From: Minisyncoccota bacterium
GTDB lineage: Bacteria; Patescibacteriota; Minisyncoccia; Phycocordibacterales; CAJQIN01
Assembly (NCBI GenBank): GCA_905478465.1
Contig: CAJQIN010000002.1
Location: 88,312 to 152,311, forward strand
Reading direction: 5' to 3'
DNA: 64,000 nt
The position numbers were made by a program, and so were the translations under genes. The notes under the pieces were generated by a model. That model did not search any database. It was not told the origin of the DNA and was given only the letters and a program-made list of their open reading frames with translations. This document shows positions 1 through 64,000 of the stretch, in pieces. Numbering within the stretch: position 1 is the stretch's first letter; every line of letters starts with the position of its first letter.

Positions 1-186
1 GAAAACACAATGAAGCCTGTTCTGCCATGTTCATAACCTTTCATAGAATGAACCATTTTATTAAAACTCTAACTTTGAAATTAACACAAAAAACACAAGT
101 GTCAACAATCATTTTAATTTTTTCTTGATAATCACCTCCATATACTATAGAGTGTGAACCATCGTTATTCATACAAATTAAGTTAT

Positions 187-1200
187 ATGCCTTACATAAA
201 CATAGAAATAAAAAAATTAGAAAACTCTGAAATTGAAATTAGCGGAGAGATTCTTGCCGAAACTCTTGAATCAAAGAAAGAAAAAGCTCTCAAAAACATC
301 TCTCAAGATGCTGAAATAAAAGGATTCCGAAAAGGACACGTACCCGAAGAAGTACTCCTTAAAAACATCGGAGAAATGACAATTCTTCAAGAAGCAGCTG
401 AACTAGCACTTTCTGATGAATACCCAGCTATCCTCATTGAACACAAAATAAATCCCCTTGGAAATCCTCAAATTTCTCTTACTAAACTTGCCCCAAAAGA
501 AAACCTTGGATTCAAGATAAAGACAGCAGTAATGCCAGAGGTAACCCTTTCTGACTACAAAACAACAGCCAAAAAGATAGTAAATGAAAAAGAAGATGAT
601 CTTGAAGTAACAAATGAGGAAGTTGAAAAAACTATCGAGCAAATAAAGCAACAACATCTTGCACATTCTAAGGACAAAAAAGAACTCGAAATAAATGATG
701 ATTTTGTCAAAACACTAGGGGACTTCAAAGATGTTGCTGATTTTAAAGCAAAAATAAAAGAAAACACAAAGATTGAAAAGAAAAGAATCGCTCGAGAAAA
801 GAAACGAAATGCAGTTATTGAAGAGATCATTGAGAAATCAAAAATCGAAATGCCTCAAATACTCGTTGACGGAGAACTCGAAAGAATGCTTGGACAATTT
901 AAAGCAGATGTAGAGCGAGCAGGACTAACCTATGAAAATTATCTTAAAGAGGTAAAGAAAACTGAAGAAGATATCAAAAAAGAATGGACACCTGTTGCTA
1001 TCAAAAAAGCTAAAATGCAACTCATATTAAACCAAATCGCTCTTGCAGAGAAAATTTCTCCTGAATCAGATCAAGTAGAAAAAGAAGTTGAACATCTCAT
1101 GAAGGAACATAAAGATGCTCCTGTAGAACGTATTAAAATTTTCGTTGAAACAATGCTAACAAACGAAAAAGTATTCGAATTTCTGGAAGCACAGAAATAA
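187..1200 (+). CDS. tig: trigger factor (N-terminal ribosome-binding and PPIase/chaperone domains)
   Basis: Has the GFRKGHVP signature about 46 aa from the M at 187, with typical trigger factor layout. It sits upstream of clpP in the conserved tig-clpP neighbourhood. An in-frame ATG at 154 is an alternative start. Confidence 0.8.
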   Translation: MPYINIEIKKLENSEIEISGEILAETLESKKEKALKNISQDAEIKGFRKGHVPEEVLLKNIGEMTILQEAAELALSDEYPAILIEHKINPLGNPQISLTKLAPKENLGFKIKTAVMPEVTLSDYKTTAKKIVNEKEDDLEVTNEEVEKTIEQIKQQHLAHSKDKKELEINDDFVKTLGDFKDVADFKAKIKENTKIEKKRIAREKKRNAVIEEIIEKSKIEMPQILVDGELERMLGQFKADVERAGLTYENYLKEVKKTEEDIKKEWTPVAIKKAKMQLILNQIALAEKISPESDQVEKEVEHLMKEHKDAPVERIKIFVETMLTNEKVFEFLEAQK

Positions 1201-1213
1201 TAAATTGAAACTC

Positions 1214-1247
1214 AAAAAACAGCGCCTTAAAATGGCGCTGTTTTTTA
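1214..1247. terminator. bidirectional rho-independent terminator between tig(+) and rsmE(-)
   Basis: cagcgcc-ttaaaat-ggcgctg hairpin with an A-run on one side and a T6 run on the other. Confidence 0.6.
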
Positions 1248-1255
1248 TTCTCTAA

Positions 1256-1954
1256 CTATCTTGAACTAAAAACACCTAATAACACAACCCCTGCCATAAC
1301 GGCCGTCTCCGCCCGAAGCGTATTAAAAGGTAATGAAATTGTAGATATTTTTTTCTCATCAAGAATCTCCAACTCTTTTTCACCCCACCCACCTTCTGGA
1401 CCAATAAGTATCTTCACCTCATCCGATAGATTAACATCAGAAATATCTTTCCCTTCCATATGTAATACCAAAACATCAGGATACTCCTCTAGTACCTCAG
1501 AAAAAGTTTTCATTTCATGTAGTACAGGCAACGTAACTCTCCCACATTGTTCCGTGGCTTCTTTTATAATCTTCGATAAACGATCCATTCTGACATTCTT
1601 GTACTGACTTCTTTCAGAAAAAACAGGAGTGATACTAGCAACACCAAGTTCTGTGGCCTTTTCAACAGCAAGCTCCAAATTATCTTTTTTAATAATGGAA
1701 AGAAAAAGATGCACTTTTCGAGAAACAATATCTTTTTTTTGCTCAAATGATTCCACAGAAAACTCTACTTCTTTTTTTGTCAGAGTATCTATAACCGAAA
1801 CGTACTCCACGCCAGTAGCATCAAAAAAGATAACCCTGTCCCCCTTCGAGAAACGAAAGACATCTTTTAGTTGATGAATAAGGTCTTTATCTACCAAAGA
1901 GAATTCTTTTTTACCCGTGAGTATTTCTTGTGTATAAAAACGATGTAATTTCAT
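1256..1954 (-). CDS. rsmE: 16S rRNA (uracil1498-N3)-methyltransferase, RsmE family
   Basis: 232 aa with the C-terminal IGPEGGW motif typical of RsmE SPOUT methyltransferases. Confidence 0.7.
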   Translation of the reverse strand: MKLHRFYTQEILTGKKEFSLVDKDLIHQLKDVFRFSKGDRVIFFDATGVEYVSVIDTLTKKEVEFSVESFEQKKDIVSRKVHLFLSIIKKDNLELAVEKATELGVASITPVFSERSQYKNVRMDRLSKIIKEATEQCGRVTLPVLHEMKTFSEVLEEYPDVLVLHMEGKDISDVNLSDEVKILIGPEGGWGEKELEILDEKKISTISLPFNTLRAETAVMAGVVLLGVFSSR

Positions 1955-2063
1955 ACTAATAGAATATAGAGGTATCCATAAAGAAGCAAGAATACCCTTT
2001 TCTTGCTTTCAACAAGAAAATATCTTATCCTTGAACCATCATTCATAATTCTTTAATCAATCC

Positions 2064-2636
2064 ATGTTAATTCCAACAGTAATCGAAAAAACAGCCGGCG
2101 GAGAACGCGCTTACGACATATACTCACGCCTACTTAAAGAAAGAATCATTTTTCTTGGTGGCCCCATAGAAGACCATACGGCAAATCTTATTATTGCTCA
2201 ACTTCTTTTTCTTCAGTCAGAAGATCCCAAAAAAGACATCAGTCTATATATCAACTCTCCTGGAGGATCTGTAGCATCTGGTATGGCTATTCTAGACACA
2301 ATGGCTTTTGTAAAAAATGATATTTCAACAGTCTGTGTGGGAATGGCAGCTTCAATGGGTGCAATGATTTTATCTGCCGGAGAGAAAGGGAAGCGTTTTA
2401 GTCTTCCGAATTCAGAAATAATGATCCACCAACCGCTTGGTGGAGTCGAGGGACAAGCGACTGATATCGAAATTACCGCCAAACAAATTCTCAAGATACG
2501 AGAACGTCTACACAAGATGCTTGCTAAAAATACCGGGCAAAATATCACCAAAATAGAGAAAGATGCTGAACGAGATTTCTGGATGACATCAGATGAAGCC
2601 AAGAAGTACGGACTGATTGATAAAGTGTTGAAATAG
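2064..2636 (+). CDS. clpP: ATP-dependent Clp protease proteolytic subunit
   Basis: 190 aa. Shows the canonical ClpP motifs ([22 protein letters not shown]) around the Ser-His-Asp catalytic triad. Confidence 0.95.
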
Positions 2637-2641
2637 ATTTT

Positions 2642-2675
2642 TGTCAATAACATATACCTATGAATGTTATTGACA
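2642..2675. promoter_or_regulatory. 12-bp perfect inverted repeat (tgtcaataacat N10 atgttattgaca) overlapping a TTGACA -35-like hexamer
   Basis: Seen directly. Lies between clpP and the downstream ORF, so it is either a hairpin or an operator-like site. Confidence 0.35.
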
Positions 2676-2833
2676 TATGTATGTAAATACTTAGTATGTC
2701 GCATAGACATATCTTTTACAAAAAATTACAGAAAGGGAGTTAACTATTGGTAGCAAAAACTATTCATGTACAAATAATTATCACCTAAAAAGATACGAAC
2801 CTATACTCGGACAACATACCCAAAGGATTCATC

Positions 2834-3193
2834 ATGTCTACAAACATCACCATTACTGTAGAAAACAAATGCGGCTTATCTTTCAGGGGCCTTACTCAGA
2901 AAATCTTTACCGATCTCAACCCACGGGACTGGAGCATGCACCAAACTGGAAATTGTGGTTTCCTGGGGATGGCTTACACGGACTACACTGAGAGTGTTGA
3001 AAATGCTCTTCCCGACTCAGAGATTGTGTACTACCTATCAAGCCTCTACAAATTAACTTGGGATGAGGCGTGTGAAGTAGTGTTACACCTAATAAAACTT
3101 GGCTTTATAGAATTAGCCTATAAAGTAGACAAGTTCAGTCCTTCTGACGTACTAAACGGTCCTTGGACAAAACTGCTCAAGAATCTTTGTTAA
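2834..3193 (+). CDS. hypothetical protein
   Basis: 119-aa ORF followed by a strong terminator (gcctgc-cccgc-gcaggc plus T run at 3221-3247). No recognisable domain. Confidence 0.4.
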   Translation: MSTNITITVENKCGLSFRGLTQKIFTDLNPRDWSMHQTGNCGFLGMAYTDYTESVENALPDSEIVYYLSSLYKLTWDEACEVVLHLIKLGFIELAYKVDKFSPSDVLNGPWTKLLKNLC

Positions 3194-3220
3194 CAGAACA
3201 AAGAAAAAAGAGACCAACCA

Positions 3221-3247
3221 AAAGCCTGCCCCGCGCAGGCTTTTCCT
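3221..3247 (+). terminator. rho-independent terminator
   Basis: GC-rich hairpin gcctgc/gcaggc followed by TTTT. Confidence 0.6.
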
Positions 3248-3439
3248 TTACCCAACCACAAAAATGAGATACTATGCAAGTGTTATCTTTTAATTTTTAA
3301 TTTTGAACACATTACCCTTTAACCTATGCAGCAATTCCAGAAAAACCCTTAAAACCTCAGTATTTTCAAGAATTTTTAACAAATATACACTCGAAAAAAC
3401 ACCCCGTGTACTAAAAGCCTAGGAACATAAAAGGTATAT

Positions 3440-4987
3440 GTGTTCTATTACACACATATGCAATTAGCAATAATATTAGTATTTATACTACTCGCCGCTA
3501 TAGTCGGTGGAATTTTTGGATATTTTCTCCGATGGATCATTTCCCTTGGGAAAAAAGGTTCCGTGGAGCTCAATATCAAACAAATGATGCTTGAGGCAAA
3601 AGACGAAGCCCAGAATATCGTCGATGAAGCCGAAAAGAAAGCTGAGAAATTAGCCACAGAAACACGCACTGAAACAAAAGAAAAAGAAGAGAAAAGCAAA
3701 AAAACAGAAGAACGTCTCATAAAAAAAGAAGAGCTACTTGATAATAGACAAATAGAAATTGATAAAAGTATTGAGACTCTAAAAAATAAAGCCGAAGAAA
3801 TACAAGAACTACGCACACAAGCTGATACCCTCATTGCAGAACGAGCAACAATACTTGAAAAAACAGCGAACCTCACACAAGAAGAAGCCAAAAAAGAAAT
3901 AATTGAAACCGTTCAAAAAGAATCTGAGGAAGATATCCTTGTTAGACTACAAAAACTAGATCAAGAAGGAGAAGATCGTTTTGACAAAAAAGCACAGGAA
4001 ATACTAACCTCTGCTATACAACGTATGGCAAATAATGTTTCTTCGGACATCATGACTACTAATGTTCCCATCACCTCAGATGAAATTAAAGGAAAGGTCA
4101 TCGGAAAAGAGGGGCGTAACATTAAAGCCTTTGAAAAAGCTACTGGTGTAGAAGTTATTGTAGATGACACACCTGGAGCAATCACCATTTCATCATTTGA
4201 CCCAGTACGTCGACAAATAGCACGTGTTGCACTAGAAAATCTCATCGCAGACGGACGTATTCAACCTGCAAAAATTGAAGACGAGACAAAGAAAGCAACT
4301 GAAGAAATAAACAAAATAATAAAAGAAAAAGGTGAACAAGCAGCCTTCGAATGTGGTGTATACAACCTTGATCCTCGTGTTGTTTCCATACTTGGACGAC
4401 TTTATTTCCGAACAAGTTATGGACAAAACGTATTACAGCACTCTGTCGAAATGACACATATTGCCGGAATGCTTGCTGAAGAATTAGGCGCAGATGTCTC
4501 TATCGCAAAAGCAGGAGCACTTGTCCACGACATCGGAAAAGCAGTTGACCATGAAGTATCTGGTACCCACGTTGACATCGGAAGACGTATTCTACAAAAA
4601 TTTGGTACCAATGAAAGTATTATTCGAGCTATGGAAGCACACCATGAAGAATATCCATACGAAACACTTGAATCAAGAATTGTTCAAGCAGCAGACGCTA
4701 TCTCTGGTGCCCGACCCGGAGCTCGACGAGACAGTGTTGAAAACTATATTAAGCGTCTTTCCGAACTAGAAGGAATTGCAAAATCATTCACAGGTGTCGA
4801 AAAAGCCTATGCAATTCAAGCCGGTAGAGAAATTCGAATCTTTGTTGAGCCAGAAAAAGTATCTGATATCGAAGCACGAAAGTTAGCCCGAGATATTGCT
4901 CTTAGGGTTGAAAATGAATTAAAATACCCAGGAGAAATACGAATTAATGTTATCCGAGAGACTCGAGTACTCGAATACGCACGATAA
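3440..4987 (+). CDS. rny: ribonuclease Y (N-terminal TM helix, coiled coil, KH and HD domains)
   Basis: N-terminal hydrophobic helix, a KE-rich coiled coil, a KH domain (GKEGRNIKAFEKATGV) and an HD domain (HSVEMTHIAGMLA...LVHDIGKA). GTG start at 3440 has an AAAAGG RBS 5 nt upstream; an alternative ATG is at 3458. Confidence 0.9.
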   Translation: MFYYTHMQLAIILVFILLAAIVGGIFGYFLRWIISLGKKGSVELNIKQMMLEAKDEAQNIVDEAEKKAEKLATETRTETKEKEEKSKKTEERLIKKEELLDNRQIEIDKSIETLKNKAEEIQELRTQADTLIAERATILEKTANLTQEEAKKEIIETVQKESEEDILVRLQKLDQEGEDRFDKKAQEILTSAIQRMANNVSSDIMTTNVPITSDEIKGKVIGKEGRNIKAFEKATGVEVIVDDTPGAITISSFDPVRRQIARVALENLIADGRIQPAKIEDETKKATEEINKIIKEKGEQAAFECGVYNLDPRVVSILGRLYFRTSYGQNVLQHSVEMTHIAGMLAEELGADVSIAKAGALVHDIGKAVDHEVSGTHVDIGRRILQKFGTNESIIRAMEAHHEEYPYETLESRIVQAADAISGARPGARRDSVENYIKRLSELEGIAKSFTGVEKAYAIQAGREIRIFVEPEKVSDIEARKLARDIALRVENELKYPGEIRINVIRETRVLEYAR

Positions 4988-5138
4988 TTTTCCCGCTTTC
5001 AATCTTCCAAAGAAATATTTGGACACACACTGTCACTAGTGACAATACTTAATAACCATTTGCACTTCAAAATATGGCTCTATATAATATAAGCAGGTCA
5101 TTTTTGATCATGATCAATTATTAGATAATCTAAATAAA

Positions 5139-5411
5139 ATGAATAAAGCATCAATCGTTGAGGCTGTACACGAAAAACTTGGAGGTACTAAAGTACAATC
5201 TGAGGAAGTAGTAGAGACAGTTATCTCATCAATCATTACTTCTCTTACAAAAGGAGAGGAAGTTTCTATCGCAGGTCTTGGTATCTTCTCAGTGAAGGCT
5301 CGAGCAGCACGAACAGCTCGAAACCCACGAACAGGAGAGCCTATACAAGTTCCCGCAATGAACGTTCCAAAATTCCGAGCAGCAAAGGCTCTAAAGGACG
5401 CGGTTAAATAA
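5139..5411 (+). CDS. hup: DNA-binding protein HU
   Basis: 90 aa with canonical HU motifs (GFGxFxV, RxGRNPxTGExIxI arm). Confidence 0.9.
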   Translation: MNKASIVEAVHEKLGGTKVQSEEVVETVISSIITSLTKGEEVSIAGLGIFSVKARAARTARNPRTGEPIQVPAMNVPKFRAAKALKDAVK

Positions 5412-5437
5412 ATCTTTTTTAGATTTATCCTACTTAT

Positions 5438-5466
5438 AAAAAACACCCTTCGGGGTGTTTTTTATT
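5438..5466 (+). terminator. rho-independent terminator after hup
   Basis: aaacaccc-ttcg-gggtgttt hairpin followed by a T run. Confidence 0.7.
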
Positions 5467-5604
5467 TGAACAAAATAAAAAAACCGTATTTCATTTTTAA
5501 GAAATACAGTGTTTGTTTTTTGTTAAAAAGAAACTTGTCAACACCTTGTCACAAAACCAAAATGACACAAGTTATATATAACAGAACAACAAAGGAGACG
5601 TGCA

Positions 5605-5841
5605 ATGTTGATACAAACAAAAGGTATCTCAGAATGGCGAGTTATTTTCTACAAAACACAGGATCCAATCAAAAAATATCAAGCTCAAAAGAAAATGCAC
5701 CAACTCATACAGCAAGAAGTACAACGTGCTCGTTCTCAAAATGAACTCTCAGCACTAATGCTTCGATTTGGACATATTCCCGTAATTGGTTCTTGTATAA
5801 AAAAGAAAGAAAACAAACTCACTTCCCCAGCCCTCTTATGA
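5605..5841 (+). CDS. hypothetical small basic protein
   Basis: 78-aa ORF preceded by AAGGAGA at 7-nt spacing. Its stop codon is embedded in a hairpin (agccctc-ttat-gagggtt) followed by TTTTT. No homology recognised. Confidence 0.3.
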   Translation: MLIQTKGISEWRVIFYKTQDPIKKYQAQKKMHQLIQQEVQRARSQNELSALMLRFGHIPVIGSCIKKKENKLTSPALL

Positions 5842-5851
5842 GGGTTGGTTT

Positions 5852-6418
5852 TTATATATCCAAACACTCAGGAAGAGAATTCGGAATTGTAATCAAAATA
5901 TTATCATCATTGGCAACATCATCAGGCTCAGTAAAATGAACCTTCCCATCAGGTCCAGCTGAATATAATTCATCCTGAATACACTTTGCCTCCAAAGAAT
6001 ATGTCATCTCTCCTTCATTTTCATTTAAGAGATACGGACTACCCCAGGCATCTCGATCTGCTTTCTCTAAACCATCATATATATAACCAGTTGCTGCCTG
6101 CATGGCATTAATTGCATCAACCCATGCTTCATAACATTCCTGCGTCACACCACGCAGATCAGTGTTGGACATACAATTACCACCACCAACCCACCCAGCA
6201 CCACTAACCCCTGCATCTCGGGTAATATCAATAAGCGTTTGTCCGCTCTCACTCTGAGCAACAACCATAGCATCAGATATTTGCTTTAATTCAGCATTTG
6301 TTTTCGCTATACGAGCTTTTTCTCGTGCACTTCCAAATGCAGATAATGCGATACTAGACAAAATACCAATAATTGAAATGGTAATGAGTAGCTCTACAAG
6401 GGTAAAACCTTTTTTCAT
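5852..6418 (-). CDS. type IV pilin / pseudopilin with prepilin N-terminal cleavage-methylation motif
   Basis: N-terminus MKKGFTLVELLITISIIGIL matches the class III signal (G-F-T-L-x-E) plus a hydrophobic alpha1 helix. Confidence 0.8.
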   Translation of the reverse strand: MKKGFTLVELLITISIIGILSSIALSAFGSAREKARIAKTNAELKQISDAMVVAQSESGQTLIDITRDAGVSGAGWVGGGNCMSNTDLRGVTQECYEAWVDAINAMQAATGYIYDGLEKADRDAWGSPYLLNENEGEMTYSLEAKCIQDELYSAGPDGKVHFTEPDDVANDDNILITIPNSLPECLDI

Positions 6419-6473
6419 AATAATTATTGTAGCATTTAGAGAAAAAAGGAATAGGGTTTTATCATATTTCTAG

Positions 6474-6544
6474 TGCGGATACCGAGAATCGAACTCGGAT
6501 CTTATCCTTGGCAAGGATACATTCTACCACTAAACTATACCCGC
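6474..6544 (-). tRNA. tRNA-Gly (anticodon GCC), CCA not encoded
   Basis: Manually folded cloverleaf: acceptor GCGGGTA/TATCCGC, anticodon stem TATCC/GGATA with loop TTGCCAA, T-loop TTCGATT. The 3' end reads A-CTA. Confidence 0.85.
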
Positions 6545-6588
6545 TTATAAACAAAAAAATATTATCACGTCTCCCCTATCTTTTCTAG

Positions 6589-6942
6589 TTATTTTATAGA
6601 CAAGTCTTCGGAAATTTTCAACACCATATCAAAATCATCTTCTTTCTGTACTTTATTTTTCTTTAAGTGACCACATATCACACACTTATGCACCAACACA
6701 TACTCATCGCCATTTTTGAGCACTTCCGAGGGTTTCATAAGACCACCACAACTTGCCAAACGATCCCCCGGATCGATATCTACATGCTTACTCCATAGGC
6801 ACTTTGGGCAATGATTAGTGTAGCCATTCCCCATTACAGAATATCCACATTTTTCACATATAAAATCTTCTTTTTTTCTTGTAAACATATATTTATCTAA
6901 AACATTAACACACTCCCCGAGACAATAAAAAAGTTGCCGCAC
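6589..6942 (-). CDS. RNHCP domain-containing Zn-ribbon protein
   Basis: Has the NHCPKC motif plus further CxxC pairs (CEKCGY, CVICGH). The likely start is the internal M at about 6888. Confidence 0.55.
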   Translation of the reverse strand: MRQLFYCLGECVNVLDKYMFTRKKEDFICEKCGYSVMGNGYTNHCPKCLWSKHVDIDPGDRLASCGGLMKPSEVLKNGDEYVLVHKCVICGHLKKNKVQKEDDFDMVLKISEDLSIK

Positions 6943-6958
6943 ATACGTAACGACAACC

Positions 6959-7663
6959 TTATATTGTTTTACCCTTTCTCATTAGAGAAATCTCAGTAGT
7001 GATCCGTCTCATATACTGACATAATTCACCAATACGAATTTTAGTCAATTGCAGTTTTATAAAATTCACACCACATAATACATGTACCATACTATTCGGT
7101 CCTGCAACATTCAAAAGGTTCCTTTCATGAAAACCCCAATCATGCATACCTACGATATCTAAAAAAACTTCTGAACCATAAGTATTTCTTATGTTTTTCA
7201 ACACCGAAACATTTAAAGGTTCAATAGCTAATCCTAACAACTCACTGTTCTTCACAAAAGAAACTACTTTGCCCTGTTCAGGATCCTCCGTTACCAAAAC
7301 ATTTGCATGCGAAAAAAATTCAATAGAGTCTCTTCCAATTTGGGTTACAGACAGATACCGACTATCTAAGATAACTGGTATTTGTGGCGCCTTCTCTTGA
7401 AGAAAATCTAATGTCTTTTTCAAAGCAAGATACCCTGCATCTCTATACGCAGAATAGGTATCCCATGAAATCAAAAAAGCTCCCGCAAAATCAAGTGTTT
7501 TAGTAATAAGACTCTTATGAAAACGATGCAACATTTCAGCGGCTGTTCGTGTTAAAAAAGGTGCACATTTCAAAACCGAAGTATCCCCTCCTAATTCAAG
7601 GAGCACGCAATGTTCATACTGAAACAATTGCTGTCGAATCATTTCGGAAAAAATTGTATCCAT
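6959..7663 (-). CDS. hypothetical protein (possibly a divergent OMP decarboxylase-like TIM barrel; weak)
   Basis: 234-aa ORF. The segment ILDSRYLSVTQIG loosely resembles the DxKxxDIGxT motif of OMP decarboxylase. This is not secure. Confidence 0.3.
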   Translation of the reverse strand: MDTIFSEMIRQQLFQYEHCVLLELGGDTSVLKCAPFLTRTAAEMLHRFHKSLITKTLDFAGAFLISWDTYSAYRDAGYLALKKTLDFLQEKAPQIPVILDSRYLSVTQIGRDSIEFFSHANVLVTEDPEQGKVVSFVKNSELLGLAIEPLNVSVLKNIRNTYGSEVFLDIVGMHDWGFHERNLLNVAGPNSMVHVLCGVNFIKLQLTKIRIGELCQYMRRITTEISLMRKGKTI

Positions 7664-7816
7664 TTAAAATCTCCTTTCCTTAAGAAACCATGAAATTGTA
7701 AACAAACTCTATATACAGTGTAAAAGAAATATCAAGACCTATCAAGGACAGGTTTAATAACAAAAAACAAGGCAAAACCTTGTTTTTTGTAAACAAACAT
7801 ATTTTTATCTTCTCTG

Positions 7817-7889
7817 TCGGAGTGCCGAGATTCGAACTCGGAGTCACTCCGTCCCAAACGGAGCATGTTAGCCGTTACACTACACTCCG
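7817..7889 (-). tRNA. tRNA-Pro (anticodon TGG), CCA not encoded
   Basis: Manual fold: acceptor CGGAGTG/CACTCCG, anticodon arm CTCCG-TTTGGGA-CGGAG, T-loop TTCGAAT. Confidence 0.85.
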
Positions 7890-8083
7890 ACACAAAAGAT
7901 ACTCTTATGTAATCTCAACAATACTATCACACAATCCTTTTAAGACAACAACCTTATGTGATGCATTAAAAGTATCCTGATTAAAGCATGAAGTTTCATG
8001 AGAAACCTTGATATAGCATTCTAGACAACGCTCTGCCAAATTGGCACAATCTAAGTTTACTACCTAATCCAATAAAAACCCAG

Positions 8084-8132
8084 TTTCACGTGAAATACAC
8101 CTCATATACGTTTCACGTGAAACGTATATGAG
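8084..8132. repeat. two copies of the palindrome TTTCACGTGAAA, the second embedded in a perfect 32-bp palindrome (8101-8132)
   Basis: ctcatatacgtttcac|gtgaaacgtatatgag reads identically on both strands. Confidence 0.8.
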
Positions 8133-8430
8133 CTTTTGGCCAAAAATACAAAGCTTTTTCGTTTTTAAGGCTAAATAGAGCCATATTTTAAAGTCAAAGA
8201 CGTTTATAGACACTTCTCAAAAAATGTCTTTTATACACATATCCCCATACTTATCCCCAGTTTTCCACAAAAAACCTTATTTTAGGGGATATATAAAGGA
8301 AAAAGTCTTTTTATATGACCCTTAAAAGAATCACTCATCAAACACCTTCAGACAAATTAATGAAAGATAAAGCACTCTATAGAGGGATATGTTTAAGACA
8401 AAAAATAACCCAAAAGGGTTATTTTTTTAG

Positions 8431-8501
8431 TGCGGGATGGGGGAATCGAACTCCCATGTACTGCTTGGAAGGCAGTCATTCTACCATTAAATTAATCCCG
8501 C
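8431..8501 (-). tRNA. tRNA-Gly (anticodon TCC), CCA not encoded
   Basis: Manual fold: acceptor GCGGGAT/ATCCCGC, anticodon arm ACTGC-CTTCCAA-GCAGT, T-loop TTCGATT. Confidence 0.85.
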
Positions 8502-8535
8502 ATGAAAACTATTCTAACATAAAATATCTACAATG

Positions 8536-8608
8536 TGCGCCTGGCAGGAGTCGAACCCACAACCCCTTGTTCCGAAGACAAGTGCTCTATCCATTGAGCT
8601 ACAGACGC
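8536..8608 (-). tRNA. tRNA-Arg (anticodon TCG), CCA not encoded
   Basis: Manual fold: acceptor GCGTCTG/CAGGCGC, D arm GCTC-AATGGATA-GAGC, anticodon arm CTTGT-CTTCGGA-ACAAG, T-loop TTCGACT. Confidence 0.8.
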
Positions 8609-8622
8609 CCTGAATAAGTATA

Positions 8623-9300
8623 CTATAGTTTTTTCCTGGAAGAAGCAACTAACATACTCTGAAAAAACTTCATCCTCCACAAAAACCTCACTCCTGACAG
8701 CTCTACGACCAAACAACCCTTATAATTAGGTCTTTTTTTAACCTTTAACCCGCTCGGCTTATAGATGCTTTTCTGAAACCTTGAAGAGGGAATATGTGTC
8801 AATTCTGACCAATATGTCTCCCATTCTTCATGAGCATATGGTGCATGTAGGTACAATCGACACTTCATATTTTCTTCATTTACATACATATATCTCTTTA
8901 TCCACAGAACCATAAAACATATCATGTCTGGATCTGAATTAATAAAACGAAAATTACTCGATCTTTTTGCCCCCTCAGCCCAATACAGAGCTACTCCTGC
9001 AATAAACATAGGGTCATCTTTATACTTATCAAACTCTTTTTGTGCTTCTGTAAACTCCAACTGCTCTCGAATTAAACGATTCTGCCTATTAGCACTCGCC
9101 GCTTTTATTCTACCCCGTGAGATATTTGAATCTGTTCTTTTTTTCAACACATCCTTTTCATCTTCAGTAAGAGGCAGATCTTTCAACCAATTAGAAAGAG
9201 TACTTTTAGAAACATCCACATGTTCCAAAATCTCTTTATAACTAGCGCCTTTTCTACGCATTTCAATAGATTTTTGTTTTTCTTGAACCTTGCTTTTCAT
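8623..9300 (-). CDS. helix-turn-helix DNA-binding protein, function unknown
   Basis: N-terminal HTH (GASYKEILEHVDVSKSTLSNWLK), similar to transposase/resolvase-type HTHs. The rest is not recognisable. Lies next to the tRNA cluster. Confidence 0.5.
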   Translation of the reverse strand: MKSKVQEKQKSIEMRRKGASYKEILEHVDVSKSTLSNWLKDLPLTEDEKDVLKKRTDSNISRGRIKAASANRQNRLIREQLEFTEAQKEFDKYKDDPMFIAGVALYWAEGAKRSSNFRFINSDPDMICFMVLWIKRYMYVNEENMKCRLYLHAPYAHEEWETYWSELTHIPSSRFQKSIYKPSGLKVKKRPNYKGCLVVELSGVRFLWRMKFFQSMLVASSRKKL

Positions 9301-9361
9301 ACTGTATAACTATAATACTCTGTTCATTGTACACAAAACAAAAGTACTGTACAATGCTGAT

Positions 9362-10846
9362 ATGGACAAAAAACCCACTAATACAGCCTCTTTTGAGGTT
9401 CCTATAGAAGTTTCACGTGTAACGGCACTGCTAAAAAACGCAGGTTTTTCAGGCTATCTTGTTGGCGGATGTGTTCGCGACCTTATTCTACAGAGAGAAC
9501 CTAATGACTGGGATATCACCACAAATGCTACACCAGAGAAGATTCAGGAAATATTTCCTGACTCAGTATATGAAAACACCTTTGGTACAGTAGGGGTAAA
9601 GACTCGTTCTGAGAATCTAAAGGTGTCTATCATTGAAATAACCCCTTACCGAACAGAAAGTACCTACACAGACAACCGTCACCCTGACACTGTCTCATTT
9701 AGTACAAAACTTGAAGATGATTTACTTCGTAGAGACTTCACAATAAATGCGCTCGCATATGATGTGGAGACAGGTGAGATTATCGATCTTTATAACGGAC
9801 AAAAAGATTTAAAGGACAAAATAATTAGAACAGTAGGGGATCCTGACGAAAGATTCACTGAAGATGCGCTACGTCTACTACGTACTATTCGTTTTTCAGC
9901 ACAACTAGGCTTTAGCATCGAAGAATCTACAAAAAAATCACTTATTTCAAACGCCCACCTACTCAAAAACATCTCAGCTGAGAGAATCAGGGATGAATTT
10001 ATTAAAATCGTAGATTCTCCTGACCCAGAACAAGCTCTTAATGTTTCTTGTGAAACTGGAATACTTGAACAATTTATCCCTGAATTACCCCTAATGAAAG
10101 GAATAGATCAGGGTGGAGTTCATAAGTATGACGTATGGGAGCATCTATTAAAAAGTCTCACTCATGCCCAAAAGAAAGGGTATCCGTTACACGTGAAACT
10201 TGCAGCATTGTTCCATGATATAGGAAAACCCAAAACTCGTAGAGCTGGCGCAAAGAAGGCCTGGACCTTCTACGGACACGAGGTGATTGGGGAGAGAATG
10301 ACAAAAAGTATCCTGGAAAGACTAAAGTTTTCACGTGAAACTACAGAAACTGTTACCAAATTAGTTCGCTGGCACATGTTTTTCTCAGATACTGAGGAAA
10401 TTAGCCATACAGCAATACGAAGAATGATTCGAAATGTCGGAAAAGATCTAATCTGGGACTTAATGAATGTTCGAGTGTGTGACCGTATGGGTATGGGAAG
10501 ACCCAAAGAAGAGCCTTATAGACTTAGAAAGTACCATTCTATGATAGAAGAAGTGATGAGTGACCCTGTATCTGTCGGAATGCTCAAGATAGATGGAAAT
10601 ACCCTAATGAGTGAGTTTCATGTGAAACCGGGACCAATTATAGGAAATATACTCCACGCTCTTCTGGAACAGGTTATTGAAGATCCAACCAAAAATACAG
10701 AGGAATACCTCAAAGAACAAATACCCGCTCTTCTAAAACTTTCAGAAGAAGAACTAAAGAAACTTGGTACAGCTGGCAAAGAAACAAAAAACCAAGCAGA
10801 AGAAAAAAAAGTAAAAGGTATTCGCAAGAAACACTGGGTAGAGTAG
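9362..10846 (+). CDS. cca: CCA-adding tRNA nucleotidyltransferase with C-terminal HD domain
   Basis: Pol-beta nucleotidyltransferase head (GGCVRDLIL...DWDITT) and an HD motif (HDIGK). An in-frame start at 9290 is possible but would overlap the divergent gene. Confidence 0.85.
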   Translation: MDKKPTNTASFEVPIEVSRVTALLKNAGFSGYLVGGCVRDLILQREPNDWDITTNATPEKIQEIFPDSVYENTFGTVGVKTRSENLKVSIIEITPYRTESTYTDNRHPDTVSFSTKLEDDLLRRDFTINALAYDVETGEIIDLYNGQKDLKDKIIRTVGDPDERFTEDALRLLRTIRFSAQLGFSIEESTKKSLISNAHLLKNISAERIRDEFIKIVDSPDPEQALNVSCETGILEQFIPELPLMKGIDQGGVHKYDVWEHLLKSLTHAQKKGYPLHVKLAALFHDIGKPKTRRAGAKKAWTFYGHEVIGERMTKSILERLKFSRETTETVTKLVRWHMFFSDTEEISHTAIRRMIRNVGKDLIWDLMNVRVCDRMGMGRPKEEPYRLRKYHSMIEEVMSDPVSVGMLKIDGNTLMSEFHVKPGPIIGNILHALLEQVIEDPTKNTEEYLKEQIPALLKLSEEELKKLGTAGKETKNQAEEKKVKGIRKKHWVE

Positions 10847-10865
10847 TACCTAGCAACTTATAATA

Positions 10866-10905
10866 AATACCGTACAAACTAAACTTGTACGGTATTTATA
10901 TTTTA
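10866..10905 (+). terminator. rho-independent terminator after cca
   Basis: Perfect 11-bp stem ataccgtacaa / ttgtacggtat followed by a T-rich tail. Confidence 0.65.
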
Positions 10906-11309
10906 TAAAGAAAAATTTCCACACATCTCAACCTTTTAAAAGTTATCCACAGATTTGTCCTTTTGTTTTATCCTAAAGGACATTATAATAAATGCCAGAT
11001 ACAGATATTGTCTTTTAGAGATTCCCACTTTATTCTAAAGGACGATGATTATGTTTGTTCTTTGTTTTCTTTTATTGAATTAGCTACTCAATAGAAAATA
11101 TAAAAGTATCGGGTTTCTCTGGTTTGAATGTCAAACCACCTAAGTCTCCTGGTGTATATCCACAATATTCCTTCCTCATAACTATTTTTTGATACACACC
11201 TAATAACTTACTCTGCGGTTTGCAGACGAGAGTCCGCCCAATACATAGAACAAATCGCCTGACGTACCAAAGAACGTCTAGGCGATTTTTTATTTTCTAA
11301 AAATTATTT

Positions 11310-12080
11310 TTATATCTTAATATCAAGCTCAATAGGGCAGTGGTCTGAACCTAAAACATCTACCAATACTTTCATATCTTTTATCTTTGGCATCAAATCA
11401 GTAGAAGCAAAGAAGTAATCTATTCTCCAACCAACATTCCTGTCTCTTGCCCGTGTTTTCATATCCCAGTAGGTATACACATCTTTTATATCCGGATTTT
11501 TCACACGCCACACATCGGAGTATCCTGAACGAATAACCGCATCTATCCATTCACGTTCTATGGGCAAAAACCCAGTACTCTTCTCATTTGCTTTTGGTCG
11601 AGCAAGATCAACTGCCTCATGGGCAGTATTTACATCTCCACAAAAGACAATACTTTTGCCAGACGCTCGAAGTTCTTCGATATACAAAAGAAAAGCATCA
11701 TAAAAAGCGAGTTTGTATTTCAACCTCTCTGGTCCACCACCACCATTTGGAAAATACCCATTTAACACAACAACATCTCCAAAATGAGCCTCCAGAAGTC
11801 TCCCTTCTCCATTTAAAATATCTGCCTCAAAAACATCTTTTACAATATCTGGTTTCTTTTTTGAATAAATAGCAACACCGCTATAACCCTTTTTCTCAGT
11901 AGGCCAGGTGAGATAGCCATGATATCCCAAAGGATCAGCCACCTCAGGAGGAAGTTGTTCTGTTCGTGACTTAGTCTCTTGTAAACAAAAAACATCTGGA
12001 GAATACTCAATAAGCCAATCCCAGTTTCCTTTCCGATGAATTGCCCTAAGTCCATTTACATTCCAAGAAATAATTTTCAT
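11310..12080 (-). CDS. xth: exodeoxyribonuclease III (AP endonuclease family 1)
   Basis: MKIISWNVNGLRA N-terminus and a C-terminal SDHCP catalytic motif. Confidence 0.9.
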   Translation of the reverse strand: MKIISWNVNGLRAIHRKGNWDWLIEYSPDVFCLQETKSRTEQLPPEVADPLGYHGYLTWPTEKKGYSGVAIYSKKKPDIVKDVFEADILNGEGRLLEAHFGDVVVLNGYFPNGGGGPERLKYKLAFYDAFLLYIEELRASGKSIVFCGDVNTAHEAVDLARPKANEKSTGFLPIEREWIDAVIRSGYSDVWRVKNPDIKDVYTYWDMKTRARDRNVGWRIDYFFASTDLMPKIKDMKVLVDVLGSDHCPIELDIKI

Positions 12081-12167
12081 ATAAGATGATAATAGCACAC
12101 AGTATATTCTGACAACAAAAAATCCCGCATATGCGGGATTTTTTGTAACATAATTTTTAAACTAAAA

Positions 12168-12434
12168 TTACATTGACATATCACTACCTCCCATAGGAGC
12201 TTCCTTTGGAGCCTCACATGACTTACATGTCTTACATCCCATAAGTGACATCACTGCTGAGATACCAACAAGGACATAGACAATATTTGCAAGTACTGAC
12301 CAATTTCCTAGGATAAGATTAATAAGATCCCAATTTTGTCCCATAAAACCTCCAATACCAACAAGTCCCCAGTTAAGACCTCCAATAAGAAGAAGGGCTC
12401 CTGCGATCTTGTGTGTTGTATTACATTTTTTCAT
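12168..12434 (-). CDS. DUF378 family small membrane protein
   Basis: GGLNWGLVG motif and two TM helices typical of DUF378. Confidence 0.65.
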   Translation of the reverse strand: MKKCNTTHKIAGALLLIGGLNWGLVGIGGFMGQNWDLINLILGNWSVLANIVYVLVGISAVMSLMGCKTCKSCEAPKEAPMGGSDMSM

Positions 12435-12621
12435 AAAATAAATAACTAAAAAATACTAATAATATATAAGTGGATGTTTTTCACACCACACTCCCACTGA
12501 ATATAAGTATACACTGAATCTTATTAAAATGATGCAAGTATGTTGACAACTCTATGATAAAAAGCAAAAATGAAATTAGAATCGTATACAAAAGAAACTC
12601 ATCCTAAGGAAGGAGAAAAAG

Positions 12622-12846
12622 ATGCCTAATAAAATATGGCCAGGTGGTTTTAGAACAGGTGATTTAGCTGTTTATGGTGACAGCGCGGTCATGATTAAAG
12701 GAAAAATTCCCACAGGAATACCTTCTGATGACTCTAGTGTTCCTATTTCTGAGGCATCAAGCCCTCCGGGTGATGTAATTGTTGTTTCATCAAAAGAACT
12801 CAGCAGATGGACTCCTACTGACTCCAATACAACAATGCTTTCCTAA
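12622..12846 (+). CDS. hypothetical small protein
   Basis: Perfect Shine-Dalgarno AAGGAGG 8 nt upstream of the ATG. 74 aa with no recognised domain. Confidence 0.45.
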   Translation: MPNKIWPGGFRTGDLAVYGDSAVMIKGKIPTGIPSDDSSVPISEASSPPGDVIVVSSKELSRWTPTDSNTTMLS

Positions 12847-12967
12847 AAATACCCCACAAATCCCTAGAATACATAAGTGTTTTAGGGATTTTATATATCC
12901 AAATATGAAAAACTCTACTTGGTTACCCACACTTGCATTTTCTCTCTAATATGCTACTCTTTGATCC

Positions 12968-13234
12968 ATGTTGGCAAAAACAAAAAAGGAAAAAGTTATC
13001 AAAGAAACTCGTACACACGATGAGGACACTGGTTCTCCTGAGGTACAAGTTGCCCTTTTAAGTAACCGAATCGACGAGCTTGCGAAGCATTTGAAAAAAA
13101 ACAAGAAAGATACCCATTCGCGTCGAGGACTTCTTGGTATGGTTGCAGAGAGACGAACACATCTTGCATACCTTGCAAAGAAAGATGAGAAAAGATACAA
13201 ATCTTTGATCAAAAAACTTAATCTCAAAAAATAA
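12968..13234 (+). CDS. rpsO: 30S ribosomal protein S15
   Basis: 88 aa; canonical S15 sequence including the [12 protein letters not shown] segment. Upstream of pnp as usual. Confidence 0.95.
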
Positions 13235-13235
13235 C

Positions 13236-13266
13236 ACAAATCCGCTATATTGCGGATTTGTTTTTA
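13236..13266 (+). terminator. rho-independent terminator after rpsO
   Basis: aaatccgc-tatat-tgcggattt hairpin followed by TTTTT. Confidence 0.7.
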
Positions 13267-13359
13267 ATACAATTTATCCTTTCGCCAACGTTTTTATTAC
13301 ATTACGTTTCTGCTTTTTATTTTTTTACACAAAGTAGTAACGTCTAAATACTCATTTTT

Positions 13360-13908
13360 ATGCCTATAATAAAGCATGCAAACCAACGAGTTGGCGTTTT
13401 CATTGATAGTGCCAACCTATATCACAGTGCCAAAAACTTATATCGACGAAAGGTAAACTTCGGAAACATCGTTAAAGATGGTGTCGGAGACAGAAAGCTC
13501 ATCCGCGCATTTTCATACGCCATCACTACAGAAGGTGGTGGGGAAGCTGACTTCTTCGAAGCCCTTGAAAAACAAGGAATAGAAACAAGAAGTAAAGATT
13601 TACAAATTTTTGCTGGTGGATCAAAAAAAGGAGACTGGGATGTCGGCATTAGTGTCGATGCTATCCGACTCTCACCAAAACTTGATACTATTATTCTTGT
13701 TTCTGGAGACGGAGACTTCGTACCCCTTATTGAATATCTTCAGTTACATGCAGGATGCCAAGTCGAGGTGATGACTTTTGGAAAATCTGCATCTGCAAAA
13801 TTGATTGAATCAGCTGATGAATTCTTCGACCTAGACAAGAATCCTCGAAAGTATCTTCTCGGAGGTCCTGCTCGGAAACAAACCACAAGAAAAGTTCCAA
13901 AGAAATAG
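13360..13908 (+). CDS. NYN/LabA-like domain protein
   Basis: RVGVFIDSANLYH N-terminus and a VSGDGDF motif, typical of the NYN/LabA (DUF88) nuclease fold. Confidence 0.65.
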   Translation: MPIIKHANQRVGVFIDSANLYHSAKNLYRRKVNFGNIVKDGVGDRKLIRAFSYAITTEGGGEADFFEALEKQGIETRSKDLQIFAGGSKKGDWDVGISVDAIRLSPKLDTIILVSGDGDFVPLIEYLQLHAGCQVEVMTFGKSASAKLIESADEFFDLDKNPRKYLLGGPARKQTTRKVPKK

Positions 13909-13925
13909 ACTTTTATTACAGTTAA

Positions 13926-13956
13926 AAAACCACCCAACATATCGGGTGGTTTTTTC
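13926..13956 (+). terminator. rho-independent terminator
   Basis: ccaccc-aacatatc-gggtgg hairpin followed by TTTTT. Confidence 0.65.
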
Positions 13957-14059
13957 ATTTCCCCCTCCGCTATGATAAAGTACACATATTATAGGTAACC
14001 GAGGTCTCCAGATAAGCAGGTCATTTTGATCTGAAATCTGTAGATCTCCTAATAAAAAT

Positions 14060-16177
14060 ATGAAATCAAAAGTATTCAAAACAACAATTGGCGGAAAAGA
14101 ACTTTCTGCTGAGTTTTCTGATTTGGTTGACCAAGCGAATGGTTCAGTAATAGTTCGCCTTGGAGACACCGCCATCCTCGCAACCGCTGTAATGTCTAAA
14201 CACGCAAATGAAGGAGCCGGTTGGTTTCCATTAACTGTAGACTATGAAGAACGTTTCTATGCAGCTGGCGCCATTCTTGGTTCTCGATTCATGCGACGAG
14301 AGGGAAGACCATCTGAAGAAGCGACACTCTCTGGACGTATTGTTGACCGAACTATTCGACCACTATTTGATCAATGGATTCGAAATGAAATACAGGTTGT
14401 CATCACAGTTCTTTCTCTTGGAGAAGACGACCCAGATACACTCAGCGTCATCGGAGCAAGTCTTGCACTTGCAACATCTGACATTCCTTGGGACGGACCA
14501 GTTGGTGCTGTACGTATTGGAAAAAATAGTGGAGACAAACTTGTAATTAATCCAAATTATGAATTCCGAAAAGATGCTGTTAATTCATTAGACCTACTTG
14601 TCTGCGGAAAAGGTGGCAAGATAAACATGATTGAAGTCGGAGCACAAGAAGTAGGGGAAGATGTTGTAGAAAAAGGACTCGCTCAAGCACTTGAAATAAT
14701 TACCTCACTTGAAAACTGGCAGAAGGAAATAGTATCCGAGATTGGAAAAGAAAAAAAGAGTTTTCCAAAACCTGAAATATCAGACGAAGCCAAAAAACTT
14801 TTTGCAGATGAGATTACCCCAAAGATGAATGAGTACGTATTCGCGGGACCTGGAAAAGAAAGTATCGGAAAAATTCATACTATGTGGCGAGATATTGTAA
14901 AAGAAAAATTTCCTGAAGAAAGAAAAGATTTAACTGATGAATATTTTGAAGAAGAAATGAATAATCTTCTACATAAAGAAGCTCTCGAGAATAATCGTCG
15001 ACCTGACGGACGAGGAATGGACGAAGTTCGCCCACTCTTTGCCAAAGCAGGAGGAATTTCTAAGCTGCTTCACGGAACCGGTACTTTCTATCGAGGAGGT
15101 ACCCATGTTCTTTCAGCGCTCACGCTTGGGGGTCCTGGAGATTCTCAGATACTTGATTCTATTGAAGAGAGAGACACCCAAAAGCGTTTCATTCACCACT
15201 ATAACTTTCCTCCATATTCAGTTGGTGAAACGGGCCGAATGGGAGGTGCGAACCGTCGAATGATCGGACACGGGGCTCTTGCTGAAAAAGCGCTCTTGGC
15301 TGTGATTCCAGACAAGGAAGCTTTCCCATATACTATTCGAATTGTTTCCGAAGCTTTAGCTTCCAACGGATCTACATCTATGGCTTCTGTCTGTGGAGGA
15401 ACTCTGGCACTGATGGACGCCGGTGTTCCCATCAAAGCACCTGTTGCCGGAATTGCATCAGGACTCATGCTCGATGGAGACAATTACAAAGTATTAACAG
15501 ATATTCAAGGACCGGAAGACCATCACGGAGATATGGACTTCAAAGTTGCTGGAACACGAGAGGGAATTACTGCTATTCAAATGGATGTAAAGGTACTCGG
15601 TGTTTCTTTACCTATACTGACCGAAGCTCTTCAAAAAGCCAAAGCTGCACGTTTCCAGATTTTAGATGTTATTGAAAAAGAAATAACTACACCAAGAGAA
15701 AATATTTCTATATACGCACCTGAGATACGTGTCACAAAAATAAATCCTGAAAAAATCGGACTTGTCATTGGAGGAGGAGGGAAAACTGTTAATGAAATCA
15801 AAGATAAGACAGAAACTGAAATTGACATTGAAGATGATGGAACAGTCTTTGTTACTGGAAAAAATGGTGGCGCAGAAAAAGCTATTGAAATTATTCTAGC
15901 CCTCACAAAAGACTGGAAAGCCGGGGAAGAAGCCGAGGGAACAGTAGTAAAAGTTGTAGAATTTGGAGCTTTTGTAAGTATCGGACAAAAAGAAGGACTG
16001 GTTCATGTTTCAGAAATTGCACCCTTCCGTGTAGAGAAAGTTTCTGACTTCCTGAAAGAAGGGGACAAGGTTCCTGTTGTGGTGAAAATGATTGATGATG
16101 CCGGACGTTTAAAACTCTCGATTAAAGACCGAAATCCTGAATTATTTAAGGATAAAGCGCCAAAGAAGCCTGAATAA
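14060..16177 (+). CDS. pnp: polynucleotide phosphorylase
   Basis: 705 aa with two RNase PH domains plus KH and S1 domains (GGGGKTVNEIKDKT; S1 region GTVVKVVEFGAFVSI). Confidence 0.95.
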   Translation: MKSKVFKTTIGGKELSAEFSDLVDQANGSVIVRLGDTAILATAVMSKHANEGAGWFPLTVDYEERFYAAGAILGSRFMRREGRPSEEATLSGRIVDRTIRPLFDQWIRNEIQVVITVLSLGEDDPDTLSVIGASLALATSDIPWDGPVGAVRIGKNSGDKLVINPNYEFRKDAVNSLDLLVCGKGGKINMIEVGAQEVGEDVVEKGLAQALEIITSLENWQKEIVSEIGKEKKSFPKPEISDEAKKLFADEITPKMNEYVFAGPGKESIGKIHTMWRDIVKEKFPEERKDLTDEYFEEEMNNLLHKEALENNRRPDGRGMDEVRPLFAKAGGISKLLHGTGTFYRGGTHVLSALTLGGPGDSQILDSIEERDTQKRFIHHYNFPPYSVGETGRMGGANRRMIGHGALAEKALLAVIPDKEAFPYTIRIVSEALASNGSTSMASVCGGTLALMDAGVPIKAPVAGIASGLMLDGDNYKVLTDIQGPEDHHGDMDFKVAGTREGITAIQMDVKVLGVSLPILTEALQKAKAARFQILDVIEKEITTPRENISIYAPEIRVTKINPEKIGLVIGGGGKTVNEIKDKTETEIDIEDDGTVFVTGKNGGAEKAIEIILALTKDWKAGEEAEGTVVKVVEFGAFVSIGQKEGLVHVSEIAPFRVEKVSDFLKEGDKVPVVVKMIDDAGRLKLSIKDRNPELFKDKAPKKPE

Positions 16178-16278
16178 ATACAAAAATTAGAACTAGATCC
16201 ATACCAACTCCCGAAGGGAGCTGGTATTGACTTCTTACCAAAGACATGTATACTATTTTACAGAAAGAGAGGTGTTTT

Positions 16279-16518
16279 ATGCCTATTAGTACCAAACTGA
16301 CAACCATGCAGTGGGAGAACTTGAAGGAAGAGTTACGAAAGGAAGAAATTACTACTGACGAAGATCCGCTAACCCGATGTCTCTTTGGGCAAAAACCCAA
16401 AGACTGGAAAGACCTTCCTGCGGCACCCAAAGAACCAACTGAGTGCAAACGCGCCCCCATGTTGGACCGCTTCGCCCCACCTTCTTTGAAAGGCGTCAAA
16501 GCACGAAGTCGTGCTTAA
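16279..16518 (+). CDS. hypothetical small protein
   Basis: 79 aa from an ATG with GAGAGG 6 nt upstream. A strong terminator (aaccgtctc/gagacggtt plus T5) follows at 16543-16572. Confidence 0.35.
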   Translation: MPISTKLTTMQWENLKEELRKEEITTDEDPLTRCLFGQKPKDWKDLPAAPKEPTECKRAPMLDRFAPPSLKGVKARSRA

Positions 16519-16637
16519 ACAAACCGTCACAGAAAGAAGACGAAAACCGTCTCCCTCTGAGACGGTTTTTCTATTTCTAAAAAATAATTAATATTACATT
16601 CTATATTCTTGAATATTCAGATGCTATACTATATGTA

Positions 16638-17513
16638 ATGAATGAAGAACAAAACACACCTCCTGTTCCTCCCGCACAAAAAGAAACTAAAAAATACATT
16701 GATAGTATTCGCCCTATTCGAACATACCACGACGATGTCGCCCAAGCAGTCGAAAAGCAACAGGAATCTCTTATTAGTATCAAAATAAAAGAACAACAAA
16801 AACAATCTGAACTAGGAACATCCCTTCCGGAAAGAAAGAAATCTAGAACAGGTATGCTATTTACAGCACTATTTCTTTTATTCCTGGGAGTTATTGTTAT
16901 TGGAGCTCTCTGGTGGAAATCTCAACCAAGAATAGAGCCAACAAAAATTATTGAAACCCTAATAATCACAGACAGCGAACTTTCTCGAGACTTCGGAACA
17001 CTAAACAAGGAAGACCTATTTTCTTTTGTGAGCCAATCTACCCTTGAAACACATCCGGAAGGGCACATTACACACCTTCAATTCACAGGAACAACCGATC
17101 GTAGTACATCTGGAGAATTTTTCTCTATTCTAAATACAAGTATGCCCTCAGCACTCCTGCGAACAATGAGTGGGGATATGCTACTTGGAACCATCTCTAT
17201 ACAAACTGAAAACATTCCATTCCTACTTATTGAAGTAGATTCTTTTGAAAATGCTTTTGCAGGCCTTCTTAAATGGGAACCTGCTATGGCCGAAGATTTC
17301 CAAGGTATTTTCACTGACAAACTAACATCAGTCCAAACAGATTTTATTGACAAAGTATCAAATAATAAAGATCTCCGCATCCTTCGTACCACAGACAATA
17401 TAGATGCCCTGGTCTACACATTCCTTGATACAAGGACTATTCTAATAACAACATCCGAAAAAGCTGTCCAAAAAATTCTTCCTGTATTTATCTCCTCAAA
17501 ACAGATTAGATAA
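16638..17513 (+). CDS. hypothetical membrane-anchored protein (one TM helix)
   Basis: 291-aa ORF with a single hydrophobic helix (MLFTALFLLFLGVIVIGALWW). No recognised domain. Confidence 0.45.
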   Translation: MNEEQNTPPVPPAQKETKKYIDSIRPIRTYHDDVAQAVEKQQESLISIKIKEQQKQSELGTSLPERKKSRTGMLFTALFLLFLGVIVIGALWWKSQPRIEPTKIIETLIITDSELSRDFGTLNKEDLFSFVSQSTLETHPEGHITHLQFTGTTDRSTSGEFFSILNTSMPSALLRTMSGDMLLGTISIQTENIPFLLIEVDSFENAFAGLLKWEPAMAEDFQGIFTDKLTSVQTDFIDKVSNNKDLRILRTTDNIDALVYTFLDTRTILITTSEKAVQKILPVFISSKQIR

Positions 17514-17579
17514 TACGACAAAAAACTTGTGGTATAATATATATATTAAAAATCATTAAAGACTCGTCAACACAGAAAA

Positions 17580-17948
17580 ATGGACAAACAAAATATTGAA
17601 TCCCTAAAAGCCCGAATCGAACAAGAACTTGTAGAAGTAATAGAAGAACTCAAGCATGTTGGACGTGTAAATCCAGATAATCCACTTGATTGGGAACCAC
17701 TTCCTGATGATGTAAGCTCTGAAGAGAGAACAGATCCTAATGAAATTGCAGACAAAATTGAAGGATTTGAAACAAATACTGCGGTTCTAAAACAACTTGA
17801 AATTCGTTTCAATGAATTAAAAGATGCTCTTACACGTATTGAAAAAGAAACATATGGTATATGTGAGATATCTGGAGAACCCATCGAAGATGATCGACTG
17901 GATGCAAACCCTGCAGCTCGTACTTGCAAAGCACACATGAATGATTAA
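17580..17948 (+). CDS. DksA/TraR-family protein (degenerate C4 zinc finger)
   Basis: Coiled-coil N-terminus and a C-terminal segment (YGICEISGEPIEDDRLDANPAARTCKAH) matching the DksA/TraR finger region with only two Cys. The terminator at 17975-18006 follows. Confidence 0.6.
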   Translation: MDKQNIESLKARIEQELVEVIEELKHVGRVNPDNPLDWEPLPDDVSSEERTDPNEIADKIEGFETNTAVLKQLEIRFNELKDALTRIEKETYGICEISGEPIEDDRLDANPAARTCKAHMND

Positions 17949-18075
17949 ATTGATCTAGTTATACTTTAAAAAATAAAAACACCCGATAATATCGGGTGTT
18001 TTTATTGAGACATTATCTAGATTCCTTCCCCTATACCACACAAATGACATAGGTGAGACAATCTACATATTATCT

Positions 18076-19035
18076 TTAATATGCAAATGGATTTGTTGCT
18101 CCTCGAACCTCGAAGTGAAGATGTGGACCTGTTGTCTTTCCAGTAAGACCAATAAACCCAACAAGATCTCCTTGTTCTACATACTGTCCAACATACACAC
18201 TATTTGTACTCATATGAGAATACAAAGTTTGTGTACCATTTCCATGTTTGATAACAACATAGTTTCCATATCCTCCATTCCAACCACCTGCTTTACTCAC
18301 AATAACTTCACCACTTGCTGAAGCGTGAATAGAAGTTCCCACGGGCGCACCGAAGTCTGCAGCATTATGCCCATGGAGTTTCTGGGTAATAACTGATCCT
18401 GGCAGGGGATTTGCAAAGTATCCATTTACAACTGGAACTTTCGTATATGAAGATCCACCTGAAGAAGGAACTGAAACAGGTGCACTATGCACCTCTCCAT
18501 TTGGAATCACTACCACATCACCAACAGCAAGAAGTGCCCCCTCAGAGAGCTCATTAAACCGAAGTATCTCATCAATATCTCCCTCATACTTTGTAGCAAT
18601 AGATTTCACTGTTTCTCCCTTTACCACAGTGTGACGAACACCGTTTATAGGCAGAATAACTAGACGTTGTCCTGGAGAGATAACGTCTTTGGTATTTATA
18701 TCATTACCCCAACGAATAGTGTTTGTAGAAACACGAAACATCTCAGCAATTTGAGAAATAGTGTCTCCTTCTTGCACAACGTAAGTACTAATCTTGTCAG
18801 AATTAAACTGCACAGGAGTAATATCAGCAGTACCACCTGAACCAACTTCTGGATACAGAGCAGAATCATCCACAATAACAATCTCGGATCCTCCAACTCC
18901 TGCATTAGCATTTGGATTTGCAGTTGCCTCTAAGATCGGCAATGTCTGACTATTATATATTTCAGCAACCATTGTCTCTGGAGGTGTACTAAAAAGACCC
19001 GTCACCGAGCCAAAAAAACCAGAAAAAAGTACCAC
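18076..19035 (-). CDS. LysM-domain M23 family metallopeptidase
   Basis: Two LysM repeats (YVVQEGDTISQIAEMF..., HTVVKGETVKSIATKY...) and an M23 catalytic region (HNAADFGAPVGTSI...LYSHMS...GPHLHFEV). Confidence 0.85.
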   Translation of the reverse strand: MVLFSGFFGSVTGLFSTPPETMVAEIYNSQTLPILEATANPNANAGVGGSEIVIVDDSALYPEVGSGGTADITPVQFNSDKISTYVVQEGDTISQIAEMFRVSTNTIRWGNDINTKDVISPGQRLVILPINGVRHTVVKGETVKSIATKYEGDIDEILRFNELSEGALLAVGDVVVIPNGEVHSAPVSVPSSGGSSYTKVPVVNGYFANPLPGSVITQKLHGHNAADFGAPVGTSIHASASGEVIVSKAGGWNGGYGNYVVIKHGNGTQTLYSHMSTNSVYVGQYVEQGDLVGFIGLTGKTTGPHLHFEVRGATNPFAY

Positions 19036-19374
19036 AGAAAAAGTAACCCTTGAAGAAAGGTTATGGGTAAAGAGATGAGATGTAACCTGAGATGGTTCTA
19101 ATTTCTTAGAACTCGGTTCAGGGTCCTGTGAATGAGATAAAATAAGCTAAATTTGATAGCAACCGTTTCAGTAATTCTGTAAAATGGCTTGTTAGAGCCC
19201 TTTTACATATCTGTCATATCAACCACTATATGCATTATACGGCCCAATAGCTCCTGGTCAATAGGGGGTGGGGATAGCAAAAAAGGTCCGAAAAAGCTTA
19301 AATTGCAAAATAAAAAAGCGCCGTTTCTACCAAATAGTAGACGTGCGCTTTATGTAAAAAATGATTATTTCTAA

Positions 19375-20472
19375 TCAACGAACTGCCAGGGTGCTACCCG
19401 CATATTCTAAACCAACAGGTTCGATGACCACTTTTTTTTCACCGGTTTTGATATACCCAGCATTGAATGCCTTGAAACCAAGTCCTTGAGCAGTTTTAAT
19501 AACTTTTTCAACATCATTCCGAGGAACATACAGAGCAAAGCCTGCGCCCATGTTTAGATTTCCATAAGCTTCTTCATTACTCACGGGCCCGTATTCACGA
19601 ATAAAATCAAAGATAGGTAATTGCGTCGGCAGCCTCTCAATTACGTAAGTAAGTGGACGATTCGAACGCATAAATTTGCGCCAGCCGTGTCCTGTGATAT
19701 TAACTGCATAGTGAATATCAATACCAACATCGAGACAATCTTCAATTAAACCAACATAAATATGTGTTGGATCAAGAAGTGCTTCACCATACATACGACC
19801 ATCACTGAGTTCAGTTTCATATCCTTCTGGCATTTTGTCAGCAATTTTTCGTGCCATCGTAAGACCATTTGCATGAATACCTGAAGATTCGATAATAACA
19901 ATATTGTCACCATGTTGAATATTATCTGTAATGAGACGACTTTTTGGACTAACAATACCCGTTGCTGAACCCGACAAAACAACTGTCCCTGGTAAAATTA
20001 TGTCTTTAAGGGTAGGGGTTTCACCACCACCCCAAACACATCGAGCAAGATCACAAGCGTTTTTCCATCCAGTAACAAGACCACTTGTACGCAACTCATC
20101 ATTGAACCAATCTGATGTACCAACTGCAAGATGCATGGCCACTGAAACAGGAAGTGCCCCCAGAGTAACAAGATCATTCACAATCATTGCAACCGTACAT
20201 TGAGCAATATGATCGTAGAACGTCTTTCCTGTTAATGCATACATAGCATCCGCCACCAAATTCTTGGTACCGAGACCTTCCTCAACATGTGCGAGAAATG
20301 AATCAGGTGTTTCGATAAGGTAAGCGCTCTCACCCCGACTTGGTTCAAATTCTGTAAGCCCAAGACGTTTGATATTTCCCGATGTTTGATTGCCGGCACG
20401 CTGTGCCAACCGTTTAAAAGGGTCCATGCTGTCATAATCAACTCCACTGCCTGCATAAGTCATTTTTGCCAT
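19375..20472 (-). CDS. purM: PurM-like (AIR synthase-related) protein, probably phosphoribosylformylglycinamidine cyclo-ligase
   Basis: N-terminal YAGSGVDYD matches PurM Y-x-x-AGVDID. About 360 aa with the two-domain layout. Other PurM-superfamily members cannot be excluded. Confidence 0.55.
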   Translation of the reverse strand: MAKMTYAGSGVDYDSMDPFKRLAQRAGNQTSGNIKRLGLTEFEPSRGESAYLIETPDSFLAHVEEGLGTKNLVADAMYALTGKTFYDHIAQCTVAMIVNDLVTLGALPVSVAMHLAVGTSDWFNDELRTSGLVTGWKNACDLARCVWGGGETPTLKDIILPGTVVLSGSATGIVSPKSRLITDNIQHGDNIVIIESSGIHANGLTMARKIADKMPEGYETELSDGRMYGEALLDPTHIYVGLIEDCLDVGIDIHYAVNITGHGWRKFMRSNRPLTYVIERLPTQLPIFDFIREYGPVSNEEAYGNLNMGAGFALYVPRNDVEKVIKTAQGLGFKAFNAGYIKTGEKKVVIEPVGLEYAGSTLAVR

Positions 20473-20658
20473 CTGTTTTATTCCTTGTGTTAGAGATGTG
20501 CAAGATCATTTTCTAAAACGCATATTACGTAAAACATCACAAAAAGCAACCATCTGCAAGGTTTTTTTATTTTTGAATACTCTAAACAATACAGATAAAT
20601 TATATTAATTTTTGCACAAAACAGCGGCAAAAATAAAAACCATGTTATCATTTCATAA

Positions 20659-23600
20659 ATGCAACACCTCGAAGGACTCAATCCAGCACAGAAAGAAGCC
20701 GTTACCACCACAGAAGGTCCGGTACTAATTGTAGCAGGAGCTGGATCAGGGAAAACTCGAGTTATCACTCACCGTATCGCACACATTGTTTCTCAAGGAA
20801 TCGAACCTGCCAATATTTTAGCGGTAACTTTCACAAATAAAGCGGCTAAAGAGATGCGTGAACGAGCAATGAAACTCCTTAGCAATGACTTCGCAACAGG
20901 ATCCACACCTTTCATTAGCACTTTCCATGCGCTCGGTGTCTTTCTTCTTCGTTCTCATTACAAAGAACTAGATATTCCAAAACATTTCACTATTTTTGAC
21001 CGAGATGATTCAAAAAAAGCTGTCAAACAAGCACTAAAGAAAAAAGGACTAGACCCAAAAGAATATGACCCTGGGAAAATTCTTAACTCCATCTCAAAAC
21101 AAAAAGGGGACTCTATTACCGTAGAAGAATTCACCGCCAATGCCTCAAGTTACTATGAGGAACTGATAGCAGACATTTGGAATGAGTACGAACGTATTCT
21201 ACAAAAAAATAGAACTTTTGATTTTGATGATCTTCTTCTAAAATCTGTATCATTTCTACGAAAACATAAAGATATCAGAGAAAAATATCACGGTATTTGG
21301 AAATACGTACATGTTGATGAGTACCAAGATACCAACCAAGTACAATATGATTTAATAAAACTACTAACAAATACTGATAACAATATATGTGTTGTGGGAG
21401 ATGGTGACCAATGCCTAATTAAAGGAACAAAAGTTACCTTAGCAGAAGGAAAAACTATAAATATTGAAAAAATAAAAAAAGATGATCTTGTTATGTCTAA
21501 CTACGGAAGTGGTGATTTCAGACCCGCAAGAGTGACTTCAGTACTCAAGAAAAAAACAAATAGTACTCTAGTACGAATACACACATCAAAAGGGAGAACA
21601 ATTGAAAGTACTCCCGAGCACATACATTTTGCAGGATATCGTCTAGGTGATACCCCGCAAAGCTATGTAACATATCTCATGTACAAAAAAAGTATTGGTT
21701 GGAGACTTGGTGTATCACAGATATATACAAATGGTGGCAAAAATACCATCGCTGGTTTTGCACAACGATCAAATCAAGAACACGCCGATGCTCTATGGAT
21801 AGTAGGGACATATACAACACCAAATGAAGCTCGTGTACACGAATACACACTGTCACTTCAATACAAAATTCCAACACTACCTTTTGTGGCGAGAAAAGGC
21901 GGAAGCACGAATGGATATGTACATGACCAAAAAATCATCAATAAAATCTTCTCATCATTTAATACAGATCAAGGTGCAAAAAAATTATTAAAAAGTCTTG
22001 GTTTATTAGAAAAATATCCTCATCACCGTCCTCAGTCACACAATAGCAATAGAAGAAATATCATCATCACACTTTGTGGAGATAGAAGAGGATCTACGCC
22101 TATGCACAGGATGAGTATGGTAGGGAATGATGTTTTAGGAAAAAAAATACTTACATCTATAGGTCTCTCTGTACGACCAGCTAAAAAAGGATCTAAAAGC
22201 TGGAGAGTCGAATCCTCATACGGCAACTACGAAGATGTTTTAGGTATCGCCGAACGTATAAACAAAGCTTTTCCCGAAGCTTCTATTATTCAAAATGCTC
22301 GCTTAGAAAAAAATAAAAAAGATGCCCGTAACAAAAACTCTTTATCCTTTATGCCAGCAGGATCTATTGTTCCCGGCATGGTGTTATTCAATGATAAAGG
22401 TGGGTACGACATTGTAAAAAAGGTAGAAGTAACAAAAAAAAGTCCTCAAACCGTATACGATCTAAATATAGAAAAAACCCACAACTACATAGCTAATGGT
22501 ATTGTTACTCATAACTGTATTTATAGCTGGAGAGGAGCGAGTATTCGCAACATCCTCACCTTCGGAGAAGATTTCTCAGACACCAAAACAATTCTTCTTG
22601 AAGAAAACTACCGTTCAACAAAAAACATTCTTGGAGCAGCTAATGAGATTATCAAAAAAAATAATAACCGTGTAGACAAAAAACTTTTTACCCAAAATGA
22701 TGTTGGTGAAAAAATAGAATGTATTGAAGGATGGTCAGAAGGGAATGAGGCAGAAAAGGTTGCTCAAAAAATAAAAGAATTGCTAGCAAACGGAACAAAT
22801 CCTAACGAGATTGTTATGTTGTATCGTGCCAATTTCCAATCCCGAGTTCTTGAAGAATCATTACTTCGTGCAGGAATTTCATATCAACTACTTGGAACAA
22901 AGTTCTTTGACCGAAAAGAAGTAAAAGATACTTTGTCTTTCATCCGAGCCGCACTCAACCCAGATAACTTGGTAGATATTGCCCGCATAATAAACACACC
23001 AGTACGTGGAATAGGAAAGGTAACTATTGCAAAAGTAATTAATGGCGAAGAAGAGACTCTAACAGGAAGAGCTCGAGAGAGTGTCCAAAAATTTAGAACT
23101 ATCCTCCAAAAAATACACAGCGAGAGCACTAACATGCTACCAAGTGAGCTTGTTCGTTTTACCTTCAAGGTAAGTGGGCTCGAAGAGTCATTCAAGTCTC
23201 AAGGAGAAGATGGGATTGAACGCTTTGAAAACGTACAAGAACTTGTGAGTCTGGCAACACGATACGACACCTACCCCGAAGAAGATCGAATTGGAGAATT
23301 TCTCTCAGATGTAGCCCTTGCCTCAGACCAAGATGAACTCATGAAAGATGGCGGGGAAGCGGTAAAGATGATGACAGTCCACGCATCAAAAGGACTCGAA
23401 TTCGATACTGTATTTATTACAGGCCTTGAAGAAGGATTATTCCCACACGAAGGAATGGGTGATGCAAAAACTGATGACGAAGAAGAACGAAGGCTTTTTT
23501 ATGTAGCAGTTACTCGAGCTAGAAAGAAAATTTTCCTTTCTTATGCAAACTCACGAACTATCTACGGAACAACAACACTAAGAGCACCTTCCCAGTTTAT

Positions 23601-23709
23601 TGCTGATATAGGAAATGAATTCTTGGAAGCAACTGCACCCGTGGAACTGGCTGACATTGATACCCAAAGAAAAAAAGGTATTAGTAGTATTTTTGATATT
23701 GATTTTTAA
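20659..23709 (+). CDS. UvrD/PcrA-type superfamily-1 DNA helicase, interrupted in-frame by an intein
   Basis: Walker A AGAGSGKT, motif II VDEYQDTN, and motif III split as VVGDGDQ | intein | CIYSWRGA. C-terminal helicase motifs are present (VHASKGLEFD, YVAVTRAR). The extein is about 648 aa. Confidence 0.85.
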   Translation: MQHLEGLNPAQKEAVTTTEGPVLIVAGAGSGKTRVITHRIAHIVSQGIEPANILAVTFTNKAAKEMRERAMKLLSNDFATGSTPFISTFHALGVFLLRSHYKELDIPKHFTIFDRDDSKKAVKQALKKKGLDPKEYDPGKILNSISKQKGDSITVEEFTANASSYYEELIADIWNEYERILQKNRTFDFDDLLLKSVSFLRKHKDIREKYHGIWKYVHVDEYQDTNQVQYDLIKLLTNTDNNICVVGDGDQCLIKGTKVTLAEGKTINIEKIKKDDLVMSNYGSGDFRPARVTSVLKKKTNSTLVRIHTSKGRTIESTPEHIHFAGYRLGDTPQSYVTYLMYKKSIGWRLGVSQIYTNGGKNTIAGFAQRSNQEHADALWIVGTYTTPNEARVHEYTLSLQYKIPTLPFVARKGGSTNGYVHDQKIINKIFSSFNTDQGAKKLLKSLGLLEKYPHHRPQSHNSNRRNIIITLCGDRRGSTPMHRMSMVGNDVLGKKILTSIGLSVRPAKKGSKSWRVESSYGNYEDVLGIAERINKAFPEASIIQNARLEKNKKDARNKNSLSFMPAGSIVPGMVLFNDKGGYDIVKKVEVTKKSPQTVYDLNIEKTHNYIANGIVTHNCIYSWRGASIRNILTFGEDFSDTKTILLEENYRSTKNILGAANEIIKKNNNRVDKKLFTQNDVGEKIECIEGWSEGNEAEKVAQKIKELLANGTNPNEIVMLYRANFQSRVLEESLLRAGISYQLLGTKFFDRKEVKDTLSFIRAALNPDNLVDIARIINTPVRGIGKVTIAKVINGEEETLTGRARESVQKFRTILQKIHSESTNMLPSELVRFTFKVSGLEESFKSQGEDGIERFENVQELVSLATRYDTYPEEDRIGEFLSDVALASDQDELMKDGGEAVKMMTVHASKGLEFDTVFITGLEEGLFPHEGMGDAKTDDEEERRLFYVAVTRARKKIFLSYANSRTIYGTTTLRAPSQFIADIGNEFLEATAPVELADIDTQRKKGISSIFDIDF
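21412..22515 (+). other. intein (368 aa, class 1: Cys1 ... His-Asn, +1 Cys) inside helicase motif III
   Basis: Block A CLIKGTKV, block B GRTIESTPEHIHF, blocks F/G VYDLNIEKTHNYIANGIVTHN, then CIYSWRGA resumes the extein. No LAGLIDADG or HNH motif is recognisable in the central region. Confidence 0.8.
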
Positions 23710-23758
23710 TTGTTTATACAAAATAGGCTATTTTTTACCACTTTGCTATCATAACCCC

Positions 23759-24514
23759 ATGAACATGTTTGCCAAAAAGTCTCTAGGACAAAACTTCCTC
23801 ATCCAACCACAAATTAGTATCGACATGGTAACTTCTGCACAAATATCCAAAGAGGACACTGTGGTAGAAATTGGACCTGGTACCGGAGTACTAACAAAAG
23901 AACTCCTCCGTACAGCCAAAAAAGTCTATGCCATAGAAAAAGATGACAGACTTATCGACCCTCTCAAAGAAACATTTAAAGAAGAGATATCTTCTGGACT
24001 ACTGGAAATTATTCACGACGATGTACTCAAAACCAAACCACCAACTGAACCTTACAAAATAGTGGCAAACATCCCTTACTATATTACTGGTAAGATTATT
24101 CGACATTTTTTTGACCAAACACATCAACCTAAATCAATGACTCTGCTTGTTCAAAAAGAGGTAGCTGAGCGAGTTATAGCCAGAGAGGGGAAGGAGAGCA
24201 TCCTTTCCATGAGTATAAAAATATACGGAACACCTCACTATATGAAAACAGTAAAAGCGGGGAATTTTAACCCTGTGCCAAAAGTTGATTCTGCGATTCT
24301 ACACATCTCTGACATATCACGTCAGAACTTCGAAAATATTTCTGAGGAACATTTTTTCACCCTACTTCACACAGGATTTCAGAGTAAACGAAAAAAACTT
24401 TCTAAAAATATAAAAGAATTAGTATCTCCAGACACATTTGAAACTTGTAAGATACCACTTGATGCTAGAGCAGAAGACATCTCTCTTGAAAACTGGGTGT
24501 GTTTGTCTAAATAA
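23759..24514 (+). CDS. rsmA: 16S rRNA (adenine1518/1519-N6)-dimethyltransferase
   Basis: KKSLGQNFL start and the SAM motif VVEIGPGTGVLT. The upstream in-frame extension back to 23615 is unlikely because it overlaps the helicase end. Confidence 0.85.
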   Translation: MNMFAKKSLGQNFLIQPQISIDMVTSAQISKEDTVVEIGPGTGVLTKELLRTAKKVYAIEKDDRLIDPLKETFKEEISSGLLEIIHDDVLKTKPPTEPYKIVANIPYYITGKIIRHFFDQTHQPKSMTLLVQKEVAERVIAREGKESILSMSIKIYGTPHYMKTVKAGNFNPVPKVDSAILHISDISRQNFENISEEHFFTLLHTGFQSKRKKLSKNIKELVSPDTFETCKIPLDARAEDISLENWVCLSK

Positions 24515-24523
24515 AACACAAAT

Positions 24524-24874
24524 CTACAAAGATGTTCCAACAGTAGGACCTATAGTACCTTTTGGATTACCAAAAGGTGAACATCCTTTTCCTGAAGTCA
24601 TTAAACATTGTCCACCAGCATCATATAGACCAAGTGCCCACACACCTGAACGAGGGAGGCTCTGATGATCGTATTGTGGTGTTCCTGGATACCACACCCA
24701 CTGCCCATCAATAGGACCTGAAAAAGTAAGCAAAAAATTATTACTACATGTACAGTACACCGAGTTTGTAATATATCCACCAAAAACTGATGAAGTTTGT
24801 GCGTGAGTAACATACCAAACTCCTATCAAAATTAAAATACTGATTATTGCTATTGTTAGTTTTTTTCGAGACAT
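24524..24874 (-). CDS. hypothetical secreted Cys-containing protein
   Basis: Signal-peptide/TM N-terminus (LTIAIISILILIGVWYV). No recognised domain. Confidence 0.35.
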   Translation of the reverse strand: MSRKKLTIAIISILILIGVWYVTHAQTSSVFGGYITNSVYCTCSNNFLLTFSGPIDGQWVWYPGTPQYDHQSLPRSGVWALGLYDAGGQCLMTSGKGCSPFGNPKGTIGPTVGTSL

Positions 24875-24882
24875 AAATTTTA

Positions 24883-25860
24883 TTAGTATGTTAATACTAC
24901 AGTTTCTGTATTAGAAACACCATTATCATTAATAACACGAATAGTTATTGGCCATGTTACATTTTGACCCATATCAACACCATCTTCTATTCCTGGGGTA
25001 TCTGGGAAAGGACGAACCTCGAATACTAGTGTTTTTTCGTCACGAGAAGCCACACCTTCTATTACCCCATAACTAGTACGTATTTCATTATTTTTTAAAG
25101 TAAAACCTGAACCAGTCAAAGTTACTTTTTGTCCATACAAAATTTCTGACGGACTCACACTCTCAACAACAGGAGATATGATAGATGCATCTTTGATAAC
25201 AAAAAAAGTATCTGTATCTGTTTTACCCTTACTATTTTTAACCTCTAGAGCATATTTTCCATAAGAAATATCCGGCACTAAAAAACTCATAGTTTCTCCA
25301 TCAATTGATTCTACATTTTCAATTTTTGTTTCACCAAAATAAACTGTATTTATTGATTCAAAACCTAATCCATGTAATGTAATCTTTGTACCAACAGTTC
25401 CTGTGTATAGAGAAGGGTTAGCGAGAATAAGATCTTTGTATTCATGTAATACATGGGGGACAACAATTTCATCCAAAATATCTGATGACGATTCTATAGA
25501 ATTTTTTCTTGTTGACTGAGAAAATGTATTTAATTTTGCACGAGTTGATGCACCTACATATCCTGTTCCATATTCCAAACCAACAGGTTCTAGAATTTCT
25601 TTTTTATACATATTTTGAAATCGTATCACAGCATTTTTGGTAAGATTTCCAAAATAATATGTTTCATTTCCAGCAGAACCTGTGCCGCTCTGAGTAATTT
25701 GTGTTTGTATATTTGTATTCAAAAATTTCTGTAATTCATAAACATCAAAACTACTATCTCCGATCGACAAATTTTCTTCAAAGACAAATTCTGCGCTGAC
25801 AGTATGTACCATACCTAATATCACACACACTACTAATAAAGAAAGTAAGAAATGTTTCAT
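24883..25860 (-). CDS. secreted protein with putative peptidoglycan-binding domain and Ig-like repeats
   Basis: Signal peptide, a PG_binding_1-like segment (VYELQKFLN...RFQ), and beta-rich repeats. Confidence 0.45.
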   Translation of the reverse strand: MKHFLLSLLVVCVILGMVHTVSAEFVFEENLSIGDSSFDVYELQKFLNTNIQTQITQSGTGSAGNETYYFGNLTKNAVIRFQNMYKKEILEPVGLEYGTGYVGASTRAKLNTFSQSTRKNSIESSSDILDEIVVPHVLHEYKDLILANPSLYTGTVGTKITLHGLGFESINTVYFGETKIENVESIDGETMSFLVPDISYGKYALEVKNSKGKTDTDTFFVIKDASIISPVVESVSPSEILYGQKVTLTGSGFTLKNNEIRTSYGVIEGVASRDEKTLVFEVRPFPDTPGIEDGVDMGQNVTWPITIRVINDNGVSNTETVVLTY

Positions 25861-25890
25861 CTATATATAATACACGATACACTTATATTC

Positions 25891-27261
25891 ATGAAGAAAT
25901 ACATACTACCCATATTAAGTATTTTATTACTTCTCGGGACTCTTCCTTTTTGTGATCTGGGATTTATAGCATGGTTTGCTCTCGTACCACTACTTCTTTT
26001 TTTATACAACAAGAGCACAAAAAACTTCGAAGCAGCTCTCGTTTCGGGAATGGTCTTTTTTTTATATATTCTTGGTGTTCTATGGCCTCTCACAACAGTA
26101 AATGTTTGGTGGTGGTCAAATCCATCCCTATATACACACCGATATTTTTTTATTATCCTAATTGTTCTGATTACCTCTATCTATAGTGGGGGAGTATTCG
26201 GAGCTTTTTTCGGTTGGTGGGGTAAGAAAAACAACAACCCTTTTCTTCTTGGAATTATCTGGTCGATACTTGAACTTATCCGACTTCCTTTTGTTTCGCA
26301 ATTTGAATGGGGAATACTAGGATACACACAACATTCATATCCACAAATAATCTCCATAGTACACCTTATTGGACCCATAGGTCTTAGTGGATTAATAGTA
26401 CTAACCAACGGTTGTCTCGCACTCTTTCTTCTTAAAAAAGACAAAAAATACTTTTTTATCACTGGTGCTATCTTTATAACACTCTTCACTTATGGATATT
26501 TTCAAGAAAACGACCTGCCAAACAACTCTCGCACCATTCTCGTTTCAAGTCTTCATGTAGAAAAAGAGATAAAAGATTTTTATTCAGAAGATGTTGTTAC
26601 AGACACCATCAATCTTATCAAACAAGAACTGCATAAAAAACCAGATATCATTGTGCTCCCTGAAAATATTTTCCCTTTTCTAATTTTTGGAGATAATTCT
26701 TTTCCGATCTCGTACACAACTTCACCTCTTGTATCTCGAACATTCGACACCTTAATAGATATATCTATTCAATACCCAGATACAACAATCTTATTCGGTG
26801 CTCATCACCAAAGAAAAGGGAACTTATTTAACACAATACAACAGCTTTCCGGTGGGGTATTGGTGGATACCTACCAAAAGAATAGACTAATGCCTTTTGG
26901 AGAGAAAAATTTTCTTTTCCTACAAAATCAAACAGGTAAAATGACAAACGGGAAAGATCACGTACTTACCATTCATGATATACACATTAAACCCTTAGTT
27001 TGTTCTGAAATTATTCAACCTTTTAATACACATAATTCTTCCATTATTATCCAAGTAGGCAACGAAGAAATTTTTGACTCACCGTTAGTTGCTAAAGAAA
27101 ATATGATTATTTCTAAAGTAAAAGCTATTCAGCACAAAATATTTATTATTCGATCAACAAAAGGCGGAGGAACAAGTATTATTTCTTCTTCAGGTAAAAT
27201 TCTTACAAAAGAAACAATCTCTACTGAATTTATTTCACACAACATATCCATACCTCAATAG
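25891..27261 (+). CDS. lnt: apolipoprotein N-acyltransferase-like protein (polytopic N-terminus plus CN-hydrolase domain)
   Basis: Multiple N-terminal TM helices, then a nitrilase-type domain with IIVLPENIFPF (Glu) and VCSEII (Cys), comparable to the Lnt ICYEI motif. Confidence 0.55.
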   Translation: MKKYILPILSILLLLGTLPFCDLGFIAWFALVPLLLFLYNKSTKNFEAALVSGMVFFLYILGVLWPLTTVNVWWWSNPSLYTHRYFFIILIVLITSIYSGGVFGAFFGWWGKKNNNPFLLGIIWSILELIRLPFVSQFEWGILGYTQHSYPQIISIVHLIGPIGLSGLIVLTNGCLALFLLKKDKKYFFITGAIFITLFTYGYFQENDLPNNSRTILVSSLHVEKEIKDFYSEDVVTDTINLIKQELHKKPDIIVLPENIFPFLIFGDNSFPISYTTSPLVSRTFDTLIDISIQYPDTTILFGAHHQRKGNLFNTIQQLSGGVLVDTYQKNRLMPFGEKNFLFLQNQTGKMTNGKDHVLTIHDIHIKPLVCSEIIQPFNTHNSSIIIQVGNEEIFDSPLVAKENMIISKVKAIQHKIFIIRSTKGGGTSIISSSGKILTKETISTEFISHNISIPQ

Positions 27262-27377
27262 AGAAAATACCTCACAAAAATCTACCAATCTAATACACAC
27301 TTAACATCTAAGTTATTTTTTAATAAACATGTGTACAAAAAATACTTTTATATTCTACTTTTGTTACAATATAGAAT

Positions 27378-28190
27378 ATGAAAATAAAACAAACTGTACT
27401 CATAGTAACCATTGTCATAATTTCTTTCGTGGGCATATTTTTATACATACGCTCTGTAGAATTTGGAGGAAAAACACAATATACACAAAAAGAAACCATT
27501 CATCAAACCAACTCTCAAACAGCACAAAGAGTTTCTTCAACTGAGGTTATAGACGCTTTTATTGAAACTAATGAGGACCTCAATGTTCTTGATGTTCTTC
27601 ATAGTATAAATAACTCTCTGACCGAAAGATTTCTCACTTATTATGATGAAAAAATCGGCCTTGAAACTCAAGGTGTCGACATACCTACCCGAGAAAAAGT
27701 TCTTCGTGATTTTCTAGTACAAGAAAATTTTGAAAACATACTCAAAAATTACCCCTTATACACAACAACAGACCTGAGAACTGTTGCCGCATCAGAAAAT
27801 ACATTCGCTCAATACAAAAAAGGTTTCGAAACAAGTGTTGCTTTGAATTTAAAAATATCTGAACTTGAAAATGAATTGTCTGTGTTTAGAAAAGCTCAAA
27901 CGATGACAAATAAACAACATAAGGAAATTGAAATACAAAAATTAACAGGCATTCAAAAAAATTATACTGCCCTTAGAGACTCTTTACTTCTTTTGTATGT
28001 CCCATCAGATGCTTTAATTATTCACCTTGATCTAGTTAATTCAATCAATTTTATTATAAATCGTATTGAAGGTATGCAAACATTAATCGCAGATCCTCTT
28101 CGTGCGCAAATATATGCCAGTTCATACGAAAAAGATGCTCACATTTTTATTGATTCTTATACAAAATTAACATCTTATTTATCTAAATAA
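27378..28190 (+). CDS. hypothetical membrane-anchored protein (first gene of the secretion-system-like cluster)
   Basis: N-terminal TM helix. No recognised domain. Confidence 0.4.
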   Translation: MKIKQTVLIVTIVIISFVGIFLYIRSVEFGGKTQYTQKETIHQTNSQTAQRVSSTEVIDAFIETNEDLNVLDVLHSINNSLTERFLTYYDEKIGLETQGVDIPTREKVLRDFLVQENFENILKNYPLYTTTDLRTVAASENTFAQYKKGFETSVALNLKISELENELSVFRKAQTMTNKQHKEIEIQKLTGIQKNYTALRDSLLLLYVPSDALIIHLDLVNSINFIINRIEGMQTLIADPLRAQIYASSYEKDAHIFIDSYTKLTSYLSK

Positions 28191-28263
28191 TACACAACAT
28201 GTTAGTAGGGTATTTATTAAAAACAAGCTACAATAATATGTATAATCATATAATATTCAAACT

Positions 28264-29325
28264 ATGAAATATTCCTATACACAAAATATATCTACCTACT
28301 TTTGTTCCATACTTGTTATATCACTCTTCATAACCCCGTCTTTTTCTTTTGCCCAGCAAAAAGTTCCTGTTATTGATGAAAGTCACATAGAAGTAAGTCA
28401 GCAAATTTTGAATGTCCTCACAACTCTAATGGAAAAAGAGCTACAAAAAGATCCATTAGAAGAGGCTGCAGCAAAACAAGAGCTCGCAGATAGCACTCAA
28501 GAAGAGATTGAATATATCCAAGAAGGGTACAAAGGATATCTTCAAAACGCCTATCTTCCTGGAATAGGGGATATCGACACTTCTTTTTTTGAAACAGACC
28601 TAGAGGAATTCTATAACAGCGTTAGAGAAAGTGAATTTAATCGCTTCATGGAAGAAAACTTTGGGTATGATTTTAACTCTGATGAAACCACTTTTAACCC
28701 TGATCCAAATAATGAACATCCTGGACAAAATCTTAATGTCATAGGAACAGCTTTACGCGCAAAATACGACAACACTTCTGAAGGATACACACTTGATACT
28801 GTCACAGGAGGATCTGAAAATACCCAAGCTTTTCTAGAAGGAGACTTTAGCCAAGGAGGCTGGGATGCGTGGTACTCACTCTCTCAAAACCCTGAAAATA
28901 ATGCCTACGGACAATACTTCCAAGCATCAGAGTCTCTCGACAATCAAATATCAAAAAATATTGTTATTGAGGAGCAGAAACTAGAATGGGGGCAAGGATT
29001 TCATGCCTTAGAAAAAGCTGACGGAACCATTACAACTCCAAGTGTTTTAAACCTAAACCAACTCAACCAAGCAATTTCAACATGTAACAATTCCCTCGAA
29101 GCTATCGATGAATACACAGGTGAATTACTACCTGATAGTCTTGGTAATATGTGTGATGCCATTCGCGAGGGACTAAACAGTACCACAGGACTTCTCGAAA
29201 CAAATTTTGATTTTGCTGAACTGTTTGACTTAGATTTTAGTGGTCTTGTACAGGATTTATTACACGGAGTTGATATGGCAGGCAGTGTTCTTAACCATGT
29301 TGATTTAGGAGGTATCGGCCTTTAA
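28264..29325 (+). CDS. hypothetical secreted protein
   Basis: Signal peptide ending ...SFSFAQQ. Acidic, no recognised domain. Confidence 0.4.
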   Translation: MKYSYTQNISTYFCSILVISLFITPSFSFAQQKVPVIDESHIEVSQQILNVLTTLMEKELQKDPLEEAAAKQELADSTQEEIEYIQEGYKGYLQNAYLPGIGDIDTSFFETDLEEFYNSVRESEFNRFMEENFGYDFNSDETTFNPDPNNEHPGQNLNVIGTALRAKYDNTSEGYTLDTVTGGSENTQAFLEGDFSQGGWDAWYSLSQNPENNAYGQYFQASESLDNQISKNIVIEEQKLEWGQGFHALEKADGTITTPSVLNLNQLNQAISTCNNSLEAIDEYTGELLPDSLGNMCDAIREGLNSTTGLLETNFDFAELFDLDFSGLVQDLLHGVDMAGSVLNHVDLGGIGL

Positions 29326-29334
29326 AAAAATATT

Positions 29335-31527
29335 GTGACCAAAGGAATTAGAAACAGCTTTATACTTAGTATCATATTCTGCATAGGATTTATTTTTGCT
29401 GTACCACAAATGGCACATGCCCAAACAAACCAGTCTTCACCTTGGCAATCAACTACACTTACAAATGAAACTGTAGATATTGCAAATTGTGGTTCTGACT
29501 TTACTTGTCATGGGAAAAAAATAATAGCCTACACCATAATTTTTACAGGGAACACCCTCCTTAGAATATTCTCTTGGATCACATGGATAGGCGGAACTTT
29601 CCTTAATACAGTACTCTTGGTCACGGTGGTAAACATGTCAGGTATTGTAGAAAAGACGTCTGCCATTCAAGATGGATGGAAAATCATTAGGGATCTGTCA
29701 AATATTGCCTTTATCTTTGTACTTCTGTATATATCAATATCAACCATATTAGATTTAGGGGTTAACACAGGAAAAGCTTTACGTAGTGTTGTTATAGCTG
29801 CTTTATTTATAAACTTCTCCTTCTTTTTTGCAGCAACAATTATTGACGTATCCAACATACTAACCTTACATCTCTACGACCAAATTCTTACTCCAAGTAA
29901 TCAGTCTGCAACTGGTACGTCTAGTGACGTTAATAGCGACACAGACCCAAATAGCAGGTCTAGCGTAGGATTATCCGGAAAAATGCTTGAGAAACTAGGT
30001 GTTCCCACACAAGTATTTAGTTTCCCAGATGATGCTGAGTTAAATAATACATGGAATAATCTAGGTACTTTTTTTGTCAAAATACTTGGCGGTATCTTCC
30101 TCCTTATTGTTTCTTCTTTTATTTTTATTGCAGCCGGTATCATGTTCTTGTACCGTTTTGTTATTTTCGTATTTCTTCTTATATTTTCCCCTATTGCCTT
30201 TTTAGGAATGATTTTGCCTCAAACAAAAAGTACAGCCTCTGCTTGGTGGAAATCTCTCACGGACAATGCTCTTTTTGCCCCGGTTTACATGGTACTTACT
30301 TTTATTGCATTAGAAATAGTTGGATCTCTTCATACACAAATATCTGCTGTTGCTAATTCAAGTAATCAAAAAATACTCCTTGATCCAACCGCTTTTTTAA
30401 ACTTTGTTATCGTTGCAGCTTTTCTGCTCGGATCACTAATTATCTCTAAAAAATATGCAACAGCAAGTGCAGGGACAGCAACATCTCTAGCCGGGAAAGC
30501 TGTCTTTGGAAAATACGGACTAGGTGGAGCAAGTAGATTTGCAGGAAGACGAATTGGCGCCGGTATCAAAGAAAACAAGTATATAAATAACCTTGTTGAT
30601 GGTGAACGAAGTAATGTCGCAGGACGCTGGGCAGGACGTTTAGCATTACGCACAGGAGATAAGATTGAAAAAGGAACCTATGATGCACGAAAAACACTTA
30701 ACTCCTTAGGAAGCTCTCTAGGTGAAAAGAATGCATTTGGCAAAAGTGTAAGTAGAAAAGATCTTGATAAAAACCAAAAAGACAAAGAACAAGCAATAAT
30801 TGACGCTATGGCACCAACCCAACACACCATCAGTCAGGCCGAGGCAGACCTTACCGAATCAAGGAAAAAATATATTCAAATAAAAGACACCTTCGACAAA
30901 GACCCTATCACCAAAAAAATTAATACAAAAATTGAAATAGCCGAAAAAGAATTAATGGAGGCAAAGAAAGCTCTAGGAAGTGAAGATGATATGAAAAAAC
31001 TTGCGCAAAAAGAAAGATCATCTGGGAACATCAAAGAAGCAAGAAATATTGAAGAAGTTTTTGCAAAGAAAAAATCTACCTTAGCAACCATGGAAGCAGA
31101 TCTCTCTTCATATAGAAAAGAGAAGTCCGGCCATAAAAAAACTTTAGGGGTAACAGAGGCGGAAGAACAACTGGAGCCGTATCAGAAAAAGATGGATACT
31201 CTAAAAGGTGTCGATGATAAAGAAGCCCTCAAACGTGCTAAAAATAATACTAAACAAGCGGAAGATGAGGATGACAAAGCGTATAAAAAACGTGTTGAGA
31301 AAGAAGCTCGAGGTTTACAACAAAAAAGCCAACAAGAAGCAAGGACCACGCGCCATATTGAAGATGCAGAAAACTCAATGTTCCAACCTAAACGCGAACG
31401 AGAAAATCGAGTTGCACTTCTTAAAAAAATGACTAAAAAGCAAAGCGCAGCAGATCTTCTAGAAGGATTTATTAAAGAAACATCATCAAGTAGTAGCCCA
31501 GCCAAAAATCCTGATGATGAAAATTAA
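29335..31527 (+). CDS. large polytopic membrane protein with charged coiled-coil C-terminal tail (possible VirB6/PrgH-like channel component)
   Basis: Signal peptide, at least 6 predicted TM helices, and a K/E-rich 250-aa C-terminus. The VirB6-like role is assigned from context only. Confidence 0.4.
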   Translation: MTKGIRNSFILSIIFCIGFIFAVPQMAHAQTNQSSPWQSTTLTNETVDIANCGSDFTCHGKKIIAYTIIFTGNTLLRIFSWITWIGGTFLNTVLLVTVVNMSGIVEKTSAIQDGWKIIRDLSNIAFIFVLLYISISTILDLGVNTGKALRSVVIAALFINFSFFFAATIIDVSNILTLHLYDQILTPSNQSATGTSSDVNSDTDPNSRSSVGLSGKMLEKLGVPTQVFSFPDDAELNNTWNNLGTFFVKILGGIFLLIVSSFIFIAAGIMFLYRFVIFVFLLIFSPIAFLGMILPQTKSTASAWWKSLTDNALFAPVYMVLTFIALEIVGSLHTQISAVANSSNQKILLDPTAFLNFVIVAAFLLGSLIISKKYATASAGTATSLAGKAVFGKYGLGGASRFAGRRIGAGIKENKYINNLVDGERSNVAGRWAGRLALRTGDKIEKGTYDARKTLNSLGSSLGEKNAFGKSVSRKDLDKNQKDKEQAIIDAMAPTQHTISQAEADLTESRKKYIQIKDTFDKDPITKKINTKIEIAEKELMEAKKALGSEDDMKKLAQKERSSGNIKEARNIEEVFAKKKSTLATMEADLSSYRKEKSGHKKTLGVTEAEEQLEPYQKKMDTLKGVDDKEALKRAKNNTKQAEDEDDKAYKKRVEKEARGLQQKSQQEARTTRHIEDAENSMFQPKRERENRVALLKKMTKKQSAADLLEGFIKETSSSSSPAKNPDDEN

Positions 31528-32128
31528 CAATATGGAAACACAAAAAGAAATACACAACATAATAGGTACCCAATTAGAACAACTTCCTGAAAATGTTCGT
31601 TTGTACATTGAAAGCAAGGTCTGGGACACAGCCCTAGAAGAACTCCTAATAAAAGATGTAATTACTCACAAATATTCTGAAGAAATAAAGTATGAGATAT
31701 TCTTTTATCTTCTTGGACTTCGAGATAAAAATGAAACAATCAAAAAAATACAAGATATACCAGAAGAAACTGAATCTCTTAATAAAAATATAGATTTTTT
31801 CTCAGTTATTCCAGACACTATCCAAAAAGAACTTGCCGACATATTGAGCCCTGAAGAAACTCCCGTATCCGACGAAAGATTAGGAGGTGTTGAAATAACA
31901 CATGAATCACAAACAAAAAATGAAGAAGATATAGTACCTGAACGAGAAAATGTAATGCAAGGAATTGAACACCCAGAAAACATAACTTCACAATCAGAAA
32001 CAATATCTAATCCTATTGGATCCAAATTAAAAAAAACTACTGAAAGTAGCACCGTACCACTAGGAGATAACCCTAGTAGAAGAGGGTACGCAGAAGGACA
32101 AGACCCTTACAGAGAAGCCTTAAACTAA
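31514..32128 (+). CDS. hypothetical acidic protein
   Basis: 204-aa ORF that overlaps the upstream gene by 14 nt. Confidence 0.4.
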   Translation: MMKINNMETQKEIHNIIGTQLEQLPENVRLYIESKVWDTALEELLIKDVITHKYSEEIKYEIFFYLLGLRDKNETIKKIQDIPEETESLNKNIDFFSVIPDTIQKELADILSPEETPVSDERLGGVEITHESQTKNEEDIVPERENVMQGIEHPENITSQSETISNPIGSKLKKTTESSTVPLGDNPSRRGYAEGQDPYREALN

Positions 32129-32236
32129 TTACCAATACTTAAACCTACTACATACCCATAACAAGCTTTGCTTGTTATGGGTATGTAGTTCATAATTAAG
32201 GTAGTTAATATTTCTCTAAAAAAATAAACACACCCT

Positions 32237-32665
32237 ATGCGCTATCAAGTACCACAATTTATAGAAGTTGAAGACAAAATATTTGGACCCCTAACCTTAA
32301 AGCAATTTATTTATCTAGGTGGATCTATTGGTATTATTGTGGTTATTTTTAGTTTTACACCAAGAATTCTAGCCTTTATTCTATCTACCCCCGTTGTTGC
32401 TCTTGGTCTTGCTTTAGCATTTTATAAAGTAAACAATAAGCCTTTTCTAGAAATGATAGAGGCATTTTTTCACTATAATACAAATGGAAAACTATATATA
32501 TGGCATAAAACTGCTAGAAAAATCAAAAAAGGGTCTGAGCAAACAGACAGAAGAACTTTAGAAGTTCCTAAACTTGCAAATAGTAAGCTTAAAGACCTTA
32601 CATGGACCCTTGATGTAAAGGAACAAAACAATCCCATTACAAAAGAAACTAATCCACCTGTATAA
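32237..32665 (+). CDS. PrgI/VirB3-like small membrane protein
   Basis: VPQFIEVEDKIFGPLTLKQFIYLGG followed by two TM helices. It sits immediately upstream of a VirB4-like ATPase, as in Gram-positive conjugative T4SS. Confidence 0.5.
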   Translation: MRYQVPQFIEVEDKIFGPLTLKQFIYLGGSIGIIVVIFSFTPRILAFILSTPVVALGLALAFYKVNNKPFLEMIEAFFHYNTNGKLYIWHKTARKIKKGSEQTDRRTLEVPKLANSKLKDLTWTLDVKEQNNPITKETNPPV

Positions 32666-32692
32666 AGACGTAACCTGCGTTATACTATCTAT

Positions 32693-33319
32693 ATGTCATC
32701 ACGTAATTCAAAAGCAACCCAAGATTTTATTCCTGTAGAAGAGATAAGAGATGGTGTTGCGATTCTAAAAGATGGTTCTTTGAGGTCAATTATCATGGCT
32801 TCTTCTGTTAACTTTGCCCTCAAGTCAGATGATGAAAGAACTTCTATTCTTTTTCAATTTCAAAACTTTCTTGATTCTCTAGATTTCTCTGTACAAATAG
32901 TCATCCAGTCACGTCGACTTGATATTCGACCATATCTTGCACTCCTTGAGGAACGTCAAAAGGTTCAGATGAACGACTTAATGAAAATGCAAACACGAGA
33001 ATATATTGGTTTCATAAAAAAATTCACAGAAAGTGTCAGCATCATGACAAAAAACTTCTTCGTAGTAGTATCTTATTCTCCCTCTACACTAGGATCTAAA
33101 AAAGGTGGTTTTATGAAAAAGAAATCTTCAAAAACTAAAGACGTAAATTTTTCTTTTGAAGAAAATTTGAGTCAATTAAACCAGAGAATGTCTGTTGTTG
33201 AACAAGGTCTTTCACGAACAGGTGTACGTGTTGCTCACTTAGGAACAGAGGAGGTGACGGAACTTTTTTATAAATTATTTAATCCTGGAGAGACTGAAAA
33301 ACCAATTAAAATGCAATAA
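32693..33319 (+). CDS. VirB4-like ATPase N-terminal domain (separate ORF or frameshifted part of the next gene)
   Basis: 208 aa. It ends 1 nt before the ATG of the ATPase-domain ORF, and the combined length (about 811 aa) equals a full VirB4. Confidence 0.4.
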   Translation: MSSRNSKATQDFIPVEEIRDGVAILKDGSLRSIIMASSVNFALKSDDERTSILFQFQNFLDSLDFSVQIVIQSRRLDIRPYLALLEERQKVQMNDLMKMQTREYIGFIKKFTESVSIMTKNFFVVVSYSPSTLGSKKGGFMKKKSSKTKDVNFSFEENLSQLNQRMSVVEQGLSRTGVRVAHLGTEEVTELFYKLFNPGETEKPIKMQ

Positions 33320-33320
33320 T

Positions 33321-35132
33321 ATGGGAATTTTTGATTTTTTAAAGAAAAATAATGACAAAGACTTTGATATAAGCACAATTATGCCTGACAACATCTACGA
33401 GGCTAATGCACTTGAATTAAAGGATATTCTTGCACCAAGTGCACTCGAGATCACCCCAAGAGAGATACGTCTTGGAGATAAAGTGTTACGAAGTTTTTTT
33501 GTTATTTCATATCCGAGATTTCTTGCAGAAAGCTGGTTTGCACCAATCATCAATCTGGACAAAATGTTTGATATCACTATCCATATTCATCCTATTGAAA
33601 CATCTATTATTCTCAGAAAATTTCAAAAAAAAGTAGCCGAAATACAAAGTCAGATTAATGAAAGGGAAGAGAAGGGACTTGTTCGAGATCCAAAACTAGA
33701 TACTGCCTATCAGGACCTAGAGGACCTCAGAGACAAACTCCAGCAAGCACAAGAGCGTCTTTTTGATGTAGGACTATACATCACCCTTTATGCAGATAAT
33801 ACAGAAGAATTAGACAAAATTGAATCTGAAATTAAATCTATTCTAGAATCAAAACTGGTTTATGTTAAACCGGCTTTATTTCAACAAGAACAAGGTTTCA
33901 AATCAACTTCACCTATTGCAACAGACCTTTTAGGAGTTCATACGAAATTAAATTCCTCTCCTCTATCAAGTATTTTTCCTTTCATCTCATTTGACCTTAC
34001 ATCAGACAAAGGAGTTCTTTATGGTATCAACCGTCACAACTCTAGTCTTGTGCTTTTTGACAGATTCTCTCTTGAAAACTACAACTCAATTACTTTCGCA
34101 AAGTCTGGTTCCGGAAAATCCTATGCAACAAAACTTGAACTCCTGCGTTCTCTTATGTTTGATACAGAAGTCATTATCATAGACCCTGAAAATGAATATG
34201 AATACATGGCAGAAGCGGTAGGGGGTAGATTCTTCAAAATATCACTTAGTTCTCAACACCACATCAACCCCTTTGACCTACCTATTCCCCGAGAAGATGA
34301 ATCCCCAGCAAGTGTTCTGCGCTCAAACATTATTCACCTTGTAGGACTTTTCCGTATTATGCTCGGAGGCCTTACAGCAGAAGAGGATGCTATTGTTGAT
34401 CGAGCCATCACTGAAACATATGCTTTGAAAGATATTTCTCCAGACTCTAATTTCGCAGATATTGATGCCCCTCTTATGTCTGATTTTGAATTAGTACTAT
34501 CTGGTATGGAAGGCGGAGAGTCTCTTGCACAACGTCTCAGCAAGTACACCAAAGGTACTTGGGCAGGCTTTATTAACAAACCATCGAATGTAGATCTAGA
34601 TAAGAAATTTATTGTATTTTCTATTCGAGATATGGAAGACGAACTCAAGCCCGTAGCCATGTACATCATTACCCACTTCATCTGGAATGCTGTTAGAAAA
34701 GACCTCCGAAAACGCCTTCTTGTAATAGATGAGGCTTGGTGGATGATGAAATCTGAAGACACAGCATCTTTCTTGCTCAATGTGGCAAAAAGAGGACGTA
34801 AATACTATTTAGGACTTCTAACCATCACACAAGATGTCGGCGACTTCCTAAACTCTCCTTACGGACTTCCTATTATCACCAACTCTTCAATGCAACTTTT
34901 ATTAAAACAATCTCCAACCGCCATCGATAAACTACAGGAAGTATTCAATCTGACAGACGAGGAAAAATATCTACTTCTTGAATCTCAAATAGGGGAGGGC
35001 ATATTCTTCGCAGGACTTAAACATGTAGCTATAAAAATCATTGCTTCCTACACAGAGGACCAAATTATTACCTCAGATCCATCTCAAATCTTAGCAATTC
35101 AAAAAGCCAAAAGAGAGTTAGAGCAATCATAA
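33321..35132 (+). CDS. VirB4/TrbE/PrgJ-like type IV secretion ATPase (C-terminal ATPase domain)
   Basis: Walker A FAKSGSGKSYATK, IIIDPENEY, Walker B LLVIDEAWWMM, and RKYYLGLLTITQDVGDF. This is the VirB4 (AAA-like/DUF87) signature set. Confidence 0.85.
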   Translation: MGIFDFLKKNNDKDFDISTIMPDNIYEANALELKDILAPSALEITPREIRLGDKVLRSFFVISYPRFLAESWFAPIINLDKMFDITIHIHPIETSIILRKFQKKVAEIQSQINEREEKGLVRDPKLDTAYQDLEDLRDKLQQAQERLFDVGLYITLYADNTEELDKIESEIKSILESKLVYVKPALFQQEQGFKSTSPIATDLLGVHTKLNSSPLSSIFPFISFDLTSDKGVLYGINRHNSSLVLFDRFSLENYNSITFAKSGSGKSYATKLELLRSLMFDTEVIIIDPENEYEYMAEAVGGRFFKISLSSQHHINPFDLPIPREDESPASVLRSNIIHLVGLFRIMLGGLTAEEDAIVDRAITETYALKDISPDSNFADIDAPLMSDFELVLSGMEGGESLAQRLSKYTKGTWAGFINKPSNVDLDKKFIVFSIRDMEDELKPVAMYIITHFIWNAVRKDLRKRLLVIDEAWWMMKSEDTASFLLNVAKRGRKYYLGLLTITQDVGDFLNSPYGLPIITNSSMQLLLKQSPTAIDKLQEVFNLTDEEKYLLLESQIGEGIFFAGLKHVAIKIIASYTEDQIITSDPSQILAIQKAKRELEQS

Positions 35133-35139
35133 AATAATT

Positions 35140-35661
35140 ATGGAATCAATAAAACGACCAAGGTCTTTAACAAAAAAGAACTTACCCACAAAGGTATCTA
35201 ACAAAGAAAATCAACCTAATACACACATAAACAGTCCTAAAAAAGAAGTATCTTATCGAATATCATGGACCACAGCTTTTTTAATGATATCCCTGACCAT
35301 CGTCTTCGACCTAACTGAAATTATCATCGACTGGCTAGGTAATCTAACAGCAGCTTTTGGACTTGGTTTATTATTCTGGGGTCTCAATATTGGTGGTGTT
35401 ATTTTTATGGGTCTAACTTTTTTTGTCTGGTTTAAAATAAAAAATATTCCCATATTCACAAGTCCTAAAAGAATAGCTACGTCAGCGATTACTTTTATAG
35501 GAGAAATGATTCCTGTTATTAACAACCTTCCGGGATGGACAATAGGTATTATTGTAATAATTATAATAAGTAGATCTGAAGATAGGGGTGGTATCATAGG
35601 GAAAGCAACATCTATAACAAAAAACCTCAAAGGAAAAGCTTCTGTGGGGAAAAAAGGTTAA
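35140..35661 (+). CDS. hypothetical polytopic membrane protein
   Basis: 3-4 predicted TM helices. No recognised domain. Confidence 0.4.
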   Translation: MESIKRPRSLTKKNLPTKVSNKENQPNTHINSPKKEVSYRISWTTAFLMISLTIVFDLTEIIIDWLGNLTAAFGLGLLFWGLNIGGVIFMGLTFFVWFKIKNIPIFTSPKRIATSAITFIGEMIPVINNLPGWTIGIIVIIIISRSEDRGGIIGKATSITKNLKGKASVGKKG

Positions 35662-35691
35662 AGAAATAGAAAATTACGCTATACTATATAT

Positions 35692-36399
35692 ATGAAATAT
35701 TTTTTCTATATTTTTGTTTTTAGTTTTATATTTGCATCAAATATTCCGTATATTTATGCTCAAGAAACAAATTCTTCTGTTAATATTGTTTGGTATGCAA
35801 ACGACTCTTATGTCCCAAATTTTTACAAAGGAAAAGCTCTTCGTTCAGAGTACACAAGCACTACATTAACGGCAATACCTCAAATAAACTATCAAGGTAC
35901 TCTTATTCAAAATTCTGAATTAAATTTTACATGGAAAGTAAACGGAAAAACTTTACAAAACTCAGGATTAGGTAAAAACCAAATAACAATCAAGAATTCT
36001 CTAACATCAAACTCTCCTGAGGTCAGCATTGTTGTCACATCTACGCGCACAGGTCTTTCTGCACAATCATCTTTACAACTACCTGAGTATGAATCTAGAG
36101 TACTACTCTATGAAAACGATCCTCTTTTAGGAATTTTATATAATAAAGCCCTTCTTTCAACATTTTCTGTACAAAATAAAGAAGTAACCCTAAAAGCTAT
36201 ACCGTACTACTTCACAAAAGATGCTCTAGGCTATACATGGAAAATAAATGGAAACACTTTTTCATCAACAGCTCTTGAAGACGGTATCACTCTCAGAAAA
36301 GATGATGCGTCTTCAGGAAGTTCTCAATTAAGTATTTTTGTAAAATCTTTGAAAAATATTTTACAAAAAGAAACCTCTAATCTTACTATCACTTTTTAA
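35692..36399 (+). CDS. hypothetical secreted protein
   Basis: Signal peptide. Beta-rich with repeated WK(V/I)NG(K/N)T segments. Confidence 0.4.
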   Translation: MKYFFYIFVFSFIFASNIPYIYAQETNSSVNIVWYANDSYVPNFYKGKALRSEYTSTTLTAIPQINYQGTLIQNSELNFTWKVNGKTLQNSGLGKNQITIKNSLTSNSPEVSIVVTSTRTGLSAQSSLQLPEYESRVLLYENDPLLGILYNKALLSTFSVQNKEVTLKAIPYYFTKDALGYTWKINGNTFSSTALEDGITLRKDDASSGSSQLSIFVKSLKNILQKETSNLTITF

Positions 36400-36401
36400 A
36401 A

Positions 36402-37037
36402 ATGAAAAAAATACTATTTCTTATAACATTATGGAGTCTGCCAATTTTGTCTTTTGCCCAAGGGACTGCTGGTAATGCTCAACAATATGTCCCCCTTGTA
36501 TCAGACCTTCCTGAAATAATTACAAGTAGTTCTTCTTTTGGAGATTATCTTACTGGTTGGTTTCAACTAATCCTTGGCCTTGTCACCGTCCTTGCAGTTA
36601 TATGGATCACATTAGGAGGTATCAAATATATGTCAACAGATGCTTACTCAGGGAAATCAGAAGGGAAAAAAATGGTTCAAAACGCTATTATAGGACTTCT
36701 TTTAGCGGGAGTATCTTGGCTTATTCTATTCACTATTAATCCCGCTATTTTAAATGTGAATCTTAATTTTACACAACAAGAATCTCAAGATTTTTCAGTA
36801 ACAACAAATATACCTACAGACTCAGGCTCTCTGGAAACCTACTATTGTTTTGTTTGGTATAAAGAAACTTTTTATTTCAGAAACCTGACAGACCCTGCCG
36901 AATCTTGTTTTGTAGATAAAAAAGATTGCACAAAAGCTCGTGCAATAAAAAGAGCTGAATCAGTTAACATGGCCACTTCCCATTGTGCCGAAGCAGAAAG
37001 AGACAGCGCAGCATTATATAAAAACTCAATACAATAA
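36402..37037 (+). CDS. VirB2/TrbC-like pilin candidate with Cys-containing C-terminal extension
   Basis: Signal peptide, then two hydrophobic helices separated by a short charged loop (the TrbC/VirB2 topology), plus an 80-aa C-terminal region with 4 Cys. Confidence 0.4.
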   Translation: MKKILFLITLWSLPILSFAQGTAGNAQQYVPLVSDLPEIITSSSSFGDYLTGWFQLILGLVTVLAVIWITLGGIKYMSTDAYSGKSEGKKMVQNAIIGLLLAGVSWLILFTINPAILNVNLNFTQQESQDFSVTTNIPTDSGSLETYYCFVWYKETFYFRNLTDPAESCFVDKKDCTKARAIKRAESVNMATSHCAEAERDSAALYKNSIQ

Positions 37038-38269
37038 TGACAAAAAAAATTACAATTATACTAACTACGTTAATTCTTATTACAAGTATTGCTTTTGGTA
37101 TCCGCTACTATTTCTTTAACACCTCCATACAAACAAACACAGCAACATCTACTTCTTTTACTAATAATATTTTTGGTTTTCTTGGTATAGGATCCGATAA
37201 TCAGAATGTGGCAGACCAACCCATTAACAAAGTGTCTAATACCAACACCCTGACCAACACTGTTATACCCACACTTAGGCATATCACCGAAAATCCTGTT
37301 GCAGGAGCAACGTTTGTTGGGACAAGTACTATTCGTTACGCGAACAGAGGAAATGGACATATTTTTGAGACACCAACAAACTCTCTGGAAACGGTTAAGA
37401 TTTCTAATACTACCATTCCAAAAGTATACGAAGCTTACTGGGTAAACAATGGAGAGAATGTGATCTACCGACGCCTTAAAGAAAATACAAACACTATCGA
37501 AACCAGTTTTCTTGAGTTACGAACTAAAACAGGTAGCACCACAGATTTTCTACGAGATACCATCATCACTTTTTTACCTGACAACATTACCGATCTTGCG
37601 GTATCAGTGAACACCGATAATATTGCTTACATTCTTCCAATAGACTCTTCTGCTCAAATCACCACAAGCAACCCTGATGGCTCATCACCTTCTTCTTTTT
37701 CTATACCTCATCCATCATGGACACTCTCATGGACAGATTCAAACATCCTTACTATTGTTCCTAAAACAGCTTCTAATGTTTTAACATCGATGTATTCTAT
37801 ATCCAAAACCAAAAACCTTATGCAAGAAATCGACGACAACCCTGGTCTAACAATACTAAACACACCTAAACGAACACTGTATTCATTCTCAACAAAAAAC
37901 TCTTTATTTCTGGAAGTAAAAAATTCTGACGACTTGGTTATTTTACTGTACCCATCAACTCTCCCAGAAAAATGCACCCCTACAGATACCACACATGTAA
38001 TATGTGGAGTTCCCACATCAATTCCACAAGCCTCATATCCTGAAAACTGGTACCAAGGTGTAGTTTCATTTATCGATGAAATACGTACATACAATCTTGA
38101 AACAGGAGAATCTGTTATAACATACACACCCCAAGAAGAATTCGACATAATCAATCCTCAAATATCTTCTGACGGAAAATACTTTATGTTCACAAATAAA
38201 AAAGATTTAAGCCTTTGGGTATTAAACCTTGATGAAGTAGGGGAGGAGACAACGGTAAACACTTTCTAA
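37037..38269 (+). CDS. hypothetical membrane-anchored extracytoplasmic protein (possible beta-propeller)
   Basis: N-terminal TM helix and an S/T/N-rich beta-rich body. The C-terminal SDGKYFMFTN...LWVLNL resembles TolB-like propeller blades. Confidence 0.35.
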   Translation: MTKKITIILTTLILITSIAFGIRYYFFNTSIQTNTATSTSFTNNIFGFLGIGSDNQNVADQPINKVSNTNTLTNTVIPTLRHITENPVAGATFVGTSTIRYANRGNGHIFETPTNSLETVKISNTTIPKVYEAYWVNNGENVIYRRLKENTNTIETSFLELRTKTGSTTDFLRDTIITFLPDNITDLAVSVNTDNIAYILPIDSSAQITTSNPDGSSPSSFSIPHPSWTLSWTDSNILTIVPKTASNVLTSMYSISKTKNLMQEIDDNPGLTILNTPKRTLYSFSTKNSLFLEVKNSDDLVILLYPSTLPEKCTPTDTTHVICGVPTSIPQASYPENWYQGVVSFIDEIRTYNLETGESVITYTPQEEFDIINPQISSDGKYFMFTNKKDLSLWVLNLDEVGEETTVNTF

Positions 38270-38300
38270 AAAGAAAAACACTTCAGACATGAAGTGTTTT

Positions 38301-38765
38301 TTATATCGTATTCTCTACATAACTAAGGACCACTCTACGATCCCTACCATCTCCCTCTGAATGAGTTTTGATGTCGTCCTGATCTGTAAACACAGAGTGG
38401 ACGATCATCCTTTCAAAAGCATTCATTGGCTCCATATCAACACTGGCTTTAAACGAACGTACACGTTCTCCTGCAAAGATAGCTTTTTGTTTTATAGATT
38501 CAATCTGTTTTTTATAAAAATCATCAACATCTATCTGAAATCTTGGCACATCTTCATATTTTTGAGCCACCATTCGACTAACAACATGATTGAGTGCACG
38601 AAACACATCTCCGTCACGTCCAATGAGAGTTTGAGCCTCTTTAGAGTGCACAGAGAACACCAACACTGGTTCACTACATTCAATACTTTCTTCTACAATT
38701 TCTTCATATGAAATATCCATCTTATCCAACACATCTTTAATTGTTTGAATGATATTATTTTTCAT
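38301..38765 (-). CDS. jag: Jag/KhpB-like RNA-binding protein (KH and R3H domains)
   Basis: C-terminal R3H motif (ERMIVHSVFT). Positioned downstream of yidC as in the conserved rpmH-rnpA-yidC-jag cluster. Confidence 0.75.
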   Translation of the reverse strand: MKNNIIQTIKDVLDKMDISYEEIVEESIECSEPVLVFSVHSKEAQTLIGRDGDVFRALNHVVSRMVAQKYEDVPRFQIDVDDFYKKQIESIKQKAIFAGERVRSFKASVDMEPMNAFERMIVHSVFTDQDDIKTHSEGDGRDRRVVLSYVENTI

Positions 38766-39489
38766 TTTTCTTTATGTGTCTTCGAATAACCAACTCTTGT
38801 CCTAATGCAAACAAATTACTTGTTGTCCAATATATAGCAATAGCACCTGAGATATTGTAAGCAATGAAAAGGATAACAACAGGGAAGACATATTTCATTT
38901 GAACTTGCATACTTCGTGCCAAATCATCTTTAAACGAAGGAACATGGTCTTTTTTCTTAGCTTCCATAGGAGGCATTGAATATCGCATTTGGAAAAAGTT
39001 CGTCACCGCTGCAGCAATAGCCAAAATCCAAGATTTTCCTGATATATCTATTAAACCTAGAAAGTTTACATCAACTGATGCTGGTATTTTGATAAAAGAA
39101 TAAAGGAGATCAGTATTTACTTGCGGCCAACCTGATTTTAGGAAAACAAAATATAAAGCAAAAATAATCGGTAATTGTATGAATACCAGAATGATACTAA
39201 CAAAAGGACTAATACCGTTCTTTTTATACAAAGCCATAGTTTGCATAGCTTGTTCTTGTGAATTACCTTTATTCTGCTCTTTTATCTTCTCAAGCTCTGG
39301 AGCCACCTGCTTCATACGGAATTGTGTAATCACCGCCTTCTTTGAAAGAGGGAATAGAATAAACTTCACAATACAGGTAAAAATAACAACAGCCACTCCA
39401 GCATCTACAAAAGGCAGAACGTCGATAAGAAAAATCAACCCATTATAGAGAGGTTGATAGAGAGTAGTGTTAAATAAGGAAGAAATCAT
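38755..39489 (-). CDS. yidC: membrane protein insertase YidC/Oxa1 (short form)
   Basis: 244 aa with 5 TM helices and conserved YidC core segments (PLSKK..., IYWTTSNLF). Confidence 0.85.
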   Translation of the reverse strand: MISSLFNTTLYQPLYNGLIFLIDVLPFVDAGVAVVIFTCIVKFILFPLSKKAVITQFRMKQVAPELEKIKEQNKGNSQEQAMQTMALYKKNGISPFVSIILVFIQLPIIFALYFVFLKSGWPQVNTDLLYSFIKIPASVDVNFLGLIDISGKSWILAIAAAVTNFFQMRYSMPPMEAKKKDHVPSFKDDLARSMQVQMKYVFPVVILFIAYNISGAIAIYWTTSNLFALGQELVIRRHIKKNEK

Positions 39490-39515
39490 ATAGAGGTATT
39501 CTAGACTAGATACCT

Positions 39516-39851
39516 CTACATATCAAGAAAATTATGCTTTTTTAAAACTTGTTGAAGATTTGTTTGAAAATTTTCATCAATTTTTACACTTTTTTTAGGA
39601 TATACAACGTATACACAAGGTATAAGGAGGGGAAGTAGACCTTGAAAACCCTGAAAAACCCTTCTTTTTATATAATTCCTGCCCACAGCGGTGGGTGTAT
39701 GCTTTTTTGACACAATAACGGCTATCTTTGGATCTTTTATGGCCTCAACCTTATACACCTTAATAGTCCCATACAAAAAAGAAACCTGCACAGATCGCAT
39801 GGTTAAAGAGGTAAATAACGCCGAGGAGACCTTATTTATACGAGGAATCAT
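39516..39851 (-). CDS. rnpA: ribonuclease P protein component
   Basis: 111 aa, basic, with the AVGRNYIKRR motif (the RNR motif region). Immediately downstream of rpmH. Confidence 0.8.
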   Translation of the reverse strand: MIPRINKVSSALFTSLTMRSVQVSFLYGTIKVYKVEAIKDPKIAVIVSKKHTPTAVGRNYIKRRVFQGFQGLLPLLIPCVYVVYPKKSVKIDENFQTNLQQVLKKHNFLDM

Positions 39852-39860
39852 AAGAAATGT

Positions 39861-39995
39861 TTAAACAGTAAGTTTTTTTCGTCCTTTTTGACGACGACGT
39901 CGTACAATGTTTTGACCACTTGTTGTTTGCTTTCGTACCAAAAAACCATGGCTACGTGCTCGTTTTCTTTTTTTTGGTTGATATGTTTGTGACAT
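39861..39995 (-). CDS. rpmH: 50S ribosomal protein L34
   Basis: Manual translation gives [44 protein letters not shown] (44 aa), the canonical L34. It is below the ORF-track length cutoff. Confidence 0.9.
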
Positions 39996-40142
39996 AAGTT
40001 TGATGATTATAAGGTGTATTCTCTAAATACGCAAGCTTTTAAATGAATATATCCTTTTTGCAATCAACAGTTTATACACACCTTATTAACACACTCCTGC
40101 TTTTGTTTCAAGTGTTCTATATCTCATTACAAGATATAATGT

Positions 40143-41501
40143 TTGTTAATTATGAATGAAAAACAACTTTGGGATAAAGTATTGGTAGAGGTGGAGCTTA
40201 GTATTTCTAAACCAAACTTCAATACTTGGTTTAAAGATACATTCATCTCAAAAATTGACGGGGGAATGGTACATGTAGGTATTCCAAATGCTTTTGCACG
40301 TGAATGGCTTTCAACTAAATACCATAGCTTCTTGTTAAAAACTCTTCGCACACTCTCATCCGAGGTTAGGGGAATTGAATATTGTGTATCAAAACTAAAC
40401 CCACACCAGAAACAAGAGGCAGAAATTCATACAAATAACACTGAATCCAAAAACACCCTGCCTCTAGAAGAACACTATGTAAATAAAGAGAATAACCTTA
40501 ATCCACGATACACATTCGACACTTTTATTGTTGGACCATTTAATGAACTTGCTCACGCTGCAGCTCAAGCCATTGTGGAACGTCCTGGTATTGTCTACAA
40601 CCCTTTATTTATTTATGGAAATACCGGACATGGAAAAACCCACCTCATACAATCGATAGGGAACCAAATAAAAAAAGTTTTCGACAAGAAACAAGTATTC
40701 TATGTAACCTCTGAAAAATTTGCTCTCGACTACATAAACTCTGTCCAAACAGGAAAGGTAAATAATTTTAAAGAAAAATATCGAAAATATGACGTCCTCA
40801 TCATGGATGATATTCAATTTTTCGCAGGAAAAGAAAAATCTCAAGAAGAATTATTCCATCTTTTCAACTATCTCTACGACAATAACAAGCAAATTATCTT
40901 TTCTTCAGATAAACACCCTAATTACATAAACAATCTAGAAGAAAGACTTAAATCACGCTTTGGAGCGGGTATGATTGTTGATATTCCTACACCAGACCTT
41001 GAGTCTCGTGTGGCTATTCTAAAAAAGAAAGCTCTTGCAAGTAATATCATCCTCAAAGATGAGGTTATACAATTCCTTGCAAGTAATATCACCACAAACA
41101 TTCGAGAATTAGAGGGTGTTCTAAACACTCTGTCCTGCCAAACAGACCTCAAACAAAGAGATCTCAATATAAATGAGATTAAATTCCTCATTAAAGACAA
41201 TACCCAAAGACCAAAAACAAAATCTCCACAAGAAGTTGTTAAACTTATCTCTGATTATTACAACGTAGAGGAATCTGTTATCTATGAAAAAACTCGTCGA
41301 AAGGAAATCATTAAACCCCGACAAATTATCATGTATATTCTTCGTGAAGATTTCAACATCTCATACCCATCGATAGGGCAGAAGCTGGGGGGTCGTGATC
41401 ACACAACAGTTATCCACTCTTGTGAGAAAATAAAGCTCGAAGTTCAGAAGGATGATGTGTTGGCACAGGAGATAAATCAGATACGTTCGATGTTGGTATA
41501 A
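40143..41501 (+). CDS. dnaA: chromosomal replication initiator protein DnaA
   Basis: AAA+ Walker A GNTGHGKTHL, Walker B LIMDDIQF, and a C-terminal DNA-binding domain (GGRDHTTVIHSCEKI). Confidence 0.95.
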   Translation: MLIMNEKQLWDKVLVEVELSISKPNFNTWFKDTFISKIDGGMVHVGIPNAFAREWLSTKYHSFLLKTLRTLSSEVRGIEYCVSKLNPHQKQEAEIHTNNTESKNTLPLEEHYVNKENNLNPRYTFDTFIVGPFNELAHAAAQAIVERPGIVYNPLFIYGNTGHGKTHLIQSIGNQIKKVFDKKQVFYVTSEKFALDYINSVQTGKVNNFKEKYRKYDVLIMDDIQFFAGKEKSQEELFHLFNYLYDNNKQIIFSSDKHPNYINNLEERLKSRFGAGMIVDIPTPDLESRVAILKKKALASNIILKDEVIQFLASNITTNIRELEGVLNTLSCQTDLKQRDLNINEIKFLIKDNTQRPKTKSPQEVVKLISDYYNVEESVIYEKTRRKEIIKPRQIIMYILREDFNISYPSIGQKLGGRDHTTVIHSCEKIKLEVQKDDVLAQEINQIRSMLV

Positions 41502-41704
41502 GATGTGGATAGGGTTGGGGATAGAGTTGGATAAAAAACAGTTAATACAAAAGTTATCCACAAACAAAAGACTTATCCACAATTCATAAGAATTTATTTT
41601 CCCGAGAAACATTACAAACAAAAGACATTCTTAAGAAATCCACATATACACAGGTATAATAATAGAAGTAAGTATTTTAATAAGAATATAAATAATAACT
41701 ACAT
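41502..41704. promoter_or_regulatory. putative oriC: DnaA-box cluster plus AT-rich unwinding region between dnaA and dnaN
   Basis: Perfect TTATCCACA at 41554-41562 and 41573-41581. Near-matches TGTGGATAG (41504-41512) and AATCCACAT (about 41637-41645). A >50-bp A+T tract (41651-41704) follows. Confidence 0.6.
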
Positions 41705-42802
41705 ATGAAAGTAGAGTGTGTAAAAGAAAAAATACAAGAAGCTGTTTCGAAAGCAGAAAAGGTAACGGGGAAACATCTAACCCTGCCAATTCTTTCGTAC
41801 ATCATTTTTGAAGCAACAAAAGAAAGTTTGATTATCAAAGCAACAAACCTTGATGTTGGAGTTGAGATCAATGTTCCATGTAAAGTTTTCGAAGAGGGTG
41901 TTGTGGCTGTACCCGGATCAGTATTTAGTTCTCTTCTTTCAAATCTAACAAATCAGAAGGTTGTTCTGGAAACACAAGAACAAACACTTTTAGTTTCAAC
42001 CGAAACAAGCTCCACAACAATCAAAACGGTACCTCATGACGACTTTCCTAGTATACCGAAGTCATCAAGTCAGGAATCTTTTTCCGTGCACTCAGAGTCA
42101 TTTATCGAGGGAATCAAATCTGTTTGGTATGCAGCAGCTGTTTCAAGTATGAAACCAGAATTATCTAGTGTTTTTGTAACTCACAATGAAGATAATATTA
42201 TTTTTGTAGGAACAGATTCATTCCGTTTGGCAGAAAGACATATTCGAGTAAAAAAAATAAAAGATTTTCCTAACATTCTCATCCCGGTAAAAAATATTCC
42301 AGACATTATTAAAATACTCGAAGGTATTTCTGAAGATGTTGAATTGTATATAGCAGAAGATCAGATGTTGATTAAAACACAAGATATAGAGCTAGTATCC
42401 CGTCTTGTTGACGGATCTTTTCCTGATTACAAACAAATTATCCCTGCAGAAAAAACCACATCAGTGACTGTTTTGAAGAAGGATTTATTGCATGGTCTAA
42501 AAACTGCAAATATTTTCTCAAACAAATTCAATCAAATACACTTGATGGTTAATCCTGAAGCAAAAATATTTTCTTGTGATACGCAAAATACTGATGTGGG
42601 AGAAAACACTACACACATAGACGCTGTATTGAAAGGGGATACTGTAGAATTGAATTTTAATTATAAATATATTGTTGATTGTTTTCAGTCAGTAGATGGG
42701 GATTCTGTAGCATTAGATTTTAATGGGTCTAATAAGCCGGTGGTGATTCGTGATATTTCAAACCCATTGTTCTTGTATTTGGTTATGCCTATGTCTCGTT
42801 AA
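41705..42802 (+). CDS. dnaN: DNA polymerase III beta sliding clamp
   Basis: 365 aa with the three-domain clamp layout, directly downstream of dnaA and oriC. Confidence 0.9.
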   Translation: MKVECVKEKIQEAVSKAEKVTGKHLTLPILSYIIFEATKESLIIKATNLDVGVEINVPCKVFEEGVVAVPGSVFSSLLSNLTNQKVVLETQEQTLLVSTETSSTTIKTVPHDDFPSIPKSSSQESFSVHSESFIEGIKSVWYAAAVSSMKPELSSVFVTHNEDNIIFVGTDSFRLAERHIRVKKIKDFPNILIPVKNIPDIIKILEGISEDVELYIAEDQMLIKTQDIELVSRLVDGSFPDYKQIIPAEKTTSVTVLKKDLLHGLKTANIFSNKFNQIHLMVNPEAKIFSCDTQNTDVGENTTHIDAVLKGDTVELNFNYKYIVDCFQSVDGDSVALDFNGSNKPVVIRDISNPLFLYLVMPMSR

Positions 42803-42809
42803 AAACACT

Positions 42810-43067
42810 ATGGATAATCTCTCTGGATTTTTTTCAAAGTTTACACATATTCTTGAACAAAAGAATATCGAGGAGCAGGCTGTGATTGACGGGGTCAAAG
42901 AATTTACCGGATATGTATTAGAAAAATCTTCAATAAAGATTAAAGATGGTGTGTTGTCTCTTGGGGTGAATAGTGCGATAAAGACACAAATTTTTTTTAA
43001 ACGTGTGGAGTTTATTTCTTATGTTAACAAGAAGTGTGATAAAGAAATTATTCGAGAGGTGCGGTAG
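42810..43067 (+). CDS. DUF721/DciA-like small protein
   Basis: 85 aa from the ATG at 42810, immediately after dnaN, where DUF721 (DciA helicase-loader family) genes commonly sit. Similarity is weak. Confidence 0.35.
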   Translation: MDNLSGFFSKFTHILEQKNIEEQAVIDGVKEFTGYVLEKSSIKIKDGVLSLGVNSAIKTQIFFKRVEFISYVNKKCDKEIIREVR

Positions 43068-43076
43068 GGGTTTTAT

Positions 43077-43454
43077 TTAGCAACTTGTTTTGTAAATTTG
43101 CCTCCAGTTTAAAGTTCTGAACTCGTCCAGTAAGGGGAGCCAGTTTGGACGGTCCGAGTAATTCTCGGGCCGTTCTGCATTCTGAGTTTTCATTTTTACG
43201 GCTAAAGCAAAGGGTTTATTGTATGAATAACTTACTTTTTTATTCTCCAAGAAGTCATCCCGGGTCTTCCAGCTACTTAAATGACTTGGATGCAATTTAT
43301 ATTTTTTAGCAAACGCTTTTGCTGTAGAAATCTTAATCTCATCTCTTTCTTTTGATGTCATCACAGACCATTCAATAAACGCTTTAAAAACATCTGTCAT
43401 TTTAGGACCACATTTCTTTCGGCTTTTTTGGTTACCCCCCAGCAGAATTAACAT
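43077..43454 (-). CDS. hypothetical protein with transposase-type HTH-like segment (possible mobile-element remnant)
   Basis: KISTAKAFAKKYKLHPSHLSSWK resembles the IS3-family OrfA HTH (…stlykW.k). Marks the boundary of the higher-GC island. Confidence 0.3.
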   Translation of the reverse strand: MLILLGGNQKSRKKCGPKMTDVFKAFIEWSVMTSKERDEIKISTAKAFAKKYKLHPSHLSSWKTRDDFLENKKVSYSYNKPFALAVKMKTQNAERPENYSDRPNWLPLLDEFRTLNWRQIYKTSC

Positions 43455-43882
43455 TTTGTTTACCTTGTTCTTGTGTCATATGCGTTATTTACTCACTTTT
43501 TGAGCACGCTTAAGTGTTAATTTGTTTTCTTGTATGGTTCGAAACCTATTATCATCCCTTCTTTTCAAATCATTATTAATCTTCGAACCTACTTGAGACG
43601 TCTTTATGTCGACCAGCATCTTGAAAAAGCCCAAAAGGTTTTGGTCCACTGTATTTATTGGAGTTTTCGCACATTTGGCTCTTGTCATAGATAACAAAAA
43701 AGACGCCTCGTAATGTGCGTAATCGGTTTGAGTGAGAAACCTACACGCGCACCACGTCTGCGTCCTTTCGGAGCCAGCCCAGCATTACTACCTCTCTATG
43801 CTGGGATCTGTACGTTAGTTGTAATTTAATAATGTCAATTTTTCATAAAAATTGCAATACTTACTTATAAACATGTTAAACC

Positions 43883-44542
43883 TTGTTACTGAGACCTATT
43901 AATGTAATGCCTTGTTGGGCAGAAAATGCTAAAATGGCCTTACTTATGTCTACATTACATTGGTACCAAACAAAAACACTTCCATCCAAAAGTTACACCT
44001 GTGGTCACTGCGGTAATCAACTTGCGTCTAATGTTGGCTTCCAGGGAAGTGCCCAGGAGGATGGTGGTGGGCGGCCTGATCGTTACATTTATATTTGTCA
44101 TCACTGCTTTAAGCCAACCTACTTCTCTCCAAAAGCAGAGCAGGTCCCCGGCTCTAGACCAGGAGAAGATATTTCTGGCATAGATGAGGTCGGAGTTGAA
44201 ACTTTATATAAAGAAGCGAGAGACGCATATTCAAAGAACGCCTTTACCGCGACAGTTCTCTCTTGTAGAAAATTACTTATGCATATAGCGGTTTCAAAGG
44301 GGGCAAAACCTAATCAAAAGTTCATAGTTTATGTTAAATATCTTTCAGATAATAATTTTGTTCCGCCGGGAGCCAAAGATTGGGTTGATCATATTAGAGA
44401 AAAAGGTAATGAAGCAAATCATGAGATTGTGGTCATGACCAAAGAGGAAGCCGATGATTTATTGGCATTTGTAAGCATGCTTCTAAAGTTAGTATACGAG
44501 TTCCCAAGTAAGATGAAAAAAAAGGATCAACCTGAGAATTAA
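43883..44542 (+). CDS. Zn-ribbon plus DUF4145-like domain protein
   Basis: N-terminal CxxC...CxxC (YTCGHCGN, YICHHCFKP). The C-terminal helical domain with TATVLSCRKLLMHIA resembles the DUF4145 CRxxLE core seen in R-M/Abi contexts. Confidence 0.4.
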   Translation: MLLRPINVMPCWAENAKMALLMSTLHWYQTKTLPSKSYTCGHCGNQLASNVGFQGSAQEDGGGRPDRYIYICHHCFKPTYFSPKAEQVPGSRPGEDISGIDEVGVETLYKEARDAYSKNAFTATVLSCRKLLMHIAVSKGAKPNQKFIVYVKYLSDNNFVPPGAKDWVDHIREKGNEANHEIVVMTKEEADDLLAFVSMLLKLVYEFPSKMKKKDQPEN

Positions 44543-44552
44543 GGCAAATAAC

Positions 44553-44900
44553 ATGTCAGACATTAATAAACTTATCAAAAGAATAGCTGACTTTAGGGAC
44601 GCAAGGGATTGGAAACAATTCCATAACCCCAAGGATTGTGCGATTTCTCTGTCTCTTGAAGCATCGGAAGTGCTTGAACATTTTCAGTGGAAGAGCTCTG
44701 AAGAAATAAAAGAATATGTAGAAAGCAACAAGGGAGAGATCTCCGAGGAACTTGCTGATGTTTTGTATTGGGTTCTTTTAATGTCTAACGATCTGGATGT
44801 AGATATCGCTGATGCTTTTGAAAAGAAGATGAAGAAGAATGAAGATAAATACCCAATAGAAAAAGCAAAAGGTCGTCACGCTAAATACACAGAATTATGA
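44553..44900 (+). CDS. MazG-like nucleoside triphosphate pyrophosphohydrolase (small all-alpha NTP-PPase)
   Basis: 115 aa with the EExxE metal-binding helix (LEASEVLEHF...ELADVLYW) typical of MazG/HisE-like NTP-PPases. Confidence 0.65.
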   Translation: MSDINKLIKRIADFRDARDWKQFHNPKDCAISLSLEASEVLEHFQWKSSEEIKEYVESNKGEISEELADVLYWVLLMSNDLDVDIADAFEKKMKKNEDKYPIEKAKGRHAKYTEL

Positions 44901-45895
44901 GTAATGTATGGCGATTTACAGGCCCACCTGAAAACTGGATCACAGCTTTTGGAATAAACAACTGGGCACTAAACGAAAACAATAAATCACTCTGGGAGAA
45001 TAAGATAAAACCAGGAGACACGGTAATTTTCCATTCAACAAAGAAGTCAGAGTTCTCAAACAAAACTCAATCAGTTGTAATCGGTTTTGGTTATGTAGGA
45101 AAACCTTTGTATGAGAAGGATGAGCTTTGGTGGCTTCAAGAAGTTAGAGATAATAAAAACTACTGGCCATACGTGGTTCCACTAAAAGAAGTTTATTTAT
45201 TTTCAGATGTTGAAGATATAGATTTCGATACTCCAATACAAGATAAGAGTGAAGAACAGATTACTAGCGAAATAGATACCCTAATTAAGAAAGGCGTTCT
45301 CATCTCTTCATTAAACGAACAGGCACAAAAACAAGACCCATCAGTACCCCAATTCCCAGTCAATGGTTCTGCTTCAGGTATTAATATAATTTATGAAGAT
45401 CTAATCCTTGAACAGGACCGGGACTTTATAGCCAAATCAGAAACTCAAGACACGGAAATACTTGAAAAGAAGCTTGCTGAAAGTTATGACGAAAAATTAG
45501 CATATCTCAGTAAAGAAGAAGTCCTTGATCAAGCTAAAACCTTTGATAACAGTGCTGATGAAGCATATATCGTTAAGTACGGTAAGAAGTGTGTACGCAA
45601 AGAAAACCAAGCCCAGAAGCGTCGTGTGGCCCATATAGAGGACTACACATGTCAGGTTTGCGGTTTTAAGTCTGAATATACTAGAACTAATGGAAAGAAA
45701 GGTTGGATAATTGACATAGACCATATTAAAGAAAAATCTGAAGGTGGTAACGAAAACATGGATAACCTTTGGGCCTTATGTCCTAATTGTCATGCAAAGA
45801 AAACAAGAGGAGTAATCACTGTAGATCTTGAAGCTAAGAAAGTTTACGAAGATAACAAAGAGGTCGAAATTAGAGATAATCATTTGTTCACATGA
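44897..45895 (+). CDS. PUA-like (EVE/ASCH-type) N-terminal domain fused to a C-terminal HNH endonuclease
   Basis: HNH motif CQVCGF...DIDHIKEKSEGGNENMDNLWALCPNCHAKK. The N-terminal 110 aa has the W/GD/beta-barrel pattern of PUA-like modified-base readers. Its start overlaps the MazG-like stop as ATGA. Confidence 0.6.
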   Translation: MSNVWRFTGPPENWITAFGINNWALNENNKSLWENKIKPGDTVIFHSTKKSEFSNKTQSVVIGFGYVGKPLYEKDELWWLQEVRDNKNYWPYVVPLKEVYLFSDVEDIDFDTPIQDKSEEQITSEIDTLIKKGVLISSLNEQAQKQDPSVPQFPVNGSASGINIIYEDLILEQDRDFIAKSETQDTEILEKKLAESYDEKLAYLSKEEVLDQAKTFDNSADEAYIVKYGKKCVRKENQAQKRRVAHIEDYTCQVCGFKSEYTRTNGKKGWIIDIDHIKEKSEGGNENMDNLWALCPNCHAKKTRGVITVDLEAKKVYEDNKEVEIRDNHLFT

Positions 45896-47190
45896 AAACG
45901 GAACTAACTAACAAAGCAGTTAATAGGTTGTATAAATACAGAGCAAACATCGATTTGGAACCACAGTTTCAAAGACAAAAAGTCTGGTCTACTAAAAAAC
46001 AGCAGTATTTTATAGATACTATTTTAAAAAAATGGGGCGTGCCTAAAATGTATTTCCTTTTTCTTAGTAAAAAAGGTGCCGCTACAAACTTGTATGCTTG
46101 TATTGATGGAAAACAAAGGTTAACTGCAATATATAATTTTTTAGGAGATGAAATAGTTTTAAATAAAGAATATAGCGGCATACATGGTGGTAAAAAATAC
46201 AGTGAGTTACCTGAAAAGATACAGGACCAATTTGATGCGTACGAAATAGATATAGAAGAAGTTTCAGAAGCAACAAACGAAGAAATATCGGAATTGTTCA
46301 AAAGATTACAAGGGGGAACCCCGCTTAATTCAGGAGAAAAGTTAATGGCTACCGGTGGTGATCTTTGCAAAAAAATAAAAACTTTTTCTGCACATAAGTT
46401 TCTTAAGGAAAAAATACTATTGTCAGATACTCGATACACATATTTCACCATATGTGCCCAGTTAGCATACTTGGAAACTCACGGGATATCTAACCTGAGC
46501 TTTACTCAATTAGAAAGCTTTCTAAAACATAATAAAAATAATGCTACAGCTGGCTTTGAGCTTAAAAGTAAGTTGAAGAAAATTAAAGAGGTCCTAGATA
46601 CTCTTAAGGTGATTTTTGAAGAAGCTCCAACCTATTTTAAAAACAGGGCTTCTGTTGTATCTACTTACCTTTTAGTATCTGAGCTTATAGATAAAGGAAG
46701 TATTAATGATAAGCATGAAGAAATCAAAGCTTTTTTCGACAGGTTTATGAAAGATTTAGAAGAAGAAATCGAGAAGGGTTCGCAAGCCACAGATGCACAG
46801 CTCATAAGTTATCAATCTTCTGTAACCCAAGGTGCTGACAAACAAAAAAGTATAAAGACAAGACACGAGATACTTATCGATAGATTAATAAAGTTTGATC
46901 CGTCCTTCCACACCTTTTTTAATAAGAACAAAGAGCCAGCGTTGCAGTTCAATGAACTCTACGAAAAGTTTGGGCTTAAATTAGGAAATAGTACAAAAAT
47001 TGATGAGTGGATTTTTGCTCAGAAACCTCGTCTTAAGCGTATTACTTGCGGAAGAAATAGCAATGAAGAAAGTTTACCTACACACATTAGGCATTGTATC
47101 CATCATAAGAAGCATGGAACCTATACAAACTCTGAGCTGAGGAAAGCCATAAAATTACTAGATGAGCTGAAATCAAAACTACCCAAATAA
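45892..47190 (+). CDS. DUF262 (ParB-like nuclease, GmrSD N-terminal domain) protein
   Basis: (Q/E)FQRQxVW and CIDGKQRLTAI, the DGQQR motif of DUF262. The C-terminal half has His-rich HxxxHxxH that may act as a nuclease. Its start overlaps the HNH gene stop as ATGA. Confidence 0.65.
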   Translation: MKTELTNKAVNRLYKYRANIDLEPQFQRQKVWSTKKQQYFIDTILKKWGVPKMYFLFLSKKGAATNLYACIDGKQRLTAIYNFLGDEIVLNKEYSGIHGGKKYSELPEKIQDQFDAYEIDIEEVSEATNEEISELFKRLQGGTPLNSGEKLMATGGDLCKKIKTFSAHKFLKEKILLSDTRYTYFTICAQLAYLETHGISNLSFTQLESFLKHNKNNATAGFELKSKLKKIKEVLDTLKVIFEEAPTYFKNRASVVSTYLLVSELIDKGSINDKHEEIKAFFDRFMKDLEEEIEKGSQATDAQLISYQSSVTQGADKQKSIKTRHEILIDRLIKFDPSFHTFFNKNKEPALQFNELYEKFGLKLGNSTKIDEWIFAQKPRLKRITCGRNSNEESLPTHIRHCIHHKKHGTYTNSELRKAIKLLDELKSKLPK

Positions 47191-47286
47191 TTATTTTGGG
47201 GTGATTAAAAGGTTGGAAGAGTAGAAGTTAAAAGGAGTAGATAATACTACATGGGATTGCTTGGGATAAATTGGTAAAATGAACAC

Positions 47287-48048
47287 ATGTCAGCAATTGC
47301 AAAACTAAACAGAGGGAAAGAACATTTTGCGCGTTTGCGGCAAGTTATTGATGAATATCATGCCTCTACACCCTTCAGTGGAGTGTGTGAGGAAGAGAAA
47401 GAAACGGGTGACCTTGTGTACCGTGTAAAAATAATGAAACCTGTTCCGTCTGAAGAATTAGGACTACTTGTTGGTGACCTCATTCACAATCTACATTCCG
47501 CACTCGACTTGAGAGTTTCTGAGTTGGTTGTGGCAAATGGGAATAAGCCCACAAGAGAACATGCTTTTCCTTTTAGCAGGACCGCCCTAGAAATCCAGAG
47601 CGTCGCTGTTCGATGTTTGGTGGGAGTTTCGCCAGCACACACTCAACTCATTATTGGACTAAATTCCTATCAAGGCGGTAATGACTTACTTTGGGAACTT
47701 CACTATTTAGATATCCTTGATAAGCATCGTCAGTTAATTATCGCTGGCAGTGCCCAACAATCTGTAATAATTGACCCATCAGCGATGCTTAGAAAAATGC
47801 AACCGGAATGGAACATTCCTGAAATACCAGTCGCAATTCGGCCTGCCGAACGAGATTTTCCACTAGTAGATGGCACTGAGCTTTTCCGTGTTAAAAAAGC
47901 GGCCAGAACTGAGGGTGTGGAAGAAAAGGTTGGTTTTCCCTTTGAGATTGCTTACAGTGACGGAAATAATACATATGGTGAAGCGCTTTTACCTAAAATG
48001 GAAGCGATGGTGACTGAGGTTGAGAGAGTACTTACTCAGTTACAGTAA
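47287..48048 (+). CDS. hypothetical protein (island cargo)
   Basis: 253-aa ORF with higher GC than the genome background. No recognised domain. Confidence 0.4.
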   Translation: MSAIAKLNRGKEHFARLRQVIDEYHASTPFSGVCEEEKETGDLVYRVKIMKPVPSEELGLLVGDLIHNLHSALDLRVSELVVANGNKPTREHAFPFSRTALEIQSVAVRCLVGVSPAHTQLIIGLNSYQGGNDLLWELHYLDILDKHRQLIIAGSAQQSVIIDPSAMLRKMQPEWNIPEIPVAIRPAERDFPLVDGTELFRVKKAARTEGVEEKVGFPFEIAYSDGNNTYGEALLPKMEAMVTEVERVLTQLQ

Positions 48049-48139
48049 TTAAATTAGATAGGAACAAAGACCTGATTGGCGGTGAAATAGGTTCGAAGAG
48101 CAGAAGCTAAGGGGAGCCCTTGTAAAGAAAAGTAAAGTA

Positions 48140-48547
48140 TTATTTTTGCTTTTCTAAATATTCCTGAATCAATTCTATATCTCTCAAATCCTTCTCTCTC
48201 CCTAATTGAGTTTTTGCATTTATCAACATCTCTAAACTCATAAAAGGTATTCCTTCAACATAATTTGCGAGAGGTAGTGCTTCATCAAGCGAATAATTTT
48301 CTTTCATAAAATCTAAAGTTTGCTTAGCTCCAGAAATACCTTGGGGATGTTCTAGTGTGGTTGTATATTTATGGTGACGTTTCCAACCTTCTTCTTTTTC
48401 TAATTTTTCAAACAGTATGGGCGAAACTAGGATATCTATATCACCTGCTTCGCGAATACCTAAAACATCTAGAATTGCACTTCCACAAACCATAAATTCT
48501 CCTTCTGGTAAATTTAATTCTTTAACTCTGGAAATATAATCTGACAT
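48140..48547 (-). CDS. minimal nucleotidyltransferase-fold protein
   Basis: GSAILDVLGIREAGDIDILV matches the GS...[DE]xD pol-beta NTase signature. Confidence 0.4.
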   Translation of the reverse strand: MSDYISRVKELNLPEGEFMVCGSAILDVLGIREAGDIDILVSPILFEKLEKEEGWKRHHKYTTTLEHPQGISGAKQTLDFMKENYSLDEALPLANYVEGIPFMSLEMLINAKTQLGREKDLRDIELIQEYLEKQK

Positions 48548-48608
48548 ACAATTATTCTATCAAATTAGTTCTTAAGTTCTAATTACACAAAACTCAAAAA
48601 ACAACCTT

Positions 48609-50891
48609 TTATTCCTCATCCTCTCTAACTCTCTTCTCTTCCGGAACATCATCTTCTGTCGGCGTACTAATTCCTTGTGTCTCAACCCATAAATTAACCG
48701 GATATTCCCAATAACGATACTGCGGATCTTCATTTGGATTTGTAGGAATTTCTGTATTCGGCTCATCTGCCGTTACCCAATGAAGAATTGAATGAATACC
48801 TCCTGTAAGAATTTCCCCAAGATTATTTGCTGAAGTATCTTCATCTGCCAAGCGCCCTGTCTGTGTATCTATTAGGTGTGATTCACCGCCGAGCCATTCA
48901 CCGCGTATTATTGGTTTGATTGTCTCTAGTGGATTTTCAATACTCTCCGGGTCTATAAAATCTTCTCCCGGAAGTGATGGAAGGACTGCATTCATAAACT
49001 CATTCCATAAAGGAGCGATAATAAATCCAGCTACCTTTTTCTCCATAGCTCTGTTGTCATTGTTTCCCGCCCAGGCACCAACTGCAATATTTGGAGTGTA
49101 TCCAACAATCCAAGCATCTCTGTAATCATTTGTCGTTCCTGTTTTCACCGCAACATCTCTTCCTGGAAAGTATAGGAATGATGCAGAGCCGAAAGCTGGA
49201 GTTCTGGCTACATTGTCTGCTAGGACATCAGAAATTTGTCTAGAAACATTTGTATCTAAAATTTGTTGACCACGAGGTTCGTATTTTTCTAAAATGTTTC
49301 CATTTGCATCTTGTACTTCAAGAATTGCCGTATAAGGAATGCGCACACCGTCATTTGCAAAGACACCATATGCACTTGTGACATCTAGAAGTCGCACCTC
49401 TCCACCTCCGAGAACAAGGGTAAGTCCATATCGTCCTATATCTGTCAGGGTAGAAACACCCATGTTTTTTGCTAACTGCAATGTGTCATTCATTCCTGCA
49501 AGGTAAAGTGTTTTAATTGCTGGAATGTTTACCGATTGTGCTAAAGCATCTCTCATAGACATTGGTCCATTGAAGACCCCGTCGTAGTTGGTAGGGGAAT
49601 AACACACATCATCTGTTTCAAGTTTTTGAGGAGAACAAGATGTAGAGAATTGTGTTCGAAGATCAAAAAGTATTGTGTCTGGAGTGTATCCTTTTGAAAA
49701 AGCTGTTGCATATGCAAAGGGTTTAAAAACAGATCCTGGTTGCCTGTTAGCAAGTGCAATATTGAAATTACCATCTATTTCTTCATCAAAGTAATCTCTA
49801 GAACCAACCATTGTTAGAATCTCTCCTGTATTTGGATCAATAGCAACAAGAGCTGCATTTTCTGCATTAAATTTCTCTGTATTTTCTAGCGCACGTCGCA
49901 ATACAATTTCCTCAGCTTTCTGTTGGTATTCATAATTCAAACTTGTACGTACGGTAAGTCCTTCGTTTAGAACAGTATCTTCTCCATATGTATTTGTCAG
50001 TAATTCTTTTACATAAATAACAAAGTGCGGAGCTTTAATTCCTGCTGTATCTTGTGAAAGAAAAACAACTTCTTCTTTTATTGCCAAATCATATTCTTCT
50101 TGAGAGATAAAATTATTTTCAAGCATCTTTGAAAGAACCAAATTTTTTCTAGTATCAAGTGCGTCAATATGATTTCCATAAGGAGAATAGTATGTAGGGG
50201 CTTGAGGGAGGGCAGCGATATAAGCTGATTCTGCCAAGGTTAGGTCTTGTGATTTTTTTCCAAAGAAACGAAGACTAGCCTCCTCGACACCATAAATACT
50301 TCCGCCATATGGATTTTCATTTAGGTAGATAGTTAGAATTTCTTCTTTTGTTAACTCTTGTTCAAGACGTATAGCCAAAACCCATTCTTTTAATTTTCTA
50401 GAAATAGTTTTTTCTCTTGTGAGGATTGAATTTTTCACAACCTGCTGGGTAATAGTCGAACCACCTTGCCCAAAATCAAGACTGCCGATATTGGCAAGAG
50501 CTGCGCGCAAGAAAGCTATGGGTCGAATACCAGAGTGAGAATAGAAAGTATCATCTTCAATAGCAATTGTTGCATTTTTTATATACACAGAAATTTCATC
50601 AAGAGGAACTATTGTTCTTTTTATATCTTGATATAGATCATATAAAAGAACCTCTCCTGTTCTATCATATATTTTTGTTGATTGAGTTACCTTTCGATCA
50701 TTAAATGAATCAAGGGTGGGAATTTGGAAGGTAGAAATCCATAAAGTAATGATTCCTGCTCCAAAAATACAGAGTGCAATACAAATACTGATAAGATTCT
50801 TAATAAGTTTTCGGTGTTTTTTTAGAAAAGTCATACCTTTTAGTGTACACCAAAAAATGATAAAGTAGGATATATATGTCATTATTTTCAT
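48609..50891 (-). CDS. class A penicillin-binding protein (glycosyltransferase GT51 plus transpeptidase)
   Basis: N-terminal TM; GT51 motifs (EDDTFYSHSGI, GGSTITQQVVKN); transpeptidase motifs SVFKP (SxxK), SVN and KTGT. Confidence 0.9.
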   Translation of the reverse strand: MKIMTYISYFIIFWCTLKGMTFLKKHRKLIKNLISICIALCIFGAGIITLWISTFQIPTLDSFNDRKVTQSTKIYDRTGEVLLYDLYQDIKRTIVPLDEISVYIKNATIAIEDDTFYSHSGIRPIAFLRAALANIGSLDFGQGGSTITQQVVKNSILTREKTISRKLKEWVLAIRLEQELTKEEILTIYLNENPYGGSIYGVEEASLRFFGKKSQDLTLAESAYIAALPQAPTYYSPYGNHIDALDTRKNLVLSKMLENNFISQEEYDLAIKEEVVFLSQDTAGIKAPHFVIYVKELLTNTYGEDTVLNEGLTVRTSLNYEYQQKAEEIVLRRALENTEKFNAENAALVAIDPNTGEILTMVGSRDYFDEEIDGNFNIALANRQPGSVFKPFAYATAFSKGYTPDTILFDLRTQFSTSCSPQKLETDDVCYSPTNYDGVFNGPMSMRDALAQSVNIPAIKTLYLAGMNDTLQLAKNMGVSTLTDIGRYGLTLVLGGGEVRLLDVTSAYGVFANDGVRIPYTAILEVQDANGNILEKYEPRGQQILDTNVSRQISDVLADNVARTPAFGSASFLYFPGRDVAVKTGTTNDYRDAWIVGYTPNIAVGAWAGNNDNRAMEKKVAGFIIAPLWNEFMNAVLPSLPGEDFIDPESIENPLETIKPIIRGEWLGGESHLIDTQTGRLADEDTSANNLGEILTGGIHSILHWVTADEPNTEIPTNPNEDPQYRYWEYPVNLWVETQGISTPTEDDVPEEKRVREDEE

Positions 50892-52087
50892 TTAAATCAA
50901 AACAAATAATCTCTACTGACAAACAAAAGATCCACGAAATTCTGACACGTGGTATTGAAGATGTTTTTGTAAAAGAGTCTCTGGAGAAGAAGCTCCTTTC
51001 TGGTAAACAACTACGAGTGAAGCTCGGTTTTGACCCCACAGGAGGTCGTATTCACATTGGTCGAGCTATCCTTCTCCGAAAATTAAAGGCTTTTCAGGAT
51101 TTAGGGCACAAAGTTGTCTTCATTGTGGGAGACTTTACCGCACAAATTGGTGACCCGTCAGACAAGATTGAAAAACGACCCATGCTCACCCGAGAGAAAA
51201 TTGAAGAAAATATCAAAGACTACAAACGCCAAGTGGGGAAGATTATCGATGTTTCAAAAGCAGAATTTCACTTTAACAGTACTTGGCTTTCAAAACTCGG
51301 TTTTCAAGAAATTGCAGAACTTGCTGAAACTTTTTCAGTACAACAAATGTCTTCTCGTCGAAACTTCAAAGATCGTTTCGAGAAAGGAGTCGAAGTATCA
51401 CTTCGAGAATTTTTATACCCCTTGATGCAAGGATATGATTCTGTGCAGGTAAAAGCTGATATTGAGATTGGTGGATTTGATCAACTATTTAATTTGAAAG
51501 CTGGAAGAATTATTCAGAAATACTACAAACAACCTGAGCAGGATGTTCTTACTATTCAAATGCTAGAAGGAACAGACGGAAGGAAGATGTCTACAAGTTG
51601 GGGAAACATCATCACCATCTTGGATACACCAGAAGAAATGTATGGAAAACTAATGTCTACAAAAGATGAGCTTCTTCCGCAGTATTTCCTTTTGTGTACT
51701 GATTTGTCTAAAGAAGAAATAACGAAAGCCCTTGATGGTGTACACCCCAAAGAAGCTAAGATGCATCTTGCGCGAGAGGTTGTGGCACTTTATCACCCAA
51801 GAGAGTCTGTACAAAAAGCTGAACAAGATTTTATAAAAACCTTTAGTAAAGGAGGTGTGCCAGAGAATACTCCAGAGGTAACAGTAGAAGCAGGAACAAA
51901 ACTTTCTGACATTTTGCTTGATGCAAAATTAGTTTCTTCCAAAACTGAATTCAAACGTCTTGCCGAAGAGGGTGGGGTAAAAAACATTGAAACCGAAAAA
52001 GCTCTTACCGATATTCATGAGGTGGTAACGGAATCCATAACACTGAAGATTGGGAAGAGAAGGTTTTTGAAAATAAATATAAAATAA
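50876..52087 (+). CDS. tyrS: tyrosine--tRNA ligase
   Basis: GFDPTGGRIHIGRAI (HIGH region) and KMSTSWGN (KMSKS); the length and C-terminal S4-like domain fit TyrRS. Confidence 0.9.
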   Translation: MSLFSFKSKQIISTDKQKIHEILTRGIEDVFVKESLEKKLLSGKQLRVKLGFDPTGGRIHIGRAILLRKLKAFQDLGHKVVFIVGDFTAQIGDPSDKIEKRPMLTREKIEENIKDYKRQVGKIIDVSKAEFHFNSTWLSKLGFQEIAELAETFSVQQMSSRRNFKDRFEKGVEVSLREFLYPLMQGYDSVQVKADIEIGGFDQLFNLKAGRIIQKYYKQPEQDVLTIQMLEGTDGRKMSTSWGNIITILDTPEEMYGKLMSTKDELLPQYFLLCTDLSKEEITKALDGVHPKEAKMHLAREVVALYHPRESVQKAEQDFIKTFSKGGVPENTPEVTVEAGTKLSDILLDAKLVSSKTEFKRLAEEGGVKNIETEKALTDIHEVVTESITLKIGKRRFLKINIK

Positions 52088-52120
52088 AAAATACCAGTAT
52101 AAATACTGGTATTTTTTATA
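52088..52120. terminator. bidirectional rho-independent terminator after tyrS
   Basis: aaaaaataccagta-taaa-tactggtatttttt. Confidence 0.65.
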
Positions 52121-52347
52121 AATCATCCTCCTCATCAAGATCATAATCGTCTGGATCAAAAACGTCACCATCGTCCTCGTCTTCGATATGAAATCCATCA
52201 GTTAGATCATCGTCATCAATATGTAATTCGTCGCTGTTCATACGTGATAAATAAAATATTAAATTTACTTATCCATATTTGTATCAAATCAGATTTTTTT
52301 TGCAATATGATTTTATAGAGAAAAACTGGGGATAAATGATGTCTCTG

Positions 52348-52827
52348 TTAAGAGTTTTCTATGAAGCGAGTAGCCTCACAAGTTAACCCTATAGCAATAG
52401 CATCATACTCATCATCATGTTTGATTTCTTTTGAAATGGTAATGATTTTAGGAATCATTTTAATGATTTGAACTTTAGTACTTCTCCCATGTCCCGTGAC
52501 CGCAATTTTAATCTCTGCAGGGCTAAATTCTCTAATAATAAGATTGGCACAGGATGCTTCATATAGAATAACTCCACGCGCTTCAGCTACGGCGAGAGCT
52601 GTTTTCGCATTACTTCCCCAAAATAGTTTTTCAATTGCTAGTACTTCTGGTTTGTATTTTTTGATAACTTTCTGTAATTCTTGCCCAAGAGCTTTTAACC
52701 TCTCTCCATGAGAGAGTTCTTTAGATGTTTCAAAACAGTCTGAATATAAAAGAGAAGTATTCTCGAGTACTGCAATACCAAGACGTCCATATCCTGGATC
52801 AATGGCTAGAATTTTTGTATTAGACAG
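52348..52827 (-). CDS. ruvC: crossover junction endodeoxyribonuclease RuvC
   Basis: ILAIDPGYGRLGIAV N-terminus with the catalytic Asp. Start taken at the internal M (159 aa); a longer in-frame extension to 52902 would overlap yebC. Confidence 0.8.
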   Translation of the reverse strand: MSNTKILAIDPGYGRLGIAVLENTSLLYSDCFETSKELSHGERLKALGQELQKVIKKYKPEVLAIEKLFWGSNAKTALAVAEARGVILYEASCANLIIREFSPAEIKIAVTGHGRSTKVQIIKMIPKIITISKEIKHDDEYDAIAIGLTCEATRFIENS

Positions 52828-53350
52828 CATTGGTATAGGTTTCCTGGACATCGTCATTGTCTTCAAGTTCCTCGAGTACTTTGCTAAGTTTCTCTCCGTC
52901 AATTTCAGAAATCTCTACTGTTGTAGTTGCTGTCCATTCTCCATGTTCGTGTACAAATGCCCATGTGGCAGAACCACTTTGCGCAAGTTCAAGTCCGTTT
53001 TTTGAAAGAATATGTCGTATTTCTGCTGCTGTACGGTTATTGTTGTCGGTAAGACCTTCTATAATAATAGCCACACCTCCTGGACCATACGCTTCGTATG
53101 TTACTGGATTCATAGCAGCTCCTGTATCACTAGAAGCTTTTTTGACAGCTCGTTCAATGTTCTCACTAGGGAGGTTCATTTTTCGAGCTTTTTCAATAGC
53201 TGCTTTAAGACTAGGAGATTCCATGTTTCCACCAGCTTTCTTGGCTTCTACTGTAATGAGTCGATTTAATTTTGTGAATACTTTACTTCGAGCTTGGTCA
53301 GTAGCAGCTTTTTTGTGTTTGATCTTTGACCATTTATTGTGTCCTGACAT
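52820..53350 (-). CDS. YebC/PmpR-family DNA-binding regulator (short form)
   Basis: MSGHNKWSKIKHKKA N-terminus typical of YebC. Sits between ruvB and ruvC. Confidence 0.75.
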   Translation of the reverse strand: MSGHNKWSKIKHKKAATDQARSKVFTKLNRLITVEAKKAGGNMESPSLKAAIEKARKMNLPSENIERAVKKASSDTGAAMNPVTYEAYGPGGVAIIIEGLTDNNNRTAAEIRHILSKNGLELAQSGSATWAFVHEHGEWTATTTVEISEIDGEKLSKVLEELEDNDDVQETYTNAV

Positions 53351-53412
53351 ATAAATATAAAATTATCAGTAGTAATGTTTGTAAGATTATCTTAATTACA
53401 GAAAACAGACAA

Positions 53413-54405
53413 CTAGTAGTTTTCTATATGTTGCCGGCCTTTTTCTGTAATCTTTCTTCCTCTAGGGGTTCTTTCTAGAAAACCAATTTGTATTAAATAG
53501 GGTTCATTAAACTCTGCAAGAGTTCCTTCATCTTCAGATAAAGAAACTGCTAGGGTATTGAGTCCAACTGGACCACCTTGAAACTTTTCTATAAGTGCAG
53601 AAAGAAGATCTCTGTCTGCGGTAGAGAGACCGAGAGGGTCTATACCAAGAAGATTTAAAGATTCTATAACTGTATGCAAGTCTACAGAATCTTTTTTATT
53701 CACTTGTGCATAGTCACGACATCTTTTGAGAAAATGGTTTGCTGTACGTGGTGTGTATCTACTTCTACGAGCAATTTCCACAAGAGCATCTTTATCTATT
53801 GAAATACCAAGTATCCCAGCTGACTTCTGTACGATTTGTTGAATTTCTTCCTCTGTATAAAATACCATTCGATGTACACCTCCTGAAAAACGAGAGCGAA
53901 GTGGGGAAGAAAGAAGTGAAATTCTGGTGGTGGCACCTATAAGTGTGAAAGGAGGGAGGTCTAATTGGATACTTCGGGCCGATGGACCCTTTCCAATTAT
54001 GATGTCTAGAGAGCCAGATTCCATAGCGGGGTAGAGGAGCTCCTCTACTGCTTTATTGAGTCTGTGAATCTCGTCTATGAACAGGATATCCCCAGGTGTC
54101 AGATTGGTCAAAACAGAGGCAAGATCACCTACTTTTTCAATAGCTGGCCCTGAAGTCACTTTCATCTGCACATCGAGCTCATGAGATATCAAATGGGCTA
54201 AAGTTGTTTTTCCTAGCCCTGGTGGACCATAAAAGAGTAAATGCTCTGGAGGATGTTCTCTCTCTTTGGCAGCTCTAAGAAGGATATCGAGGTTCTGTTT
54301 TATCGATGTTTGTCCAATATAATTCTCCCATGTTTTGGGTCGAAGCATCTTATCGAGGAATTGACCCTCTGGACGCTCTGTGGTATCTTTTTCTTTCGTC
54401 TGCAT
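53413..54405 (-). CDS. ruvB: Holliday junction branch migration ATPase RuvB
   Basis: Walker A GPPGLGKTTLA, Walker B LFIDEIHR, and a C-terminal winged helix. Confidence 0.95.
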   Translation of the reverse strand: MQTKEKDTTERPEGQFLDKMLRPKTWENYIGQTSIKQNLDILLRAAKEREHPPEHLLFYGPPGLGKTTLAHLISHELDVQMKVTSGPAIEKVGDLASVLTNLTPGDILFIDEIHRLNKAVEELLYPAMESGSLDIIIGKGPSARSIQLDLPPFTLIGATTRISLLSSPLRSRFSGGVHRMVFYTEEEIQQIVQKSAGILGISIDKDALVEIARRSRYTPRTANHFLKRCRDYAQVNKKDSVDLHTVIESLNLLGIDPLGLSTADRDLLSALIEKFQGGPVGLNTLAVSLSEDEGTLAEFNEPYLIQIGFLERTPRGRKITEKGRQHIENY

Positions 54406-54454
54406 AGTATTGTATATATCTTAGCACGAACGAGTGACAGGAGTGTATAAGCAA

Positions 54455-54555
54455 AAAAGAGCTTGACAAATCTGAAACCCTATGTTAGTATATACACATC
54501 TTCAATACAGGAAGATATAAGAGAGTCTTAAGTATTTCTAGACTCTTTTTCTATC
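54455..54555 (+). promoter_or_regulatory. sigma70-like promoter (TTGACA N17 TAGTAT) followed about 35 nt later by a terminator-like hairpin (agagtct-N11-agactct-TTTTT)
   Basis: Seen directly. No ORF lies downstream on this strand. Confidence 0.35.
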
Positions 54556-54574
54556 ACTGATCTTTTTATCGAAA

Positions 54575-54800
54575 ACATAAACCTCTAAGCAACGTGGTCT
54601 TTTGATCTCCTAGTCTTATGCCGAGGATAGTCTGGTACGTATTCTTGTAATACGTGGCTGAACTTCTCCTTAGATGTAAGATTTAACTTTTAGTACGCTT
54701 ATTAAAAGTGTTGCTTCGAGGTTTAAGTCTTGGATAAAACCTCAATACGCCTAATTATTCATAATCCCCTTGCATACGCAAGGGGATTATTTGTTTGAAC
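54575..54800 (+). ncRNA. candidate structured small RNA of unknown class
   Basis: A long-range helix (ctctaagcaac at 54583-54593 with gttgcttcgag at 54709-54719) encloses two hairpins (acgtatt-cttgt-aatacgt; gaggttt-N12-aaacctc). It ends with a 12-bp-stem terminator (aatccccttgc-atac-gcaaggggatt plus T-rich tail, 54761-54797). No ORF; lies between convergent genes. Confidence 0.3.
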
Positions 54801-54837
54801 ACAAGTTGAGATGTTAGTAAAATATTTTTTTTATTTT

Positions 54838-56511
54838 TTATTCATCCAAATCAAGAACTCTTCGTATTTCTTCTAGTGTAGTAACACCATTTAAAACTTT
54901 TATTATTCCATCTTGTTGCATAGTGAGGATTCCTTGACCCTCGGCGGCTTTCCAAATATCTCTTTCTCCAGGATTGTCTTGTAGTGCTGTTTCTATTTTT
55001 TCATCAGTTAATATTCCTTCGAAGACACCAATTCTGCCTTTATACCCATTAGATATTTCTCCTTCTGGTATTTCTGGTACCCACATTTTATCCGTCTGTA
55101 CTCCTTCTAAATATGTTTTGTCTACAATGCTGTCAAGAATTCTCAGGATAGTTTCTCGGTCTTTCCCTTCAAGGGGTATTTCTTTTTTAAACTGAGGATC
55201 AATCTTCCTAACAAGACGTTGAGCCAAAGCTAGGTTGATTGCTGAGGTGATGACTTTTGCATTTACACCAAGATCGATAAGGCGTGGAAATGTTCCTGCT
55301 GCATTGTTGGTGTGAAGGGTAGAGAATACAAGGTGACCGGTAAGAGCAGCGTTCACTGCAATCTCTGCTGTCTCTGTGTCTCGAATTTCACCGACCATGA
55401 TCACATCAGGGTCTTGTCTAAGTGCTGCTCGAAGACCAGACAGGAAAGTGTATCCTTGTTTTGTATTTGTTTGTGTCTGAACAATTCCATCGAGATGGTA
55501 TTCAATTGGGTTTTCAATGGTAAGAATTTTTGTTTCTGTTGAATAGATTTTTTTCAATATGGAATAAAGTGTAGTTGTCTTTCCTGAACCTGTCGGACCT
55601 GTGGTTAAGACCATTCCATTAGGTTTCTTTATTTCATGTTCAATGATTTTGAACAGTCTTTCATTAATACCCATGTCTTCCAATGGAACATTGATGGATT
55701 TTGGATTAAGAACACGAAGCACTACGGATTCATTGTATGCTCCAGGAAGTACTGATGTACGAATTTCGATATCTGTATCAGAAAGACGAATAGTGAATCT
55801 TCCATCTTGAGCTGCTTTCTTCAGGTTAAGCTTCAGGCCTGAAAGAAGTTTGATACGAGATAATAGAAGTTGGTATGTATCATTGTCGAGTTGGGCAATA
55901 TCAACAAGTACACCATCTAAACGGTACCTCAAGCGCACATCATCTTTTTCTGGTTCAGTATGAAGGTCAGATGCTTTTGTTGAGAGTGCTCCAGCAACAA
56001 TAATTTCCAAAATTCTAGAAACACGATATCGACGTTCCATATGCAACGTTTCCTCGATCATATTTTTTATATCCAAAAGAGAATGTTCTTCTTTTAGGAA
56101 AATTTGAATTTGGTCACTAGAAATATCGAGTCCTCCCGCTGTCTCAAAAGAAAGAGACAGGTCTTTGTAGCGACTCCAGGCTTTATGAAGGCTTGCTGTA
56201 GATACCATGAACAAGATTGGTTCAAATCCTTTCTCTTTTATTTTTTCAATAGCCTGAATCGTCTTTTGACTATGTGGAGCAAGAACACCAATTTGAATTT
56301 TTTTATCGATCCGATTAAAAGGAGCAACATTTGCTGCTTTTGCATCTTCTTCTGTGATGGCTCGTAGTGCATCTTGATTTATTGGAACAGGGCCGAGGTC
56401 TAGATAGGGAATACCGTATTTAGAAGATAGAATTTGAACAGAGTCTTCCTCTTCTTTTTTTCGAAGTTCATCAAGATCTCTATTTTGTTTTTCTTCATTA
56501 AATTCAATCAT
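54838..56511 (-). CDS. pilB: type IV pilus assembly ATPase PilB (GspE family)
   Basis: Walker A GPTGSGKTTTLYS and the Asp/His boxes. The 557-aa length fits PilB/GspE. Confidence 0.9.
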   Translation of the reverse strand: MIEFNEEKQNRDLDELRKKEEEDSVQILSSKYGIPYLDLGPVPINQDALRAITEEDAKAANVAPFNRIDKKIQIGVLAPHSQKTIQAIEKIKEKGFEPILFMVSTASLHKAWSRYKDLSLSFETAGGLDISSDQIQIFLKEEHSLLDIKNMIEETLHMERRYRVSRILEIIVAGALSTKASDLHTEPEKDDVRLRYRLDGVLVDIAQLDNDTYQLLLSRIKLLSGLKLNLKKAAQDGRFTIRLSDTDIEIRTSVLPGAYNESVVLRVLNPKSINVPLEDMGINERLFKIIEHEIKKPNGMVLTTGPTGSGKTTTLYSILKKIYSTETKILTIENPIEYHLDGIVQTQTNTKQGYTFLSGLRAALRQDPDVIMVGEIRDTETAEIAVNAALTGHLVFSTLHTNNAAGTFPRLIDLGVNAKVITSAINLALAQRLVRKIDPQFKKEIPLEGKDRETILRILDSIVDKTYLEGVQTDKMWVPEIPEGEISNGYKGRIGVFEGILTDEKIETALQDNPGERDIWKAAEGQGILTMQQDGIIKVLNGVTTLEEIRRVLDLDE

Positions 56512-56598
56512 TTCAAATAATCATATCACAATCATGTATGAAAAAACCGCCAACAACACAATGAAGTGTTGCTGACGGCTGTGGGGGGCGTTTGTTTG

Positions 56599-57006
56599 TT
56601 ACCGACTTCGGACTCCAATTTGGAATCCGAAATCATTTGTTTTAACCCCAATACGCACCGAGGTACCCGAGGGTCGTGGGACGGAATAACATCCGTTTCG
56701 ACGAGGTTCGCAGTCTTGTTTAGTCTGATGAGAGAATCCTGTTCTTCCAGAATACCCTGTCCTCGCTACCGGATGTGTACTGGTTTGTGTCTGAATTTTT
56801 TCAGACACAAGATTACCACAGGAATCATACACACGCCTGACGTGTGTTTCCGTGCGTACTCGGGTGACTTTTTGGGTTTTTCCGAAGGTGCTTTCTACGT
56901 ACTGACGGTCCTGCCGCCACTCTCTCCCGTAGTTATCCGCCTGAACAGCGGAAACAAGGCTAAAAACAAACAAAATTGTAAGGAACGATAATGACTTAGT
57001 GAGCAT
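56599..57006 (-). CDS. hypothetical secreted Arg/Thr/Gly-rich protein encoded in an unusually GC-rich segment
   Basis: Strong SD (AAAGGAG 8 nt before the ATG at 57006). Signal peptide MLTKSLSFLTILFVFSLVSAVQA, 4 Cys. A hairpin plus T6 terminator lies just downstream at about 56540-56580. Confidence 0.5.
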   Translation of the reverse strand: MLTKSLSFLTILFVFSLVSAVQADNYGREWRQDRQYVESTFGKTQKVTRVRTETHVRRVYDSCGNLVSEKIQTQTSTHPVARTGYSGRTGFSHQTKQDCEPRRNGCYSVPRPSGTSVRIGVKTNDFGFQIGVRSR

Positions 57007-57114
57007 AGTAATGCTCCTTTCGTGTTTAGAGTTAGTCTTTAAGTCTGTATTAATACTATCACCTTTCTTGATAAAAGTCAATAGCTCATTCATGATACAA
57101 TATACCCACTACAT

Positions 57115-57561
57115 ATGGAAGAAAAAACACTAAAAACCCTTTATTCACAAGCTGAAATGCAAAAAGAGTCTGAGAATTTCCTGAAAACCCTCATGCAGAA
57201 AGAGGGTGCTACCGTACTTGGATTGAAAGGAGATTTAGGGGCCGGAAAAACCACATTTACCCAGTCACTGGCTCGAGCATGTGGCATTACCGAAACACTA
57301 ACCAGCCCTACTTTTGTTATTCAGAAAACATATAAGATTCCACAACCAGCAACTTTCTCATCTCTCATCCATATAGATGCATACCGCCTTGAATCATCTG
57401 ACGAACTTTTGCATCTTGGTTTTCAAGAATTATTACAAGATCCAAATAATTTAATTTGTATTGAGTGGCCAGAGAATGTAACAGAAGCCCTTCCTGAAGA
57501 TATAAAATACTTGTCTTTCTCTTTTATTAATGAAAAAACACGAACCCTGAGCTATGAATAA
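57115..57561 (+). CDS. tsaE: tRNA threonylcarbamoyladenosine biosynthesis protein TsaE
   Basis: P-loop GDLGAGKTTF and the IHIDAYRL motif typical of TsaE/YjeE. Confidence 0.8.
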   Translation: MEEKTLKTLYSQAEMQKESENFLKTLMQKEGATVLGLKGDLGAGKTTFTQSLARACGITETLTSPTFVIQKTYKIPQPATFSSLIHIDAYRLESSDELLHLGFQELLQDPNNLICIEWPENVTEALPEDIKYLSFSFINEKTRTLSYE

Positions 57562-59935
57562 AAAAATACAAAAAAAGAAATTAATACTACTCGATGCATA
57601 TGCCATCATTCATCGTGCATATCATGCATTACCTGACTTCTCTTCTTCTCGCACAGGGGAGCCAACAGGAGCACTATACGGACTCTCTGCCATGCTCATT
57701 AAGATAGTTACTGATTTAAAGCCAGATTACATTGTGTCTTGTTTTGATTTGCATATGCCTACATATCGACATGAAGTTTTCAAAGACTATAAGGCTAATA
57801 GAAAAGAAAAAGATGAAGACTTATCAAAACAAATAGACAGGTCTCGAGATTTGTTCGAAGCATTTAATATACCTATTTTTCAAGCAGAAGGATTTGAGGC
57901 TGATGACATTTTAGGAACAATTGTTGAACAAACAAAAGATGATGCTGAGATTGAAATTATTATTGCCTCAGGTGACATGGACACATTGCAACTTGTTTCA
58001 GGAAAAAAGGTACAAGTATTCACTTTGAAAAAGGGTATTAATGACACTGTGACATACGACGAGAAAGCAGTGAAAGAGCGTTTTGGTTTTGGTCCAGAAC
58101 TCATTCCAGATTATAAAGGTCTTCGAGGTGATCCTTCTGATAACATCCCAGGTATTCCGGGTGTGGGAGAAAAAACAGCCACAACACTCATTACTGAATT
58201 TGGGGGTATAGAGGATATATACAAAAAACTAGCAAAAAATCCTGAAGAATTTGAGGGTCGGGGTATAAAAAAACGAATAGTAGGTCTCCTAGAAAAACAC
58301 CAAGAAGACGCAGAGTTTTCAAAAATGCTAGCCACTATTCGACTCGATGCTCCTATTACATTTACCCTGGAGAAAAAGAACTGGCAAGATGGATTGGATA
58401 TGCAAAAGATTGTTGAATTGTTTCGAGAGCTTGGATTCAAAACACTAACCACTCGAGTACAAGAAGCTTTTGGTGTAGAAAAAGAATTAGTTGAAGAAGA
58501 GGAGGCTTCAAAGGAAATTGTTCCTGAGAAAGAATTAAAAGAAGTTAGTATTGCATTGTGGTTATTGGACTCAAATAATACTAATGCAACTCTTGATGAA
58601 ATTTTGTCATACACCAAAGAGAGAATGTTTGCTGATGCAAAGAAGAAAATATACAGTGAATTAAAAAAACAAAAACTCGAAAAATTATTTGAGGATATGG
58701 AAAAACCTTTAATACCAATTATTAACCAAATGAACATGAGGGGGATTGAGGTTGATACTGTTTATTTAAAAAAACTTTCTGATACGTATCATATTGAGTT
58801 AGAAAAACTACAAACAAAGATTTGGAAGGAAGCCGGGGAGGAATTTAATATCAACTCACCTAAACAAATGGGAGAAGTGTTGTTTGACCATATGGAACTC
58901 TCTGCCAAGAATCAAAAGAAGACAGCGGGAGGTGCTCGATCTACCAAGGAGTCGGAGCTTGAAAAGATGCGAGATACACACCCTATCATTGGACACATTC
59001 TTGAATACCGAGAATTACAAAAACTCCTTTCTACATATATAGATAATATTCCTCACATGCTTGAAGACGGAAGATTGCACGCTACTTTTTTGCAATCTGG
59101 AACAACCACGGGACGTATGGCAAGTCAGAATCCTAATCTTCAAAATATTCCGATTAAAACAGAACTAGGAAGAAATATTCGGAACTCTTTTGTGCCATCA
59201 AAAGGCTATGTCCTTGCTGCTCTTGATTACTCCCAAGTTGAACTTCGGGTAGCGGCTATTCTCTCTGAAGATGAAAAACTTTTACAGATCTTCAAAAACG
59301 GAGAAGATGTTCACACCTCAGTAGCTTCATATGTTTTTGATATTCCCAAAGAAGATGTAACAAAAGAGATGCGTAGACGAGCCAAAGTTATTAACTTTGG
59401 AATACTCTATGGAATGGGAGTAAACGCTCTAAGGGTGAATTTAGGAACTGATAGAAAAGAAGCACAAGAATTTTATAATGCATACTTCGAACGATTCACG
59501 GGACTTGCTGCATATCTCGAGGGAGTGAAGCAGGATGCAACACGCACAGGGTACACAGAAACGCTCTTTGGGCGACGAAGATACTTTGCAGGACTCAAGT
59601 CTCCACTTCCTTGGATACGCGCACAAGCAGAGCGTATGGCTATCAATGCCCCTATTCAAGGAACAGCAACAGCTGATATTGTGAAGGTTGCTATGGTACG
59701 CATCGCGGAGTTTTTGAAAAAAGAAAAACTACAAAAAGATGTACACCTTTTACTTCAGGTACATGATGAACTTGTCTTTGAGATTAAAAAAGAAAAGGTA
59801 GATGAAATTGTTCCAAAAATACAAAAAATTATGGAATCTGTATTAACCAAAGAACAATCAAAAGGAATACCTATTGTGGCAAATGCAGAAGTAGGGGAGA
59901 ATTGGGGAACGATGAAAGAGGTAGGTATTAAATAA
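57554..59935 (+). CDS. polA: DNA polymerase I (5'-3' exonuclease plus family A polymerase domain)
   Basis: N-terminal FEN-like domain (LLLDAYAIIHRAYHAL), a helix-hairpin-helix, and polymerase motifs A (DYSQVELRVAA), B (RRRAKVINFGILYG) and C (QVHDELVFE). Confidence 0.9.
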   Translation: MNKKIQKKKLILLDAYAIIHRAYHALPDFSSSRTGEPTGALYGLSAMLIKIVTDLKPDYIVSCFDLHMPTYRHEVFKDYKANRKEKDEDLSKQIDRSRDLFEAFNIPIFQAEGFEADDILGTIVEQTKDDAEIEIIIASGDMDTLQLVSGKKVQVFTLKKGINDTVTYDEKAVKERFGFGPELIPDYKGLRGDPSDNIPGIPGVGEKTATTLITEFGGIEDIYKKLAKNPEEFEGRGIKKRIVGLLEKHQEDAEFSKMLATIRLDAPITFTLEKKNWQDGLDMQKIVELFRELGFKTLTTRVQEAFGVEKELVEEEEASKEIVPEKELKEVSIALWLLDSNNTNATLDEILSYTKERMFADAKKKIYSELKKQKLEKLFEDMEKPLIPIINQMNMRGIEVDTVYLKKLSDTYHIELEKLQTKIWKEAGEEFNINSPKQMGEVLFDHMELSAKNQKKTAGGARSTKESELEKMRDTHPIIGHILEYRELQKLLSTYIDNIPHMLEDGRLHATFLQSGTTTGRMASQNPNLQNIPIKTELGRNIRNSFVPSKGYVLAALDYSQVELRVAAILSEDEKLLQIFKNGEDVHTSVASYVFDIPKEDVTKEMRRRAKVINFGILYGMGVNALRVNLGTDRKEAQEFYNAYFERFTGLAAYLEGVKQDATRTGYTETLFGRRRYFAGLKSPLPWIRAQAERMAINAPIQGTATADIVKVAMVRIAEFLKKEKLQKDVHLLLQVHDELVFEIKKEKVDEIVPKIQKIMESVLTKEQSKGIPIVANAEVGENWGTMKEVGIK

Positions 59936-59940
59936 TTATT

Positions 59941-60633
59941 ATGATTTATTTTTTCTACAATACGCCAAAAGAAAAAGTACACACTCTCGTGCAGGGTTTG
60001 TTGAAGCGAAAACCAGATGCTATGTATTTTCGTTTTGATGAAGATACTTTTGATGGAGAATTCTTGAAAGGATTATTTGAAAGTCAGGGACTTTTTGAAG
60101 CACACCATATCGTGTATTTAGACGAATTATATACAACTGGAACTTTTTCAATGTTTCTAAAAGAAATGCAAAAATCTGAAAATATTTTTGTGGTGTACGA
60201 AAGAGATTTATTGGCAAAAGATCTAAAGCAGATTGAGGGGTGTAGTGAGAAGGTGGTAAAAGAAGAGAAAGTAAAAAAAAAGTCTCTAGGAGTGAAGGAG
60301 AATCCATTTGCCCTTACCGAAGCCTTGGGGAAGAGGGATAAGAAAAAGGCTTGGATATTGTATCAAGATGCCCTCATCTCCGGCAAAGCTCCAGAAGAGA
60401 TACAAGGTCTTTTGTTCTGGCAGGTAAAGTCTATGGTATTAGCTAGCAGGGCAAAAAATGCCACAGATACAGGACTAAAACCTTTTGTATATACAAAAGC
60501 CAAGGGATTTGCGAAGAATTACACACAAGATGAGCTAATAAAGATGTCGGCGGAGCTTGTGCATATTAGTGATCAAGGAAGAAAAGGTGGAGATGTTGGG
60601 GTTCTGTTAGAAAAGTTCTTACTTACTTTATAA
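59941..60633 (+). CDS. holA: DNA polymerase III delta subunit-like protein (short)
   Basis: 230 aa directly downstream of polA with weak HolA-like helical patterns. The assignment rests mainly on context. Confidence 0.4.
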   Translation: MIYFFYNTPKEKVHTLVQGLLKRKPDAMYFRFDEDTFDGEFLKGLFESQGLFEAHHIVYLDELYTTGTFSMFLKEMQKSENIFVVYERDLLAKDLKQIEGCSEKVVKEEKVKKKSLGVKENPFALTEALGKRDKKKAWILYQDALISGKAPEEIQGLLFWQVKSMVLASRAKNATDTGLKPFVYTKAKGFAKNYTQDELIKMSAELVHISDQGRKGGDVGVLLEKFLLTL

Positions 60634-60640
60634 TACAAAA

Positions 60641-60678
60641 AAATACCCCTATGCACCGAAGTGCATAGGGGTATTTTA
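60641..60678. terminator. bidirectional rho-independent terminator (13-bp stem)
   Basis: tacccctatgcac-cgaa-gtgcataggggta flanked by A7 and T4. Confidence 0.7.
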
Positions 60679-60948
60679 GAACAAGAACTAGGCAGCTGCC
60701 TCGTCTGTTGTTGCTTCAGCAGGAGCAGCCATTTCTGGTGCAGCTTCTGTAGTAGGAGCTTCAGTAGTTACTTCAGGAGTAGTTCCTTCTGTAGACTCTG
60801 GAGTCATGTTTGTGTCTTCGTTCATAGGACAATATGGTTAATTAATAACGAGATATTAGTATAACATATGTGAAAAAGGCTTGCTCAGGTGGGTTTTGTT
60901 TTTATAATTATCAAAAAAATCTCCCACAAAGGAGATTTTTTAAATTTG

Positions 60949-61021
60949 TCCGCCCAGCAGGACTTGAACCTGCGACCATTTGCTTAAAAGGCAACTGCTC
61001 TACCAGCTGAGCTATGGGCGG
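60949..61021 (-). tRNA. tRNA-Lys (anticodon TTT), CCA not encoded
   Basis: Manual fold: acceptor CCGCCCA/TGGGCGG, D arm GCTC-AGCTGGTA-GAGC, anticodon loop CTTTTAA, T arm GCAGG-TTCAAGT-CCTGC. Near-identical in its arms to E. coli tRNA-Lys. A terminator hairpin (atctccc-acaaa-ggagat plus T6) lies at 60917-60942. Confidence 0.85.
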
Positions 61022-61104
61022 ATATATCTATTCAAAATAGATAAGACAAAAAATAACATAAAAAAGTGCGTTTGCAAACAGGAGTAATGTGATAATGTAT
61101 TTTT

Positions 61105-61578
61105 ATGAACACACAAAAAACTTTTATCATTCTGCATGATATTCGTAGTGAGCATAATGTAGGCTCTATTTTCCGCACAGCGGACGCTGTCGGTGTGTCA
61201 AAAATATATCTAACAGGATACACTCCTGCACCATTAGATCGTTTTGGAAGAAAGGAAAATACAATTGCAAAAACAGCTCTCGGAGCAGAAGAAAATATTC
61301 CGTGGGAACAAGGAGATGTTTTTGAGGTTATTGAGATGTTAAAAAAACAACACACAGAGATTGTCTCAATTGAACAATCTAAAAGTTCTATTGATTATAA
61401 AAACTATTCCCCAAAAAATGATACAGCTTTTATCTTGGGTGATGAAGTTCGAGGTGTCTCTCCTGATATTTTGGAAAAGTCAGATGTTATTCTTGAGGTG
61501 CCTATGATAGGGAAGAAGGAATCATTGAATGTTTCAGTTACGGCTGGAGTAGTTCTTTTTCGTGTTCTTAATATTTAA
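61105..61578 (+). CDS. SpoU/TrmH-family RNA 2'-O-methyltransferase (TrmL-like size)
   Basis: 157 aa; SPOUT motifs HNVGSIFRTADAVG and a C-terminal LNVSVTAGVVLF. Confidence 0.7.
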   Translation: MNTQKTFIILHDIRSEHNVGSIFRTADAVGVSKIYLTGYTPAPLDRFGRKENTIAKTALGAEENIPWEQGDVFEVIEMLKKQHTEIVSIEQSKSSIDYKNYSPKNDTAFILGDEVRGVSPDILEKSDVILEVPMIGKKESLNVSVTAGVVLFRVLNI

Positions 61579-62509
61579 CCTGGTGCACAGGACAGAAGTG
61601 TCCACTTCGTCCACGAATAACTTTTCTTTCAATGATACCTCCATCTTTTTTCGTACACTCATTACCTGTTTTTCTGTATACATTGTGTCTATTTTGAAAG
61701 TCACCAGCTTTTCCATCTATATCTCTATAGTCTGAAGTTGAATCTCCTCCGTATTGTATGGCTTTTTTGAGGATAGGTTTTATATTTTTATATATCACTT
61801 CTAAAACATCATTGGGGATATTTCCAGGAAGACTCTCTGGATGTACTTTTGATTCCCAAAGTATTTCATCTGAATATATATTTCCAATACCAGCAATTAA
61901 AGTGTGGTCCATGAGAACAGACTTAATGGGTGTTTTAGATTTCAGCAGTAATTGTTTTTTAAAAATATTAAAAGTGAATTCTTTCTCAAGAGGCTCTGGT
62001 CCAATATTAAATATTTCATCTGATGTTTCTAGATGTTTAGTTTCAAGAAGGGTTATTTTTGCAAATTTACGCATATCAGAAAGAATCAAATGTTTCCCAT
62101 TAGAGAGAGTAAAGACAAAACGAATATGTCGATTGAATGGATCCCAAAGATATTTTGTCTCTGTCGAATCTGGTTGCCATTCCTCATTTTCCCAAAGCTC
62201 GACTCGGTCTTTCTTTTTTGTTTGTACATATTTTCCATACATTATATGCCCAGTCATTTTCATGTGAATTAGGACGGTATATCCATTTGATAGGTGAATG
62301 AGGATATTTTTATGTCTTCTTTCAGAACCAATTATCTTTGCACCAATTACTTTCTTTTTGAAACTTTTAAAATAATCAGGATTCTTTATCTGGTTTTTGT
62401 AGGGCGCGTAATTTGAAATATAGTTTGTCCAAACATCAGAAATAGAAAGACCTATAACGGTCCTTTTAATTCCTTCTACTGTGGTGTGTACTTCTGGAAG
62501 TTCTGGCAT
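61568..62509 (-). CDS. mutM: formamidopyrimidine-DNA glycosylase (Fpg/Nei family)
   Basis: MPELPEV N-terminus (catalytic Pro2, Glu3), an H2TH region, and a C-terminal zinc finger C-x2-C...C-x2-H-like (CTKKDGG...GHFCPVHQ). Confidence 0.8.
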   Translation of the reverse strand: MPELPEVHTTVEGIKRTVIGLSISDVWTNYISNYAPYKNQIKNPDYFKSFKKKVIGAKIIGSERRHKNILIHLSNGYTVLIHMKMTGHIMYGKYVQTKKKDRVELWENEEWQPDSTETKYLWDPFNRHIRFVFTLSNGKHLILSDMRKFAKITLLETKHLETSDEIFNIGPEPLEKEFTFNIFKKQLLLKSKTPIKSVLMDHTLIAGIGNIYSDEILWESKVHPESLPGNIPNDVLEVIYKNIKPILKKAIQYGGDSTSDYRDIDGKAGDFQNRHNVYRKTGNECTKKDGGIIERKVIRGRSGHFCPVHQVKY

Positions 62510-62612
62510 GAAATTACTATAGCGTAAAATAAAAATAGAATATATTGACACACTCTATTTATAATGATATTTTTCGATTAGAAATAGTGTTCAAACATGA
62601 AAGGAACATCGT

Positions 62613-63050
62613 ATGAACAAAAACACAGCCAGGGTGATTATTATATGTGTGTGGGCATTAGCGGCTATTATGTACCTTGGAAGATCTTCCAGGGTTAAAA
62701 ACCAACAACCTGAATCTGCTCAAGAACAGACTCTTCCCGAAGATATTTCTAAGGAGGTTAAGTTTGTAGGTAGTGGTATCACACCCACACTGGATAAGTT
62801 CCTGAATACTTCACCAGGCACCATTATGATGTATGATTTCATTGATGGTGGCTGGGAGAATGGCGGAAAGTTTCTTCTTGTTATTTCGAGTAATGAAGAA
62901 GAGGTAATAGGATTAAATACTCAGGGTAAAAAAATTAGTATTTCCACGAAAAATGTGGCATACATCTATGACCCAAAAATTGTTCCACAAGAGTATTTAT
63001 ATGTTTCCCACACATTCAATGTTCACTTAGCAAAAAGTCTTGCTGAGTAA
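62613..63050 (+). CDS. hypothetical membrane-anchored protein
   Basis: N-terminal TM helix (VIIICVWALAAIMYL). No recognised domain. Confidence 0.4.
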   Translation: MNKNTARVIIICVWALAAIMYLGRSSRVKNQQPESAQEQTLPEDISKEVKFVGSGITPTLDKFLNTSPGTIMMYDFIDGGWENGGKFLLVISSNEEEVIGLNTQGKKISISTKNVAYIYDPKIVPQEYLYVSHTFNVHLAKSLAE

Positions 63051-63105
63051 TAAGTTCTTTCAGAAAACATTTTTAAAAACACCGATATTATGTCGGTGTT
63101 TTTTA

Positions 63106-64000
63106 TTAACCCAATACCTTCTCTAACTCCTCTCTCACAACACTTGCATCATCCCACGGAGTTTTGGTCCCATTTGGTCCCATTATATATGGATCAGTTC
63201 CTTTTCCTGTAATGATAACCACAGAGTCTTTTTTGGCTTTATGAAGGGCTTTGTTTATTGCTTCACGCCTATCAAGAATTACTTCTGGTCTATGATTTTT
63301 TATCACCGTCTTCATTTCAGAAATAATTTTTAAAGGATCTTCGTCATACGGATCTTCATTTGTTAGGATTATTTTGTCACAATAGGTATCTGCAATTTTT
63401 GCCATTTCAGGACGTTTCCATGTATCACGTCCTCCTCCTGTATTTCCTAAGATACAAATAGTTTCTTTTTCTTTAAAAACTTTATACACCTTCTCAAGAG
63501 AATCTGCGGTATGCGCGTAATCAACAATAACAGAGAAATTTTGTTTTCTTTTTAAGGGATGTTCATCAGGAAGCTCTATGTATTCCATTCGCCCGCGAGC
63601 TCCTTGAAACTTTTCAAAAGCTTTTTCTATTATTTCCAAAGAGATACCCTGGCTAATACCATAGGTGAGGGCACCTAGCATGTTATAGATATTAAATTCT
63701 CCCGGGAGTTTGCTTCTAAATGTTTTTCCTTCATAGGTAAACATAGTTCCGTGTTCTGTTGAGGTGTATGGTTCAGCATCTTTTAAAGAGAAGGTGTATT
63801 GGTCACCAATATTTAATGAGGTGAAATGGTGGGATTCTTTGTCGTCTCTATTTACCACAAGGATACGTTTCTTCTTTCTTGAACTTTCAAGGGCTTTTCC
63901 AAGAGCTATTTTAGCAGCTCGATACTTTTCATATGAACCATGTGACTCAATATGCTCTGGAGAGAGGTTGGTGAAGATAAGTCCATCTAAGCTAATGAAC
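63106..64000 (-). CDS. murE: Mur ligase (MurE-like UDP-MurNAc-tripeptide synthetase), 5' end truncated by the window edge
   Basis: DYAHTADSLEKV (MurE-type DYAHTPD motif) and the C-terminal Mur ligase domain. The reading frame stays open to the window end, so the N-terminus lies beyond 64000. Confidence 0.65.
   Translation of the reverse strand, partial: FISLDGLIFTNLSPEHIESHGSYEKYRAAKIALGKALESSRKKKRILVVNRDDKESHHFTSLNIGDQYTFSLKDAEPYTSTEHGTMFTYEGKTFRSKLPGEFNIYNMLGALTYGISQGISLEIIEKAFEKFQGARGRMEYIELPDEHPLKRKQNFSVIVDYAHTADSLEKVYKVFKEKETICILGNTGGGRDTWKRPEMAKIADTYCDKIILTNEDPYDEDPLKIISEMKTVIKNHRPEVILDRREAINKALHKAKKDSVVIITGKGTDPYIMGPNGTKTPWDDASVVREELEKVLG

Follow-up and report, generated by a model that had tools for sequence, protein, structure and literature searches.

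A probable mosaic of defence-type genes near dnaA and dnaN in a Minisyncoccota bacterium, with a coupled MazG-like pyrophosphatase and EVE-HNH nuclease at its core

Approximately 2 kb downstream of dnaA and dnaN in the 64,000-nucleotide window analysed here (the whole stretch of DNA taken from contig CAJQIN010000002.1 of a Minisyncoccota bacterium), three genes with overlapping stops and starts raise the question of whether a MazG-like pyrophosphatase, an HNH nuclease with a PUA-like reader and a DUF262 protein constitute a single defence system or were brought together from separate sources. An earlier note, made from the sequence alone, had placed these genes behind a dnaA-dnaN-dciA core; dnaA and dnaN were found upstream as described, while dciA was matched only weakly (Pfam E = 0.04). 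The six open reading frames between 43883 and 48547 were confirmed, as were the ATGA overlaps at 44897 (MazG/HNH) and 45892 (HNH/DUF262), and the MazG gene was found to start 10 bp downstream of the DUF4145 gene. The features of the locus are as follows:

43077-43697, minus strand: orf125 and orf70, open reading frames without annotation
43695-43830, between orf70 and the DUF4145 gene: non-coding stretch, structured by folding z-score
43883-44542, plus strand: DUF4145 gene, 219 aa, Zn-ribbon and DUF4145
44553-44900, plus strand: MazG-like gene, 115 aa
44897-45895, plus strand: EVE-HNH gene, 332 aa
45892-47190, plus strand: DUF262 gene, 432 aa, NsnA-like
47287-48048, plus strand: orf253, member of a small family
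48140-48547, minus strand: orf135, weakly nucleotidyltransferase-like, cluster membership uncertain

The locus had been taken for a higher-GC island; however, the GC content of 43077-48547 was 37.2% compared with 36.7% for the window, 43% of equal-sized sliding windows reached or exceeded this value, and GC was mildly raised only in the DUF4145 gene (40%) and orf253 (43%). No integrase or transposase domains were detected among the cluster proteins (Pfam, NCBIfam), flanking direct repeats were only at chance level, and no adjacent tRNA was present as an island target, the nearest tRNAs lying >12 kb away. A horizontally acquired genomic island, for which a GC shift, an integrase or transposase, flanking repeats and an adjacent tRNA were all lacking, was therefore not supported as a description of the cluster. 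A close relative without the cluster was looked for and none was found. The suspected transposase-HTH-like remnants at 43077-43697 likewise found no support: orf125 and orf70 gave 0 matches in Pfam, NCBIfam, PHROGs and PADLOC and had no homologues in the 343 loci compared, and the gene call in the source contig contains orf125 only, not orf70. The GC-rich non-coding stretch at 43700-43860, on the other hand, is real (40.5% GC) and folds unusually well (MFE z-scores of -3.4 and -4.1 for the plus and minus strands, respectively), with a long minus-strand hairpin terminating in U6 immediately ahead of the start of orf70; the stretch matched no Rfam family.

The first of the three coupled genes encodes a 115-aa protein that matched the MazG-like family PF12643 (E = 4.3e-19; 69 bits against a Pfam cut-off of 27), as the earlier MazG-type assignment had anticipated, and its PDB sequence matches included 4qgp (2e-24) and mouse/human DCTPP1 (1.4e-17). 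By homology, the protein is a predicted all-alpha NTP pyrophosphatase related to DCTPP1/RS21-C6. Residues E36, E39, E42, E66 and D69 (metal-binding), together with W20 and W46, were invariant in 13 MazG partner sequences; the metal residues align with E63, E66, E95 and D98 of DCTPP1, and the pocket alignment places W20 at Trp47, W46 at Trp73 and W73 at the Tyr102 position, all conserved. The position of DCTPP1 His38 is occupied by Ile11, and cytosine specificity of the MazG-like protein is unproven because His38 is the residue that hydrogen-bonds cytosine in DCTPP1. DCTPP1 prefers dCTP and its 5-methyl and 5-halo derivatives as substrates and regulates how much 5-methyl-dCTP the cell contains (PMC4491611). 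The proposal that the MazG-like protein acts in nucleotide depletion is thus possible, in the narrower sense that its homology is specifically to DCTPP1, an enzyme that sanitises modified dCTP; in PADLOC the protein had no matches at E <= 0.1, including to depletion effectors of the dCTP deaminase/dGTPase type.

The 332-aa protein encoded next contains an EVE-like reader (residues ~1-105), a helical/linker region (~106-230) and an HNH domain (~235-332; PF01844, 7.7e-11). Its Pfam EVE match was sub-threshold (E = 0.011) and its NCBIfam match was PRK00809 (4.8e-7), while an AF2 model (pLDDT 91.3) gave Foldseek matches at a probability of 1.00 to 2p5d (TMt 0.81), PH1033 (2hd9), THYN1 and VcaM4I (6yex), with further matches to ScoMcrA, TagI and EcoKMcrA. 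The fusion of an HNH domain with a PUA-like (EVE) domain and its correspondence to the architecture of type IV enzymes, both put forward earlier, were therefore upheld, the HNH domain by Pfam and the EVE fold by modelling and structural comparison. Residues C252, C255, H276, N290, C295, C298 and H299 of the HNH (beta-beta-alpha-Me) domain, among them its catalytic His/Asn and zinc cysteines, were invariant in 36 homologues, as was D41 of the reader domain, in which N13, W23, W33, W78 and W90 were each conserved in at least 90%. The same type of reader is also fused to McrB-type AAA_5/MrcB_N proteins. No DNA methyltransferase domain was detected among the cluster proteins (Pfam, PADLOC, NCBIfam), and no methyltransferase lies beside the homologous cassettes at L166 and L167. 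By analogy, we regard the protein as a putative modified-DNA-dependent type IV nuclease, closest to VcaM4I.

At 14 further distinct loci, in Peribacteria, Saccharibacteria, Acidobacteriaceae MAGs and metagenomes, a MazG homologue was found directly upstream of an HNH homologue (L006, L008, L009, L026, L027, L028, L035/L095, L086/L167, L087, L088, L090, L097, which is decayed, and L166 among them), with a 4-bp MazG/HNH overlap in at least 10 of these; a solitary HNH gene was observed at L007 only. HNH identity across the pair loci ranged from 29 to 68%, while the MazG partners of the CPR loci were 61-75% identical even where the HNH partner was only ~30% identical, a pattern consistent with a conserved enzyme whose partner is a sensor undergoing diversification. 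The flanks of the pair loci always differ (in one case a serine recombinase lies 2.7 kb downstream), and neither dnaN nor dnaA lies near any of the 14. The pair does not fall under any named system in PADLOC. The recurrent core of the locus is a two-gene cassette in which a DCTPP1-like pyrophosphatase is coupled to an EVE-HNH nuclease.

The third coupled gene encodes a 432-aa protein in which the GmrSD_N/DUF262 domain called beforehand was recovered (PF03235, 5.2e-16) and which matched the PADLOC NsnA model at 2.1e-27 (residues 17-329 against profile positions 62-376 of 385). A ParB-DUF262 domain (~17-155) is followed by a ParBDB-like helical domain to ~338 and then by a Cys/His-rich C-terminal tail with conserved C386, H398, R400, H401, C402, H404, H405 and H408; the QRxxxW and DGKQR (DGxQR) motifs are invariant in the family. 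The AF2 model (pLDDT 88.9) had BrxU as its top Foldseek match and also matched ParB/Noc. DUF1524 was matched neither by the whole protein nor by the tail alone, and the tail alone gave no Pfam match.

If MazG, EVE-HNH and DUF262 formed one three-component system, the DUF262 protein would be a GmrS-like NTPase/sensor acting with the HNH protein in trans, in the manner of a split GmrSD. Both junctions are ATGA overlaps, and at L169 a DUF262 gene 88% identical to that of the window is preceded by a remnant of the HNH 3' end (EIEIRDNHLFT and a stop) with the same ATGA junction; the HNH-DUF262 junction therefore predates this genome, is ancestral to both copies and may be functional. Furthermore, in some relatives of this DUF262 family an HNH domain is fused to the C-terminus, in the place of the His-rich tail. 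The trio, however, did not prove to be a recurrent unit, as an HMM of this DUF262 family gave 0 matches at the other HNH loci and the family is thus missing from all 14 other distinct MazG-HNH loci. Its members occur instead directly 3' of unrelated type II R-M genes (L171, L173, L177-180 and L183; 4 of 7 other distinct contexts in a small sample, n = 8) or stand alone, and L169 has kept an intact DUF262 gene after losing its HNH gene. A single three-component system is accordingly an unlikely reading of the locus. A Nudix gene adjoins the DUF262 gene of L169.

The DUF262 gene is 80% identical in nucleotide sequence to a SAR86-binned contig over the gene only, and orf253 is 90% identical over 884 nt (gene only) to another genome, where it stands in a different context adjoining a 107-aa HNH gene. 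Near-identical copies the size of a single gene thus exist elsewhere for both of these genes, which makes the cluster a mosaic, and such copies in other taxa indicate that single genes have been exchanged horizontally. orf253, an independently mobile gene, had no match in Pfam, NCBIfam, PHROG, PADLOC or PDB and belongs to a small family (15 clusters) with conserved GDxIHNL[HR]SALDL and LDILDKH motifs. The 219-aa DUF4145 protein was correctly named (PF13643, 8.2e-11; phrog_1305, 1.7e-22) and had a weak PADLOC match to PD-T7-4 (7.7e-6, 23.5 bits, profile positions 4-175 of 211); no DUF4145 homologue adjoins any other MazG-HNH cassette, and we regard the protein as a candidate for a separate, PD-T7-4-like single-gene defence module. 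The designation of orf135 as a minimal nucleotidyltransferase was retained only in a weak form, its NTP_transf_5 match (E = 0.002) falling below the cut-off; it also matched phrog_12854 (1e-8).

Another alternative is a selfish addiction or toxin-antidote module with no dedicated anti-phage role, in which the HNH protein would be the toxin and MazG would counteract or regulate it, as in MazEF stress control. In such pairs a small protein is typically coupled tightly to a nuclease at the level of translation, an HNH family adjoining MazG genes has been read in a MazEF context (PMC5714182), and VcaM4I without its EVE domain and linker is reported to be a non-specific toxic nuclease (PMC7897488). 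The MazG partner, however, keeps every catalytic metal ligand and would thus act as an enzyme, not as an antidote that works by binding; moreover, the reader domain is common to McrB restriction proteins, and decayed cassette copies at L097 and L008 suggest that loss is tolerated. We therefore consider this explanation quite improbable. A housekeeping operon for nucleotide-pool sanitation or repair native to the origin region would agree with the house-cleaning nature of DCTPP1-type enzymes and with the native-like regional GC, but is most improbable, since the homologous cassettes are patchy across phyla in unrelated contexts and never by dnaA or dnaN, the neighbours are of the non-housekeeping, defence type claimed for them (type IV architecture, NsnA match, weak PD-T7-4 match), and gene-sized near-identical copies in other taxa imply horizontal transfer.

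The cluster is thus probably a mosaic of defence-type genes, built around a type IV restriction cassette in which the nuclease is partnered by a pyrophosphatase of the nucleotide pool, and not one three-component system. If the EVE-HNH protein works like VcaM4I, its EVE-like domain at the N-terminus would flip out a base of invading DNA that carries a 5mC/5hmC-type modification and bind it, and this would free the HNH nuclease at the C-terminus for cleavage. The MazG-like enzyme would hydrolyse modified dCTP analogues to the monophosphate, which would both starve phages that build hypermodified DNA and prevent modified nucleotides from entering host DNA and exposing it to the nuclease. The DUF262 protein would be a separate NsnA/GmrS-like NTP-binding DNA sensor without DUF1524, its gene appended elsewhere 3' to ordinary R-M operons and here welded to the HNH gene; with its Cys/His-rich tail, this NsnA-like protein may be a portable add-on for many restriction operons. 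The DUF4145 (PD-T7-4-like), orf253 and orf135 proteins would be further independent passengers.

Type IV restriction enzymes are usually regarded as single-protein systems, and the immune repertoire of CPR/Patescibacteria is poorly known. The tight coupling of a DCTPP1-like pyrophosphatase with an intact catalytic site to an EVE-HNH nuclease recurs in distantly related bacteria, above all in CPR/Patescibacteria, and this suggests that modification-dependent immunity includes control of the modified-nucleotide pool. Tentatively, the MazG partner might even be dedicated to the hydrolysis of modified dNTPs of the phage type (5-hydroxymethyl-dCTP and other hypermodified pyrimidine triphosphates), an idea that we regard as possible rather than probable. 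If it were correct, the cassette would be a two-pronged anti-hypermodification system that destroys the precursor pool while EVE-HNH cuts DNA already modified, self-restriction through salvage of modified nucleotides would also be prevented, and pairings of a nuclease with an NTP pyrophosphatase (MazG here, MutT by SauUSI homologues, Nudix by the L169 DUF262 gene) would represent a design principle that is general but has gone unrecognised. Such cassettes may also be a source of enzymes with selectivity for modified dNTPs or modified DNA. The locus also illustrates that translational coupling is not proof of a system, as coupling here joins otherwise independent modules.

Among known proteins, DCTPP1 and 4qgp have in common with the MazG-like protein the ExxE...ExxD metal site, the aromatics equivalent to Trp47, Trp73 and Tyr102 and the C-terminal KYPxxKxKG..KY motif; unlike DCTPP1, the protein is a minimal 115-aa form in which the cytosine-contacting His38 is replaced by Ile, and its gene leads a restriction cassette instead of standing alone as a housekeeping gene. 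The DUF262 protein has the same ParB-DUF262 and ParBDB-like helical domains as NsnA of Menshen, with intact QRxxxW and DGxQR motifs (PMC12065111), but differs from NsnA in an extra conserved Cys/His-rich tail of ~90 aa and in its position behind restriction genes, and no NsnB ATPase or NsnC inPIN-nuclease was found by PADLOC among the neighbouring HNH, orf253 and orf135 proteins. With GmrSD, BrxU (its best structural match) and SspE it has the DUF262 N-terminal NTPase-type domain in common, but not their C-terminal DUF1524 His-Me nuclease domain, in place of which some relatives have a canonical HNH. PD-T7-4 is a single-gene DUF4145 defence candidate, and the 219-aa protein matches most of its profile, although with a weak score (23.5 bits).

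Two described gene pairings resemble that of the cassette. SauUSI homologues, which are type IV nucleases, adjoin a MutT/Nudix pyrophosphohydrolase gene (Bell et al. 2020, PMC7641849), the pyrophosphohydrolase there belonging to the Nudix superfamily rather than being MazG-like, and His-Me 'Group 23' finger proteins adjoin MazG genes (PMC5714182), although the nuclease family probably differs, as it was described without a Pfam entry and the HNH protein here matches PF01844. These papers offer neither a mechanism nor a test for the pairings (PMC7641849, PMC5714182). The closest counterpart of the nuclease itself is VcaM4I, which two reports present as an experimentally characterised 5mC/5hmC-dependent EVE-HNH enzyme (PMC7897488, PMC6765204). 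VcaM4I was the rank-2 full-length Foldseek match (E = 2.2e-6, probability 1.00) with a TM score of only 0.34-0.36, which is low because the domain orientations differ, and the sequence identity is only ~10-12%, the HNH protein here also being missed by the Pfam EVE model. The VcaM4I pocket for the flipped modified base has the residues P24, W82 and Y130. In both proteins a reader of EVE/PUA fold at the N-terminus is joined through a linker helix region to a zinc-stabilised HNH domain at the C-terminus, and neither has an adjacent methyltransferase. A MazG-like partner gene is not mentioned in the VcaM4I/TspA15I paper (PMC6765204), whereas the present HNH family has one that is translationally coupled and, by its appearance, obligatory.

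The cluster downstream of dnaN is defence-like, as the earlier note had proposed, but the candidate three-gene system that it saw in the MazG-like, EVE-HNH and DUF262 genes did not hold, because a MazG homologue adjoins the HNH gene at other loci where the DUF262 family is absent; its observation was confirmed in part and its interpretation supported in part. The features of the region are as follows.

rnpA-yidC-jag, minus strand, divergent to dnaA
40143-41501, plus strand, dnaA
41705-42802, plus strand, dnaN
after dnaN, small ORF, DciA match weak (E = 0.04)
43077-43454 and 43485-43697, minus strand, two unannotatable ORFs (orf125 and orf70)
185-bp spacer between the minus-strand ORFs and the DUF4145 gene
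43883-44542, plus strand, DUF4145 protein gene
44553-44900, plus strand, MazG-like gene
44897-45895, plus strand, HNH (EVE-HNH) protein gene
45892-47190, plus strand, DUF262 protein gene
47041-47187, tail of the DUF262 protein (residues 384-432), following a predicted beta-hairpin
47287-48048, plus strand, orf253
48140-48547, convergent 135-aa ORF, followed by PBP1 and tyrS

The DUF4145, MazG-like, HNH, DUF262 and orf253 genes form a same-strand run, the ATGA overlaps at the MazG-like/HNH and HNH/DUF262 junctions are exactly as had been described, and the source metagenome contigs show the identical gene arrangement. The cumulative GC-skew minimum at ~40-41 kb, beside dnaA, is together with dnaA and the divergent rnpA-yidC-jag genes consistent with a replication origin (oriC) at this position, which places the defence cluster within ~3 kb of the origin. 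The same neighbourhood holds a type IV secretion or conjugation-like gene group at ~33000-37000, where TraG/VirB4-like P-loop and T4SS-pilin domain genes are annotated on the source contig (L001, 1-2141) just upstream of a 410-aa ORF at 37037-38269.

Relatives of the HNH protein were gathered by exact look-up as well as from collections of genomes and metagenomes. At 14 other distinct loci the gene immediately upstream of the HNH relative encoded a MazG homologue. These loci included MAGs of Peribacteria (L006), of Acidobacteriaceae (L008) and of Saccharibacteria and Patescibacteria (L009, L026, L027, L028 and L035), L166, L167 and several metagenome contigs; the only solitary full-length relative was in L007. 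The 4-bp stop/start overlap was kept in at least 10 of the 14, HNH identity ranged from 29 to 68%, and the flanks differed at every locus, with a serine recombinase 2.7 kb downstream at one. None of these loci contained dnaA, dnaN, DUF4145 or the DUF262 family, so a housekeeping operon syntenic with dnaN is excluded and the conserved unit is the MazG/EVE-HNH pair. MazG partners among CPR loci were 61-75% identical, with an invariant active site, even where the nuclease was at ~30%; at L027, L028, L088, L090, L026 and L035/L095, a MazG 61-75% identical to that of the window accompanied an HNH protein of ~30% identity with divergent reader regions, a sequence pattern suggesting that readers have diversified while the pyrophosphatase stayed constant. 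The cassette has evidently been lost or disrupted in some lineages: L097 (3105-3886) carries a decayed copy with a frameshifted MazG and an HNH gene reduced to its two ends, and in L008 (7001-10031) the HNH gene is interrupted by ~2 kb. Phage origin of the cassette was rejected, since in IMG/VR the DUF262 relatives are all distant and EVE-HNH has no relative at full length.

The domain assignments of the pair were upheld. The HNH domain was recovered with PF01844 (8e-11), whereas the proposed PUA/EVE reader was missed by the Pfam EVE model (E = 0.011) and recovered by fold: an AF2 model (pLDDT 91) built on a 36-sequence alignment best matched, in the PDB, stand-alone EVE proteins (2p5d, PH1033) and the EVE-HNH type IV enzyme VcaM4I, followed by ScoMcrA, TagI, THYN1, YTH domains and EcoKMcrA. 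Across that alignment the zinc cysteines and the catalytic residues H276, N290 and H299 are invariant, and several reader-domain tryptophans are at least 90% conserved. An independent line places the reader in modification-dependent restriction, since a phmmer search with residues 1-230 against 1.84 billion representative sequences returned 151 relatives, many of which are 500-1300-aa proteins with the reader domain fused to MrcB_N and McrB-type AAA_5 modules. The MazG-like assignment was likewise borne out (PF12643, 69 bits); this protein is homologous to DCTPP1/RS21-C6 (E = 1.4e-17) and is matched by the archaeal pyrophosphatase 4qgp at 2e-24. The preferred substrates of DCTPP1 are dCTP and dCTP derivatives with a 5-methyl or 5-halo group, and the enzyme determines how much 5-methyl-dCTP the cell contains (PMC4491611). 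Its metal ligands and most of its pocket aromatics are kept in the MazG-like protein, but the cytosine-contacting His38 is replaced by Ile.

The DUF262 protein, correctly assigned at the outset (GmrSD_N, 5e-16), is matched over almost its whole length by the PADLOC model for NsnA, the DUF262 sensor of Menshen (2e-27); it retains intact QRxxxW and DGKQR motifs, and its structural model resembles BrxU and ParB/Noc. In contrast to Menshen, no NsnB or NsnC gene lies beside it, and the protein lacks DUF1524. The C-terminus is formed by a conserved tail rich in Cys and His (C386...H398-I-R-H-C-I-H-H405-x-x-H408-G), modelled as a beta-hairpin plus helix, which fits the R-x4-H (HEPN-like) pattern (R400-x4-H405) and also aligns with the 'HxDH' of the canonical HNH domain that some relatives (P0161, P0163-P0171) carry as a C-terminal fusion at this position; neither a HEPN nor a degenerate His-Me reading was supported by Pfam or Foldseek, and no library recognises the tail. 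Homologues with 42-88% identity form the 3'-terminal gene of unrelated restriction operons and lie directly downstream of type II R-M genes, in the same orientation and with gaps of -4 to ~+250 bp: two C5 methylases and an HNH_2 nuclease in L171, an N4/N6 methylase and an MvaI/BcnI nuclease in L173, where the overlap is of the ATGA type, an HTH controller, a 280-aa protein and a methylase in L177-L180, and a methylase, a BpuJI_N/NOV_C nuclease, a second methylase and Vsr in L183. In L174 and L176 the homologue stands alone or beside uncharacterised genes. The NsnA-like clade may serve restriction systems as a portable add-on.

The closest copy, in L169 (SAR86-binned contig NVVJ01000068.1), is 88% identical in amino acids and 80% in nucleotides over just the gene. 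It is preceded at 6966-7004 by an 11-codon remnant of the EVE-HNH 3' end (EIEIRDNHLFT, bounded by stops) with the identical ATGA junction, while in place of the remaining HNH gene stand a Nudix gene (PADLOC PDC-S07, 7e-16) and a gene for an unknown protein of 217 aa. The weld between HNH and DUF262 is therefore older than the window's genome, and DUF262 persists where the nuclease is lost; judged from these sequences, the DUF262 gene can be regarded as a module in its own right. The least certain part of our reading is its function, probably that of an NTP-binding DNA sensor acting alone via its C-terminal tail or assisting the neighbouring nuclease.

The second mobile component is orf253, which together with ~50-70 nt on either side (47234-48117) is 90% identical in nucleotides to a gene of another genome (L181/L182, 9948-10831), where it occupies a different context, between hpf and msrA and with a 107-aa HNH gene as its neighbour. 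Its family shares the motifs GDxIHNL[HR]SALDL and LDILDKH and has no PDB or Pfam relatives; a role as conserved DUF262 partner was rejected, since in L183 the gene that follows DUF262, although it too encodes 253 aa, is unrelated. Such gene-sized near-identical copies of DUF262 and orf253 elsewhere indicate that the genes of the cluster were exchanged separately and that it is a mosaic. The DUF4145 protein showed a weak match to PD-T7-4, a single-gene DUF4145 candidate.

A higher-GC island bounded by transposase-HTH remnants, also proposed earlier, was not borne out. In this low-GC genome segment the cluster is ordinary in composition (37.2% GC vs 36.7% for the window, a value reached by 43% of equal-length windows), which rules out a GC or codon island; a slight excess is limited to DUF4145 (40%) and orf253 (43%), and no att-like or flanking repeats, integrase or nearby tRNA were found marking an island. 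The supposed remnants, orf125 and orf70, had no matches in Pfam, NCBIfam, PHROGs or PADLOC and no homologues among the 343 fetched loci. Within the genome and metagenome scans no close relative free of the island was found, the dnaN protein cluster having a single member. Non-coding positions 43695-43830 fold far more stably than shuffles (z = -3.4 on the plus and -4.1 on the minus strand), the minus strand forming a long hairpin followed by U6 that ends right at the orf70 start. Rfam, searched with the whole window and, at permissive settings, with the 43.6-43.95 kb spacer, returned distant tRNAs only and no family for the spacer; the stretch may act as a terminator or attenuator, or encode a small RNA.

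By analogy with VcaM4I, in which base flipping and binding by EVE are reported to license HNH (PMC7897488, PMC6765204), the EVE-like reader would flip and bind a modified base in incoming DNA and thereby license the HNH domain. The DCTPP1-like partner would most plausibly hydrolyse modified dCTP-type nucleotides, which would deplete precursors for phage DNA hypermodification and also keep modified nucleotides out of host DNA, where self-restriction would follow. We found no literature linking MazG to EVE-HNH proteins or to modification-dependent restriction. What is new is a conserved and readily testable type IV cassette of two genes, in which the partner is a nucleotide pyrophosphatase, and, in second place, the R-M-associated NsnA-like DUF262 module. 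A comparable pairing, SauUSI homologues beside MutT, has been noted in passing (PMC7641849), and an unannotated His-Me family, 'Group 23', has been noted beside MazG genes (PMC5714182); being described as without a Pfam entry, Group 23 probably differs from the EVE-HNH family.

Follow-up and report, generated by a model that had tools for sequence, protein, structure and literature searches.

The gene at positions 44897-45895 of the analysed DNA codes for a two-domain nuclease in which an EVE-type reader module is joined to an HNH domain, and its start codon overlaps the stop codon of a MazG-like gene. We consider it likely (probability about 0.58) that the nuclease is a type IV enzyme which reads modified DNA, and that its MazG-like partner handles modified dCTP. 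Judged from its domains and from its structural precedents, the nuclease most likely cuts foreign DNA that bears modified bases. It is a new, divergent member of the known EVE-HNH enzymes, and with its coupling to a MazG-like gene the pair may represent a new variant. This near-obligate, coupled partner is a more interesting point than the nuclease alone. The following features were assigned within the window, which is the complete stretch of 64 kb.

43883-44542, + strand: DUF4145 protein that weakly resembles PD-T7-4 (Pfam DUF4145 E 8.2e-11; PADLOC PD-T7-4 E 7.7e-6)
44553-44900, + strand: MazG-like, DCTPP1-type all-alpha NTP pyrophosphatase of 115 aa (Pfam MazG-like E 4.3e-19)
44897-45895, + strand: EVE-HNH nuclease gene, a complete ORF with ATG start, 332 aa, stop codon at 45893-45895
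44897-45421, + strand: EVE-type PUA-like reader module, residues 1-175 (from profiles, Foldseek, the boundary in the relative P0074, conservation and architectures)
45422-45592, + strand: helical inter-domain linker, residues 176-232 (from secondary structure and pLDDT)
45593-45892, + strand: HNH (beta-beta-alpha-metal) nuclease domain, residues 233-332 (from Pfam, conservation and PDB profiles)
45650-45808, + strand: Pfam HNH core (PF01844)
45892-47190, + strand: DUF262/GmrSD_N protein of 432 aa (Pfam GmrSD_N E 5.2e-16; PADLOC NsnA E 2.1e-27)

The nuclease gene and its family

The open reading frame was found exactly where the initial annotation had placed it, with the same strand, start codon and length, and it is conserved among homologues. 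As about 115 homologues exist, the ORF is not a chance occurrence; some 70 of them are full length, with 40-91% sequence identity. The family is conserved over its full length across phyla and is concentrated in bacteria of the candidate phyla radiation (CPR). The identical 332-aa protein is encoded on 16 contigs, on which the gene arrangement is unchanged. A scan of metagenome loci for the nuclease returned mostly HNH-only relatives and few new full-length loci. The BFVD search of viral folds yielded only weak matches to single domains, and no phage protein analogous over the full length.

The possibility that UGA serves as a sense codon in an alternative genetic code was rejected, long housekeeping ORFs being intact under table 11. 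The scan for promoters and terminators gave fewer sites than shuffled sequence did and is uninformative. Some sources label homologues of the nuclease 'McrA'.

The N-terminal EVE-type module

Residues 1-175 form a module with a beta-barrel core (residues 1-105, approximately), which is followed by a helical insertion and closing strands. With the single query sequence, the Pfam EVE profile (PF01878) reached 16.1 bits (E 0.011), which is below the curated gathering threshold of 23 bits, while a full-length homologue with 32% identity (P0100) is above that threshold with 25.8 bits. Profile searches against the PDB retrieved MJECL36 (2p5d; 1.5e-5 with the full and 1.3e-4 with the N-terminal profile) and PH1033 (1wmm; 3.6e-3 and 7.8e-3, respectively), and NCBIfam PRK00809 matches the N-terminal module at 4.8e-7. 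The AlphaFold2 model of the nuclease (pLDDT 91.6, pTM 0.84) gave, in Foldseek, a match to MJECL36 with an E-value of 2.8e-6 and a TMt of 0.80, as well as matches to PH1033, PSPTO5229, THYN1 bound to 5mC DNA and YTH; the PDB entries 2hd9, 2eve and 5j3e were among these EVE-type matches. An unrelated N-terminal fold, named beforehand as the contrary outcome, was looked for by profile and by structure, and EVE-type matches were obtained instead.

The UPF0310/EVE proteins MJECL36 and PH1033 are the closest relatives of residues 1-175 both in sequence and in structure, and they have the N-W, W-G/A and G-D motifs in common with them. Both stand alone, consist of about 145 residues and are of unknown function, while the domain described here is fused to a nuclease. 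Conserved positions of the module include T8, G9, E12, N13, W23, W33, D41 and H46, furthermore W78, W79, E82 and W90, and the motif F153-P154-x-N156-G157-S158.

The N-terminus had initially been described as an EVE/ASCH/PUA reader of about 110 residues with an acidic linker behind it. Profiles and structure agree with this fold, but the size needs correction. The Foldseek alignment to 2p5d extends over 174 columns (gaps included), and one relative (P0074) has only residues 1-174 in common with the nuclease, so that the module comprises approximately 175 residues. For this reason, the acidic stretch (approximately residues 105-125) is not a linker but is located inside the module.

The linker and the HNH domain

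The two domains are connected by a helical linker, of which residues 224-229 are of low confidence or disordered in the AlphaFold2 model. Pfam HNH (PF01844) matches residues 252-304 with an E-value of 7.7e-11 and 42.4 bits (cut-off 21.4). The zinc site is of the Cys4 type (C252, C255, C295, C298) and the predicted catalytic residues are D275-H276, N290 and H299. In an alignment of 42 sequences, the four cysteines as well as H276, N290 and H299 are invariant, and thus the complete C-terminal HNH zinc-finger motif, which had been recognized from the start, is firmly established.

PADLOC models for type IV mREases match the HNH domain at 2.7e-7 and 2.9e-5. In the PDB, profile matches of the HNH region were found to EcoKMcrA (6ghc, 3.1e-11), ScoMcrA (5zmm, 1.5e-10) and TagI (6ghs, 5.2e-5), which are HNH-type type IV enzymes that resemble the nuclease from the linker to the HNH domain; the match to EcoKMcrA starts in the linker and continues into the HNH domain (profile positions 195-302). 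Each of these enzymes has its own sensor (the McrA N-terminal domain in EcoKMcrA, SBD+SRA in ScoMcrA, a TagI-specific domain in TagI), and residues 1-175 do not match any of the three. Membership in the EcoKMcrA family was rejected because only positions 195-302 align to 6ghc while the N-terminus matches EVE. Also rejected was the His-Me 'Group 23' as the family of the nuclease, as this group is without a Pfam entry while the query is a canonical PF01844 protein.

HNH domains occur commonly in homing endonucleases, RNA binding was the function first ascribed to EVE and YTH domains (PMC6765204), and the fold matches include YTH structures. We have thus considered that the protein might be a selfish homing endonuclease or might read modified RNA (tRNA or rRNA bases), which we regard as very improbable. 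The context shows no sign of an intron, intein or mobile element, the protein is conserved over its full length, including the sensor domain, across phyla, the neighbouring genes are of the defence type, and the closest matches of the HNH region are the restriction enzymes listed above.

Comparison with VcaM4I and with other architectures that use the module

Among the top Foldseek matches is VcaM4I (6yex), which is matched over both domains (E 3.5e-6). This EVE-HNH enzyme has a biochemically proven dependence on 5mC/5hmC (PMC7897488) and was shown to restrict 5hmC phage (PMC7897488, PMC6765204). The group of VcaM4I, TspA15I and CmeDI has the same domain order as the query nuclease (N-terminal EVE, helical linker, C-terminal HNH) and a similar size (about 300-330 residues). 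However, identity to VcaM4I in the structural alignment is only 12-13%, the relative orientation of the two domains differs (TM 0.33-0.36, rmsd 17-18 A), and 6yex was absent at E<=10 from the HMM searches with the full profile, the N-terminal profile and P0100. A helical insertion and a greater closeness to the archaeal UPF0310 proteins also set the query EVE module apart. The query family is also distinct in being CPR-concentrated and in having a MazG-like gene upstream, while no such gene is mentioned in those papers on VcaM4I and on the screen that were searched.

The module is also used elsewhere. Nearly half of the sampled proteins (20 of 42) carry it in fusion to a McrB-type AAA_5 domain, and it is further fused to MrcB_N, Mrr_cat, NOV_C, SRA+HNH_2 and HEPN. 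As far as can be judged from domain architecture, these fusion partners represent the pattern expected of a type IV modified-base sensor. The reader module family is shared with the EVE-McrB fusions of McrBC-type type IV systems (Bell et al., PMC7641849, PMC11090510); these have a GTP-driven motor and a separate McrC nuclease, whereas the module described here is fused directly to the nuclease. The EVE folds, the match to VcaM4I and the module architectures all support the original proposal that a reader domain fused to an HNH domain constitutes a type IV enzyme.

In such an enzyme, the EVE-type module would read a modified base in DNA. The base would probably be flipped into an aromatic pocket, as in VcaM4I, where P24, W82, Y130 and Q128 form the pocket and wedge for the flipped 5mC/5hmC (PMC7897488). 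Reading of the base would then license the zinc-stabilised HNH domain to cut modified, and hence foreign, DNA. The C5-methyltransferase motif PCQxFS does not occur in the frames of at least 120 aa in the 64-kb window, and there are no methyltransferase family matches among the cassette or flanking genes, which we count in favour of a type IV enzyme. On its own, the nuclease extends the known EVE-HNH type IV enzymes by a divergent branch centred on CPR; such enzymes are useful as epigenetic reagents if their specificity proves new.

The MazG-like partner

The upstream gene ends with a TGA stop codon that overlaps the ATG of the nuclease gene by 4 bp (ATGA at 44897-44900). Its product matches the PDB entry 4qgp (2.1e-24) and mouse RS21-C6/DCTPP1 (1.4e-17), and it has in common with the latter the all-alpha MazG-like fold and the metal ligands: E36, E39, E66 and D69 align with E63, E66, E95 and D98 of RS21-C6 (ExxE...ExxD). 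Residues of the DCTPP1 base pocket are kept as well (W20, W46, F14, F23, H24, Y100). The Trp47/Trp73 base sandwich, His51, Phe41, Phe50, Tyr129 and Asp98 are all conserved, while His38, which together with His51 makes up the selectivity filter, is replaced by Ile11. With 115 aa, the partner is shorter than DCTPP1 (170 aa), and it is a bacterial protein found in an operon with nucleases. DCTPP1 hydrolyses 5-methyl-dCTP and blocks its incorporation (PMC13291643, PMC4491611).

The pairing is not restricted to the window. In 16 of 17 non-redundant loci, the gene directly upstream of the nuclease gene is a MazG gene; the two usually overlap by 4 bp, and the distance is typically -4 to +3 bp. The pair is carried by Peribacteria, Saccharibacteria and other Patescibacteria, and also by an Acidobacteriaceae MAG and a Luteibacter MAG, and the flanking genes are unrelated. 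In the open-access literature we found no description of a pairing of MazG with an EVE-HNH nuclease, nor of any pyrophosphohydrolase tied to modification-dependent restriction.

We propose that translation of the nuclease gene is coupled to that of the MazG gene before it, whose product, with a putative cytosine pocket like that of DCTPP1, would hydrolyse C5-modified dCTP (5-methyl- or 5-hydroxymethyl-dCTP) to the monophosphate. Phages would thereby be deprived of modified precursors, and salvaged modified nucleotides would not be incorporated into the host chromosome, in which they would be targets of the nuclease. CPR bacteria are generally held to depend on nucleotide salvage, and if they do, it is for this reason that a host-protecting role of MazG would matter to them. 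A functional MazG partner would link pool sanitising or depletion to modification-dependent restriction, and would explain how salvage-reliant bacteria can tolerate a nuclease directed against modified DNA.

The MazG family is much larger than the nuclease family, with more than 6,797 matches as compared to about 115. It is abundant in CPR bacteria, and its members are 70-80% identical across CPR lineages. When loci were sampled from the MazG side, other genes were found downstream in place of EVE-HNH in all six cases, which indicates that the role of MazG is a general one and not specific to modified cytosine. These genes code for defence-type nucleases and helicases, among them Nhi/AbiO-like helicase-S24 fusions, a NOV_C nuclease and a PIN-containing pair. 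The MazG beside the NOV_C gene is 87% identical to that of the window, while those MazGs from EVE-HNH loci which were compared have 38-75% identity.

MazG could thus be a housekeeping gene. The nuclease would then be a stand-alone type IV enzyme and MazG an unrelated CPR housekeeping sanitiser, the 3' end of which is a favoured slot for the insertion or expression of defence genes, and the two would not cooperate. A housekeeping enzyme would be expected to form such a huge family with such high identity across CPR, the identity of the MazGs is not related to the type of partner, one relative (L007) has the nuclease without a MazG gene, and the characterised EVE-HNH enzymes act as single proteins (PMC6765204). 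We nevertheless consider this explanation unlikely. The spacing of -4 to +3 bp, often as ATGA, is seen with several unrelated partner genes, and such tight spacing points to translational coupling rather than to insertion beside a gene. The genes upstream of MazG differ from locus to locus, in every locus, and therefore MazG does not occupy a fixed chromosomal site. In addition, the pair is not confined to CPR, as illustrated by the Acidobacteriaceae and Luteibacter MAGs.

A possible, if somewhat doubtful, view is that MazG is the leader of undescribed two-gene CPR defence cassettes with an interchangeable second gene and that it cooperates with EVE-HNH in the case described here. MazG might then either destroy the modified dNTPs of phages and guard the host chromosome, or make a modified dNMP that is sensed by EVE. 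A nucleotide-pool arm would, if this is true, be coupled to type IV restriction, and a functional MazG would define a widespread family of cassettes, each led by MazG and completed by a variable effector, in a bacterial group about whose immunity little is known. Searches of the open-access literature for MazG linked to DUF2075, NOV_C or Patescibacteria yielded no account of the pairing.

Possible nucleotide sensing and related precedents

The EVE module might sense a free modified nucleotide rather than DNA, whereupon an autoinhibited, non-specific HNH domain would be released and the infection aborted, with MazG making or removing the ligand. A PUA-like domain that binds a modified mononucleotide and switches on an effector has been reported, and PUA-HNH fusions and rare PUA + MazG-like + HAD systems were noted in the same work (bioRxiv 10.64898/2026.01.15.699771). 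The HNH domain of VcaM4I is autoinhibited by its EVE domain and linker (PMC7897488). The products of MazG are dNMPs, and the EVE module is acidic overall, with a net charge of -10 in the query protein (family average -3.5), as opposed to the positively charged DNA-binding face of VcaM4I; this contrast speaks against the reading of DNA by the module. Nonetheless, this mechanism appears improbable to us: the commonest fusion partners of the module, McrB-type AAA+ motors and MrcB_N, work on DNA, DNA is also what VcaM4I, the closest structural analogue, binds, and there is no HAD phosphatase in the cassette.

PUA-like sensors and MazG enzymes have precedents in conflict operons, namely PUA-Cal-HAD, the PUA domain of which senses m6-dAMP (bioRxiv 10.64898/2026.01.15.699771), E. 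coli mazEFG, and the His-Me 'Group 23' beside MazG (PMC5714182). None of these represents a pair of MazG and EVE-HNH. In the PUA + MazG-like + HAD variants, MazG replaces the effector and requires HAD, and a mononucleotide is the ligand of the PUA domain.

Neighbouring genes

The nuclease is found among defence-type neighbours (DUF4145/PD-T7-4-like and DUF262/GmrSD_N), and we have counted this in favour of its being a type IV enzyme. The co-oriented block begins with the DUF4145 gene, which is separated from the MazG gene by 10 bp and is absent from the related loci. On the other side, the start of the DUF262 gene overlaps the stop codon of the nuclease gene by 4 bp. In its product, only GmrSD_N (residues 21-153) was detected, and neither DUF1524 nor another C-terminal nuclease domain. 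Assignment to GmrSD was thus rejected, as this requires DUF262 together with DUF1524. A role of the DUF262 gene as functional partner, in a split GmrSD-like enzyme, was rejected as a conserved feature because the gene is absent beside the relatives from other organisms; it accompanies relatives only in copies from the same organism. In one locus (L014), an HNH-only relative is followed, after about 1.3 kb, by a weak DUF262 match.

The nuclease gene and its neighbourhood

An ORF scan of the window placed the nuclease gene at exactly 44897..45895 on the plus strand, with an ATG start and 332 residues. It is the third gene of a tightly packed block in which all genes have the same orientation.

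Genes of the block, in order, and the two ORFs flanking the cassette
43883-44542, plus strand: DUF4145 gene
44553-44900, plus strand: MazG-like gene, 115 aa (Pfam 4.3e-19)
44897-45895, plus strand: EVE-HNH nuclease gene
45892-47190, plus strand: DUF262/GmrSD_N gene, 432 aa
47287-48048, plus strand: gene for a 253-aa protein, no Pfam, NCBIfam or PADLOC match
43077-43454, minus strand: 125-aa ORF, no match in the Pfam scan
48140-48547, minus strand: 135-aa ORF, no match in the Pfam scan

The MazG stop and the nuclease start share an ATGA overlap, and the nuclease stop overlaps the start of the DUF262/GmrSD_N gene by 4 bp. The nuclease gene is co-transcribed with the MazG-like gene, and the two are probably also translationally coupled. 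As the block is flanked by dnaA-dnaN on one side and a class A penicillin-binding protein gene on the other, it resides on a bacterial chromosome, beside the replication origin region. The identical protein is recorded on 16 contigs from several samples with unchanged arrangement.

The cassette and the 253-, 125- and 135-aa ORFs make up a small variable island, with dnaN on one side and the PBP1-type gene on the other. This is a defence-type neighbourhood. The DUF262/GmrSD_N protein resembles NsnA (PADLOC, 2.1e-27); NsnB/NsnC partners are absent, as is the DUF1524 nuclease half that GmrSD has. Its gene is not kept beside relatives of the nuclease. It may serve defence independently or be a partner specific to this locus. 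The DUF4145 protein has an N-terminal zinc-ribbon-like segment (CxxC...CxxC) and a weak PD-T7-4 match (7.7e-6). The listed TTG start of its gene probably lies too far upstream, given the ATG codons at 43908 and 43934.

Domain structure of the nuclease

The initial annotation described a PUA-like reader fused to an HNH nuclease, the architecture of a type IV restriction enzyme. The observation holds and the interpretation gains support for what is now a predicted type IV EVE-HNH enzyme; the domain boundaries had to be corrected. The HNH motif proposed for the C-terminus is indeed complete: Pfam HNH passes its threshold on residues 252-304 (7.7e-11), and in an alignment of 42 relatives the CxxC pairs C252/C255 and C295/C298 as well as H276, N290 and H299 are invariant, with D275 nearly so. 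Catalytic and zinc residues are intact. The family profile matches the HNH regions of EcoKMcrA (3.1e-11), ScoMcrA (1.5e-10) and TagI (5.2e-5), modification- or phosphorothioate-dependent restriction enzymes with a similar HNH region; the McrA match covers profile positions 195-302, which takes in part of the linker as well as HNH sequence. The top PADLOC matches are type IV methyl-directed restriction models. We regard an RNA or homing role of the nuclease as very improbable.

For the N-terminus, Pfam EVE stays below threshold on the single sequence (E 0.011; 16.1 bits, cut-off 23). This match alone is insufficient, and the EVE identity is settled by five further lines of evidence. The family profile matches the EVE/UPF0310 proteins MJECL36 (2p5d, 1.5e-5) and PH1033 (1wmm, 3.6e-3); with residues 1-185 the values are 1.3e-4 and 7.8e-3, and there is no other credible match. 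NCBIfam PRK00809, a 146-residue model labelled only 'hypothetical protein', aligns with residues 12-103 at 4.8e-7, a score far short of the model's 139-bit cut-off. P0100, a relative with 32% identity over the full length, passes the Pfam EVE threshold and matches MJECL36 across the whole domain. The AlphaFold2 model, computed from a 42-sequence alignment, is confident (pLDDT 91.6, pTM 0.84). With this model as query, the best Foldseek match in the PDB is MJECL36 (E 2.8e-6, TM 0.80 on target), and VcaM4I is matched over both domains (3.5e-6). Other top matches are PH1033, PSPTO5229 (founding structure of the EVE domain), THYN1 in complex with 5mC DNA, and YTH domains.

Finally, the N-terminal module recurs in other proteins. 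Its profile retrieved 298 module-containing proteins among 1.84 billion representatives. Among 42 sampled carriers of other lengths, 20 have a McrB-type AAA_5 domain, and MrcB_N is present in seven; HNH, HNH_2, Mrr_cat, NOV_C, an inactive REase domain and HEPN also occur. Type IV systems join specificity domains to motors and nucleases in this way; for EVE domains this is documented in PMC7641849, which lists their combinations with nucleases and with McrB. In P0074, a 474-aa metagenomic protein, the module (residues 1-174, 51% identity) is followed by an SRA domain and HNH_2, so that two different modified-base readers occur in one enzyme.

The P0074 boundary and the Foldseek alignment to 2p5d (174 columns, gaps included) both give a module of about 175 residues, rather than the roughly 110 first assigned. 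The acidic stretch taken for a linker lies inside the module; in the AlphaFold2 model the true linker is a helical segment at about 176-232 that is disordered at 224-229.

The module also occurs, followed by about 190 residues, in many proteins of about 365-373 aa, among them P0246-P0258. For P0246, one member of the group, the Pfam table contained no family match. The part behind the module may be an uncharacterised effector domain.

Conserved pairing with a MazG-like gene

Nuclease loci were collected by encoding-contig look-ups, a one-genome-per-species scan and a metagenome scan. A MazG-like gene is directly upstream in 10 of 11 non-redundant main-clade loci, L007 being the sole exception, and in all six from a second clade, whose proteins have about 323 residues and are 29-36% identical to the nuclease along most of its length; P0100 belongs to this clade. 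The gap is usually -4 bp or up to +3 bp, and the genes flanking the pair differ in every locus. Hosts include Candidatus Peribacteria (the closest genome, 68% identity), Saccharibacteria, other Patescibacteria, and Acidobacteriaceae and Luteibacter MAGs. HNH-only relatives from Bacillota and Bacteroidota, with other N-terminal regions, have no adjacent MazG; in a Paceibacterota HNH-only relative (L038) MazG lies at a distance of about 4 kb, on the other strand.

From the MazG side the picture is broader. The 115-aa gene is very abundant in CPR bacteria: more than 6,797 family members were found at E<=1e-10, many 70-80% identical and the named ones mostly from Patescibacteria, compared to about 115 nuclease relatives. 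In all six loci picked from this side (from the set L166-L184), the next gene, at -4 to +3 bp, is of defence type and codes for a different nucleic-acid enzyme. An 87%-identical MazG is followed by a NOV_C protein; other followers are Nhi/AbiO-like SLFN-g3/DUF2075 helicases fused to Peptidase_S24, with either a NERD protein or one of about 232 aa behind them; RadC with a helicase; and an unassigned protein with a PIN_12 protein. Several match PADLOC defence models (Nhi, AbiO, PDC-S41, PD-T4-1, PDC-S36, TmtA). This makes MazG a conserved leader gene with a set of interchangeable followers, of which the EVE-HNH nuclease is one, in what looks like a cassette family of conserved leader and variable effector.

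MazG identity does not follow partner type, which fits a shared accessory module as well as a housekeeping gene whose downstream end is a preferred site for other genes. Adjacency without functional cooperation is, in our view, the less probable reading, though a serious one. Because MazG is tightly coupled to unrelated partners while the genes upstream of it vary, a functional link is favoured, if not strongly.

Modification dependence is well established for EVE-HNH endonucleases: TspA15I, VcaM4I and CmeDI cut 5mC/5hmC DNA and restrict T4gt (PMC6765204, PMC7897488). The nuclease is a divergent new addition to this kind. The conserved MazG coupling and the wider leader-effector pattern may be the new part. 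The EVE papers (PMC6765204, PMC7897488, PMC7641849) do not mention MazG or a pyrophosphatase, and we found no paper in the open-access library searched combining a nucleotide pyrophosphohydrolase with modification-dependent restriction. Near precedents are the classical mazEFG operon and a Pfam-less His-Me family adjoining MazG genes (PMC5714182), which is a different family from the nuclease. A 2026 preprint describes a PUA-like domain sensing m6-dAMP and mentions PUA-HNH fusions and rare systems of PUA, MazG-like and HAD proteins (bioRxiv 10.64898/2026.01.15.699771).

The MazG-like enzyme and a possible mechanism

The closest solved relatives of the MazG-like protein are 4qgp (2.1e-24) and mouse RS21-C6/DCTPP1 (1.4e-17). 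When the DCTPP1 alignment was mapped onto published residue roles (PMC13291643), the base sandwich Trp47/Trp73 was found kept as W20 and W46, as were Phe41 (F14), Phe50 (F23), His51 (H24), Tyr129 (Y100), Asp98 (D69) and the metal ligands (E36, E39, E66). Changed are His38 (Ile11), Ile101 (Tyr72) and Tyr102 (Trp73). Hydrolysis by DCTPP1 removes 5-methyl-dCTP and other dCTPs modified at C5 and keeps these from entering DNA (PMC13291643, PMC4491611).

Most likely, the EVE module would bind a modified base in incoming DNA and license HNH cleavage, by analogy to VcaM4I; there the EVE domain, together with the linker, also keeps the nuclease autoinhibited (PMC7897488). The putative cytosine-type pocket of the MazG partner hints at C5-modified cytosines as target. 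That the module instead senses free modified nucleotides we consider unlikely. With less certainty, MazG would remove modified dCTP: phages that make their DNA from modified precursors would run short of these, and self-restriction after salvage of modified nucleotides would be averted. The latter would be relevant to CPR bacteria, commonly regarded as reliant on nucleotide salvage.

Variant and degraded loci

Versions of 449-486 aa occur in the Luteibacter MAG (L010, 5569-6918) and on metagenome contigs (L087, 3560-5020; P0062). Their extra N-terminal extension (about 120-150 residues) has no Pfam family match, and the MazG gene is still upstream, at 8-14 bp. In the Acidobacteriaceae MAG (L008, 6001-9025) a stretch of about 2 kb with a 601-aa ORF splits the EVE-HNH gene just after the first CxxC of its HNH part; the remainder of the domain is found at 8807-9025. 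Either the gene is truly disrupted or the contig is misassembled. At a further locus (L097, 3150-3883) MazG is frameshifted and the nuclease lacks its middle part. Both look degraded, which suggests that the pair decays as a unit.

Follow-up and report, generated by a model that had tools for sequence, protein, structure and literature searches.

The 432-bp gap between ruvB and pilB (54406-54837), which separates two genes on the - strand, is best explained as the site of an independent RNA gene, whose structured non-coding product belongs to a family not found in Rfam, and we consider this explanation likely to be right. Positions refer to the window, i.e., the whole stretch of 64,000 nucleotides that was analyzed. 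Among the matches listed, the core of the RNA was present at the same place in about 175 other genomes of Paceibacteria (CPR). Judged from the sequence evidence, the RNA is a new family, which occurs in many species, shows covariation, carries its own transcription signals and matches no described family. An earlier note on this DNA had proposed a promoter, a leader hairpin, a structured domain and a terminator on the + strand of the gap; every element that it claimed was recovered there, with coordinates shifted by up to 8 bases. The features of the locus are as follows.

53413-54405, - strand: ruvB (Pfam RuvB_N, AAA_lid_4, RuvB_C), divergent, on the 5' side of the RNA
54463-54491, + strand: predicted sigma-70-type promoter of the RNA (-35 TTGACA at 54463-54468, 17-nt spacer, TG at 54483-54484, -10 TAGTAT at 54486-54491)
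54498-54563, + strand: variable 5' leader, containing a hairpin and U5, terminator- or attenuator-like
54519-54528 / 54540-54549, + strand: arms of the leader hairpin, with T5 at 54546-54550 (inverted-repeat search and fold)
54564-54739, + strand: conserved core RNA, about 176 nt, closed four-way junction (covariance model R1, fold and covariation)
54564-54593 / 54710-54739, + strand: P1, closing stem; the inner 17 bp (54577-54593 / 54710-54726) are the best conserved
54594-54609, + strand: P2, small hairpin (GGUC/GAUC at 54596-54607)
54612-54683, + strand: P3, long arm, with the apical hairpin at 54637-54655 (54637-54643 / 54649-54655)
54624-54627 with 54667-54670, and 54632-54635 opposite 54658-54661, + strand: P3 motifs, AGGA with UCCU and CUGG opposite CUGA, respectively
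54686-54709, + strand: P4, hairpin (54686-54695 / 54700-54709; inverted-repeat search and fold)
54761-54797, + strand: predicted intrinsic terminator of the RNA, with the 13-bp stem ATAATCCCCTTGC/GCAAGGGGATTAT (54761-54790), a 4-nt loop and the tail TTTGTTTG
54838-56511, - strand: pilB-type type IV pilus / T2SSE ATPase gene (Pfam T2SSE, MshEN), convergent, on the 3' side of the RNA

Locus and flanking genes

The Pfam domains agreed with the names ruvB and pilB that had been given to the flanking genes. Homologues of YebC and RuvC come after ruvB in the window, and the genes annotated around the RNA element were ruvB, yebC, ruvC, pilB, tsaE, and polA. The closest species-level genomes were metagenome-assembled genomes of Paceibacteria/Parcubacteria, with RuvB identities of 63-73%, and the relatives included Nomurabacteria, Campbellbacteria, Zambryskibacteria, Yonathbacteria, Taylorbacteria, and Minisyncoccia. 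An identical RuvB protein was also present on metagenome contigs of the same species. The gap had been described as free of open reading frames longer than 10 codons, which was correct for ATG starts but not for TTG starts, as mechanically called TTG-start frames of 20-22 aa occur in it.

Conservation and synteny of the element

When the gap was used as the query in nhmmer, matches were found just upstream of ruvB in dozens of genomes, including distant ones, and they always spanned 54562-54740. The covariance model R1, built from a MAFFT alignment of 26 species, recovered the element of the window on the + strand (54560-54743; 137.4 bits; E = 3.7e-31, where E-values are rough owing to a shortened calibration). 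Of 80 RuvB loci from other Paceibacteria, sampled at the species level, 77 gave a match to this model (64-159 bits). Of the remaining three loci, L046 had no upstream sequence, and L022 and L088 gave no convincing copy with the filters switched off. Further, metagenome contigs were scanned independently of ruvB with the pattern AAATCTCTAAGC-N105-135-GCTTAGAGATTT, which returned at least 120 loci; the first 100 metagenome loci listed all had a full-length R1 match (100/100). The model R1 and this pattern can thus be used as searchable markers for the RNA.

The position of the element was fixed. In all 93 pattern-fetched loci with enough flanking sequence (93/93, among the matches listed), the gene directly 5' of the RNA was ruvB, encoded on the opposite strand at a distance of 28-450 nt, and the same arrangement was found in all 77 RuvB-fetched loci that contained the RNA. 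A convergent pilB homologue was the 3' neighbor in 136 of 157 loci (among the matches listed). It is unusual for a non-coding RNA to be linked to a gene as constantly as this RNA is to ruvB. An RNA acting in trans accounts less readily for such perfect linkage than a cis relationship does.

No second copy of the element was found within the 64-kb window. Its single copy and its one fixed syntenic site indicate a vertically inherited element rather than a mobile repeat. A MITE or other mobile repeat was thus rejected as a candidate (single copy in 64 kb; one site in 93/93 loci among the matches listed).

Secondary structure of the core

The region 54495-54800 of the + strand folded at -99.9 kcal/mol (z = -8.1), and none of 100 shuffled sequences was as stable. 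The two arms of P1, 30 nt each, are 87% complementary and pair over about 27 bp to close the structure. The outer 7-8 bp of this stem covary and are free in sequence; they are followed by a 2-nt internal loop and then by the inner 17 bp AUAAAUCUCUAAGCAAU/AUUGCUUAGAGAUUUAU, in which sequence is conserved as well as pairing. The long-range helix that the earlier note had placed at 54583-54593 and 54709-54719 is therefore real, but is only part of a longer one with 30-nt arms. P2, a hairpin of 6 bp, is unconstrained in sequence, and P4 is a 9-bp hairpin, ACUUUUGGU...AUUAAAAGU. From its base upward, P3 consists of a variable lower helix, the AGGA/UCCU helix, a conserved C/UA internal loop, 4-5 variable bp, a CUGG/CUGG step and the apical hairpin, and amounts to an arm of about 30 bp, usually capped by a loop of the UUCG or CUUG type. 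The CUGG/CUGG step, a tandem U·G/G·U, is conserved in sequence, as is the AGGA/UCCU helix with its C/UA loop. P3 was folded in each sequence separately, because MAFFT aligned the lower and the apical part of this arm too poorly for column counts; P3a and the apical hairpin formed in nearly all sequences examined. The four-way junction is closed, with 0-3 unpaired nt at each joint.

Two hairpins had been expected inside the long helix, and both were found, at 54637-54655 and 54686-54709. The further 7-bp hairpin that had been described also exists (54718-54724 / 54737-54743), but it competes with P1, and no flank matching it was seen on the 3' side of the homologues inspected by eye.

Covariation was evaluated in two alignments, an unfitted MAFFT alignment of 26 species and a model-fitted alignment of 97 distinct sequences, and both gave the same answer. 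In the unfitted alignment, 89.9% of the cells were standard pairs, compared with 75.9% after shuffling (0/500 as high), and compensatory changes were found in 39 of 51 pairs; slid-register controls reached at most 51%. In the model-fitted alignment, in which 12 invariant P1 pairs were imposed by the search pattern, 93.1% of the cells were paired vs. 80.6% after shuffling (slid-register controls, at most 51.4%), 34 of 51 pairs had compensatory changes, and the doubly changed cells numbered 641 vs. 185. All six pairs of P2 showed compensatory changes, and 7-8 of the 9 bp of P4 covaried. A lack of conservation or covariation in related genomes, coupled with the lack of a transcript, had been named beforehand as an outcome that would speak against a structured RNA; conservation and covariation were both found (77/80 RuvB loci; 39/51 pairs).

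These data bear on the ordinary reading of the gap, in which it would hold a pilB terminator, a ruvB promoter and hairpins arisen by chance, or else a MITE or similar mobile repeat. The element does have terminal inverted repeats, and 48 nt separate the pilB stop codon from the hairpin 54761-54790. We give this reading almost no credence, given the fold z-score of -8.1, the covarying structure kept at a single syntenic position in about 175 genomes (among the matches listed), and the lack of a second copy in the 64-kb window. Intrinsic terminators as the only content of the gap were likewise rejected: the core consists of several helices that are conserved and covary, and only the hairpin 54761-54790 fits. 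In the same vein, the possibility raised earlier that the helices are merely terminators of pilB and ruvB did not hold, since that hairpin alone can be read as a shared pilB terminator.

Strand of the transcript

RNAalifold was applied to both strands of a strand-neutral MAFFT alignment. The + strand gave a consensus fold of -39.4 kcal/mol with 42 pairs and 108 G·U against 33 A·C, and the - strand gave -29.0 kcal/mol with 24 pairs, all of them in P1. The - strand fold lacks P2, P4 and the greater part of P3, since each conserved G·U pair of the + strand is an A·C mismatch there: one P3 position was U·G in 21 of 26 unfitted and 69 of 97 fitted sequences, and three P4 positions were G·U in 41-54 of the 97 sequences. 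The raw minimum free energy also favored the + strand in 166 of 175 homologues. Little weight was given to this preference, because it is partly due to G+U composition, and the mean z-scores of the homologues by shuffling were similar (-8.0 for the + strand and -7.4 for the - strand). Taken together, the wobble asymmetry, the strand of the promoter, and the U-runs and terminators point to an RNA on the + strand, opposite ruvB, rather than to a ruvB leader.

It is very improbable that the element acts in cis on the - strand, as a riboswitch-like 5' leader of ruvB or as an intercistronic element between pilB and ruvB. The element does always lie immediately upstream of ruvB, and the - strand folds well too (z = -6.2 in the window; mean -7.4 in the homologues). 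Against this, only P1 survives in the - strand consensus fold, the strict promoter pattern was found in 0 of 163 loci on that strand vs. 139 of 163 on the + strand, and U-runs past P1 occur mainly on the + strand (28/165 vs. 2/165 loci). The RNA resembles the riboswitches and leader RNAs of repair genes in being found invariably just upstream of one gene, but differs from them in lying on the strand opposite that gene, with its own promoter and terminator; being on the opposite strand, it is not part of the ruvB mRNA. A ruvB leader or riboswitch was accordingly among the candidates rejected, with the consensus fold lost on the - strand save for P1 and a promoter on the + strand only.

The same wobbles bear on a reading at the DNA level, in which the element would act as a cruciform or as single-stranded DNA, e.g., as a Holliday-junction-like site for the Ruv proteins or in association with an origin. 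A long inverted repeat beside the gene for a Holliday-junction helicase is what such a reading would lead one to expect; DnaA-box-like sequences flank the element in a subset of the homologues, and G·T wobbles are tolerated in single-stranded DNA as well. Nevertheless, strand-asymmetric wobbles argue against a symmetric cruciform, and the conserved promoter and the terminators delimit a transcript. In addition, the oriC of the window, between dnaA and dnaN at about 41.5 kb, is 13 kb from the element, and the origin idea was therefore rejected for this genome. A DNA-level element therefore seems hardly credible here.

Predicted promoter and 5' leader

The predicted promoter of the RNA matches the consensus at 10 of 12 positions and has a TG-extended -10 element; transcription is predicted to start near 54498. 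The earlier note had given the correct sequence (TTGACA N17 TAGTAT) but had placed it at 54455-54487 instead of 54463-54491. The pattern TTGACA-N14-16-TGNTANNNT occurred twice in the 64-kb window, where 0.21 occurrences were expected. In the homologues, the pattern TTGA[CT]A-N14-16-TGNTANNNT was searched for within 200 nt on the 5' side of the core. This strict pattern was present on the + strand in 139 of 163 unique loci, with a further 17 lacking only the TG, and in none of the 163 loci on the - strand.

The distance from the predicted start to P1 had a median of 39 nt in the homologous loci and ranged from -3 to 171 nt. As its length is variable, the leader is considered to lie outside the conserved RNA. 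In the window, the leader hairpin with T5 that had been proposed is present at 54519-54550; it was missed by a simple terminator scan because of its 11-nt loop. A leader hairpin followed by a U-run was found in 29 of 95 homologous leaders of at least 30 nt, compared with 6 of 95 reverse-complement controls. The earlier suggestion of an attenuator followed by a small RNA is thus upheld in so far as this arrangement is enriched, but it is not universal, with leaders of about 0-170 nt. The leader hairpin may attenuate expression of the RNA.

In the window, the -35 hexamers of both strands occupy one site (TTGACA at 54463-54468 on the + strand and TTGTCA at 54469-54464 on the - strand). In part of the clade, a TGCTATAA(T) -10 box of the - strand abuts P1, and in that arrangement the transcripts of the RNA and of ruvB would overlap at their 5' ends. 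These observations are relevant to a local role, in which the RNA promoter, or the leader as an antisense to the 5' end of ruvB, would control ruvB by promoter occlusion or transcriptional interference, with the core stabilizing or terminating the transcript. The shared -35 site and the box against P1 are consistent with such a role, as is the divergent ruvB in 93 of 93 checkable loci (among the matches listed) across a gap of 28-450 nt. We nevertheless regard it as unlikely. Interference would not require a conserved four-way junction of about 175 nt, helices conserved in sequence or a tandem wobble, and the core never overlaps ruvB. Moreover, the geometry of the promoters is not conserved, as they stand back-to-back in some genomes but face-to-face in others, and the pilB side is conserved as well (136/157, among the matches listed), so that synteny alone may explain the linkage.

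Predicted terminator and 3' end

The terminator that had been described at 54761-54797 is present, with a stem of 13 bp instead of the 12 bp claimed. Its hairpin, situated 48 nt past the pilB stop codon, may also serve pilB from the opposite side; the tail on the - strand, GAAUAAUU, is U-poor. Among the homologues, a U-run followed directly after P1 in 28 of 165 loci on the + strand vs. 2 of 165 on the other strand, and a separate terminator-like hairpin was found after the core in 53 of 163 loci.

Comparison with known RNA families

A scan of the whole window with Rfam 15 at the gathering threshold identified five tRNAs only; this covariance-model scan, which the earlier note had suggested, thus gave no match to the gap. 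In E-value mode, the gap gave sub-threshold noise, including matches to PyrR (28 bits), isrJ, and L10-leader that were due to the terminator hairpin, and 12 homologous loci gave no 6S, SRP, RNase P, Y RNA or other plausible family. No tmRNA was found by ARAGORN. Rfam and ARAGORN thus bore out the earlier judgment, made by eye, that the RNA is not a tmRNA, an RNase P RNA or an SRP RNA. Our search of the literature found nothing on 6S or other non-coding RNAs in Patescibacteria, Parcubacteria, or Paceibacteria.

Comparative genomics has brought to light several lineage-restricted orphan structured non-coding RNAs, such as the raiA motif RNA, OLE, Bacteroidales-1, and Chloroflexi-1. The present RNA shares with them a clade-specific distribution, strong covariation, a conserved neighborhood and its own promoter and terminator, and, like them at the time of discovery, it has no known function. 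It differs in being found in Patescibacteria/CPR, and Rfam 15 returned no sequence or structure match to any of them. Another likeness is to the bacterial Y RNA (YrlA) of the Ro60 system, in which the two ends of the RNA likewise pair in a long stem, a duplex is conserved in sequence, and the distal module is multi-branched. Unlike YrlA, this RNA has no tRNA-like T-arm or D-arm motifs and no match to the YrlA model of Rfam, and rsr was not among the genes annotated beside it (ruvB, yebC, ruvC, pilB, tsaE, polA). Retron ncRNA, bridge RNA and omega RNA were also rejected as candidates, as the neighbors RuvB, YebC, RuvC, PilB, TsaE, and PolA include no reverse transcriptase, IS110, IscB, or TnpB.

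Resemblance to 6S RNA

6S RNA is a rod of about 200 nt in which two non-continuous helical arms surround a central bubble, and 6S-1 of Bacillus subtilis has a hairpin on the 3' side of this bubble (PMC8876501). The present RNA resembles 6S in outline. Its gene, of about 180 nt, stands alone behind a strong predicted promoter, and its core of 176 nt forms a rod in which a terminal closing stem (P1, about 27-30 bp) is joined to an apical stem-loop arm (P3, 72 nt). The proportions are also 6S-like, in the order of a closing stem, an 18-nt 5' side, a 72-nt apical arm and a 3'-side hairpin; the last of these, P4, stands on the 3' side of the center as in the B. subtilis type. Trimming of a precursor to a stem-closed core, as in 6S, is probable for this RNA.

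Three features could be decisively tested, and in two of them the RNA departs from 6S. The large, relatively unstructured central bubble of 6S, whose open 5' side is the template, is absent; in its place there is a closed junction, and the covarying P2 stands where the template strand would be. The 6S models (RF00013 and 6S-Flavo) gave no match at E <= 10 in the window gap or in 12 homologues, and none at the gathering threshold. A further difference is that the arms of 6S are irregular and poorly conserved, whereas the inner P1 is 17 uninterrupted, sequence-conserved bp. The RNA was not filed as 6S, because it has no open bubble, a covarying P2, a perfect 17-bp P1 and no match to a 6S model.

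It is possible, although rather unlikely, that the RNA is the 6S homologue or analogue of Paceibacteria, which would sequester sigma-70 RNA polymerase as a mimic of an open promoter and be freed by synthesis of a product RNA. In favor of this are the rod of about 175 nt with its closing stem, apical arm and 3'-side hairpin like that of B. subtilis 6S-1, the strong housekeeping-type promoter of the gene, and its clade-wide presence (in the sampled Paceibacteria) as a single copy in the window; no report of a 6S RNA in candidate phyla was found in the literature searched. On the other side stand the closed four-way junction without an open central bubble, the covariation of P2 on the 5' side, and the fact that neither RF00013 nor 6S-Flavo matched any of the 13 sequences at E <= 10. 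Further, the 17 perfect bp of inner P1 do not mimic B-form DNA by means of bulges, and the sequence conservation of the RNA is much above that typical of 6S. The RNA is a candidate for a 6S-like function in a lineage for which no report was found in the literature searched. If it is a diverged 6S RNA, the accepted 6S architecture would be widened; if not, it would represent a new RNA class.

Proposed function

The genomes of Paceibacteria and other CPR bacteria are tiny, and hardly any of these organisms have been cultured. The RNA is likely to be central in these cells, since it is nearly universal in the sampled members, has a promoter that ranks among the best in the window and is conserved down to the level of wobbles. 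It probably represents a vertically inherited housekeeping non-coding RNA family that binds protein. In the proposed mechanism, the variable leader would be removed or irrelevant and the core would be the functional species, with its ends protected by the long terminal stem P1. The RNA would be abundant and trans-acting, and would bind a protein through its sequence-conserved duplex and the P3 motifs. A protein-binding core that acts in trans is suggested because the helices, the internal loop and the tandem wobble are conserved in sequence, because the RNA is kept in minimal genomes, and because nothing lies downstream on its own strand. No gene for an RNA-binding protein was co-located with the RNA. 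A trans-acting, protein-binding RNA, with no partner specified, was ranked well above any cis-acting reading.

The most specific candidate for the partner, although a rather unlikely one, is the RNA polymerase holoenzyme, for which the RNA would be a 6S-like decoy. P1 would then mimic the downstream duplex and template a product RNA starting 5'-AUUGCUUAGAG, and P3 would mimic the upstream duplex on the -35 side.

It is also conceivable, if quite doubtful, that Patescibacteria have here an unrecognized housekeeping RNA that works in a new way, either as a closed-junction decoy of the polymerase or through a junction that engages RuvA, RuvB or RuvC. An RNA junction could engage the Holliday-junction machinery because it is permanently tied to ruvB; if true, such an RNA could couple the capacity for recombination and repair to the state of transcription. 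As for ruvA, it was located about 12 kb from the element, and thus not adjacent to it, in four loci.

Putative origin of replication and DnaA-box-like motifs

The sequence of the window marks the spacer at 41502-41704 as the probable chromosomal origin, located 13 kb from the RNA gene and flanked by two ORFs whose assignments were made by eye:

40143-41501, + strand: ORF of 452 aa, putative dnaA
41705-42802, + strand: ORF of 365 aa, putative dnaN

Within this spacer, TTATCCACA was found twice (41554-41562 and 41573-41581), together with further boxes, TGTGGATAG near 41504 and ATCCACATATACACAGGTATAAT near 41640. The minimum of the cumulative GC skew, at approximately 40-44 kb in the window, fell in the same place.

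DnaA-box-like motifs were also identified around the RNA in homologous loci. The sequence ATTATTCA was present within 150 nt 3' of the core in 35 of 165 loci, compared with approximately one expected. The usual form of this 3'-flank motif was ATTATTCACAAAA-[GC hairpin]-TTTTGTGTATAAC (for example, in L029, L019, L062, L109, L168, and L090), in which both conserved 9-mers matched the DnaA-box consensus TTATNCACA and were inverted relative to each other, with the terminator-like hairpin between them. The window carried a degenerate copy at 54753-54765. On the 5' side, in one sub-clade (L077, L080, L081, L074, L041, L044, L013, L063, L061, and L070), the leader separating ruvB from the RNA contained three to five clustered DnaA-box-like 9-mers (TTATCAACA, TATCCACA, TATACACA, and TATGCACA), and these clusters were followed by a second, proximal -10 box of the TAGTATAAT type, 10-25 nt 5' of P1, the closing stem of the RNA core. 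The sequences of this L077/L080-type sub-clade suggest that these genomes have an alternative promoter for the RNA, or one that responds to DnaA.

Promoter arrangement between ruvB and the RNA

In part of the clade (L031, L034, L038, L039, L043, L050, L052, L064, and L066), TTATAGCAT was located directly 5' of P1. Read on the reverse strand, this is TGCTATAA(T), a predicted extended -10 box directed at ruvB; the ruvB and RNA transcripts would thus share overlapping 5' ends, with their promoters face-to-face. In contrast, the two promoters in the window were arranged back-to-back around a common -35 site (54463-54469).

Alternative pairing and loci lacking the RNA

The direct repeat AAACCTC (D6; 54579-54585 and 54737-54743) was found in the ruvB-pilB gap and gives GAGGTTT at 54718-54724 two possible partners, so that this segment can take part in P1 or form a local 3' hairpin at 54718-54743 (inverted repeat I14). 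No 3' flank matching this hairpin was seen in the homologues read by eye, and the alternative pairing is therefore probably incidental.

Upstream of ruvB, two of the 79 usable RuvB loci (L022 and L088) contained no recognizable copy of the RNA, also when filters were switched off. L088 gave only a 7-bit match, at the correct place and on the correct strand, with 55% GC. The absence in these two loci could reflect loss or strong divergence.

Neighboring genes and a second strict promoter

The following ORFs were located near the RNA:

52348-52902, - strand: ruvC, overlapped by the YebC/TACO1 ORF
52820-53350, - strand: YebC/TACO1 homologue of only 176 aa, between ruvB and ruvC
56599-57093, - strand: ORF of 164 aa, between pilB and tsaE

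The ruvB-yebC-ruvC cluster did not include ruvA, for which no significant match was obtained within the 64-kb window; in four homologous loci, ruvA was located approximately 12 kb from the RNA. No Pfam match was obtained for the 164-aa ORF, which was likewise called as a gene on L001, a contig of the same species.

Outside the RNA locus, the strict promoter pattern TTGACA-N14-16-TGNTANNNT recurred only once in the 64-kb window, at 62545-62573 (+), with an ORF beginning approximately 40 nt past it:

62613-63050: ORF of 145 aa, 3' of the second strict promoter
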